Made by a program: the position numbers and the translations under genes. Under the pieces are notes generated by a model, which saw only the letters and a program-made list of their open reading frames with translations, was not told the DNA's origin and did no database searches. Source: an uncultured delta proteobacterium (GTDB lineage: Bacteria > Myxococcota_A > UBA9160 > SZUA-336). Taken from it: DNA of 64,000 nucleotides. This document shows, in pieces, positions 1 to 64,000 of this stretch. The stretch covers positions 32,001-96,000 of the forward strand of contig CAVPHD010000003.1 in assembly GCA_963704165.1 (NCBI GenBank), written 5' to 3'. How positions within the stretch are numbered: the first letter of the stretch is position 1; every line of letters starts with the position of its first letter.

Positions 1-19400: not shown

Positions 19401-20000
19401 GTTCACGCGCAGCAGGTTCTGCTCGGTCGCGCGAAGTTTGGACTCGGTCTCCTTGCGTCGCTGACGATACTTCCCGATCCCGGCGGCCTGCTCGAAGATC
19501 ACCCGCCGCTCCTCGGGCTTGCTCGAGACCAGATCGGCGATCTGCCCCTGCTCCACGATCGTGTACCCGCGCGTGCCGACGCCCGTGTCGAGGAAGAAGT
19601 CCAGCACGTCGCGCAACCGCACCGGAACCTTGTTGATCACGTACTCGCTCTCTCCGGAGCGGTAGAGCCGCCGCGCGACCTGGATTTCGGAGTAGGCGCC
19701 GTAGGGCGGCGCCGCGAGCCCGTCGGAATTGTCGAGCGTCAGCACCACCTCGCACATGCCGACGGCGGGCTTCTTCTCGGTTCCGGCGAAGATCAGGTCC
19801 TGCATGTCGCGGCCACGCAGGTGGCGCGGGTTGTGCTCGCCCATGACCCAGCGCAGTGCGTCGATGACGTTGGATTTTCCGCAACCGTTCGGGCCGACGA
19901 TCGCGGAGATGCCACGATCGAATGCGAAGACCGTTCGGTCCCCGAAGGATTTGAAACCCACGAGCTCTAGTGATCGGATCCGCAACCGAGCCCCGCCCAT
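16455..20000 (-). CDS. smc: Chromosome segregation protein SMC
   Basis: GFKSF, GPNGCGKSN, long coiled coils with a hinge, LSGGE, LDEVDAALD. Confidence 0.97.
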   Translation of the reverse strand: MGGARLRIRSLELVGFKSFGDRTVFAFDRGISAIVGPNGCGKSNVIDALRWVMGEHNPRHLRGRDMQDLIFAGTEKKPAVGMCEVVLTLDNSDGLAAPPYGAYSEIQVARRLYRSGESEYVINKVPVRLRDVLDFFLDTGVGTRGYTIVEQGQIADLVSSKPEERRVIFEQAAGIGKYRQRRKETESKLRATEQNLLRVNDILVELRRQISSLDRQAAKASRYKKLRAEQRVLELVVARETWRRDSAALGELSSSLEQLRADGAGLDARAGRADADLETTRRAHLDHERELGRESEALYQVRSSIQALESRIEYEKREREGLVSLADEREQELQEREVTLASDASALHDALARLAEIEARLVADEQELARRDLELREHAERLASAQGRREALHARLVELSGDEASMQAQAERLEERRDELELRIRETEEGLEESSVEVESLRSDELGLEGRLRLSLAEQDEFGRQLAEQLRGHERERERQRELVQELERARERLQHAHAQLESVRAIEKRATQAAAALLETLPEGERSRVRGLLTTAIRAEDGLEMAVEAVLANRLDGLLVESSDSALALLRHLREQGVGRATVLPLRAGPEGSGTGFVPMGRPLSDFVTAEPAIAAVVARLLRDVYLVDDLALPIERFGASNPPALFVTRAGEVLDRGGALTGGLGAPPGALSRAGEIRRFASELSELEPICASLASDLAAATTRVTGFEREIENTRNRRHTAELAVVNVEKDLERMRERGKHAQESLEEHRSGKHALLAQLEQVVEDRERALARRGDLALERARAESGRAELSVQLQQLARDLERVEQRVVQARIDLAELHSRRDQETKTRDRLQTAVEDARSWLSRRGDELRSSRERAAELARSVTQAGTQLDDEIRREEELRQRQDALRRKHEESGQAVEGFETEVRAVTRDREALRERIAACDLAVHDARMRCEQLSATIRERYELEIAGWEPAPGTVEGTPEEREAELERVRQALRSLGEVHLGAIEEYEEVAERNRYLSEQKADLELSIERLRGAIARINRTSRERFRETFEAIDTVFQTVFPKMFEGGRAHLSLTESDDVLEAGIEISAQPPGKKLQNVNLLSGGEKSLTAMSLLVAVFTVKPSPFFLLDEVDAALDDANANRFNTLLREMSKTSQFLMITHNKQSIEIADALFGVTMQEPGLSKLVTVDLVA

Positions 20001-20088
20001 TCAAAACCGCGCGGCCACGTCTGATCAGGGGAGGATCAGGGGGGTAGACAGGACCTGCGGTGGCATCGGAGGAATGCGAGTTTCGGCG

Positions 20089-20117
20089 AGGGTACCGACG
20101 AGGTCCGGGGCTGTAAA
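20089..20117 (-). promoter_or_regulatory. Putative sigma70 promoter of smc-ftsY
   Basis: TTTACA-17 nt-TACCCT in the intergenic region. Confidence 0.5.
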
Positions 20118-20131
20118 GGCTCGAATCGCTC

Positions 20132-21964
20132 TCAGGCGGCCGAGCGCTCCTGCACGGCGTACTGAAGCTGGTAGAGACGCCAGTACAGCCCGCGCTCCGC
20201 GAGCAACTCCTCGTGACGGCCCGATTCCCGCAGCTCGCCGTGGTGGAGGACGTAGATCCGATCGACGTCCTGGATCGTCGACAGCCGGTGTGCGACGACG
20301 ATCGAGGTCTTGCCCGCCATCAGCTTGTGAAGCGCGTCCTGGATCAGCGCCTCGGTCTCCGTATCGACGCTCGAGGTGGCCTCGTCGAGGAGCAGGATCT
20401 CGGGCTTCTGCGCGAGCGCCCGGGCGAACGAGAGCAGCTGCCGCTCACCGACCGAGAAGTTCTGGCCCCGTTCGTGAACCGGCTGGGCGAATCCCAGGGG
20501 AAGCCTCTCGACGAACTCCTCGAGGTGGACCGTCCGCGCCGCCGCCGCGATGTCCGCGTCGCTGATCTCCGCCCGGCCCAGGCTCACGTTGTAGGCGAGG
20601 TCACCGGTGAAGAGAAACACGTCCTGCAGGACGAAGGCGATGTGCCTGCGGAGCTCCGACCGGGGAATCTCGCGGATGTCCGTGCCGTCGATCGTGATCC
20701 GGCCGGACTGAGGCTCGTACATCCGGGCCAGCAGCTTCAAGACGGTGGTCTTGCCCGCGCCGGTGTGGCCGACCAGAGCGACCCGCTCGCCCGGTGCGAC
20801 GCGGAACGAGAGGTCTTTCAGAATCGGCTGCGCCTCGTAGGCGAAATTCACGTTCTCGAACACGATCTCGCCCCGGATCTCTCGCGGACCGGTCGCCGAC
20901 CCGGGCTCGTTCCGCTCGGCCTGCAGGTCGAAGAGCTGAAAGACGCGTTCCAGGCTGGCCATCGACGACTGCATCACCGAGTACTTCGCCGACAGGTCCT
21001 GCAGCGGGCGATAGAAGCGGCGCATCCAGTCGACGAAGAGCAGGAGATCACCGGGCCCGACCGCACCGATTCCGAGAAGCTTGGCTCCGTACCAGAGGAT
21101 GAAGGCCGTCGTCAGATTGCCAGCCAGCGAGATCGTCGCGGTCAACAGCGACTCGTACTGGATCGAGTTGAACCAGGCGTCGCGATGCTCGCGATTGATC
21201 GCCATGAACTCGTCGAGGTTGCGATTCTCGCGCGCGAAGAGCTGAACCACGCGCATGCCGGTGATGGTTTCCTGCAGGTGCGAGTTGATCCGCGCGATCT
21301 TCACGCGCACGACACGGAAGGCGTCGCGCACCTTCCAGCGAAACACGATCGCCGCTCCGGCCATCGCCGGCACGACGATCATCGCGACGATCGCGAGCCT
21401 CCAGTTCAGCCAGAAGAGAACGCCCGCGAACGCGGCCATCATGGCGAGATCGGCGATCAGCGCGATCAAGCCGGCGGAGAACATCTCGGACAGGTTCTCG
21501 ACGTCGTTGCCGAGCCGCGTCACGAGCCGGCCGACCGGGTAGCGGTCGAAGAAGCGCAGCGGCAGTCGCTGCACGTGATCGAAGAGGGAGTTGCGCAGCT
21601 GCAGCATCGCGCGCTGGCCCATCACCGCCATCGAGACCGAGCGCGTGAAGTCGACCATCGCTCCGACCGCAGCGACGGCCACGAAGACGAGCGCGAGCCA
21701 CGGGATCTCGCTCATGCCGGCAGGCGGCTCCGCCAGGAAGCGGAGCGACTGCAGGCCCGGGAACTCGTCGATTCCGGCCAGGTGATTCAGCGCCGCGCCG
21801 AAGAGCGACGCCGGAATCATCTCGAGCAGCGCGCGCAGCGGAATCAGCGCGGTTGCCGCGACGACCAATCTCCAATGCGGCCGCAGATACGGCCAGAGTC
21901 GACGGATCAGCTGCGCGTCGACGACCTTGCCGAGCAGCTCCTCTTCGTGCAATCCGGGAGTCAC
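20132..21964 (-). CDS. ABC exporter TMD-NBD subunit (MdlB/TmrA-like)
   Basis: TM domain; GHTGAGKT, non-canonical signature FSVGERQ, LLLDEAT. Confidence 0.9.
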   Translation of the reverse strand: MTPGLHEEELLGKVVDAQLIRRLWPYLRPHWRLVVAATALIPLRALLEMIPASLFGAALNHLAGIDEFPGLQSLRFLAEPPAGMSEIPWLALVFVAVAAVGAMVDFTRSVSMAVMGQRAMLQLRNSLFDHVQRLPLRFFDRYPVGRLVTRLGNDVENLSEMFSAGLIALIADLAMMAAFAGVLFWLNWRLAIVAMIVVPAMAGAAIVFRWKVRDAFRVVRVKIARINSHLQETITGMRVVQLFARENRNLDEFMAINREHRDAWFNSIQYESLLTATISLAGNLTTAFILWYGAKLLGIGAVGPGDLLLFVDWMRRFYRPLQDLSAKYSVMQSSMASLERVFQLFDLQAERNEPGSATGPREIRGEIVFENVNFAYEAQPILKDLSFRVAPGERVALVGHTGAGKTTVLKLLARMYEPQSGRITIDGTDIREIPRSELRRHIAFVLQDVFLFTGDLAYNVSLGRAEISDADIAAAARTVHLEEFVERLPLGFAQPVHERGQNFSVGERQLLSFARALAQKPEILLLDEATSSVDTETEALIQDALHKLMAGKTSIVVAHRLSTIQDVDRIYVLHHGELRESGRHEELLAERGLYWRLYQLQYAVQERSAA

Positions 21965-23712
21965 GCCGCCGATTCCTCGAGCTCCGCCTCGAGCTGCTGC
22001 TGGCGATGGGTCCTGGCGTAGAGGCCGCCGCGCGCGACCAGCGCCGAGTGCGTACCCTGCTCCGCGATCCGTCCCTCGTCGAGCACCAGGATGAGGTCGG
22101 CATCGCGCACCGCCGAGAGCCGGTGCGCCACGATGAAGCAGGTGCGATCGACGCGTGCGGCCCGCAGCTCCTTCAGGATTCCCTCTTCGGTCGCGGCATC
22201 CACGCTCGAGAGGGCGTCGTCGAGAATCAGGATCGCGGGATCGAGCGCGAGCGCGCGAGCGAGCGCGATCCGCTGCCGCTGGCCACCCGAGAGCGTGATC
22301 CCCCGCTCACCGACGACGGTGTCGAAGCCGTCCGGGAACTCCTCGATGTCCTCGAGCACGTGCGCGCGCCGTGCAGCCTCGCGCACGTGCGCGCGATCCC
22401 GATCCGGGCAGCCGAAGCGGATGTTCTCTTCGATCGTGGTCGAGAACAGGAAGCTGTCCTGGGGCACGACCGCGCAGCTCGAGCGCAGGAGCGCGAGCGG
22501 GATGCGGTTCACGTCGTTCCCGTCGATCAGCACCGAGCCGTCGGAAACCTCGAGCAGTCGCGGAATCGCGGCGACGAGCGTGCTCTTGCCCGAGCCGACC
22601 TGTCCGACGATGCCGACGGTCTGGCCCGGCTCGACGCGGAACGACACGCCCGCGAGCGCCGGCCGATCGCTTCGGCCGGGAAACGAGAAGCGCAGCTCGC
22701 AGAGCTCGACCGCACCGCCGATGCGCGCGATCGGCAGCAGGTCGCTGCGGTCGCGGATCGACGGCACGACGTCGAGAATCTCGCCGAGCCGCTCCAGACC
22801 GGCCATACCGCGCTGCACGACGTTGATCACCCAGCCGATCATGAATGTCGGGAACGTCAGCTGGATCGTGTACAGGTAGAAGAGCCAGAGATCGGCCGTC
22901 TGGAGCCGTCCGCCGATCACACCGTAGGATCCGGCCGCGAGCACACCGATCTGAGCCAGGATCGGCAACATCTGAATCGTCGTCATCATGCCGGTGTTGA
23001 GGACCGAGAGATGGAGCATGCGCCGGTAGAGCGCGTGCGCCTCGACACCGAATCGCTCGCGTTCCCGGTCCTCCATCGCGTTCGAGCGCACGACGAATAC
23101 GCCCGCTGCGTTCTCCTGCACGGCCGAGGAGAGCTGACCGAGCTGCTCCTGCGCCGAAATCATCGCCTGGTGCATGCGTCGTCCGAAGAAGCGCGCGACG
23201 CCGATGAAGAGCGGATACGGCGAGAGCACCCAGAGCGTGAGCTGCCAGTCGACGTGCAGCATGACCGCGATCGCGCCCAGGTAGAGAACGGGCGTCTGGA
23301 CGATGTTCATCAAGCCCATGCCGAGGAACAGGCGAACGTTGTTCACGTCGTTCACCGCGCGCGACATCAGATCGCCGGTTCGCTGACCCGCGAAGTACGA
23401 CTGCGGCATGCGCTGCAGATGAGAGAACAGCTCCCCGCGCAGTCGGTACTCGATCTCGCGCGCGGCCATGAACAGGACACTTCGCGAGGCGAACGAGAGC
23501 AGAGCGAAGACCACCGCCACGGCGACGAGGACGAGCGCGGCGCCCGTCACCGTCTCGGAGGGCGTCGGCTTCGAGATCTCGGTCACCACGTCGCGTACGG
23601 CGAGCGGAACCATCTGGAAGACGATCGAGTAGGCAACCGTCAACGCCGCGCCGATCGCGTAGCGCCCGCGGAACTGGCGGACGTAGGCCGCAACGCGTTC
23701 TCTCGGGGTCAA
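21961..23712 (-). CDS. ABC exporter TMD-NBD subunit (MdlA/TmrB-like); probable heterodimer partner
   Basis: GQVGSGKS, LSGGQRQR, degenerate Walker B ILILDDALS; overlaps the partner gene. Confidence 0.9.
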   Translation of the reverse strand: MTPRERVAAYVRQFRGRYAIGAALTVAYSIVFQMVPLAVRDVVTEISKPTPSETVTGAALVLVAVAVVFALLSFASRSVLFMAAREIEYRLRGELFSHLQRMPQSYFAGQRTGDLMSRAVNDVNNVRLFLGMGLMNIVQTPVLYLGAIAVMLHVDWQLTLWVLSPYPLFIGVARFFGRRMHQAMISAQEQLGQLSSAVQENAAGVFVVRSNAMEDRERERFGVEAHALYRRMLHLSVLNTGMMTTIQMLPILAQIGVLAAGSYGVIGGRLQTADLWLFYLYTIQLTFPTFMIGWVINVVQRGMAGLERLGEILDVVPSIRDRSDLLPIARIGGAVELCELRFSFPGRSDRPALAGVSFRVEPGQTVGIVGQVGSGKSTLVAAIPRLLEVSDGSVLIDGNDVNRIPLALLRSSCAVVPQDSFLFSTTIEENIRFGCPDRDRAHVREAARRAHVLEDIEEFPDGFDTVVGERGITLSGGQRQRIALARALALDPAILILDDALSSVDAATEEGILKELRAARVDRTCFIVAHRLSAVRDADLILVLDEGRIAEQGTHSALVARGGLYARTHRQQQLEAELEESAA

Positions 23713-23772
23713 GCCAGCTCCCTGGGGGCGTTCAAGGTTACCACAAGGCAGATTGGCCTCGGGCCGCGCGCG

Positions 23773-24471
23773 TTACGCAGCCGGGCGCCGACGGTACCAG
23801 CGGGCGATCCGGCCGCGCTCCAGATCGAGCAGGTAGCCCGCCAGCGCGGCGTTGTTGCGCAGGATCTGGCGCAGCACGCCGTTGCGCGCGTAGCGGCGAG
23901 CGGAGGTCCACACGCGTTCGCGCAGCAGAGCGAGTCGCCCGCTGCGCTTGATCAGACCGACGAGATCCAGATCCTCGAAGATCGGCACGGGGCGGATGCC
24001 TCCGGCCCGATCGAGAACGACCTTCCGGACGAACAGCGCCTGATCGCCGTAGGGCAGTCCGCCGAAGCGCGAGCGCAGCTCGACACCCTTCTCCATCAGT
24101 CGGTAGAGCAGCCCAGGCGCCTCGAAGCGAAGCCGGAACGCGCCGCCCGAAACGCCAGGGTCGTCGAGCGAACGCCGAACCGCCTCGGCCCAGTTCGGCT
24201 CGAGCCACGTGTCGGCGTGCAGGAAGAGCACGATCTCGCCCGACGCCTCTCGGTAACCCGCGTCCATCTGGTGGGCACGTCCGGGCAGTGCCTGGATCAC
24301 CTTCTCGGCCCGAAGAAATCGGGCCGTCTGGCTGGTTCCGTCGCTGGAGTTGGCGTCGACGACGATCCGCTCGACCCCGGTCGCACCCGTGCACGCGAGC
24401 GCCCGCTCGATTCGCGTTTGCTCGTTGAGGGTCGGGATGACTACGCTGATCTCGACGCGAGCGGGGCGCAC
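23773..24471 (-). CDS. GT2 glycosyltransferase, TIGR04283-like
   Basis: ISVVIPTLNE, GRAHQMDAG, LFLHADT, YGDQALF, IFED, TSARRY. Confidence 0.85.
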   Translation of the reverse strand: MRPARVEISVVIPTLNEQTRIERALACTGATGVERIVVDANSSDGTSQTARFLRAEKVIQALPGRAHQMDAGYREASGEIVLFLHADTWLEPNWAEAVRRSLDDPGVSGGAFRLRFEAPGLLYRLMEKGVELRSRFGGLPYGDQALFVRKVVLDRAGGIRPVPIFEDLDLVGLIKRSGRLALLRERVWTSARRYARNGVLRQILRNNAALAGYLLDLERGRIARWYRRRPAA

Positions 24472-24543
24472 GCCCCGATGGTGCTCGCGCGCGGTGCCCG
24501 CGACAAGGGCTCGCGCGAGCGAGCCGAGGAATGGAGGCCGTTC

Positions 24544-25869
24544 ATGACCACGCAGCGCTCAGACGTACTGGTGCTGGGCAGCTCGCTCGGGGGTCTGGTC
24601 AGCGCGACCTACCTGGCGCACGCGGGTCTGCGCGTGGTGCTCGTCGAGGAGGAGTGCCTGGCCAAGCGCCCTCCGCTCCTGCGCGAGCCATTTGCGCTTT
24701 CGGGTCTCGAGTCCGGCGGCGCGGCACAGCAGGTGATGCGTGAGCTCGCGCTGCCTCTGATCGAGCAGCGCAAGGTCGCGCAGCGCGAGGTCTCGCTCCA
24801 GGTCCTGCTACCGCATGCCCGCATCGACGTACACGCTGGCCGGCGCGAGCTCGCTCGCGAGCTCGCGGCCTATCAGCTCTGCGAACCCGACGAGGCGCGA
24901 GCCTTCTTCGAGGCCGCCGACGCGCGCGGCGACGAGATGCGCATGCGGCTCCACGAGCGCGAACCCGACGAGCCACGTGGTGCGTTCATGCGCCGACTCC
25001 TCGCGCGGGCGACGCGCGGCGCTCCGTCGGATGCGGCCCTCGGGCCGATTCCCGCCGGGCTCGAAGCCGTCGTCGGTGCGATCGCCGCCGGGCTCTCGCG
25101 GCTCGTGCCGAACGCGCCGCTCGGACGCGATGCGGCACTCCTGCTGCGCGGGACGCGCGACGGGGGCTTCTTCATGCCGGACGCCGGGTCGCCGTTCCTC
25201 GACCTGTTCCGGCGGCGGTTGCTCGCCCTGCACGGCGAGATCCGCTCGACCGCCGAGTTCGCGCTCGTGAGCGAGCGCGGAGACCTCGGCCTGGAACTCT
25301 CCCGTGGCCGACTTCTCGCGCGCGCGATCGTGCTCGCGGCGCCGCTCGAGCTGATCCGGCGCATGGCCACGGAAACCGGCTCGGCGCCTCGCTGGCTCCC
25401 GGCTCGAACGCCTCCGATCGACATGACGGCGCGGCTCTTCCGCGCCGAGCCCGACAGCCTGCCGGTCGGTCTCGCCGCCCGCGCGGTGGTCGCCCCGGGT
25501 TCACCCGAGGCGATGCACTGGCTGGCCCGACACGCGGACCCGATTCAGAAGGGGGTCGAGTGGGTCCTCGTCGGCGGCCCCGGTGCCTCCCGGCTGCCCG
25601 CCGACCTGCCACTGGGTGATCTCAGTCCGTTTCCGGGCGGAGGGCTCACCCCGGTCGACCTGGGCACCCCGCCTCGCTGGGACCGCGACGCCGTCGACCA
25701 CCGGTTCCTCGCCCCCCGCAGTGGAGGGAACCTGCGCGGCAAGCCGCCCGTGGTCGCGGTCGGCGCCGAAGTCGCACCCGGGCTCGGCTTCGAGGGAGAG
25801 CTGCTCCTGGCCCGGCGCGCGGCCTTGCAGCTGGCCGAACGGCTCGGCGCGCGGCGCGGTCTGGCATGA
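24544..25869 (+). CDS. Divergent FAD/NAD(P)-binding protein (phytoene-dehydrogenase-like N-terminus)
   Basis: [30 protein letters not shown]ossmann-like motif; remainder unrecognised. Confidence 0.6.
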
Positions 25870-25922
25870 CAGAAGGAGAGGCATTTGGTACAAGCCCCCC
25901 CGGCGCCAACAAGGACCGAACC

Positions 25923-26114
25923 ATGGCATTTTCCTGTGATCTCTGCGGCAAGCGACCCTCGACCGGCAACACCGTGAGCCACGCGAACAACAAGTCGCGA
26001 CGGCGCTTTCTGCCGAACCTGAAGAGCGTGCGTGCGAACGTCTCCGGTCGGGTGCGGAAGCTGCGCGTGTGCACGCAGTGCATCCGCTCGGGGAAAGTCA
26101 CCAAGGTCGCCTGA
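25923..26114 (+). CDS. rpmB: 50S ribosomal protein L28 (Zn-ribbon type)
   Basis: [25 protein letters not shown]...CTQC; AGGA RBS. Confidence 0.97.
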
Positions 26115-26120
26115 GCGCAC

Positions 26121-27986
26121 GTGCCGGAGCCGGCCGCGCGCGACACGAAGTCCGTCTTCAGGCTGCTCAGCTACGCCCGTCCCTACGCGTGGATCGTCGC
26201 CATCGTGATCCTCTTCTCGCTGCTCTACGGCGGTGGCTTGACGGGTCGGGCCTTCATCTTGAAGGGCCTCGTCGATGACGTGGCGCTCGAGAACGCGCGC
26301 GTCGATTCACTCAAAGAGCTGCTCGACCGACCCGCGGCCAAGGATCTCGATCAGCGGAAGCTGCGAGCCGAGCGCCGCGAGCTCAAGGCCAACGTTCGCA
26401 AGAATCTGGGTCGCACCGCCCTCGCCGGGTTGATGCTGATCCTGGTGATGCCGCTCGTGCGGCTGGTCCGTGACTTCGCCTCGGAATGGGTGATGGCTCG
26501 TGTGCTCGTGGACATGCAACACGACATCGCCACGAAGCTCCTCCAGCTACCGCTCTCCCATCACCAGCGAGATTCACGAGGTGAGTCGATCACTCGACTC
26601 ACGAGTGACACTGGGATCGCGAACCGACTTCAGTCGATGATCTACGGCGACTTTCTCGAAGACCTCGGCGTGGTGGTCATCGCGGTCACGGCCGCGGCAT
26701 TTCTCTCCTGGCAGCTGACGCTGGCGCTGCTCGTGATCGGCCCGCCGATCGCGATCGTGCTTTCGATCTTCGGTGCCCGCATCCGCAAGGCGAGCCGGCG
26801 CCGGCAGCAACAGGTTTCCGAGGTCATGCAGCGGATCGTGCAGATCCTGTCCGGGATCAAGGTGATCAAGGCCTTCGGTGCGGAGCGGCTCGAGAGCGAA
26901 GCGTTCAAGCGCGAGGTGATGCGGTACTTCCGGCGCGCGATGACCGTGGTGAGAAACCGCGTGTACTCTCGCGCGCTCGTCGAGTTCATCTCGCAAGGCG
27001 TGATGCTAGCGGTCGTGTTCCTGGGCATCTGGGCGGTGATCGGCGAGTTCTGGGATCTCACGCTCGGCACTCTGATGGCGTTCACGTTCGTCTCGGGAAG
27101 TCTGTACCGCCCGACGAAGGCGCTCGCCCAGGTCTGGAATAGCATCCACGACGCCCTGCCCTCCGCCGAGCGCATCTTCGAGGTGATCGACGCCGAGGAG
27201 GAGGTGCGGGACGAGCCCGGCGCGGTGGCGATCTCGCGACTTTCCGCGGGCATCGTCTTCCGCGACGTCGTCTTCCACTACGGCCGCGAAGAGGTCCTGC
27301 GCGGGCTCGATCTGGAGATCCCGGCCGGCCAGACCGTCGCGCTCGTCGGCCCGACCGGCGCCGGAAAGACCACGATCGCAGACCTGGTCTTGCGCTTCCA
27401 CACTCCGGAGTCCGGGACCATCGAGTTCGACGGAGTCGATGCAAGGCGGATCGCACGTGGCTCGCTGCGCGACATGTGCGCGGTCGTGACACAGGACCCA
27501 TTCCTCTTCGACACGACGATTCTCGAGAACATCCGCTATGGACGACCCGAAGCGGGCTTCGCGGAGGTGGTCGAAGCGGCGCGTGCCGCGAACGCCCACG
27601 ACTTCATCGAGAAGCTCCCGCAGGGATACGAAACGGAGGTGGGCGAGCTCGGCGGTCAGCTCTCGGGCGGTCAGCGGCAGCGCGTCACGATCGCTCGCGC
27701 GATCCTGCGGGATCCGCAGATCCTGATTCTCGACGAGCCGACTTCTGCGCTCGACGCGAAATCGGAACAGGTCGTTCAGGAAGCCATCTCGAATCTCATG
27801 AAGGGGCGCACGGTGATCGTGATCGCGCACCGCCTCGCGACCGTGCAGTCGGCCGACAAGATCGCCGTACTCGAGAACGGCAAGATCACCATGACCGGAA
27901 CTCACGAGGAGCTCGTTGCACGTGGTGGGCTGTACCAGGAGCTCGTGAATCTTCAGTTCGCCGAGGGGTCCACAGGCAGCGGCTGA
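26121..27986 (+). CDS. msbA: MsbA-like ABC exporter (probable lipid A flippase)
   Basis: TMD plus GPTGAGKT, LSGGQRQR, ILDEPTSALD. Confidence 0.7.
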   Translation: MPEPAARDTKSVFRLLSYARPYAWIVAIVILFSLLYGGGLTGRAFILKGLVDDVALENARVDSLKELLDRPAAKDLDQRKLRAERRELKANVRKNLGRTALAGLMLILVMPLVRLVRDFASEWVMARVLVDMQHDIATKLLQLPLSHHQRDSRGESITRLTSDTGIANRLQSMIYGDFLEDLGVVVIAVTAAAFLSWQLTLALLVIGPPIAIVLSIFGARIRKASRRRQQQVSEVMQRIVQILSGIKVIKAFGAERLESEAFKREVMRYFRRAMTVVRNRVYSRALVEFISQGVMLAVVFLGIWAVIGEFWDLTLGTLMAFTFVSGSLYRPTKALAQVWNSIHDALPSAERIFEVIDAEEEVRDEPGAVAISRLSAGIVFRDVVFHYGREEVLRGLDLEIPAGQTVALVGPTGAGKTTIADLVLRFHTPESGTIEFDGVDARRIARGSLRDMCAVVTQDPFLFDTTILENIRYGRPEAGFAEVVEAARAANAHDFIEKLPQGYETEVGELGGQLSGGQRQRVTIARAILRDPQILILDEPTSALDAKSEQVVQEAISNLMKGRTVIVIAHRLATVQSADKIAVLENGKITMTGTHEELVARGGLYQELVNLQFAEGSTGSG

Positions 27987-27993
27987 CTCCAAC

Positions 27994-28728
27994 TCACCCG
28001 GTCTCTCTGGCACGGCGGCGCCCGTACTCGATCCATGCCATGACTGAAAGCGCACCGACGGTGAACCAGAGAAGCGCATAGCCGCGGTGATCCACGGGAC
28101 TCACGGGCCGAGCCGGCTCCCCGATCGGAAGTCCGCCCGACTCGGGCTCGACCGATTGCACCATGACCGCCGCGAGCCGATACGGAACCTGGCCGTTGAG
28201 CTTCGCGACGAGACTCGGACGATCGGGGCTGAAGCGCGGGAAGTGCGTCCGACGCTGCGCGCGAGAGCCGGGAACCGCTTCACGCAGCGCAAGCGGAAGC
28301 ACGAGCCCGGTCACGGTCATCACAGCGCCCTCTCCGGTCTCCGTCGGCATGAAACGCGGCGTTTCCGCCTGTGGAATCCATCCGCGATCGACGAGCACCC
28401 GTGGGGCGTCCGCTGACTCGCCTTCTCGGTGGAGCGGCGTGAACACGCGCGCACCGAGCGCATGGCCTCGCTCCACGGGCCCGACCAGGATCGTATCGGA
28501 AAGCTCGAGCCGGCCGCGGATCGTGGTGCGGCGGAACGCGTAGCCGTCCGGCTCCTTCCCAGCCTCCGCGATCTCGACCGACGGCAGCTCGATCCTCGCG
28601 CTCTTCTCGGCGAGATCCGCCGTGCGCCAGAGATGACGGCGAACCTGCCAGGTGCCGAGCGAGCAGAACGCGAGCACAGCGACGAGCGTGATCACCGTGG
28701 GGCCGCGGCCGGGACGAAAACCGGACAC
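27994..28728 (-). CDS. SURF1/Shy1 family oxidase assembly protein
   Basis: LGTWQVRR, VFTPL, VLVDRGWIP, HRGYALLWF. Confidence 0.92.
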   Translation of the reverse strand: MSGFRPGRGPTVITLVAVLAFCSLGTWQVRRHLWRTADLAEKSARIELPSVEIAEAGKEPDGYAFRRTTIRGRLELSDTILVGPVERGHALGARVFTPLHREGESADAPRVLVDRGWIPQAETPRFMPTETGEGAVMTVTGLVLPLALREAVPGSRAQRRTHFPRFSPDRPSLVAKLNGQVPYRLAAVMVQSVEPESGGLPIGEPARPVSPVDHRGYALLWFTVGALSVMAWIEYGRRRARETG

Positions 28729-28734
28729 AGCGTC

Positions 28735-29571
28735 TCAGGACCGCGCCGAAGTCGCGCCCGCGACCTCGGCGATCTCATCGCGCATCTGCGCGACGGGCTG
28801 CTCGAGTCCGAGCCAGCGCCTGGCGATCCGTCCGCCTCCATCGACGAGGAAGGTCGCGACCACGTGATCGATGTTCCCGTCCGAGGCTCGCAGCGTACCG
28901 ATCCCCCAACGGCGAACGACGTCCGCCACATCCGTCTCCGGTCCCGTCAGGAAGGACCAGCCCGACAGATCGACGCCGCGCGCACGGGCATACGCATCGA
29001 GGACGTTCGGGGTGTCGTAGGCAGGATCGAGCGAGATCGAGACGAAGCGCACGCGTTCGCGCAGGTCGGGCGAGAGCATGCGCTGCAACTCGACGTGGCG
29101 GGACGTCAGGATCGGACACGGGCCCGTGCACCGCGTGAAGATGAAATCGACGACCAGGATCTCGCCCGACAGATCGCCGAGCGAGACGCGCTGCCCCGTC
29201 TGGTCGATCAGCGAGAAGTCCGGAGCCTTCTCGCTCTGGCGCAGGGTCGAAGCGAGGGATGGCGCGCGCGAGGCGCCGCTTCGCGATTCGGCTTTGCGCA
29301 CGGCGATGATCCGATAGCTCCGCTCCGTGACCTCGAGGTCGAACTCGATGTGTTGCCCCGGCGAGAGCTTCGCGAGCACGGCCGGATCGGGAACGCTGAA
29401 GCTCATCGTCATCGCGGACATCAGTCCCGGGATCTCGTCGTGCTCGATCCGGGCTTGCCCGTTCTCGGCATCCACCTCGTGAACGACACCGTGAACCGTG
29501 TACACGCGGCCGCCCCCGCAGCCGAGAAGAGCCGCGAGCAGCGCGACGACGAGTACGCCGCGAGCGGTCAA
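28735..29571 (-). CDS. Lipoprotein with a CusF-like copper-binding domain fused to a SCO domain
   Basis: Lipobox LLGC; HDEIPGLMSAMTMSF; FTRCTGPCP (CxxxC) and DH; start approximate. Confidence 0.85.
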   Translation of the reverse strand: MTARGVLVVALLAALLGCGGGRVYTVHGVVHEVDAENGQARIEHDEIPGLMSAMTMSFSVPDPAVLAKLSPGQHIEFDLEVTERSYRIIAVRKAESRSGASRAPSLASTLRQSEKAPDFSLIDQTGQRVSLGDLSGEILVVDFIFTRCTGPCPILTSRHVELQRMLSPDLRERVRFVSISLDPAYDTPNVLDAYARARGVDLSGWSFLTGPETDVADVVRRWGIGTLRASDGNIDHVVATFLVDGGGRIARRWLGLEQPVAQMRDEIAEVAGATSARS

Positions 29572-29584
29572 GACGCCAGGGGTC

Positions 29585-29860
29585 TCAGGCAATCGTCCGG
29601 CCGTGCTCGGGCGCAGCTGCCATCGCGATCTCTCCAGAGGCGGCTTCGGATTCGAGCTGTCGCGCGCGGCCGCGGAGCCAGTACACCAATCCACCGACGA
29701 GGCCGAGCGGCAAGAGGCTCATGAAGGCGGTGGCGATCAGGTACGCGATCTGCACGCTCTCGTCCTGCGCGGCGATGCAGAGCGGGCACGCGGCGGCCGC
29801 GAGCGGACTCGACAGCACCAGCGCGAACGCGGCGAGTGAGGCTTGGGCTTTACCCGTCAT
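29585..29860 (-). CDS. Small membrane protein with signal peptide and CPLC motif (91 aa)
   Basis: MTGKAQASLAAFALVLSSPLAAAACPLC...TM; ATGA overlap with the upstream subunit III gene. Confidence 0.75.
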   Translation of the reverse strand: MTGKAQASLAAFALVLSSPLAAAACPLCIAAQDESVQIAYLIATAFMSLLPLGLVGGLVYWLRGRARQLESEAASGEIAMAAAPEHGRTIA

Positions 29861-30453
29861 GCCAGATAGACCCTCCAGTACAGGATCGGCCAGACGCCCA
29901 CGACGAAGTACCAGAAGATCTCCGCCGAGGCCAGCGTCGACCGCGGGACCTCCCCCTGGCCCATTCGCATCCACACCCAGCCGAGCACGCCGAGCGCGAT
30001 CACCGCGTGCAGAGCGTGGAGCCCGACGATCAGGAAGAAGAAACTTCCCAGCGCACTCGAGCTCAGCGTCAGCCCCCCCGCCAGAAGCGAGAGCCACTCG
30101 CGACCCTGCAGCAGTACGAAGCCCGAGCCGAAGATGAGCGCCCCGAGCAGAAGCGTCCGCGCCATCTCCGGTCGGGTCCGGTGACGCCGGATCGCGACGA
30201 AAAGCAGCGCTCCGCTCGCGAGCAGGAGGCTGGAATTGAACGCGGTCTCGGCGATCGGCAGTCGCGGTTGGTCGAGCGGCGGCCAGATCACGGCCGAGCC
30301 GCGCATGATCGTGAATGCCGACACGAATCCGGCGAAGAACATCAGCTCCGTGATCACGAAGATCAGCATCGCGAACACCGAACTCGGCAGGAGTTGGGTT
30401 CGGGCCGAAGTTCGTGGAGCTCCTCGCTGGTGCAGGGGGATGGGCGCGACCAA
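29857..30453 (-). CDS. Cytochrome c oxidase subunit III (second copy)
   Basis: FVITELMFFAG, NSSLLLASG, GLHALH, FWYFV. Confidence 0.9.
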   Translation of the reverse strand: MVAPIPLHQRGAPRTSARTQLLPSSVFAMLIFVITELMFFAGFVSAFTIMRGSAVIWPPLDQPRLPIAETAFNSSLLLASGALLFVAIRRHRTRPEMARTLLLGALIFGSGFVLLQGREWLSLLAGGLTLSSSALGSFFFLIVGLHALHAVIALGVLGWVWMRMGQGEVPRSTLASAEIFWYFVVGVWPILYWRVYLA

Positions 30454-30465
30454 AGAGCAGGTCTC

Positions 30466-30855
30466 CTAGTGTGCTTCCTCGTGAACGTGTTCTGCTCCGG
30501 CGGTGGCCGGTTCGTCCGACGAGGTCGCTCCGTCCATCCACGCCGGCTTGCTCCAGTACCGGCCGTGCGATTCCATCACGTCTGCTGCGGTGCCGGCGAA
30601 GAAGAGGAGCATGAACAGCAGCATGGTCGCGATGATGTAGGCCACGAACTTCGGAGCCACGTCGATGTGCATGAAGTTCTTGACGACGAGGTACGCCTTG
30701 ACGACCGCGACTCCGAAGGCGGTGACCAGCGTGACTGTCTTGATCTCGAGCATCGGTCCGGCAACGCTGACGATCAGAAGCACGAGCAGAACCGCCCAGA
30801 TCTTCACGTAGTTCGGGTGGTGAGCGTGCTCCGCGTGGGATGCGTGATCCGTCAT
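30466..30855 (-). CDS. Cytochrome c oxidase subunit IV family
   Basis: Three TM helices, AVVKAYLVVKNFMH, His-rich N-terminus. Confidence 0.88.
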   Translation of the reverse strand: MTDHASHAEHAHHPNYVKIWAVLLVLLIVSVAGPMLEIKTVTLVTAFGVAVVKAYLVVKNFMHIDVAPKFVAYIIATMLLFMLLFFAGTAADVMESHGRYWSKPAWMDGATSSDEPATAGAEHVHEEAH

Positions 30856-30865
30856 CTGAAGGCTC

Positions 30866-31447
30866 CTACTTCGCGATGTAGAGAAGGGGGAAGAGGAAGA
30901 TCCAGACGACGTCGACGAAGTGCCAGTACAGTCCGATCAACTCGACCCGCTGCAGCTCGAGGTTCTTTCGGGCAGTCTTCGCGATGAAGCCCATGATGAT
31001 CACGCCGGCGATGACGTGCGCCGCGTGAATCCCCGCCGCCGTGTAGTAGAACGACCAGAAGGTGTTCGAGGCGATCGTGAAGCCGTGCTGGATCTCGTTG
31101 GTCCACTCGAAGGCCTTCACGGTGATGAAGATCAGGCCGCCGCCCATCGTGTACAGGAGAAGGCGAGCTGCCTTCGGACCATCGCCCGAATCGGCCGCCT
31201 TGTGGGCGAGCACGGCCGAGAGACTCGACGTCAGCAGCACCAGGGTGTTGAAGGCGCCGATCCAGGTATTCGTGTGCGCGGCTTGCTCCGCGAACGCGTC
31301 GTGCGCGAGCCGGTGCATGATGTACGAGCCGAGAAGTCCGCCGAAGATCACGATCTCCGACGCGATGATCCACCAGACGGCCAGTCGTCCGGTGGGCATT
31401 CCCGTGACACTGCGTCCGGTCGCGATCGGTCGGCTTGCTGCGGTCAT
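30866..31447 (-). CDS. Cytochrome c oxidase subunit III (first copy)
   Basis: WIIASEIVIFG, NTLVLLTSS, GIHAAHV, LYWHFVDVVWIFLFPLLY. Confidence 0.93.
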   Translation of the reverse strand: MTAASRPIATGRSVTGMPTGRLAVWWIIASEIVIFGGLLGSYIMHRLAHDAFAEQAAHTNTWIGAFNTLVLLTSSLSAVLAHKAADSGDGPKAARLLLYTMGGGLIFITVKAFEWTNEIQHGFTIASNTFWSFYYTAAGIHAAHVIAGVIIMGFIAKTARKNLELQRVELIGLYWHFVDVVWIFLFPLLYIAK

Positions 31448-31464
31448 CGCCCCTCTCCTCGCCT

Positions 31465-33168
31465 CTAGCTCGGCACGTTCTGCGGCCAGAAGTCGTCTTT
31501 GCGGTCGGGAACGCTGTACTCGTACGGGCCGCGATACACCGTCGGGAGTTCGGCCCAATTCCCGTGTGGGGGCGGCGAGTCGGTCGTCCACTCCAGCGTG
31601 TTGGCGAGCCACGGGTTCTTGTCGGCCTTTCGACCCCAGAGCAGGCTCGACGCGAAGTTGTAGAGAAACACGAGCTGGAATCCGAGCATGATGATGAGCG
31701 AGATCGTCGCGAACTGGCGCATCGCCTCCATCATCGGCGACGAGAGCTCCGGGAAGTTCGTGTAGTCGAAGATACGCCGGTGATCACCGAGCACACCCGT
31801 GGCGAAGAGCGGGATGAAGATCCCGTTGAACGCGATGAACGTGCCCCAGAAATGGATCTTCCCGAGCGTCTCGTTCATGTGCTTCCCGAACATCTTCGGG
31901 AACCAGAAGGTGATCCCCGCGAAGGTTCCGATGATCGCGATCGGGAAGAACGTGTAGTGGAAATGCGCGAGCACGAAATAGGTGTCGTGCAGATAGATGT
32001 CCGACCCGCTCGAACCGAGGAAGATGCCCGTGACACCTCCGACGAGGAACGTGGCGATGAAGCCGAGCGCCCAGAGCATGGGCGTGCTGAGGGTGATCGA
32101 GCCACCGTAGAGCGTGGCGATGAAGACGAACATCATCTCGGCGATCGGAATCGAGATGATCAGCGTCGTCACCGTGAAGATGTTCGCCATGCGCGGATCG
32201 ATGCCCGCGACGAACTGGTGGTGCGCCCAGACGAAGAACGAGAGGATCCCGGTCGCGATCGCCGTGTTCACGACCGTCTTGTACGCGAAGAGCTTCTTGC
32301 GCGAGAAGACGGTGATGATCTCGGCCGTGATTCCGGTCGCCGGCAAGAGCACCACGTAGACCTCCGGGTGCCCGAAGAACCAGAACATGTGCTGCCAGAG
32401 GATCGGGTCGCCGCCGCGATTCGGATCGAAGAACGCGGTGCCGAGCTGCTGGTCGAAGAGCATCATGATCGCGCCCGCGATCAGGGGTCCCACGGACGCC
32501 ATGAAGACGATGCTCGCGATCACGATCATCCAGACCACGATGGGGACGTCGGTGTACTTCATGCCGGGGGCGCGCGCGTTCATGGCCGTCGTGACGAAAT
32601 TGATTCCGCCGAGCAGGAACGCCACGAACTCGAGCGCGATCGCAATCAGGAAGACCGAGGATCCGGTTCCCGTCAGGCTGTACTCTTCCTTGGCCATGAG
32701 CGGCGGATACATCGTCCACGCGCCCGCAGCGCCGCCACCGTCGACGAAGAACGAGACGAAGAGCACGACGGCCGACAGCAGGAAGATCTGGTAGGAGAGG
32801 CGATTGATCTTCGGGAATACCATGTCGTCGGCGCCGATCATCAGCGGGATCAGGTAGTTCCCGAATGCCGCGATCAGCACCGGCATCGCCACCCAGAAGA
32901 TCATGATCGCGCCGTGGTTGGTGACGAGCATGTTGTAGTCGGACGGCGTGACGAGACCCCAACCGGGAATGCTCATGCCGGGGTACGCCATCTGCATCCG
33001 GAACACGTACGAGAAGAAGCCCGCGACGATCGCGAGCGCCATCCCCGTGAACATGTACTGGAAGCAGATGATCTTGTGATCGGTCGAGAGCAGGTAGTGC
33101 CGGACCCACGATTCGCGCGCGTGATGCGCACCGTGGTCGTGCCCGTGCTCCGCGTGTTCGACGGCCAT
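31465..33168 (-). CDS. Heme-copper oxidase subunit I, A-family-like with atypical proton channels
   Basis: STDHK, TNHG, DMVFPKIN, GHPEVY, WAHH, HDTYFVLAHFHY, RR. Confidence 0.95.
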   Translation of the reverse strand: MAVEHAEHGHDHGAHHARESWVRHYLLSTDHKIICFQYMFTGMALAIVAGFFSYVFRMQMAYPGMSIPGWGLVTPSDYNMLVTNHGAIMIFWVAMPVLIAAFGNYLIPLMIGADDMVFPKINRLSYQIFLLSAVVLFVSFFVDGGGAAGAWTMYPPLMAKEEYSLTGTGSSVFLIAIALEFVAFLLGGINFVTTAMNARAPGMKYTDVPIVVWMIVIASIVFMASVGPLIAGAIMMLFDQQLGTAFFDPNRGGDPILWQHMFWFFGHPEVYVVLLPATGITAEIITVFSRKKLFAYKTVVNTAIATGILSFFVWAHHQFVAGIDPRMANIFTVTTLIISIPIAEMMFVFIATLYGGSITLSTPMLWALGFIATFLVGGVTGIFLGSSGSDIYLHDTYFVLAHFHYTFFPIAIIGTFAGITFWFPKMFGKHMNETLGKIHFWGTFIAFNGIFIPLFATGVLGDHRRIFDYTNFPELSSPMMEAMRQFATISLIIMLGFQLVFLYNFASSLLWGRKADKNPWLANTLEWTTDSPPPHGNWAELPTVYRGPYEYSVPDRKDDFWPQNVPS

Positions 33169-33170
33169 CG

Positions 33171-33857
33171 CTACTCCCCTACACCGGACGACGAGCTGTG
33201 AGACGTGATCCAGGCGGCGTGAGCCTCGGGTGTCTCGATCACGACACGGCCTGGCATGAGCGCGTGCCCGACTCCGCAGATCTCGGCGCACTGGATGTCG
33301 TGCTCGCCGGTCGCAATCGGCTTGAACCAGCCTTTGACCACGCGACCGGGAATCGCGTCCTGCTTCAGCCGGAAGACCGGAACCGAGAAGCTGTGGAGAA
33401 CGTCGCGCGACTCGAGGTGGAACTCGTAGGTCTTCCCGACCTGCAGGTGCAGGTCATCGACCGTGCGGATGTCGTCCGCCGTGTCGAGCCGACCGTCGGC
33501 GCCCGCATGGACGAAGCTCCAAGCCCACTGCTGGCCGACGATGCGCACGGATTCGTCCGTCGGCGGCATGTCTTGCTTGACGATGTACCAGACACGGACG
33601 GCGACGACGAGAATCACGACGTCGCACACCAGCACGAGGTAGTGCGGGATGTTGATCCACTTCTTCTCGGACTTCAGCTCCCCGGTGATGTACTGAGCCG
33701 GCACGCCGTCGCGCTTCTTGAAGCGCACGATGAGCCAGACGAAGATCACCTCGACGAGGACGAACCAGAACACGATCACGACCCAGAAAATCAGATCGAT
33801 GATGAAATCTACGTTCGCGGCATAGCTCGAGATCGCGGGAACCCATCTCTCGATCAT
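33171..33857 (-). CDS. Heme-copper oxidase subunit II (CuA)
   Basis: Two TM helices, GQQWAW, DVLHSF, KQDAIPG, CAEICGVGHALM. Confidence 0.95.
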   Translation of the reverse strand: MIERWVPAISSYAANVDFIIDLIFWVVIVFWFVLVEVIFVWLIVRFKKRDGVPAQYITGELKSEKKWINIPHYLVLVCDVVILVVAVRVWYIVKQDMPPTDESVRIVGQQWAWSFVHAGADGRLDTADDIRTVDDLHLQVGKTYEFHLESRDVLHSFSVPVFRLKQDAIPGRVVKGWFKPIATGEHDIQCAEICGVGHALMPGRVVIETPEAHAAWITSHSSSSGVGE

Positions 33858-33864
33858 TCTCGCC

Positions 33865-33978
33865 TCACTGCTTCAAGATGACGAAGTAGAAGGCCGCCGC
33901 GACCCAAGCCACGATGCTCGCTGCGGTGATGGCGTAGACCCGCCACGCCAACTCCTCTGCCGAGTACGACTTCGCCAT
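33865..33978 (-). CDS. 37-aa single-TM peptide in the oxidase operon
   Basis: MAKSYSAEELAWRVYAITAASIVAWVAAAFYFVILKQ; GGAG RBS; fills the gap between the cytochrome c gene and subunit II. Confidence 0.75.
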   Translation of the reverse strand: MAKSYSAEELAWRVYAITAASIVAWVAAAFYFVILKQ

Positions 33979-33980
33979 CG

Positions 33981-34634
33981 CTACTGCGCTCCTCCGATCT
34001 TGGCCCCGGGCAGCGTTCCGATGTGAGCGAGGACGTCCTTGATCGCCTGCTCGTCGGCGAGCAGCATCGACATGGCGCGCATGGCCGCGCCCCCGACGTC
34101 GCGCGGATCGCTGCCGCGGATGCCCTGCTGATAGTTCCTGATCTGGGTGAACTGGTACCAGTCGCTGGTGTGGCTGAGCGCCGGACCGCCGACGGGCTCC
34201 ACGCCCTCTCCACCGAGCCCGTGACAGCCGGAGCAGGTCGCGTAGAGGGCCGCGCCCCGGGTCGGATCACCTCCGACCAGGATCGGTGCGGGGCGGACCC
34301 GGGGAAGCGCCGCGATGTACATCGCGGCGGACGAAACGTCGGCGTCGGTCTTGAGCCACCGGGCCATCGGTCGCATGCGCATTCCGCCGAGGTCGTCGAA
34401 GTGACTCGCGCGCACGCCGTCCTTGAAGTTGTGCAGCTGCTTCTCGACGTACCAGCGGTCTTGTCCGGCGATCGAGGGCGCGAGGAACATCGGATTCCCA
34501 CCGCCGTCGGCACCGTGGCAGGCCGAGCAGAACTTGTAGAGCTCGGCTCCGCGCTCGGCCGTCTGAGCCTGAACCGGAGCCGCGAGCAGTGTCCCAAGGA
34601 TCGCCAGGATCACGAGGATCGGCCGGTGCCTCAT
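33981..34634 (-). CDS. Periplasmic di-heme cytochrome c (c4-like)
   Basis: Signal peptide ending AQA; CSACH and CSGCH; APSIAGQ..Y..KQL..F pattern; Met ligand candidates. Confidence 0.92.
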   Translation of the reverse strand: MRHRPILVILAILGTLLAAPVQAQTAERGAELYKFCSACHGADGGGNPMFLAPSIAGQDRWYVEKQLHNFKDGVRASHFDDLGGMRMRPMARWLKTDADVSSAAMYIAALPRVRPAPILVGGDPTRGAALYATCSGCHGLGGEGVEPVGGPALSHTSDWYQFTQIRNYQQGIRGSDPRDVGGAAMRAMSMLLADEQAIKDVLAHIGTLPGAKIGGAQ

Positions 34635-34714
34635 CCTACCTTCCCCCAAGGTTCCCCCCACGTCGTCCTCTCCCTCGCGCTCGCGATGCCCGGCACGGAG
34701 GGGATCGCAGTCGC

Positions 34715-34743
34715 TGTGTACTCGGAACGCCCGGAGAGGTCAA
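34715..34743 (-). promoter_or_regulatory. Putative sigma70 promoter of the oxidase operon
   Basis: TTGACC-17 nt-TACACA upstream of the cytochrome c gene. Confidence 0.45.
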
Positions 34744-34794
34744 GGTGGCCAGCGGTATGACCGTACCTCTGGCAAAGCGACGAGGAATTTGCGT

Positions 34795-35937
34795 CTAGCC
34801 TCGGTCTCGGCCTTCGAGAAGTGACCGATAAAAGCGCTCGAGGCGCTCGGCCTGGAGCGCGATCGTGTGGTGTTCGAGGATCCGCCTTCGCGCCGCCTTC
34901 CCGCGCGCCTGCCAGCGCGCGGGCTCGCGCCAGAGATCATCGTATGCCACTGCGAGCGATTCCGGCGTCTCGTCGCAGAGGACACCGGTCTCGCCGCTCG
35001 CCACCGTCTCCGGCAGGACTCCGCGCCGGCTCGCGATCGTCGGGATCTCCATCGACATCGTCTCGAGCACGGCGCGACAGGAGCCGTCGGAGCCGGGAAC
35101 CAGGAAGACCAGAGCGTCCATGAGCGCGAGCGTGTCGAGGTAGTCGTCGCGGCGATAGCCGGCTCGCACGACCGCGGGCTCGAGGCCGAGCCTCGCGATG
35201 GGCGCGTCGAGCACCTCGCGCGCGCGAGTTCCGCGACCGACGACGAGCAACCGCAGACCGGGCGCTTGCTTCCGGGCGAGCGCGAGCGCCTGAAGAATCA
35301 ACTCGACCTGGCGGTGCGGCTGCAGGCGGGCGACGAGACCGACCACGCGTTGATCCGACCCCAGGCCGAACTCGCGGCGGAGCGTGTCAAGCGCGGCGCG
35401 CGGCGCGAAGCGACTCGCATCGACGACGCCGGGGACGACGCCGACGCGCTCCCGCCGTCCACCGACTCGCGCGCGGGCATCCTCGGCAAGGCGCTCCGAC
35501 AGAACGGTGAGCCCATCGCATCCGCGCGGACCGTAGAGCCAGCGATTCCAGAACCCGCGCGCGAGGAGATCCCCGTGGCTCCAGGTCGAGACGACGCGCG
35601 CGCCCGTTCCCCGCGAGGCGAGCCGCGCCAGAAGGTGCGCGCGCGCGTGCTGCGCGTGCACGATCTGGTGTCCGCGCTCGCGCAGGAAGGCCCGAAGGCG
35701 CCGGACCTCGCCCCGGTCGCGGAGCGGAACGAAACCCTGTCTCCTGTGCGGGACGTAGGCGGGCTCGACGCCGCGCTCGCGGGCTCGCTCCGCGAGCGCA
35801 CCGGCATGCCCCGGCGGTGGCTCGGGGAAGGCCGCGTCGACTTCGTGTCCACGCGCGCGAAGTCCGACGACGGCGTGCACCAGCGGCTCGGCGGGACCCG
35901 TCCACTTCCAGTCGCTGGTGAGCTGGAGGATCTTCAT
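34795..35937 (-). CDS. Glycosyltransferase family 4
   Basis: MKILQL...GT-B fold, VGLVARL, VLETMSMEIPTIASRRGVLPE. Confidence 0.85.
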   Translation of the reverse strand: MKILQLTSDWKWTGPAEPLVHAVVGLRARGHEVDAAFPEPPPGHAGALAERARERGVEPAYVPHRRQGFVPLRDRGEVRRLRAFLRERGHQIVHAQHARAHLLARLASRGTGARVVSTWSHGDLLARGFWNRWLYGPRGCDGLTVLSERLAEDARARVGGRRERVGVVPGVVDASRFAPRAALDTLRREFGLGSDQRVVGLVARLQPHRQVELILQALALARKQAPGLRLLVVGRGTRAREVLDAPIARLGLEPAVVRAGYRRDDYLDTLALMDALVFLVPGSDGSCRAVLETMSMEIPTIASRRGVLPETVASGETGVLCDETPESLAVAYDDLWREPARWQARGKAARRRILEHHTIALQAERLERFYRSLLEGRDRG

Positions 35938-36713
35938 GGCTTCGGGAGCCGCTCTCGCTCCCAGAGCTTCGCGTACTTCATGAACACGTAGTACGCGCCG
36001 GCGATCGAGACGATGAACCCCGGAATTCCGCGTCGGAATCCCTGGCGAAGCAGGTAGCTCTTGAGAAACCGTGCGACCGGTCGGAGCAGCAGGTCACGCA
36101 GCCGAAAGCGCTTGCCGGACGCTTCGAGCGACGCCGCCATCCGCGAGGAGAAGCTGTCCATCGTCCGGATGTGGTCGGAGAGATTTCGGTAGTTCCAGTG
36201 CAGGAGTCGTCCGCGGAGTCTCTCGACCGGCCCGTCGAGCTCGACCCGGTCGTGGGGATCGAGACCTCCCCAGCGGCCGCGTGAACGGCGAAAGACGCGA
36301 AGCTGCCAATCGGGATACCACTCGCCGCGGTCGTGCCAGACCCCGAGGTAACGAGTCACGCGATCGAGCGCGTAGCCGACGACTCGACCCTCGTCTCGAG
36401 CCAGCGCGCCGCGGATGTTCGCCGCGAGCTCGGGCGAGAGCGCTTCGTCGGCGTCGAGGCAGATCACCCAGTCGCTCTTCGCGCGCTCGAGCGCGAAGTT
36501 CTTCTGATGCACGTAGCCGAGGAATGGCTGCTCGATCACCTTGTCGGTGTACTTCCGCGCGATCTCGCGCGTGCCGTCGGTCGAGCCCGAGTCCACCACG
36601 ACGATCTCGTCGCAAAACGAGAGTGACTCGAGACAGCGCGCGATTCGATCGGCCTCGTTCAAGCAGATGACCACGGCCGAGATCGTCGGCGTCTTCACGA
36701 CCGCATCGCTCAT
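35934..36713 (-). CDS. GT2 glycosyltransferase (WaaE/KdtX-like)
   Basis: ISAVVICLNE, VVDSGSTDGT, QKNFAL, LDADE, WYPDWQLR, KYAKL. Confidence 0.88.
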   Translation of the reverse strand: MSDAVVKTPTISAVVICLNEADRIARCLESLSFCDEIVVVDSGSTDGTREIARKYTDKVIEQPFLGYVHQKNFALERAKSDWVICLDADEALSPELAANIRGALARDEGRVVGYALDRVTRYLGVWHDRGEWYPDWQLRVFRRSRGRWGGLDPHDRVELDGPVERLRGRLLHWNYRNLSDHIRTMDSFSSRMAASLEASGKRFRLRDLLLRPVARFLKSYLLRQGFRRGIPGFIVSIAGAYYVFMKYAKLWERERLPKP

Positions 36714-38851
36714 CCGCGGACCCGCTCGACCGTCAGCACGCCGCGGATCTTCGAGATCTGGCGCAGGACTCCCTCGAGGTGCTTGCGGTCCTTGACGGAA
36801 AGCTCGAAGAGCTGGATCGCGCGACGATCGTCGCTGGTGCTGATCTGCGCGCTGCCGATGTTCACGCCTTCCGCGGAGATCTTGTTCGAGACCGCGGCGA
36901 GCAGTCCCGGGCGATCTTCCGAGACGACTCGGACCTTCACCAGCCGGAACTCTCCCGGCGCGCTCTCCCAGCTGACGGGGACGCGGCGCTCGGGGTCGAG
37001 ATGAAAGATCTTCGAGCAGTCGGCCGCGTGGACCGTGACGCCACGGCCGCGGGTGATGAAGCCCTCGACCGAATCCCCGGGAACCGGCGCACAGCACTTC
37101 GCAAATCGCACCAGGACGTTCTCCATCCCGGAGACGCGCACGTTTCCGGTGCCGCGTCCGACGGACAGCACCCGGCGCAGGAGCGATGGTTTCGGCTCCG
37201 GCTCGTCTTCGGAGAGACCCGAGATCTGGCGCGCGACCACACGCGCATCCAGCTTCCCGTAGGCGATCGCCTGCAGGAGTCCGTCGAGGTCACGCACACC
37301 GAGCGCTCGCGCCGTGGACTTGATCTCTCCGGCCTTGACGAGTTTCTCGAACGAGAGGCTGCGCTTGTGCAGCTCTCGCTGCAGTAGGTCCCGGCCGAGA
37401 TCTCGAGCGCGCTCGACCTGTTCGGCCTTGAGCACGTGCCGGATGCGGCTTCGCGCACGCCCGGTGACGACGAAGTCGAGCCACTCCTGCCGCGGCCGCT
37501 GGTGAGGCGACGTGATGATCTCGATCGTGTCGCCGTTCGAGAGCTTGTGACGAAGCGCGACGAGCTGCCCGTTCACCTTCGCGCCCTGGCAGCGATTGCC
37601 GACCTCGGAGTGGACGGCGTACGCGAAATCGATCGGCGTGGCGCCGGCCGGCAGGGCCTGCACGTCTCCCTGCGGCGTGAAGACATAGACCTCGTCGCTG
37701 AACAGGTCGATGCGGACCGTCTCGAGGAACTCGTTGGGGTCCTTGAGCTGCTGCTGCCACTCCAGCAGTTGGCGCAGCCAGGCGAACTGCTGCTCGTCGC
37801 CCGCGCTCGTCGAGCCGGCGCCCTTGTACTTCCAGTGCGCCGCGATCCCGAGCTCCGCCACGCGGTGCATCTCCTGGGTCCGGATCTGCACTTCCATCCG
37901 CTCACCGAACGGGCCGATCACCGTCGTGTGTATGGACTGGTAGCCATTGGGCTTGGGCATCGCGATGTAGTCTTTGAAGCGCCCCTGAACCGGCTTCCAG
38001 AGTCCGTGGACCAGTCCGAGGCCCTCGTAGCAGGTGGACGGCGTCCCATCGACGATCACCCGAAACGCGATCAGATCGTAGATCTGGTCGATCGGCAGAT
38101 CCTGCTGCTTCATCTTCTTGAAGAGGCTGTAGACCTCCTTCAGCCGGCCCGTGACCTCGCAGCGCAATCCGCGCTTGGCGAGCTCCACGTGGAGTCGGCC
38201 CTTCACGTCCTCGATGTAGCGGTCGCGCTCCGCCTTGGTGCCGGCGATCTTCTCCTCGATCTGCGCGCAGAGCTCCGGATTCAGGACGCGGAACGCCCGG
38301 TCCTCGAGCTCCTCCTTCATCCAGTAGATCCCGAGCCGATGCGCGAGCGGCGCGTAGATCTCGAGCGTCTCCTGCGCGATGCGCCGGCGCGAGTCCTCTT
38401 CCATGAACTCGAGCGTGCGGATGTTGTGCAGACGGTCGGCGAGCTTGATCAGGATGATGCGGATGTCTTTCGACATCGCGAGCAGCATCTTCCGGAAGTT
38501 CTCGGCCTGCGCCTCCTCACGGCTCTGAAACTCGATCTTCGAGAGCTTCGTCAGCCCGGCGACGAGGTCGCTGATCTCCGGACCGAATTGCGCGCGAAGG
38601 TCCTCGTCCGTCGCGAGCGTGTCCTCGACGGTGTCGTGCAGGAGCCCCGCCGCGACGGTCACGTGGTCCAGGCGCATCTCTGCGAGCAACTCGGCGACCG
38701 CGAGCGGGTGCGTCAGGTACGGTTCACCGGACAGGCGCATCTGGCCTTGGTGCACCTTCGCGGAGTAGACGTACGCCTTCTCGAGCAGCGAGACGTCGAC
38801 GCCGGGAAAGTGCCCCTGCACCTGCTCGACGATCTCGTTGATGCGAGGCAC
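36710..38851 (-). CDS. rel: Bifunctional (p)ppGpp synthetase/hydrolase
   Basis: RLSGEPY..HP, LLHDTVED (HD intact), KLADRLHN, YQSIHT, EVQIRT, TGS domain, CC motif, ACT domain. Confidence 0.96.
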   Translation of the reverse strand: MPRINEIVEQVQGHFPGVDVSLLEKAYVYSAKVHQGQMRLSGEPYLTHPLAVAELLAEMRLDHVTVAAGLLHDTVEDTLATDEDLRAQFGPEISDLVAGLTKLSKIEFQSREEAQAENFRKMLLAMSKDIRIILIKLADRLHNIRTLEFMEEDSRRRIAQETLEIYAPLAHRLGIYWMKEELEDRAFRVLNPELCAQIEEKIAGTKAERDRYIEDVKGRLHVELAKRGLRCEVTGRLKEVYSLFKKMKQQDLPIDQIYDLIAFRVIVDGTPSTCYEGLGLVHGLWKPVQGRFKDYIAMPKPNGYQSIHTTVIGPFGERMEVQIRTQEMHRVAELGIAAHWKYKGAGSTSAGDEQQFAWLRQLLEWQQQLKDPNEFLETVRIDLFSDEVYVFTPQGDVQALPAGATPIDFAYAVHSEVGNRCQGAKVNGQLVALRHKLSNGDTIEIITSPHQRPRQEWLDFVVTGRARSRIRHVLKAEQVERARDLGRDLLQRELHKRSLSFEKLVKAGEIKSTARALGVRDLDGLLQAIAYGKLDARVVARQISGLSEDEPEPKPSLLRRVLSVGRGTGNVRVSGMENVLVRFAKCCAPVPGDSVEGFITRGRGVTVHAADCSKIFHLDPERRVPVSWESAPGEFRLVKVRVVSEDRPGLLAAVSNKISAEGVNIGSAQISTSDDRRAIQLFELSVKDRKHLEGVLRQISKIRGVLTVERVRG

Positions 38852-39430
38852 CTAGGTGCGCTCTTGCCGCGCGTCGCGGATCACCCGTAGCAATTCGTCG
38901 GTGGCCTTGTCGATCGACTCGTTCACGATCCGGTGCTGACACTCCTGCGCGTAGCCGACCTCCTCGCGCGCGATCGCCAGGCGCTTGCCCGTGACGGCGG
39001 CGTCCTCGGTGTTGCGCGCGCGCAGCCGGGCCTCGAGCACCTCCAGCGTCGGGGGCAGGATGAAGACGCGCACCGCGTCGGGGAGCCGCGCCTGGAGTTG
39101 CCGCGCACCCTGGACCTCGACCTCGAGAATCAGATCGAAGCCGTCCCGGGTCGGCGCATCGACCGCGGCCCGGCTCGTCCCGTAGAGATTCCCCTGGTAC
39201 TCGGCGTGCTCGAGGAACGCGTCCTTCGCGACGAGCGCGCGAAATCCGGTTTCGTCGACGAAATGGTAGTCGAGGCCGTCCCGCTCGCCCGGACGCGGCG
39301 CGCGCGTCGTGTGCGAGATCGAGAAGCGCACCCGCGGATCGGCATCGAGCACTCGGCGGACGATCGTGCTCTTGCCGACACCCGACGGACCGGACACGAC
39401 GAACACGTTGCCGCGTCCGCTGCGACTCAC
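38852..39430 (-). CDS. gmk: Guanylate kinase
   Basis: [30 protein letters not shown]. Confidence 0.96.
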
Positions 39431-39684
39431 GGCTCGAGGCCTTCGTCGTCGCGGTCGGCCAATCGCAGCGCGAGCGTCTCGGGTTGAACCGCCGAGAGCA
39501 CGACGTGATCCGAGTCCGTCACGATCACGGAGCGCGTCTTCCGGCCCTGGGTGGCGTCGACGAGCTTGCCCCGCTGACCGGCCTCTTCGCGCAGGCGCCG
39601 GATCGGCGCGGCGGCCGGGCCGACGACCGCCACGACGCGCGCGGCGACCACGACGTTCCCATAGCCGACGTTCAAGAGCTTCAC
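39427..39684 (-). CDS. remA: RemA/DUF370 family protein
   Basis: [10 protein letters not shown]...APIRRL...[30 protein letters not shown]. Confidence 0.9.
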
Positions 39685-40575
39685 TCGACGTTCAACACCT
39701 GTTCGCGAAGTCTTCTCCTGCTCCGTCTTCAGCTCGACGACGGCTCGGGTCAGCTCCGTGTCGGCGGACTTGCTGCCGATCGTGTTGGTTTCTCGTCCGA
39801 TTTCCTGCAGGACGAATTCGAGCTTTCGCCCGACCGCGCCGGACGCCTCGAGTGTCTCCGCGAACTGAACGAGATGACTGCGCAGGCGCACGGTCTCTTC
39901 GGTGACGTCCTGGCGGTCGACGTAGAGCACGACCTCTTGCTCGAGCCTCGAAGGGTCCGTCTCGAGCTCGGGAGCGAGGGCGGCGAGTCGCTTCTCGAGT
40001 CTCCCGCGAATTCCGGCGAGCACCGCCACGGCGCGGGACTCGATCTGACCGACGAGAATCTCGATCCGCGCGAGTCTCCCGCGCAGCTCGCGCACCAGCG
40101 CCTCGCCCTCGCGCCCGCGCATCTCCGCGGCCGCCGCGCACGCGTTCGAGATCGTCTCGAGGAGCCCCGGCTCGAGCGCTTCGATCTCGAGCTCCGGATC
40201 GCGGACACGCGAAACACCGGGAAGGGACAGAAGCCTCGCGGCCGTCAGATCCGACGGCAGGCTGAGATCGTGCGCGAGCTCCTGCGCCGCGCTCGCGTAC
40301 CTTCGTGCCGCGTCGAGATCGAGCTCGAGGCGCGGTGAGAGCTCGCCGTCCTTCGGGAGCCGCACCGCGATCTCGACCTGGCCACGCTCGAAGAAGCGCG
40401 TCGCCGTCGCGCGCGCCGTGCGCTCGAGCGCGGCGAGCTCGCGGGGAAGGCGCACCCGCACTTCGAGGTGACGCGAGTTGACGGTGCGCACCTCGGCCGA
40501 GAGCCCGTGCGCGCCGTCGGCCCGGCCAAACCCCGTCATCGAGCTTCGACCCGTCCGCTGAACCTTTCCGCTCAA
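39681..40575 (-). CDS. yicC: YicC/YloC endoribonuclease (frameshift near 39710)
   Basis: [40 protein letters not shown]; shifted frame gives LREQVLNVE*. Confidence 0.93.
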
Positions 40576-41688
40576 CGCGACAACCCGCGGCGCGAGAGCT
40601 CCGCCTGCGCGCTCTCGACCTTGTCTTCGGGGCGCTGGCTGCGCACGAACGCGATCACCTCGTCGATTCCGTCCTCGAGCCGGACGCGTGCCTCGAAGCC
40701 GAGCGCGCTGCGGGCGTGCGACGGGTCGGCGAAGCAGTGGCGGATGTCACCGGCGCGGAAGCGCTCGGTGATCTCGGGGCGGATCCCGAGCTCGAGCCGT
40801 TCCGCGAGCAGCTCCGCCACGCGGCGGATCGTCGTCGGCCGCCCCGTCCCCACGTTGCACACGCGGCCTCCGCTGGCTTCGCAGCGAAGCGCGAGAAGAT
40901 TCGCTCGCACGATGTCGGAGACGTGCACGAAGTCGCGCGACTGAAGCCCGTCCTCGGTGACGAGCGGCGGCTTCCGATTCAGGAGTCGCGAGCTGAAGAT
41001 CGCCGCGACGCCCGTGTACGGGTTCGAGAGTGCCTGCCGCGATCCGTAGACGTTGAAGTAGCGCAGCGCCACCGTGGGAATCCGATACGCATTTCCGACC
41101 GCGAGAAAGAGCTCCTCGTGATCGCGCTTGGTGACGGCGTAGACCGACGTCGGAATCAGAGGCTTGGTTTCGGGCGTTCCGATCGCTCGCAGCTCGCGGC
41201 CACGCTCGTCCCTCACTTCCCACTCGCGCTTCTCGAGCTGGGCGTCGGGGCGCAGTCCCGGAGCCGCCGGCTTGCCGTCGACATCGACGTACGCACCCTC
41301 GCCGTAGATCGACATCGACGACGCCACCACCAGGCGGGCGACCTGCCCCTTGCGCGCGATGATCTCCTGCAGGACGACCGCGGCACCGAGCGAGTTCGCG
41401 GACACGTACGATTCGATCTCGTACATCGACTGTCCGACACCGACGGCGGCGGCCTGGTGATAGACCACCTCGATCCCGTCGAGCGCGGCGCGCACCGTCT
41501 CGCGCTCGCGGACGTCGCCACGACGGTACTCGGCGACGACGGTTCGCGTGCGCGGGCCAGTCGGCGTCCTTGCCGTGCACCTGCGGATCGAGCGAGTCGA
41601 GCACGCGCACGCGGTGACCGTCGGCCACGAGTGCGTCGACGAGATGCGAACCGATGAATCCGGCTCCGCCGGTGACGAGGATGTTCAC
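40572..41688 (-). CDS. NAD-dependent nucleotide-sugar epimerase/dehydratase (frameshift near 41530)
   Basis: [40 protein letters not shown]. Confidence 0.9.
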
Positions 41689-41717
41689 GCCTTTGCCCCC
41701 TTGAATTGCGCGTCGGC

Positions 41718-42633
41718 TCAGGTTCCGGACAGTCCCGCGCTCGAGCTCTCGCCGGCGAGGTGCCAAGCGAGGATCTTGCGGTACTCGCCGCCACGCCGCC
41801 CGCCGAAGACGACGCCGAGCAGGATCTTCAGCATCACGATCCCGCGAAGCCGGAGGTACGCGGAGCGCGAGCGGTTCTTGCGGAAGAACAGGTATCGGCT
41901 GCGGTAGTACTCGATCCGGGTCCGGAGCGGCGTCTTCTTCTTGGTCGATTCGCCGTAGAGATGGATGACGTGCGCATCGGGCAGATGCACGATCCCGTAA
42001 CCCGCGGCGCGGATGCGGTGGCACCAGTCGGTTTCCTCGAGGAAGAAGAAGTAGCCCTCGTCGATCATGCCGACCTTCTCGATCACCTCGCGCCGCACGA
42101 ACAGGCAGGCGCCGAGGACGGCCTCGACCTCGTACCGGCTCCTCGTAGTGGACGAGCTTGCTCGGATAGCGGCGCGGGAGGAGCCGGCGGAGCAGCGACT
42201 GGCCGAGGAGCTCCGAGACCAGATTCGGCGAGTTGTGGATGCAGTTCTGCTTGGTGCGATCCGGGTTCAAGAGCTGCGGACCCACGACACCGACTTCGGG
42301 ATTCTCGTCGAGGTAGCGAACACAGGCCTCGAGTCCGCCGGGCAGGACGATCGTATCGCTGTTGAGCAGGACGGCGTGCCGCCCGCGCATGACTTCGAGC
42401 CCGCGGTTGTTGCCGGCGCCGAATCCGATGTTCTTCGGCAGCGCGAGGATTCGCGTCTCGGGAAACTGGCGCGCGGCCGCTTCGACGGTGAAATCGCTCG
42501 ATCCGTTGTCGACCAGGATGACCTCGTACGAGATTCCGAGCTTCGAAGCGGCAATCGAAGCCAGGCAATCGAGCACGAGATCGCGCACGTTCCAGGCGAC
42601 GATCACGATCGACAGGTCGACGTTCACGTTCAT
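41718..42633 (-). CDS. GT2 glycosyltransferase (WbbL-like; frameshift near 42135)
   Basis: LSIVIVAWN, VDNGSSD, NIGFGAGNN, LLNSD, DEGYFFFLEETDWC. Confidence 0.85.
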
Positions 42634-43712
42634 GATCCCAACTCCAGATCGACGCTGCCGCGCCAGTCGCTCTGCGTCAGTGCCGCACGCGCCTCCGCGA
42701 GCACGCGCCCGGGCAGGAGCCGCGTCATGCAGCGGTGATCGATCGGACAGACCTTCAGCTGACACGGTGAGCACTCGACCGGCTCGCGAAGCAGCTTCGT
42801 GCGTTTCAGGTTCAGGTTGGTGTAGCCGATCGCCGTCGGGCCCATCAGGACGAGCGTGGGAACCTCGAAGGCGGCGGCGACGTGGCGGGCGCCGGCGTCG
42901 TTGCAAATCAGAAGCTGCGCACGAGAGAGCACGGACTTGAGCAACGACAGCGTCATGCGCTCGCCGCCGAGCGAGACGATTCCGGTTCCCGCACTCGCGA
43001 CGATCGACTCGGCGAGCGCCTCCTCACCCGGTCCGTGCACGAGCGCGACCTGCGCACCGTCCGCGCGAAGCTCGCGCGCCACCTCCGCCACGTATTCGAG
43101 CGGCCAGAGCTTCGACGGACCGAAGCCAGCGCCCGGCGCGAGACATACGAGCGGCGCGCCTTTCGAGATGCCCGCGGCGAGGAACCGCGACTCGCATTCC
43201 GCTTCGGCCTCCGGCTCGACGAAGAGTTCGACATGGGTGCCGGTGTCCGGGCAGCCGATCCATCGCACCAGGTCCAGGTAGTACCGCTCCATCGCGGTCG
43301 GCACGAAGCGCCCGGCCTCGCGTGGAGCGGCGACGGCATCGGTCAGAAGCAGGCCGCGGCCGCCGCGCGCGTAGCCGAGCCTTCGCTTTGCGCGCGAAGC
43401 GAACGCCAGGAGCGCGCTCGCGAAGGAGTTCGGCAGGACGACCACCAGATCACTGCCGCGAAGCCTGCGAGCGAGCGCGAGGCGTGCGCGCAGCTTTCCG
43501 AGCACGCCGCGTGAAGCGTGGATGTCGTGCGGGACGAACTCGTCGATCCAGGTCGAGCCGCGCAGCACCGGGGCGAGCGAATGCCGTACGACCGCGCAGA
43601 TTCGCGCCTCGGGGCGGCCTCGGCGAAGCGCCCGGAGTGCCGGGGTCGCCATCACGACGTCGCCCAGATGGTTAGGCAGGACGACCGATATTTTCTCTTT
43701 TTCTCCGGCCAC
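42630..43712 (-). CDS. waaF: LPS heptosyltransferase II (GT9)
   Basis: PNHLGDVVM, LPNSF, PGAGFGPSKLWP, NDAGARHVA, CSPC...CPIDHRCM. Confidence 0.88.
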   Translation of the reverse strand: MAGEKEKISVVLPNHLGDVVMATPALRALRRGRPEARICAVVRHSLAPVLRGSTWIDEFVPHDIHASRGVLGKLRARLALARRLRGSDLVVVLPNSFASALLAFASRAKRRLGYARGGRGLLLTDAVAAPREAGRFVPTAMERYYLDLVRWIGCPDTGTHVELFVEPEAEAECESRFLAAGISKGAPLVCLAPGAGFGPSKLWPLEYVAEVARELRADGAQVALVHGPGEEALAESIVASAGTGIVSLGGERMTLSLLKSVLSRAQLLICNDAGARHVAAAFEVPTLVLMGPTAIGYTNLNLKRTKLLREPVECSPCQLKVCPIDHRCMTRLLPGRVLAEARAALTQSDWRGSVDLELGS

Positions 43713-43752
43713 TTAGTCCGACTCGGAGGCTCCCGGGAGGTGCGCGTTCCTC

Positions 43753-44865
43753 CTAGATACCCCGAGGCGGGTCCGCGGGCAACGCAGCCAGCAGGGAGAG
43801 CGCCGCGGCGGCCACCTCCTCGGGCTCGACGGCCCGCATGCAGGCGCGCACCGGGCAGCCCTCGCGGCACGGATTGCAGCCGACGTCGCGCCGCACGACC
43901 CGGCTCGGCACCCCCGGATAGGGCCCGTTCTCGATCGGGTCGGTCGGCCCGAAGATCGCGACGACCGGAGTCCTCGCGAGCGAGGCGAGGTGCATCGGAC
44001 CCGAGTCGCAGCCCACGAACACGCAGGCGCGGGCGAGCAGGCAGAGGAACTCGGCGAGCGACTCGGTCGCCGGCGCGAGACGTGCCGCGCCCCCCGCCGC
44101 CGCGACGACCGCGTGCGCGGCCGCCTGCTCGCCGGGCACCGGTCCGAAGGCCACCAGACTCGGGATCCCCGCGCTCGCGTACAGCGTGTGCGCCACCTCC
44201 GCGAAGTGCGCGGTCTCCCAGCGCTTGTAGCTCGTCTTCGGACTCGTGCCGGGATGGATCAGCGCGAACCGCTCGGGAAGCGCTGGAAGCCCCTGGGGCG
44301 CGTCGCCCAGAGCCAGAACGCCCGGTTCATCGGGTACCTCGCCACCGAGAAATCGCACGAGCGCGGCGTTCCGCTCGAAGCGCGAGATGTGCGAGCCGTC
44401 GATGCGCAGCCGGTGGGTGAGCAGCCGTGCGCTGCCCTCCTTCGCGAACGGTCGGCCGTAGCCGACACGGGCCGGAATCCCCGCGGACCAAGTCAGGAAG
44501 GCCCCGCGGAAGACACCGTGAAAATCGATCGACAGATCGTAGGACCGCTCGCGCAGCTCACGAACGAAGGAGCGCAGGGTGCGCAACGCGACGCGCGGAT
44601 GTCGAACTCGGAGGCGCCTTCGCGGCACGATCACGGTCTCGTCGAGTCCCTCGAGCCCGACCAGACCCGCGGCGGCGCGATCCTCGATCAACCAATCGAT
44701 CTTCGCGTTCGGGTAGAGGCGCCGGACGCCCGCGAACGCGAAGCGAGTCCGCACCACATCGCCGAGCGCACCGAGTCGGACGACGAGCACGCGCTCGGCA
44801 CGCAAAGGCGCTGGCAGGCGCTCCACTCGCACCGCGTTTGCGGCCCCCTCGATTCCCCCTAGCAT
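43753..44865 (-). CDS. GT9 heptosyltransferase (WaaC-like; start uncertain)
   Basis: RLGALGDVV, KRW, DSGPMHLA, IFGPT. Confidence 0.82.
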   Translation of the reverse strand: MLGGIEGAANAVRVERLPAPLRAERVLVVRLGALGDVVRTRFAFAGVRRLYPNAKIDWLIEDRAAAGLVGLEGLDETVIVPRRRLRVRHPRVALRTLRSFVRELRERSYDLSIDFHGVFRGAFLTWSAGIPARVGYGRPFAKEGSARLLTHRLRIDGSHISRFERNAALVRFLGGEVPDEPGVLALGDAPQGLPALPERFALIHPGTSPKTSYKRWETAHFAEVAHTLYASAGIPSLVAFGPVPGEQAAAHAVVAAAGGAARLAPATESLAEFLCLLARACVFVGCDSGPMHLASLARTPVVAIFGPTDPIENGPYPGVPSRVVRRDVGCNPCREGCPVRACMRAVEPEEVAAAALSLLAALPADPPRGI

Positions 44866-44873
44866 CAGGCTCG

Positions 44874-45989
44874 ATGGTCGCCCCTCGCCTGCTCTGGCGC
44901 TACATCCTGGTCGACGTCCTGCTGCACACCTTGCTGGGATTGTTCGCGATCACGCTTTTGCTCGTCGTGCAGAACATGCTGCGCTTTCTCGAGGACCTGA
45001 TCGCCGCGGGCGTGGGCGTCGGTGCGCTCGGGCAGCTGATCGCACTGGTTCTGCCCGCCTACGTCGCCTATGCGATCCCGACCGCGCTGCTCTTCGGAAT
45101 CCTGATCTCGTTCGGCCGCATGTCCGCCGACGGCGAGGTCATTGCGATGCGGGCCTGCGGCGTGAGCGTGCCGCGGCTGCTTCCCCCGGCGATCGCGCTC
45201 GGCGCGCTGGCGGCGCTGATCTCCGGCTTCATCCTATTCGACGTGCAACCGCGCGCCCGTCACTCGATGCGCGCGATGGTGCGCCAGCTCGCCGGCTCCC
45301 TGGACGTCGTCGAGGCGGGTCGCTTCGTCGTCTTCGGCGACCGCCTGCTCTACGTGCACGCGCTCGGCGACTCGAGCTGTCCGTACCAAGGCATCCTGAT
45401 CGGCGACTCCGGCACCGACGAACGCAGCTTCTACACCGTCGCACGCTGCGGCTCGCTCACGGGCGACGCGAACGGTCGAGAGCTCGCGCTCCAGCTCCGC
45501 AACGGTTCGATCCACATGCGCGATCCCGATCCGACGCGCTACCGGCGGATCCAGTTCGAGACCATGCGCCTGTCGATCGACATCTCGCGGTACAGCGATC
45601 CGCCCGCGGGTGCGCGCGACCTCCGCTTCGACGAGCTTCTCGCTGCGAAGAAGCTTCCACCGGGCGACCCCGAGCGCGCGCGCCTGGAGGGCCGCCACGG
45701 GACGTGGGTCGACGTGCAGATCCACCGCCGCCTGGCGTTTCCACTCGCGTCGCTGGTGCTCGCGGTGATCGCCGTTCCGCTGGGAATCCGCCCGGTACGC
45801 GCGGGACGCTCGATGGGTGCGCTCACCGCGATCGCCGTGATGGCGCTGTACTGGGTGTTGTTCTCGCTCGGCGAGATGGCGGCCGAGCGCGGCGTTGGCC
45901 CCGCGTGGCTCGGGATCTGGACGCCCAACGTCGTCGTGCTCGCGCTCGGCATCTGGCTGGTGCGGCGCGTCTCGCGGAGCGACGGGTGA
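44874..45989 (+). CDS. lptF: LPS export ABC permease, LptF/LptG family
   Basis: LWRYI, GRMSADGEVIAMRACGVS, IHRRLAFP, W.PN. Confidence 0.85.
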   Translation: MVAPRLLWRYILVDVLLHTLLGLFAITLLLVVQNMLRFLEDLIAAGVGVGALGQLIALVLPAYVAYAIPTALLFGILISFGRMSADGEVIAMRACGVSVPRLLPPAIALGALAALISGFILFDVQPRARHSMRAMVRQLAGSLDVVEAGRFVVFGDRLLYVHALGDSSCPYQGILIGDSGTDERSFYTVARCGSLTGDANGRELALQLRNGSIHMRDPDPTRYRRIQFETMRLSIDISRYSDPPAGARDLRFDELLAAKKLPPGDPERARLEGRHGTWVDVQIHRRLAFPLASLVLAVIAVPLGIRPVRAGRSMGALTAIAVMALYWVLFSLGEMAAERGVGPAWLGIWTPNVVVLALGIWLVRRVSRSDG

Positions 45990-46879
45990 CGCCTCGCGCC
46001 GTCCGGGACGTGCCTCCGGGCTACGTCGTGCACCGCGTGGCGGACGCGACGCTGGTCTTCGACGGAGCACTCTCGAGCGAACTCGTCGGACTCCGACTCG
46101 CCGATCCGCGCGCGCGCAAGCGTCTGTTCTCTCGCGCGCCACGCCGCGGCCGGGGGGCCGCACCGAGCATCGAGCTGCGGCGGGACGTCAGCGTGATCCT
46201 GCGACGTTACCAGCACGGCGGATTGCTCGGCGGTCTCACCGGCATGCTGCACCTCGGCCCCTCGCGTGCGCTGAAGGAGCTGCACGTCACTGCGCGCGCG
46301 GAGGCTTCGGGTGCGCCGGTCCCGCACGTGGTCTGTCTCGCGTTGTGGCCCGCGGCCGGACCGCTCTGGTCCGCGCTGATCGGCACGCGCGAGGAACGCG
46401 GTGCCCGAGACCTGCTCGACATGCTGCTCGCGAGCGAGAACCCGCGCGAGCGTCGCCAGCTGATTCGCGACGTCGGTTCGGCGGTGCGGAAGCTGCACGA
46501 CGCAGGCGTCGATCACCGCGATCTTCAGCTCCGGAACATCCTGGTCGTCGAGGAGAACGGGCGCCGGCGAATCGTGGTGATCGACCTCGATCGCGCGATC
46601 TACCACCCCGAAGGGCGGCTCCCGAGCCGCATTCGCGCGCGCGGCCTCGGCAGGCTCGCCCGTTCGGTGGTCAAGAACGGCTTGTGGCTCGAGCGCGTCG
46701 GACGGCGCGAACTCGCCGCCTTCGCGCACGCCTACACCAACGGGGATCGCGCGCTGCGCGTCGACCTGTACCGATGGATTCGCGGAGAGCGGTGGAAGCT
46801 CGCGCTTCACCGCTTCCGCTACCGATTCATCCGCCCCGCCCCACCGATGTCAGCGGCCGCGCCTCCTCGACGAGCATGA
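45986..46879 (+). CDS. LPS/Kdo kinase family protein (KdkA/InaA-like)
   Basis: GRG, LRRYQHGGL, HDAGVDHRDLQLRNILV, IDLDRA. Confidence 0.8.
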   Translation: MTPRAVRDVPPGYVVHRVADATLVFDGALSSELVGLRLADPRARKRLFSRAPRRGRGAAPSIELRRDVSVILRRYQHGGLLGGLTGMLHLGPSRALKELHVTARAEASGAPVPHVVCLALWPAAGPLWSALIGTREERGARDLLDMLLASENPRERRQLIRDVGSAVRKLHDAGVDHRDLQLRNILVVEENGRRRIVVIDLDRAIYHPEGRLPSRIRARGLGRLARSVVKNGLWLERVGRRELAAFAHAYTNGDRALRVDLYRWIRGERWKLALHRFRYRFIRPAPPMSAAAPPRRA

Positions 46880-47033
46880 CGGGAATTCCGTCCTCGACGG
46901 GATAGGAGAGGCGGCAGGATTCACAGTCGAGCGACTGCTCCTCGCCGTCTTGCGCGCGCTGCACGGCGAGCTCGGACTCGCACTTCGGGCAGACGAGGAT
47001 CCCGAGCAGCTCCGGATCGATCCGGCCGCTCAA
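46827..47033 (-). CDS. Trm112-like/YcaR protein
   Basis: LLGILVCPKC...CESCRLSYPVEDGIPVMLVEEAR. Confidence 0.9.
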   Translation of the reverse strand: MSGRIDPELLGILVCPKCESELAVQRAQDGEEQSLDCESCRLSYPVEDGIPVMLVEEARPLTSVGRGG

Positions 47034-47896
47034 GCGTGGCCCTGCCCGCGGATCAGCTCCGCAATTGCGCCCGCCTGCATCATCAGCTCTTCGAGCTGAT
47101 CGAGCGGGAACTGACTGGCTGCGTCGCACAGGGCCTCGGCCGGATTCGGATGTGTTTCCAGAAAGACTCCATTCGCGCCGGCCGCGACGGCGGAGCGCAG
47201 TAGCACGGGGATGAACTCGCGAGGTGCACCGCCCGCAGGATCGGTGCTGGGAATTCCGTAGCGGCGAACCTGATGACCGGCATCGAAGACGACCGGGTAA
47301 CCGATCTCCTTCATCACCGGGATCGCGGTCATGTCGGCGACGAGATTGTGATAACCGAACTGCGCTCCCCGCTCCGTGATCATGATGCGATGGCTGCCCG
47401 TTCGCTCGATCTTGCCGACCGGGTGCTTCATCGAGCCCGGCGCCATGAACTGACCCTTCTTGATGTTGACCGGTTTTCCGGTCTTCCCGGCGGCGACCAG
47501 GAGCGTCGTCTGCTGGCACAGAAACGCGGGGATCTGGATCACGTCGAGAACCTCACGGGCCGCCGCGAGCTCCTCGACGCTGTGCACGTCGGAGAGGACG
47601 GGGAGCTCGAACTCCTTCCGGATCCACGCCAGGGTTTCGAGCCCCTCCTCGAGCCCCGGGCCCTGATAGGAGAATTCGTCGCTGCGGTTGTCCTTGAGAT
47701 AGGACGACTTGAAGATCAACGGAACGCGGAGCTTCTCGGAGAGCTTCTTCAGCCGCTCGGCGGTCATCGCCATCAGCGACTGCTTCTCGATCACGCAGGG
47801 CCCGCAGATCCACGCGAGCGGCAAGCCGTCCCCGAGTCGAACCGTTCCGGAGACGGAGTCGCCGACCTCGACGATGTGCATGGGCTTCAAGGACAC
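47030..47896 (-). CDS. kdsA: KDO8P synthase (metal-dependent class, variant motifs)
   Basis: GPCVIE, QIPAFLCQQT, NIKKGQF, ERG..FGY.NLV.DM, FLETHP, CD. Confidence 0.88.
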   Translation of the reverse strand: MSLKPMHIVEVGDSVSGTVRLGDGLPLAWICGPCVIEKQSLMAMTAERLKKLSEKLRVPLIFKSSYLKDNRSDEFSYQGPGLEEGLETLAWIRKEFELPVLSDVHSVEELAAAREVLDVIQIPAFLCQQTTLLVAAGKTGKPVNIKKGQFMAPGSMKHPVGKIERTGSHRIMITERGAQFGYHNLVADMTAIPVMKEIGYPVVFDAGHQVRRYGIPSTDPAGGAPREFIPVLLRSAVAAGANGVFLETHPNPAEALCDAASQFPLDQLEELMMQAGAIAELIRGQGHA

Positions 47897-47980
47897 TCCT
47901 CAGGGGGTCGGTTCGAGGATACGCCCGCCCCCGTGCGCACGCCAGACAGGCGTGCCGCAGGGCACGGCTCGGGTGCGGCT

Positions 47981-49043
47981 TCAGGAGATCTGCGCGAGGA
48001 CCGCGGGCTTCAGGATCTTTTCGCTGCCCTCGACGCGGAAGACCTCGTCCACGCCTAGCTCCGCCCATGGGATCGGCGAGCCGTCCGCCCGCTCCACGAC
48101 ACAGCCGGCGTCGCGGATCATGCGGTAGGTGTCGACGGCGGATTTGCCCGCGGGTCGTGAGATAGCCCTCGACGAAGAGGGAGTTCGCGGGCCAGAGCGC
48201 GAGCGCCTCGAGCGAGCGCAGGTGCCCCTCGCGGCCCGCGCCGACCCGGACCTCGGCGCTCGGATTGGCGAGCCGCATCATCGCGAGCACGCGCAACGCG
48301 CGCTCGGGCGTGAGCGAGCCGTCGGACTGGACGGGGTTGCCCTCGATCGGCAGCAGGAAGTTGACCGGGATCGAGGGAACTTCGAGCGCGCGCAGCTCGA
48401 GCGCGACCGCGATCACGTCCTCGTCCTGCTCACCCATGCCGACGATCAACCCGCTGCACGCCTCGAGTCCCGCCGCGCGCGCGGCGCGCAGCGTCTGCAG
48501 CCGGTCGGCGTAGGTGTGCGTCGTGCAGATCTCGGGGTAGTGGCTCTCGCTCGTGTTGAGGTTGTGGTTGAACCGATCGACGCCCGCCTGTTTCAGTCGC
48601 CGCGCCTTGGCTTCGTCGAGCAGCCCGACGGAGACGCAGATGTTCACCGGAACTTCGGACTTGATCGCCTCGACGACGTCGACGAGGAAATCGATCTGCC
48701 GATCGGCCGGTCCCCGGCCACTCGCGACCATGCAATACCGGTACGCGCCGCACGCGTACGCGCTCTTCGCTTCGTCGACGAGCTCCGTCTTCGACTTCCA
48801 CGGATACGGGCGCAGAGGCGCATCCGTGACCGCGGATTGCGAGCAGTAGCCGCAGTCCTCGGGACAGCGCGCGTTCTGCGCGTTGTTCAGGATGTGCACC
48901 TTGACGCGGTTTCCGAAGAACCGTTCGCGAACGATCCGCGCCTCGTGCAGGAGCGGAAGCAGCGGAAACTCCGGACCGAGGATGCGAAGCAGCTCGGATC
49001 TGGAGAGCGGGGGACCGTCGAGCGCGCGTCGGGCGAGTTCCAT
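47981..49043 (-). CDS. bioB: Biotin synthase (frameshift near 48150)
   Basis: CPEDCGYCSQS, FNHNLNTS, CSGLIVGMGE, SIPVNFL, ANSLF. Confidence 0.93.
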
Positions 49044-49089
49044 CTCGGCGCGCAGGATACCGCAAGCGGATCGCTCTTTGTCGCCGGAG

Positions 49090-50142
49090 CTAGGCTCCGA
49101 CGCGTTCGAGCACGAACCGCGCGAGCGCTTCGGAGCTCGCCGGATCGACCTCTTCCTCGAGCACCCAGAGCTCACGCGCCTCGGGCCAGGCCGTGTCGAG
49201 CTTCACCGCGTCCTTCGACGTCGTGAGCCAGCGAAGGGCCGGGTCGAGAGCCGCGAGGTCGGAGCGGTCGTAGGCGTGGTGGTCCCGGAAGACGCGGCGA
49301 GCGGCGACCTCCGCGCCGAGATCGGCGAGCTCACGGGCGAGGCGATCGGGACGCGCGATCGCAGCCAAGATGCCGACGCGCGTGCCCCGCAGGCCTTCGA
49401 TCGGCTCGCGCGCGCCGCCCGCGAGTCGTCGGACCCCGAGCTTGCGAACTTCGACGCGGAACCGCGGCACGTTCGCTGGCAGTCGCGCGGTACCGGGCGG
49501 TGCGGGATCGCCGGGTGACGCACGCGTGAACAACAACGCGTGCGCGCGGGAGAGCGCCGAGACGGGTTCCCGCAGCGGTCCGCGCGGCAGGATGTGCCCG
49601 TTCCCGAGGCCGAGCCGCGCGTCGAGACAGACCAGATCCAGATCGCGCGCGAGTCGGTGATGCTGGAAACCGTCGTCGAGCACGAGCACCCGGGCGCCGA
49701 AGGCCGAAATCGCGTGACGGCCCAGCTCGGCCCGGTGCACGCCCGAAAGCACGGGAACGCCGGGAGCGCTCGAGGCCAGCAGGACCGGCTCGTCGCCCGC
49801 CTCGGCCGCACCGAGCAGGATGCGTTCCCCGTCGGAGACGACGTTCGTCTGCCCGGTGCGGCTCCCTCCGACACCGCGCGCGAGCAAGGCGACACGCACG
49901 CCGCGCGCGTGCAGCGTACGCGCCAGGAATGCGGCCACCGGCGTCTTCGCGGAGCCGCCAACCGCGAGATTTCCGACCGAGACCACGTGCGCGTCGAGCC
50001 GCACCCGCGCGCGAAAGCCCGCTTCGTACGCACGTCGGTGTAGCCATGCCCCGGCCGCGTAGGGGATTTCCGCGAGCCGAAGCGGTGCGAGCAGCAATCG
50101 GCGCCCGAGCGTCTCGTGACTCTGCCAGAGCAGCGCGGGCAC
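49090..50142 (-). CDS. lpxK: Tetraacyldisaccharide 4'-kinase
   Basis: SVGNLAVGGSAKTP, GDEP, LDDGFQH, LPRGPLRE, DHH, TTSKDAVK. Confidence 0.93.
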   Translation of the reverse strand: MPALLWQSHETLGRRLLLAPLRLAEIPYAAGAWLHRRAYEAGFRARVRLDAHVVSVGNLAVGGSAKTPVAAFLARTLHARGVRVALLARGVGGSRTGQTNVVSDGERILLGAAEAGDEPVLLASSAPGVPVLSGVHRAELGRHAISAFGARVLVLDDGFQHHRLARDLDLVCLDARLGLGNGHILPRGPLREPVSALSRAHALLFTRASPGDPAPPGTARLPANVPRFRVEVRKLGVRRLAGGAREPIEGLRGTRVGILAAIARPDRLARELADLGAEVAARRVFRDHHAYDRSDLAALDPALRWLTTSKDAVKLDTAWPEARELWVLEEEVDPASSEALARFVLERVGA

Positions 50143-50143
50143 G

Positions 50144-51377
50144 TCAGCCCCGCGCCGCGAGCACGAGCTCGAGCGTCTTCTCGGTCGCGCCCCGGTGAGC
50201 GTCGATTCGCTTCGCGGCCTCGCGCGCGGGCGCATTGCGGTCGGGATCGTCCCAGAGCTCCAGGAGCACACGCGTGAGTCCCGCCGCGTTCTCGATCCGG
50301 TGGAGCACACCGAGCGGAGCGAGCAGCCCCTCCTGCGTGCGCTGATTCTCGGTATGGGGTCCGTGCACGACGACCCGCCCCGCCTGCACAGGCTCTACCA
50401 AGTTGTGTCCGCCGACGTGCGCGAGCGTGCCGCCGACGAAGACGAGATCGGCGAGCCCGTACAGGTTCGCGAGCTCGCCGACGCTGTCCACGACGACGAC
50501 TTCGGCGTCGGACGCGCCCTGCGAGCGCAGCCCCGCATGCGCGCCGTTCCGGCGCGCCGACTTGGCGACATCGGAGGCGCGTTCGGGATGGCGCGGCGCG
50601 AGCACCAGCCGCAGCGTCGGCGCACGCGCGGCGCGAAGTTTTCGCCATGCTTCGAGCAGCGCCTCTTCCTCACCCGGATGCGTGCTCCCACCGACGAGAA
50701 ATGGCCCGGCGCCGAGCGCATCGACGAGATCTTGTGACGGCTCGGACGGAGCGCCCCGATCGAGCTTCAGGTCGCCGACCACCGAGCAGCCCGACGCGCT
50801 CGCCCCGAGTGCGACGAAGCGCTCGAGATCGAGCGGGCTCCGGGTGCCGATCCGGTGCACGCGCGCAAGCAGCGGCGAGAAGAAGCCGCGCAAGCAGCTG
50901 ATACCGCGGATAGCTGCGGTCCGAAATCCGCGCCCCCGCCATGATCACGCGCGTCCCGCGCTTCTCGGCCGCGTGGATCAGGATCGGCCAGATCTCGGTC
51001 TCGACGAGAACCACGACCGCGACGCGTGCGCGCGAGAGCGAGAGCTGGATCAGACCCGGCACATCGAGCGGCATCAGCCGCGTCCGGACGCGCGGCAGAC
51101 GCGCGCGCAGTCGTCCACGTCCGTTCAGCGTCAGCGCGGTGGCGATCACGGGCACGCCGCGCTCCGCGAGCGCGGCGACGAGCGGCGCCGCGGCCTCCGC
51201 CTCCCCCACGCTCGCCGCGTGCACCCAGACGGTGCCCTCGGGCATGCGCGAGAGCGGGCGCAGACGCTCGAGGACCGACGCGCGGGGACCGAACAGGCCG
51301 ATCGCCCAGGCGAGGAATAGCAGCGGCGATGCGATCCCGATCGCGAGCAGAAGCAGCACGTGGTAGGCGTAGATCAC
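50144..51377 (-). CDS. waaA: Kdo transferase (frameshift near 50893)
   Basis: WVHAASVGE, ETEIWP, GDLK.D, GSTHPGEE, PRHPER, GGHNLVEP. Confidence 0.93.
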
Positions 51378-52504
51378 GCGCGCCCCGCTACCTCGAGCGC
51401 GAGATCCGCGACGCGGTCCGCCGCTCCCGGCGTCCCGAGCGTCGCGATCGCGGCCGCGAGATCGGCACGCATCTCGGCGCGCGCGGCCGGATCTCGGATC
51501 AACCGCGCGACCAGTGCCGCGAGCGCCGCCGGGCGCGCGTTCATCTGGATCCGCTCCGGCACGATGCCCGCGCCGGCGATCAGGTTCACCATGCAGCTCG
51601 AAGGCACGCGCGCGATCCGGCGCGCGAGCTCGAAGGTCAGCGGGCTCGTCACGTGCGCGACCACCAGCGGAATGCCGAGAATCGCCGCCTCGACGGTGGC
51701 CGTTCCGGCCGCGCTGATCAGACAGGTCGAGACGGCCATCGCGTCGTGCGAGCGGCCACTGACGACGCGCACCCAGTCGGGCACTTCGAAGTCCGCCGCG
51801 TCGAGCGTCGAGGCGACGATCAGCTGGATCTGCAGCTCCGGAAGCGAGGCGTGAAGCAGCTTCGCGGCCTCGCGCAGAACCGGCCAGTTCCGTTCCACTT
51901 CGTTGTGTCGGCTGCCGGGCAGGAGTCCGAGGACCGGCTTCGAAGGATCGAGTCCGAGCTCACGCGCGAGCTCTTCGCGGCCCAGGCCGCCTGCGAGATC
52001 CGCGAGCCGGTCGATCAGGGGATGCCCGACGAAGCGCGCGTTCACGCCCGCCGCGCGCAGGATCGCCTCCTCGAACGGGAAGATCACCGCGACCGCGTCG
52101 GTGCGGCGGGCGAGCTTGCGCACGCGCCCGGGACGCCAGGCCCAGACCTGCGGCGCGACGTAGTAGAGCACCGGAACGCCGCTTCGCTTCGCGACCGAAG
52201 CGAGCGGGAGGTTCAAGTCCGGCGAGTCGACGAAGATCGCGAGATCCGGTCGCGGATCCTCCGTGAGCGATCGACGCAGACGCGTGTAGGCCCCGAGCAG
52301 ACGTGGCACGCTGCCGAGAACCTCGACGAGCCCCGCGATCGCAAGCTCCGATTGGGGCACGATCGGCGTGAACCCGACGGCCGCGAGCGCCTTGCCGCCG
52401 AGGCCGAAGATCTCGAGATCGAGCGCGCGCTTGCGCAGCGCCTCGACGAGCGCCGCCGCGTGCATGTCGCCGGATGCATCGGCGGTCGACAGGAAGATCC
52501 TCAA
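51374..52504 (-). CDS. lpxB: Lipid A disaccharide synthase
   Basis: ASGD, DSPDLN, YVAPQVWAWRPGR, IFPFE, FVGHP, LLPGSR. Confidence 0.94.
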   Translation of the reverse strand: MRIFLSTADASGDMHAAALVEALRKRALDLEIFGLGGKALAAVGFTPIVPQSELAIAGLVEVLGSVPRLLGAYTRLRRSLTEDPRPDLAIFVDSPDLNLPLASVAKRSGVPVLYYVAPQVWAWRPGRVRKLARRTDAVAVIFPFEEAILRAAGVNARFVGHPLIDRLADLAGGLGREELARELGLDPSKPVLGLLPGSRHNEVERNWPVLREAAKLLHASLPELQIQLIVASTLDAADFEVPDWVRVVSGRSHDAMAVSTCLISAAGTATVEAAILGIPLVVAHVTSPLTFELARRIARVPSSCMVNLIAGAGIVPERIQMNARPAALAALVARLIRDPAARAEMRADLAAAIATLGTPGAADRVADLALEVAGRA

Positions 52505-53475
52505 CGCGGCACTCCGTCGGGCCCGACGTCGATCGGCTCGATCGCCTCCTGGATTCGGAGCGCGAGGTCGAGCGCGCGATAGCCGTGCTCGCCCGAGACC
52601 TCGGGCTCCGCGCGCGTGCGCACCGATTCCGCGAACGCGCGGTCCTGCGCGAGCAGCGCATCGGCCGCGTCGAGCTCGATCTTCTCGGCGGTGATGCGCG
52701 GCGGCTCTGCGCCGCCGGGCAGGCCCTGCCGCCGCACGATCGTGATCTTGTTCTCGCCGAGGTCGATCGAGACGTAAGCGTCGGACTGGAAGAGCCGGAC
52801 CTTGCGAAGTCGCTCGAGCGAGACGCGGCTCGCCGTCAGATTGACGACACAGCCGTTCGCGAGACGGAGCCGTGCGTTCGCAATGTCCTCGGTCTGCGAG
52901 AGCACCGAGACTCCGACCGCCTCGACGCGCTCGACCTCGTGCCCTGCGAGCTCCGCCACGATGTCGAGATCGTGGATCATGAGATCGAGCACGACCGACA
53001 CGTCGGTCGCGCGCGCAGGATAGGGCCCGATCCGGTGCGCCTCGATGAAACGCGGGCGCGTGAGCGCGGGTCGGACCGCGCGGAACGCCCGCGAGAAGCG
53101 CTCGATGTGCCCCACCTGCAGGATCCGGCCGCCCGCCTTCGCGCGCTCGACCAGGCTGCGCGCGTCCGAACGCGTGGTCGCGATCGGCTTCTCGACCAGC
53201 ACGTCGAGGCCGGCATCGAGCAAAAGACCCGCGACGCGCGCGTGCTCCACCGTCGGCACGGCCACGCACGCCGCGTCGGCTGCGGCCGCCACGCGTTCGA
53301 GGGACTCGAGCACCGGCACACCGTGCTTCCCGGCGATCTCACCTGCACGCGCGAGATCGACGTCGGCGACGCCGGCGAAGTCGAGAACGCCCTCGGACGC
53401 GAGCGAAGCGAGCTTCTCGGCGTGCAGCCGGCCCATGTATCCGACACCGACGACGGCGATGCGCGGTCGCGTCAC
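52501..53475 (-). CDS. Gfo/Idh/MocA oxidoreductase (GnnA-like)
   Basis: VVGVGYMG, VEKP, QVGHIERF, DLMIHD; lies between lpxI and lpxB. Confidence 0.8.
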   Translation of the reverse strand: MTRPRIAVVGVGYMGRLHAEKLASLASEGVLDFAGVADVDLARAGEIAGKHGVPVLESLERVAAAADAACVAVPTVEHARVAGLLLDAGLDVLVEKPIATTRSDARSLVERAKAGGRILQVGHIERFSRAFRAVRPALTRPRFIEAHRIGPYPARATDVSVVLDLMIHDLDIVAELAGHEVERVEAVGVSVLSQTEDIANARLRLANGCVVNLTASRVSLERLRKVRLFQSDAYVSIDLGENKITIVRRQGLPGGAEPPRITAEKIELDAADALLAQDRAFAESVRTRAEPEVSGEHGYRALDLALRIQEAIEPIDVGPDGVPR

Positions 53476-54302
53476 GACGATTCCGGCTCGAGACCGACGA
53501 TGGTGATCGACGCGGCCTCGGCCTGCGCGAGCGTTCGCGGCTGTTCGAGCACGAGCGTTCGACCGCTCTCGAGCCCGATCGCGCGAAGCCGGCACTCGCG
53601 CGCGATCTCGATCGTCCCGGGTCCGATCACCGGCACGTCGAAGCGCATGTCCTGCTTCGGCTTCGCGGCTTTCACGAGCACCGCTCCGGAGCCGAACTCC
53701 GCGCCGCGGCGAAGCATGCGGTCGGTGCCCTCGAGCGCCTCGACCGCCAGCACCGTTCCCTGCCGGACCAGGCAGGCCTGCCCAACGTCGTGGACGCCCA
53801 GGCTTCGCACCACCTGCATGCCGAGCGTGAGGTCCGCGCGAAGCGCGTCGTCGATCTCTCCGCCGCAGAGCACGCCCGGGCGCACCATGCGCTTCTCGAG
53901 GTAGCGCGTCGATTCGACGACGGAGAGGCCCTCCGACTCGAGCTCGCCCGCGACCGCGCGCAGGATCGCATCGTCGCCCTTCGCGGCGAGGCTCGCGAGC
54001 AAGGCGAGCGCGCGCGTGTCGGGGCGCAGGCGACTGGGATCACGCAGGATCGCGGCCTTGCTGACCGCGCCCGCCAGGATCACCTCGCGCGCGCCCACGT
54101 CTCGAAAGAACTCGATCAGCGCGCCGAGCTGCCCCGCGTTCAGCCAGCGGAACGGACCGTCGGCCTCGCGCTCGATTTCGGGATCGGTGTTGTCTTCGAT
54201 CGCCGCGATCGCGACGCGGAGCCCGTGCTCGCGCGCGGCCTGGGCGACCTCGAACGGCAGCGGCCCGCTGCCCGCGATCAGTCCGAGCACCGGCTTCGTC
54301 AC
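53472..54302 (-). CDS. lpxI: UDP-2,3-diacylglucosamine pyrophosphatase
   Basis: GLIAGSGPLP, GDD, DVGQ, AVEALEGTD, KPKQDMRFDVPVIG. Confidence 0.92.
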   Translation of the reverse strand: MTKPVLGLIAGSGPLPFEVAQAAREHGLRVAIAAIEDNTDPEIEREADGPFRWLNAGQLGALIEFFRDVGAREVILAGAVSKAAILRDPSRLRPDTRALALLASLAAKGDDAILRAVAGELESEGLSVVESTRYLEKRMVRPGVLCGGEIDDALRADLTLGMQVVRSLGVHDVGQACLVRQGTVLAVEALEGTDRMLRRGAEFGSGAVLVKAAKPKQDMRFDVPVIGPGTIEIARECRLRAIGLESGRTLVLEQPRTLAQAEAASITIVGLEPESS

Positions 54303-54306
54303 GCGC

Positions 54307-55089
54307 CTAGCGCCGTCGAGCGAAGCCGCGCTCCGACTTCTCCAGGAAGGCGACCATGCGCTCGGCCTCGGAGGAGTCGGGAAGCTCGGCGCGCACCTTC
54401 GCGAACGCATCGCGCGCCTGAAGCCCGTCGCGGAAGATGATCCGGAATGCACGCTCGACCGCGTCGATGCGCTCCTTCGCGAAACCCCGTCGCTCGAGAT
54501 TGATGCGGTTCATCTTCACGATTCGGGCGGGATAGCCGTTCGCGAGCGTGAACGGCGCGGCGTCCTGCATCAGGCCCGACATCCCGCCCACCATCACGGA
54601 TTCCCCGACGCGCACGAACTGCTGCACTGCGACGCCGCCCGCGAGATACGCGTAGTCCTCGACGATCACGTGGCCCGCGAGCATGACGTTGTTGGCCATG
54701 ATCACGTGACTTCCGACGTTGCAGTCGTGGCCGACGTGCACGTTCACGAGCAAGAGATTGTCGTCTCCGATGCGGGTCGTGCCCCCGCCGGCCGCCGTGC
54801 CGGGATGGATCGACACCTGCTCGCGAATCACGTTGCGCGCGCCGATCGTGAGCCGGGTGGGTTCGCCCTTGTACTTCACGTCCTGCGGGATCTCGCCCAC
54901 CGTCGAGAACGGGAAGATCACCGAGCCCGCGCCGACCTCCGTGTGCCCGGCCACCACGGCATGCGAACGCAGGCTCACGCCCTCTCCGAGAATCACGTGC
55001 GGGCCCACCACGCAGAACGGGCCGATCTCGACGCCCTCGCCGAGCTCGGCACCGGCCTCGACGATCGCGGTCGGGTGTATGCGTTTCAT
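54307..55089 (-). CDS. lpxA: UDP-GlcNAc O-acyltransferase
   Basis: IHPTAIV hexapeptide repeats, PQDVKY, HVGHDC, LAGHV. Confidence 0.95.
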   Translation of the reverse strand: MKRIHPTAIVEAGAELGEGVEIGPFCVVGPHVILGEGVSLRSHAVVAGHTEVGAGSVIFPFSTVGEIPQDVKYKGEPTRLTIGARNVIREQVSIHPGTAAGGGTTRIGDDNLLLVNVHVGHDCNVGSHVIMANNVMLAGHVIVEDYAYLAGGVAVQQFVRVGESVMVGGMSGLMQDAAPFTLANGYPARIVKMNRINLERRGFAKERIDAVERAFRIIFRDGLQARDAFAKVRAELPDSSEAERMVAFLEKSERGFARRR

Positions 55090-55544
55090 TCGCCCTCCTC
55101 CGCATCCCACTTCACGAATGCAGCCAGAAGAACCGCCTCGGCGACGGCCTCGTTGCCGACGGTCGCGGTGCCGGCGAAGCGCACCATCTTCGGTCGCACG
55201 CGAAGCGGACGGACCAGAAGCCGCAGGACGTCCCCGGGGACGACCTGGCGTCGGAAGCGCGTCTCGTCCACGCCGACGAGCACGGTCATCATTCCGACGT
55301 TCTCGGGAAGGGCGTTCATCGCCCAGATGCCCCCGGCTTGCGCCATCGCCTCGATGATCAGCACCCCGGGGAAGATCGGCTGATCGGGAAAGTGGCCGGT
55401 GAAGCACGGCTCGTTCGCCGAGATCAGCTTCTCGGCCAGTACGTGCTGCTCGGAGAGTTCGACCACCCGATCGATCATCAGCATCGGGAAGCGGTGCGGC
55501 AAGAGCTCGCGGATCCGCTCGATGCCCATCGGCACCTTGTCCAC
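55086..55544 (-). CDS. fabZ: 3-hydroxyacyl-ACP dehydratase
   Basis: LPHRFPMLMIDRV, FTGHFP...FPGVLIIEAMAQ, VVPGD. Confidence 0.95.
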   Translation of the reverse strand: MDKVPMGIERIRELLPHRFPMLMIDRVVELSEQHVLAEKLISANEPCFTGHFPDQPIFPGVLIIEAMAQAGGIWAMNALPENVGMMTVLVGVDETRFRRQVVPGDVLRLLVRPLRVRPKMVRFAGTATVGNEAVAEAVLLAAFVKWDAEEGE

Positions 55545-55545
55545 G

Positions 55546-56070
55546 TCAGTTCTCGTTCAGCCGCTTGATCACGAGGTCGGTGATGTCGAGCGATTCCGGC
55601 GAATACAGCACGCCGGGCGTCGAGCGGTCGAGCACGAGATCGAAACCCTTCGACTTGCCGATCTCCTTGACGGCCTCTTCGAGCTTCTTCGCGAGCGGCG
55701 CGAGGAGCTTGCGGTTCTGCACCGCCAGCTCGTCCTTCGCGGCCTGGAAGTCGCGCTCGAGATCGCGCTGACAGCTCTGGAACTCGATCATCCGCTCCTG
55801 GATCACGTCGTCCGCGAGCACGAAGCGCTGCGCTTCGATCTCCTCCTGCAGCTTCTTGCAGCGGCTCGAGCGCGGCTCGAGCTCCTTCTTCTTCTTCTCC
55901 TCAAGCTGCGTCAGCGCGGTTTCGGCGGCCTTGCCCCCGTTGCTCGAGAGCAGCGCGCGGCGCTGATCCACGACCGCGAGCTTGAATTCCGCCGATGCCG
56001 CCAGCGCCGGAAGCAGGAAGCCGAGAGCGAGGCCGAGGGTCGTCCCGGCGCGAAGAATGCGGATCTGCAT
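55546..56070 (-). CDS. skp: OmpH/Skp periplasmic chaperone
   Basis: Signal peptide, KLAVVD, coiled coil, GFDLVLD...DITD.VI; follows bamA. Confidence 0.9.
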   Translation of the reverse strand: MQIRILRAGTTLGLALGFLLPALAASAEFKLAVVDQRRALLSSNGGKAAETALTQLEEKKKKELEPRSSRCKKLQEEIEAQRFVLADDVIQERMIEFQSCQRDLERDFQAAKDELAVQNRKLLAPLAKKLEEAVKEIGKSKGFDLVLDRSTPGVLYSPESLDITDLVIKRLNEN

Positions 56071-56140
56071 GAAACCTCCTTGATCGAGAGCTACACCGTG
56101 CCGTTTCGGCGCGGAGAGGGAAAGTCCGGACTCGAGCGCC

Positions 56141-58790
56141 TCAGTAGTTCTGGCCGCCGAGAGAGAATTCGAAAACCGAGCCGTCCTCGTCCTCGTAGGG
56201 ATCGAGCGGGAATCCGAGCACCACCAGGATCGGCCCGAACGGGCTGAACCACTGGATTCCCGCCCCGGTGCCGAATCGGAAATCGGCGGGATTGATGAAA
56301 TCGTCCTCCGCGAACGAGTTTCCCATGTCGAGGAAGATCATGCCGGAAAGACCCATCTCCTCCGAGATCGGGAACTGCAGCTCCAGGTTCACGAGCATCA
56401 TCGAGTTCCCGCCGATCACGTCGGTCGCGTCGAGGTCGTTGAAGTCGTCGATGTCCCTGTCGTCGACGCTATTGCACTCGTTCGGACCGAAACGGCAGAA
56501 ATCCGGACCGATCACCGAGTACCCGAACGGGGAGAACGCGACGTCGGGGCCGTCGGTCGCCTGGGTCTGCTCGAGGATCGTCCGCCGCGGGCCGAGCGAG
56601 CGCTGCTCGAAGCCCCGGACCTGGAACGCGCCGAGACCGCCGAGGAAGTATCGCTCGGTCAGTGGAAGCTCGAGATCGCGATCGATGTTCCCGAGCGCGC
56701 GAATCTGGTTGTTCGGGTCCAGCGCGAGAAGCGCTGCGCACTCGGACATGGGGTCTTCGCCGCAGCCGGGCAGGTCGTAGTCGGAGATGTCGTTCCAGGG
56801 CAGCGCGTAGCCGACGCGCGAGTTGAAGACGAAGGTCGACTCGAACGGCATCCACCTCCCGAGCGGGACGAAGTGCGTCGTGCGGCCTTCCAGTCGCAGG
56901 AACTGGGAGAAGCCGCCGAGTCCGGCGAAGTCGACGTTGATGCCGCGTGATGTGCCCGGATTTCGGGAACCGGATGTCGTCGCGCGTGTCGCGACGCAAC
57001 GAGAGGTTCACGAGCGATGTCGTCGTGTCGCCCTGGTACTCCTCGCGCTCGAGAAGCGACGCGGCCTGGAACTCCTCGAAGCCCGAGACCTTCCGGCTCG
57101 CGAACGAGTAGCCCGTGCTGACGAAGGTCTCGCCCTCGTCGAGCGGATAGCCGACCGAAACCGCGAAGCCGGATTGCTCCTGATCGAAGTCGTTGTACTC
57201 GCTCTTCGAGCTGTTCAGCGTCAGCGAGAGCGTGGCGGCCGATCCGAGCACGTACGGCTCGACGAAGCGGACGTAGTAGTAGTGGTTCTGGGAGCCCATG
57301 TCGGCTCCGGCCGAGAGCGAGCGACCGGTTCCGAAGAGATTCTCCTGGGTGATCGATCCCGAGACGATGAACCCGTCGACCGATCCCACGCCTGCGCCGA
57401 AGCTGAAGCTTCCCGTCGGGCGCTCGACCAGGTCCACGGTCATCGCGACGCGGTTCGGAACGTCCGTCGGCCGGGCCCGGACCTCGACCTCCTCGAAGTA
57501 CCCGAGCCGCTGGACGCGCATCTTGCTGTTCGCGACCGCCTGCGCGGAGTAGAGCTCCCCCTCGTTGATCGAAAGCTGGCGACGCACGACGGTGTCGGCC
57601 GTGCGCACGTTTCCGTTCACGTCGATTCCCTCGACGAAGTAGAGCTCGCCCTTCTTGACCTCGAACGAGGTCGCGATCTCCTTCTTGTCGGGATCGACGT
57701 TCGTGATCGGATTCACCGACGCGTCGAAGAAGCCGCGGTCGGCGTAGTACCCGCGGAGTCGATCGACGTCGGCCGAGAGCGTCGAGCGGCTGAAGACCTC
57801 GCCGGGGTGGAGCTCGACGAGCCCGAAGAGCTGCGCGCGGTCCATCGTCTCGTCACCGAGGATGTCGACGGTCCCGACGACGAACTGCGGCCCCTCGGCG
57901 ATGTCGACGGCGACGACGATCCCCTCCTCGGAGACGCTCACCTCGGGCTGCCCGATCGAAACGCGGACGTAGCCCTCGTCCATGTACAGGCGTTGGATCT
58001 TGTCGAGGTCCTGGTAGAAGATCGGCTCGGCGTACAGCCCCGAGTTGTCCCAGAGCTGCGAGACGTACGACGTGAAACCCCACGTCTTGGTCTGCATCAC
58101 CTTCTCGAGCCGACCGTCGGAGAGCGCTTCGTTCCCGCGGAAGTCGATCTCGGTCAGGCGCAACTTCTTGCCCTCGACCACGTCGAAGTTCACGCCGACG
58201 GATCCCTCCCCCATCGGCTCGAGCACGTACTTCACCTTGGCCAGGTAGTACCCCTTGGCCTGGTACTGCGCCTCGATGCGCGCGGCGTTCTCGAGCAGCA
58301 GCGGGTAATCGACGGTCGATCCGACCGTGATGGTGAGCTTCTCCTTGATGTCGTCGGAGCCGAGTTCCTCGTTTCCGGTGATGCTGACCTGTCGGATCAC
58401 CGGGTTCTCGACGACGACGTAGCTGACGATCGCGCCGCCGTTCGCGGCGCGCGTCACCTCGATGCGCACGTCGTGAAAGAAGCCAAGACCGTAGATGCGG
58501 CGCACGTCCTGCGCGATGCGCCCGCGGTCGAGGGGTTCGCCGACCTTCGTGCCGATCACCGCCTTGATCGCGTCCGGTTCGATCCGCCGGGTTCCCTCGA
58601 CGATCACCTCCTGGACGATGGATCCGCGCTCCTCGAGTGCGAGCTCGGCGTTCGACTCCGAAGCGAGGTCGGTCGGCCCGGGCTCTTGCGCGAGGGCCGC
58701 GCTCGCGAGCACGAGCGCAATCGCGTGCGCGAAGGCGCGCGCGCATCGGCCGATCCGGAAGCGAGATCTCGATGTTCGCGCGCGTCCCAT
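56141..58790 (-). CDS. bamA: Outer membrane protein assembly factor BamA (frameshift near 56945)
   Basis: POTRA repeats (GTRRIE, LGYFEEV, ERPTGSFSFG), VRGF, WFSPFGP, FEFSLG C-terminus. Confidence 0.95.
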
Positions 58791-58812
58791 TCCCTCTACA
58801 CCGTCCCGCGTC

Positions 58813-59484
58813 CTAGGACGCGAGTCGCCCCTCGACGAGATAGCACTTCTTCGCAAGACGATTCGCGAGCTTCTCGTTGTGGGTGACGAGCACCAGCGCC
58901 GTACCTGCATCGGCGTTCAGCTTCAGGAAGAGATCGACGACTTCATCGGCCGTGTGAGGATCGAGATTCCCGGTCGGCTCGTCGGCGAGCACGACCGACG
59001 GCCCCTGCACCAGCGCGCGTGCGATGGCGACGCGCTGGCGCTCACCGCCCGAGAGCTTGCCCGGCCCATGACGCAGGCGGTGCCCGAGCCCGACGGCGGT
59101 CAAGATCGCCCGCGCTCGGTCGCGTGCTTCGCGGCGCGAAACGCCCGCGAGCAGGCAGGGCATCATCACGTTCTCCTCCGCGTCGAACTCGGGCAGCAGA
59201 TGGTGGGACTGGAAGACGAAGCCGAGCGTGCGATTGCGGAACTCCGCGACCTCGTCGGGCGGAAGCGCCGTCAGGTCGCGGCCCCCGTACAGCACCTGTC
59301 CCGAGGTCGGTCGGTCGAGGCCCCCGAGCACGTGCAGGAGCGTGGACTTCCCCGCGCCCGAGACTCCGAGCACCGCCACCGACTCGCCGGGTGCGAGCCG
59401 GAGATTCAACCCTGACAAAACCTCGATCGTCTCGTCGCCGAGCTGGAAGCGCTTCACGACGTCGCGGGCTTCGAGCTCACTCAT
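58813..59484 (-). CDS. lolD: Lipoprotein-releasing ABC ATPase
   Basis: GVSGAGKSTLL, GFVFQSHHLL, LSGGERQR, ADEPTGNLD. Confidence 0.92.
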   Translation of the reverse strand: MSELEARDVVKRFQLGDETIEVLSGLNLRLAPGESVAVLGVSGAGKSTLLHVLGGLDRPTSGQVLYGGRDLTALPPDEVAEFRNRTLGFVFQSHHLLPEFDAEENVMMPCLLAGVSRREARDRARAILTAVGLGHRLRHGPGKLSGGERQRVAIARALVQGPSVVLADEPTGNLDPHTADEVVDLFLKLNADAGTALVLVTHNEKLANRLAKKCYLVEGRLAS

Positions 59485-61242
59485 ATCGCAGCGCCTCCGC
59501 GGGATCGAGGCGCGAAGCCTGCCACGAGGGCAGAAGCGTCGCACCGATCGAGAGTACCATCGCGATGAGCGAGATCAGGGCGAGCTGCGTGGGCTCGACC
59601 GCGTGGGGGAGTTCCTGGAGCTGGTAGATGTTCGGCGGTAGCACGTCGAAGCCGAAGGTCCGCTCGACGATCGATTGGATCACGTCGAGGTTCTGCGTGA
59701 TCACGAGCCCCATCCCGACCCCGAGCGCGAGCCCGGCGACGCCGATCAGGAAGCCCTCGATCGCGAACACCCGCAGAATGCCGTCGTCCGTACAGCCCAT
59801 CGTCTTCAGGATCGCGATGTCCTGACTCTTCTCCATGATCATCATGATCAGCGTCGCGACGATGATGAATCCCGCCACGACCATGATGAAGCTCAAGAGC
59901 ACGAACATCATCACGCGTTCGGTCTTCAGCGCCTGGAAGAAACCCGGGAAGTATTCCTTCCAGTCGCGCGTGTAGTACACGCCCGCGTCGCCGAGCGCGT
60001 CCTCGACGTCGAGCGCGGTCGTCCTCGACGTGTAGGCGTCGCGCGTGCGCACCTCGACGCCCTGCGAGACGTCGCCGAGCTTCATGAACTTCTGCGCGGC
60101 GGGGAGGCTCGAGTACACGAAGCCTTCGTCGAACTGGAAGAAGTCGGAGCGGAAGATCCCGGCGACGCGGAAGCGCTCGAGCCGCGGCGCCGGTCCGAGC
60201 GGCGTCGGAGCGCCGCCCATCGGCGAGATCAGGACGATCGCGTCGCCGGTACGCAGCAGAAAGCGATTCGCGAGCTCGGCGCCGACGATCAGGCCGGGCA
60301 AGCGCTCGATCTCGTCGCCGTCGGGATTCGGCGCGAGGTCGTCGAGCGAGCCCGCGCGAATCGTCTCGACGAGCTGGGTCGCGTCGGCCACGGTGCCCGG
60401 ATCGATGCCCTTGAGCACGATCGCCTGCAGCTCGCCTTCGCGCCCGCGCAGGATCGCGTCGGCGGCGAGGAAAGGCGTCGCACCGAGAACGCCCGGCACC
60501 TCGAAGCACCCGTTCGCGGACGTCGAGGTAGTTCGGGTACGCACCCTCGCGCGAGAGCACCGAGAAGTGCGCGCGCGCGCCGACGATCTTCTCCTCCCAC
60601 ATCGAGGAGAAGCCGTTCATCACCGACAGCACCACGGTGATCACCGCGACGCCGAGCGCCACGCCGACCACGCAGATCACCGAGATGATCGAGATGAACG
60701 TCTGGCGCCGTCGCGCGACCAGGTAGCGCAGCGAGATGAACCACTCGACCGGACGCGTGCGCCGGTGCTCGACGAGTCCGGCGATGACGAGCGGCCAGAC
60801 GCCGAGCGCGGTCAGCAGCAGGAGGGACGCGGCGATCGAGACGGCGGCCTGTCCGGTGTCCGCCCAGCCCGGAGTGAGCAGGCCGATCAGGAACAGAGCG
60901 CCGCAGACGGCGAGCACGGCGCCCGAGAGCCAGGTCAGCGCGCGGTGGAGTCTTCGCGCGCGCACGAGTCCCCAGGCGACGAGCGCGGTCGCGAGCTGTC
61001 CGGCGGGTGGCGCGAGCGGCGCCGGCGCTTCGAGCCAGATCGCCAGGATCGCGGCGAGACCGGTCGCGACCCGCGATCCAGGGCAGCGCGACGCGAGCGG
61101 GCCGCACGAACCGCAGGAAGTGCCCGAGGATCATCGCGGCCGAGCCCGAGAAGAACACGAACATCAGCCCGAATCCGAGCGCGATCAGCGCGACCAGGCT
61201 CGCGGACACGAAGCCGAGCGAGCGCGAGACGATCTCAATCAT
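59477..61242 (-). CDS. LolC/E lipoprotein-releasing permease with an extra N-terminal membrane domain (frameshifts near 61070 and 60510)
   Basis: EWFISLRYL...FISIIS...[35 protein letters not shown]. Confidence 0.88.
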
Positions 61243-62736
61243 CGCGCGGCCGCAGGTGCGGGAAGAGCTTCACCTCGCGCAGGTGACTCGCTCCGGTGAG
61301 CATCATCGCGAGCCGGCCGATGCCCAGACCCATCCCGCCCGTCGGCGGCATGCCGTGCTCGAGCGCGCGCAGGAAGTCCTCGTCGAGCGGCTGCGCGCCG
61401 ACGTCGCCCGCCCGGCTCGCCTCGAGCCTGTTCCAGGAACCGCTGGCGCTGATCGTCCGGATCGTTCAGCTCGCTGAAGGCGTTGCAGATCTCGATTCCG
61501 CCCATGAAGCCCTCGAATCGCTCGACCATCTGCGGTCGGCTCGCCTCGCGCTTGGCGAGCGGCGAGAGCGCGGCCGGGTACTCGATCACGAAGGTAGGCG
61601 AGATCAGGCTCGGCTCGACCGTCTCCGAGAACACGTCGTCCACCAGCCCCGCCCAGCTCGTCGCCGTAGACGGATCGACGTTCGGCACGCCCGCTTGCTT
61701 CACCGCCCTTCGCGCAGCGTCTCGAGCGTCGGTCGCGGCGTGAATGTCGATCCCGCAGGCCTCGCGGATCAGGTCGGCCATGGCGCGGCGCGGCCAGGGC
61801 GGGGTCAGGTCGAGCTTCCGGCCCTCGCGCTCGATCGAGAGCGTTCCGAGCACGCGCTCGGCCGCGTGCGCCACCATGCTCTCGACCAGCTCCATCATGT
61901 CCTCGAAGTCGGCGTAGGCCTGGTAGACCTCGAGCATCGTGAACTCGGGGTTGTGCTTCTTCGAGACGCCCTCGTTGCGGAAGTCACGCCCGATCTCGTA
62001 GACGCGATCGAGCCCACCGATCACCAGGCGCTTCAGGTACAGCTCGAACGAGACGCGCAGGAAGAGCGTCTGGTCGTAGGTGTTGTGCACGGTGGTGAAC
62101 GGGCGCGCGTTCGCGCCGCCGTAGATCGGCTGCAGGATCGGCGTCTCGACCTCGAGGAAGCCGCGTCCGTCGAGGAAGTCGCGAATCGCGCTGATCATGC
62201 GCGAGCGCATCACGAAGATCTGGCGCGACTCGGGATTGGTGAGCACGTCGAGGTAGCGCTGCCGATAGCGCGCCTCGACGTCCTGCAGGCCGTGGAACTT
62301 CTCGGGCAGCGGCCGGTACGACTTCGCCAGAAACCCCTGCTCGCGCGCTTCGATCGTCAGCTCGCCCTTCTGCGTGCGCACGAGCGCCCCGCGCGCGAAG
62401 ATGAAGTCGCCGACCTCGTACAGCCGGACGCGCTTCCCAGACGGCGTCGCCGAGCGCGTCCTTCTTCAGCCAGACCTGCAATCCCTCGCCATCGCCCTGG
62501 AGGGTCGCGAACGCCATCTTGCCGAACGAGCGCAGCGCGACGATCCGTCCCGCGATGCAGAACGTGACCGCGGCCTCGGCGAGCGCAGCGGCGTCGGCGC
62601 TGCCGAAGCGCGCGAGGATCTCGGGAATCGAGGTGCGATCGCGCGGCACGCGCGCCGGAAACAGATCGACGCCGTGCTCGCGCAGCCGTTCGGCGCGCGC
62701 GCGCCGCGAAGCCAGGATCTCCTGCTCGGTCGCCAC
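61239..62736 (-). CDS. lysS: Lysine--tRNA ligase, class II (several frameshifts)
   Basis: AGRI...[57 protein letters not shown]. Confidence 0.95.
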
Positions 62737-62739
62737 GGG

Positions 62740-63860
62740 CTACGCGTCTCCTTGCAGAAGATAGGCGCGGATCAGCTCGTCGAGGTCGCCGTCGAGCACG
62801 GCCGCGGCGTTGCCGATCTCGAAGTCGGTGCGGTGGTCCTTCACGCGCTGCGAGGGGTGCAGCGTGTACGAGCGGATCTGCATGCCGAAATCGATCTTCT
62901 TCTTCTCGCCGGCCACGCGCTCGACCTCGGCCTCGTGCTCGAGCCGCGCCTTCTCGTAGAGCTTCGCGCGCAGGACCTTCATCGCGTGCGCCTTGTTCTT
63001 GTGCTGGCTGCGCTCGCTCTGGCACTGCACGACGATTCCCGAGGGAAGGTGCGTGAGGCGCACGGCCGAGTCGGTCTTGTTCACGTGCTGCCCGCCCGCG
63101 CCCCCGGCGCGGTAGGTGTCGATGCGCAGGTCCTTCTCGTCGATCTCGACCTCGATCTCGTCGCCGATGTCGGGCATCATCGACAGCGCCGCGAACGCGG
63201 TCTGGCGTCGCTTGTTGGCGTCGAACGGAGAGATGCGCACCAGCCGGTGAATGCCGATCTCGCTGCGCAGGTAGCCGTAGGCGTGCTGGCCCTTCGACCG
63301 TGAACGTGACGCCCTTGATCCCGGCCTCTTCGCCGGCCTGGATGTCGATGATCTCGGCCGCGAAGCCGTGGCGCTCGCACCAGCGCAGGTACATGCGCAG
63401 CAGCATCTCCGCCCAGTCCTGCGAATCCGTGCCGCCCGCACCCGCGTTGATCGAGACGATCGCGTCGAGCGCGTCGTGCTCTCCCGAGAGCATGCGCGAG
63501 AGCTCCGCCTCTTCGAGCCGGATGCGCAGGGTGGCAAGCGACTTCTCGGCTTCGGCGACCGCGTCCACATCCGCCGCCTCGCTCGCGAGTTCGAGCATGA
63601 CGTCGGCGTCTTCGACGAGCTTGTCCGTCTCGGCGAAGAAGTCCAGCGTGCGCTCTAGCTCGCGCTGCTCGCGGAGCGTCTTCTCGGCGCGCTCGCGGTC
63701 TTCCCAAAGGGAGGGGTCGGACGCGGCCCGCTGCAGCTCCTCGAGCTTCGCCTGCTTCGCGTCCAGGTCAAAGATGCCTCCGCAGCTCCGCGAGTCGCTC
63801 GCGAAGCCCCGGCAGCTCATCCCGAAGCTCGCGAATCCTGGCGCTCAGGTCTTCGGACAC
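62740..63860 (-). CDS. prfB: Peptide chain release factor 2 (programmed +1 frameshift; an additional probable sequencing indel near 63290)
   Basis: [13 protein letters not shown] (SPF), GGQ, QIRSY; 30-codon first ORF ending CAT CTT TGA C. Confidence 0.96.
63767..63781 (-). promoter_or_regulatory. RF2 programmed +1 frameshift signal
   Basis: GGAGG-CAT-CTT-TGA-C: internal SD 3 nt before CTT TGA C. Confidence 0.95.
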
Positions 63861-63943
63861 GGACTCCCCCTTGGCGAGTTCCGTGATAGCAAATGAGCCC
63901 TATCCGGGCATGCCGTCGGCTCTCGATTCCGGGCGGGACGGCG

Positions 63944-63985
63944 GCCCTGGCTCGGCGCGCGAGGATCCGCACGCCGAGCCAGGGC
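63944..63985. repeat. Perfect 14-bp inverted repeat (hairpin) upstream of prfB
   Basis: gccctggctcggcg (63944-63957) pairs with cgccgagccagggc (63972-63985). Confidence 0.75.
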
Positions 63986-64000
63986 GGAATCGAAACGGCT

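Follow-up and report, generated by a model that had tools for sequence, protein, structure and literature searches.

A widespread A-family heme-copper oxidase subfamily that appears to lack the canonical K proton channel

Introduction

Why A-family heme-copper oxidases need two proton channels is an old question, and the K362M mutation is the textbook demonstration that they cannot do without the K channel. As described in the available part of PMC8361435, the K path of an ordinary A1 enzyme leads from a subunit II Glu through Ser, Lys and Thr to the active-site Tyr, and feeds protons for the O to E and E to R steps of the cycle. The A family is treated as two-channel in the sections of PMC11214002 that we consulted. 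Many A-family lineages with no K channel, or with a modified one, have nevertheless already been published (PMC8239418). The A1 subtype a-III is defined by a doublet of subunit III genes, according to the accessible portion of PMC6431628, and is tabulated as having a K channel (PMC8239418).

Here, we describe an oxidase locus on a stretch of 64,000 nucleotides (the window) from an uncultured delta proteobacterium. An earlier note, made from the sequence alone, had suggested that this enzyme naturally lacks the K channel. We compare the locus with its relatives in public genomes, and then consider which substrate the enzyme may reduce and by which route protons may reach its active site.

Loss of the K channel residues

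Subunit I is encoded on the minus strand (31465..33168) and is an A1-type protein (GHPEVY) of 567 amino acids, counted from an ATG that was picked to fit close homologs, most of which have 563-571 amino acids. Its HMMER alignment to the Rhodobacter sphaeroides (Rs) protein 1m56_A has no gaps over helices VI-IX and a constant offset of 17 (Rs number = own number + 17). According to this alignment and the codons, I342 (ATC, 32143-32145) stands for T359, M345 (ATG, 32134-32136) for K362, and A282 in helix VI (GCC, 32323-32325, minus strand) for S299, while V348 (32125-32127) stands for S365; the four replacements that had been proposed from a manual alignment are thus borne out. Helix VIII, IISIPIAEMMFVF (32122..32160, minus strand), includes, besides I342, M345 and V348, a Ser at Rs A356 (S339) and a Glu at Rs I361 (E344). 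In other words, the three residues of the canonical A1 K channel, K362, T359 and S299, are missing, and Met, Ile and Ala are found instead.

The catalytic core was said to be kept, and so it is: the six His ligands (H85, H267, H316, H317, H402, and H404), the cross-link Tyr271 and the XGHPEVY motif, the criterion for A1 enzymes, are invariant in 87 loci, and the motif is present in 120/120 nearest homologs. These 87 loci are the window and 86 others in which both subunit I and subunit II are nearly full length (one further locus, L043, was excluded). R481/R482 and H411/D412 (Rs numbering) are also kept in the window's subunit I, whose predicted model has a mean pLDDT of 84.7 and a TM-score of 0.85 to 1M56.

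Among the nearest 120 homologs, position 342 is Ile in 116 and Val in 4, position 345 is Met in 119 and Leu in one, and position 282 is Ala in all 120. For a Gemmatimonadota member, the corresponding counts in 120 homologs are Ile 107 and Val 13 at position 342, and Leu 112 and Met 8 at position 345. The Lys and Thr of the K channel are absent from all 240 homologs and from all 87 paired loci, in which Ser is found at position 282 only once. In none of the 87 loci do helices VI-IX offer a Lys, Arg or His close to where the Lys would be. A sequencing error or a decaying gene might be considered, since two of the codons are a single base away from the canonical ones. However, the recurrence of the same residues in the 240 homologs and 87 loci, which come from several phyla, excludes this explanation, and its probability is negligible; comparison with three near relatives gives dN/dS values of 0.11, 0.13, and 0.22, and the match is free of internal stops. 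Judged by its sequence, the enzyme is derived from the A1 type, yet it is not a canonical two-channel A1 oxidase.

Subunit II (33171..33857, minus strand) has an intact CuA motif, and its residues H155, C190, C194, H198, and M201 are invariant. Its helix 2 includes E64, H72, and D79. In a gap-free alignment, E64-K-K-W67-I-N-I-P71 matches Rs E101-I-A-W-T-I-V-P, so that E64 (33666-33668) occupies the place of the Glu at the mouth of the K channel. The earlier note had held that subunit II lacks this Glu, but it quoted a motif that began two residues late; the claim fails for the window's own protein and is correct for the clade, in which only 15/87 loci keep a Glu at this position.

The oxidase cassette

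All the genes of the cassette lie on the minus strand. The first encodes a diheme cytochrome c (33981..34634) with two PF00034 matches, two CxxCH motifs and a signal peptide; it was matched in 75 loci, that is, in the window and 74/80 related loci, and is likely to be the electron donor to CuA. Between this gene and subunit II, a 37-aa single-helix membrane peptide (33865..33978) is found by translation; it has no Pfam match and belongs to no family, and it was matched in 9/80 related loci. Subunit I is followed by a first, short-form copy of subunit III (30866..31447, PF00510), a caa3-type subunit IV (30466..30855, TIGR02229 over its cut-off, and PF03626), and a second copy of subunit III (29857..30453, PF00510). 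Next is a 91-aa membrane protein (29585..29860) with no Pfam match, in which a CxxC follows a signal-like N-terminus. This CxxC is present in 56/56 homologs recovered from the loci, and the protein may possibly be a copper or assembly factor. The order cytochrome c - II - I - IIIa - IV - IIIb - small CxxC protein is kept in most of 80 loci. Beyond this core, the window has a CusF-SCO fusion, a copper chaperone whose start codon is uncertain (28735..29694, PF11604 and PF02630), and the assembly factor SURF1 (27994..28728, PF02104); an SCO-like match was found in few related loci. A promoter scan gave 0 sites, and terminators were found at no more than chance level.

Distribution and phylogeny

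A scan of GTDB genomes matched 597 stretches, of which 583 were confirmed as relatives. The 80 of these that are listed are all on records titled MAG, and their hosts include Myxococcota, Gemmatimonadota, Eisenbacteria, Latescibacterota, Binatia, Sericytochromatia, and others. No cultured member is named among the 120 + 120 homologs, the 80 listed GTDB loci, or a plasmid collection, in which all 1080 records have less than 60% identity to the query. The counts of cassette order (80 loci) and those made on 50 locus genomes include L043 and its genome G022; no claim depends on these alone. Many members are labelled “cbb3-type subunit I” at NCBI, and as a result O2 affinity and energy yield would be misstated for MAGs of Myxococcota, Gemmatimonadota, and Eisenbacteria.

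In a quick IQ-TREE run of 36 rows, the K-less clade and the crown group within it are each starred at 100. A supported group of 25 rows (SH-aLRT 99) joins the clade to CoxN (a-III), to a LAHPEVY lineage that is also K-less, and to K-bearing enzymes with PSAIK; the branching inside this group is an unresolved fork in the quick tree. On a broader scale, the K-channel Lys is missing in 44 of 113 A-family cluster representatives (those among 150 with enough coverage for a tree), and a fast tree requires at least seven changes of the Lys state. The conservation over 240 homologs and 87 loci supports the proposal of a natural subfamily without the canonical K channel, and this subfamily is widespread.

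Genome content and the likely substrate

The own genome of the window's organism, which is 84% complete, has three PF00115 matches: the clade enzyme, a Tyr-less CuA-linked enzyme, which we take to be eNOR-like, and a qNOR-like enzyme. It has heme A synthase and no bd match, and it also has nirK and nirS-like genes. An H2O2 or NO reductase, rather than a respiratory O2 reductase, was one of the possibilities raised in the earlier note. The denitrification genes of the host and the fixed place of the diheme cytochrome c in the cassette are in line with this possibility, as is the K362M mutant, in which oxidase activity is abolished and peroxidase activity is retained (PMC7601700, in the part available to us). 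On the contrary, the enzyme retains Tyr271 and the three CuB His ligands and has no FeB Glu; NORs, according to the consulted sections of PMC11214002, are without the Tyr. NORs are recognised by the missing cross-link Tyr and by a Glu or another ligand set at the non-heme metal, and Tyr271 is present here.

The clade enzyme is the sole PF00115 match in 8/50 locus genomes, and also in three further genomes, G069, G080, and G087 (92, 95, and 96% complete). Heme A synthase was found in all 11 of these sole-oxidase genomes, as in all 27 genomes searched. In the same 11 genomes, and with absences read from incomplete assemblies, there were 0 matches over the cut-off for bd, 0 over the cut-off for nirK (which 6/27 genomes searched do have), 0 at E<=1e-20 for nirS (G000 was matched in the same search), and no match for AOX in a search that had no positive control. 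One locus, that of G047, sits on a record of 4.74 Mb titled chromosome 1.

The clade enzyme also tends to alternate with the ordinary enzyme. Among 41 relatives, 32 have the clade enzyme and 8 a K-bearing A enzyme, with 2 having both and 3 neither (Fisher p 4.5e-4, a value overstated by kinship; G060 and G061 were typed by coordinates identical to those of L014 and L020, and G053 and G070 from partial genes). In the host genus, 8 of 12 genomes have the clade enzyme, 4 have a K-bearing aa3, and none has both, so that within the genus the ordinary aa3 is replaced and not supplemented. A K-bearing A enzyme was found in 10/50 locus genomes, and a partial gene in one more. Matches of about 400 bits were cbb3 enzymes in 5/5 cases tested, and they are found beside either A-type.

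Both the alternation with aa3 and the sole-oxidase genomes suggest that the ordinary aa3 has been displaced, and hence that the clade enzyme reduces O2. From genome content and the kept ligands, we consider O2 reduction to be very probable. A change of substrate to NO or peroxide is not favoured, and a reductase of this kind with no role in O2 respiration is unlikely. K362M occurs naturally in a clade that seems to stand in for the ordinary aa3.

Proton supply through a remodelled D channel

The D channel had been described as intact. This is true of its entry and its end, where D132, N121, N139, N207, S142, Y33, and E286 (Rs numbering) are kept; D132, N121, N139, N207, Y33, and E286 are invariant across the loci. 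It is not true of the upper serine zone, which is rewritten in helix IV (32617..32631, minus strand): E180 stands at S197, A183 at S200, and F184 at S201. The usual serines are replaced by Glu, Ala and Phe in 120/120 nearest homologs; E180 and F184 are found in 87/87 loci and in 120/120 and 120/120 homologs, and A183 in 86/87 loci. The Ser at Rs 197 is variable even among ordinary enzymes.

Other residues were gained across the clade. S339 and subunit II D79 (33621-33623) are each present in 87/87 loci. E344, which adjoins the K362 position, is present in 81/87 loci, in the crown group, and H72 of subunit II (33642-33644) in 78/87, again in the crown group. A helix IX Glu, E373 (Rs L390), is found in 74/87 loci. 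A356 probably touches heme a3 and I361 probably faces subunit II, and the mutation S197D is reported to uncouple pumping; our literature search found nothing on S197D and no passage on the geometry of I361. The basal grade of the clade (L024 and L129-L131) has neither the Lys nor the Thr, and has E180, S339, and D79 without E344 and H72, which suggests that the first three arrived with the loss of the Lys. L009 and L011, which nest in the crown, are likewise without both E344 and H72. This pair therefore appears to be a later gain that can be lost.

Our main reading is that the enzyme is an intact A1-type oxidase, acts as the host's main aa3 O2 reductase, and draws all four chemical protons through the remodelled D channel; we give this reading a probability of roughly 0.45. 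If O2 reduction is granted, the chance that the D channel alone supplies the protons is, on the sequence evidence, about even. The diheme cytochrome c would hand electrons to CuA, from which they would reach heme a and then the heme a3-CuB center. Lying below E286 in the serine zone, E180 would offer an additional proton-holding site and so let the D channel supply the reductive half-cycle too, perhaps at some cost in pumping. S339 might take over the hydrogen bonding of T359 near the Tyr, and the E344/H72 pair would be a later, dispensable addition at the interface of helix VIII and subunit II. Against this reading, K362M blocks the R. sphaeroides oxidase fully (PMC7601700), so that a D-only route calls for some compensation. 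The serine zone is described as the site of an excess proton below E286, and pumping persists, though slowly, in S200I and S200V/S201V (PMC4321873, in the part available). The K-less oxidases of iron oxidisers have likewise been proposed to use the D channel only, in the portion of 10.1101/2020.03.01.968255 that was accessible. A D-only route is favoured by E180, which every one of the 87 loci has, those of the basal grade among them, whereas E344 is missing from 6/87 and E373 from 13/87. On the other hand, S201>F might be a hindrance, making the D channel narrower, and D79 of subunit II, which is as invariant as E180, is not accounted for by a D-only route.

Is an acid in helix IV a general partner of Lys loss? 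Among the representatives, such an acid is found in 18/44 K-less and 0/69 K-bearing enzymes, and 26 K-less enzymes are without it. Nearly all of these acids occur in this clade and in one Lys>Gln lineage, and on independent pairs (2 long rows having been dropped for this test) the support is 0.6/5, p 1, so a general partnership was rejected after phylogenetic correction.

A K-type path may instead have been rerouted, with protons entering at the interface of helix VIII and subunit II and passing by E344 and H72 to S339 and Tyr271, and in most members also using E373. H72 lies on the same helix as the E101 position, eight residues after it. The two residues also go together: 78/87 loci have both, 6 have neither, 3 have E344 alone, and none has H72 alone, so that E344 is never lost where H72 is kept; L009 and L011 have lost both within the crown. 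However, the six K-less members with neither residue and the three with only E344 (L005, L008, and L010, in which we found no substitute His elsewhere for H72) indicate that the pair is no general replacement for the Lys, and the joint absence of the two goes back to about one loss event, with the ancestral state accounting for the rest. E373 is ruled out as the replacement in the window's protein, which has Thr there and is among the 13 loci without it. We regard a rerouted path, which is read from residue patterns, as rather unlikely.

Alternatively, the protons of the reductive phase might be taken from the periplasm by way of D79 of subunit II, T335 and S339 to Tyr271, with less energy conserved. 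D79 aligns about two turns beyond H72, towards the periplasmic end of the helix, and D79, T335 and S339 are all invariant in the 87 loci, including the basal grade; ordinary enzymes, however, have T335 (Rs T352) as well. Ser or Thr at position 339 is found in 26/44 K-less and 1/69 K-bearing representatives, but among independent pairs the difference does not reach significance (of 5 pairs, 3.3 in the same direction, 0.2 opposite, and 1.5 with no difference; p 0.25). The wasted charge separation would also be costly for a sole terminal oxidase, and periplasmic uptake seems quite unlikely. A bolder proposal would join several of these residues, E344 and S339 of subunit I with H72 and D79 of subunit II, in a cross-subunit acid-His relay, making the clade a multi-phylum aa3 family with a third proton path, on which its hosts would depend as their sole terminal oxidase; this is doubtful.

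Comparison with known oxidases

K-less A-family oxidases have already been published, and the residue pattern described here was found in no published row. The published K-less set includes the Acidithiobacillus rus-operon COX, Thioclava, Elusimicrobia, Methylacidiphilum, Halobacteriovorax, and Marsarchaeota (PMC8239418). The clade resembles these enzymes in having an A-family HPEVY subunit I with a hydrophobic residue in place of the Lys. It differs in its Y/A/M/I/V/E pattern, which is in no row of the table; nor does any row list the taxa of this clade as K-less, and most bacterial rows, unlike the window's enzyme, retain Thr or Ser at T351 (PMC8239418). Compared by residue patterns and not in trees, the clade would have an origin separate from theirs. 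Myxococc, Latescibacter, Eisenbacter, and Sericytochromatia are absent from the consulted part of supplement 2 of PMC8239418. The same paper marks its Gemmatimonadetes subtype “generally yes” for the K channel, and some members of the clade could be hidden in that subtype. A literature search, with most subscription journals outside it, turned up no work that deals with this clade.

The nearest annotated relatives belong to the A1 subtype a-III (CoxMNOP-like), in the Chelatococcus and Burkholderia plasmid loci L084 and L085, with 43-45% identity. The two share the subunit III doublet, subunit IV, the upstream cytochrome c, and the same 25-row group (SH-aLRT 99). However, CoxN has PTAxK, a Ser at S299 and no E180, and the gene order is III-III-IV there and III-IV-III here. 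CoxN and the K-less clade are separate starred clades at the unresolved fork.

Compared with the aa3 oxidases of R. sphaeroides (1M56) and Paracoccus denitrificans (1AR1), the enzyme has the same fold (TM-score 0.84-0.85), the six His ligands, GHPEVY, the D-channel entry, R481/R482, H411/D412, and a CuA subunit II. At about 37-38% identity, it differs in the missing K362, T359, S299, and S365, in S197>E, S200>A, S201>F, A356>S, I361>E, M335>Q, and L426>P, in the His and Asp of helix 2 of subunit II, and in its two short subunit III genes. Among these differences, S197E, S200A, S201F, A356S, I361E, and the subunit II His and Asp are candidate compensating changes for the suppression of K362M in R. 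sphaeroides. The K362M mutant itself (PDB 3OM3) shares with the natural enzyme a Met at the K362 position; the mutant, however, has a single change and has lost its oxidase activity, whereas in the natural enzyme the Met is accompanied by about ten other changes.

Variants of the oxidase cassette

The small membrane protein with a CxxC motif encoded at 29585-29860 on the minus strand of the window is a nearly constant component of the oxidase cassette; the motif is kept in 56 of 56 homologs, and a Pfam search of the protein returned no family. Subunit I (31465-33168, minus strand) and its homologs are of the A1 type, yet many of them are labelled "cbb3-type cytochrome c oxidase subunit I" by NCBI. 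Certain genomes carry two copies from this clade, as in G079 (loci L159 and L160), where position 373 in helix IX is Thr in one copy and Glu in the other. Likewise, loci L045 and L065 (L064/L065 region) both come from a single Eisenbacteria MAG.

Other lineages without the K-channel Lys

Another A-family lineage lacking the K-channel Lys, with the motifs LAHPEVY and PSVII, is represented by L155:585-5767 (G062), L138 (G090), L145 (G073), and L162 (G068); identity is about 40%, and the lineage forms a separate, supported clade in a quick IQ-TREE tree of 36 rows. The G062 locus is about 5 kb away from an operon of the window's clade, and its neighbor is a gene resembling cytochrome bd subunit I, in divergent form; a bd-like match is likewise found next to the G090 locus.

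In the P0157-P0266 group (15 of 113 cluster representatives), the Lys is replaced by Gln in a PSGxQ motif. These proteins have a Glu one position past E180, and their N207 site is frequently Glu; it is possible that their D channel was acidified convergently.

Other respiratory genes in the host genome

A denitrification cluster lies at about 190600-226200 of contig C4 in the host genome (G000), with a qNOR-like gene, nirK, three cytochrome d1 matches, and a nosZ-like match that falls under the cut-off and is broken across several frames, a break that may be an assembly error. On contig C7, L002:846-3132 encodes a heme-copper enzyme without the Tyr, accompanied by a CuA subunit II and SCO; a cytochrome b match is found nearby. 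We take this Tyr-less enzyme to be eNOR-like.
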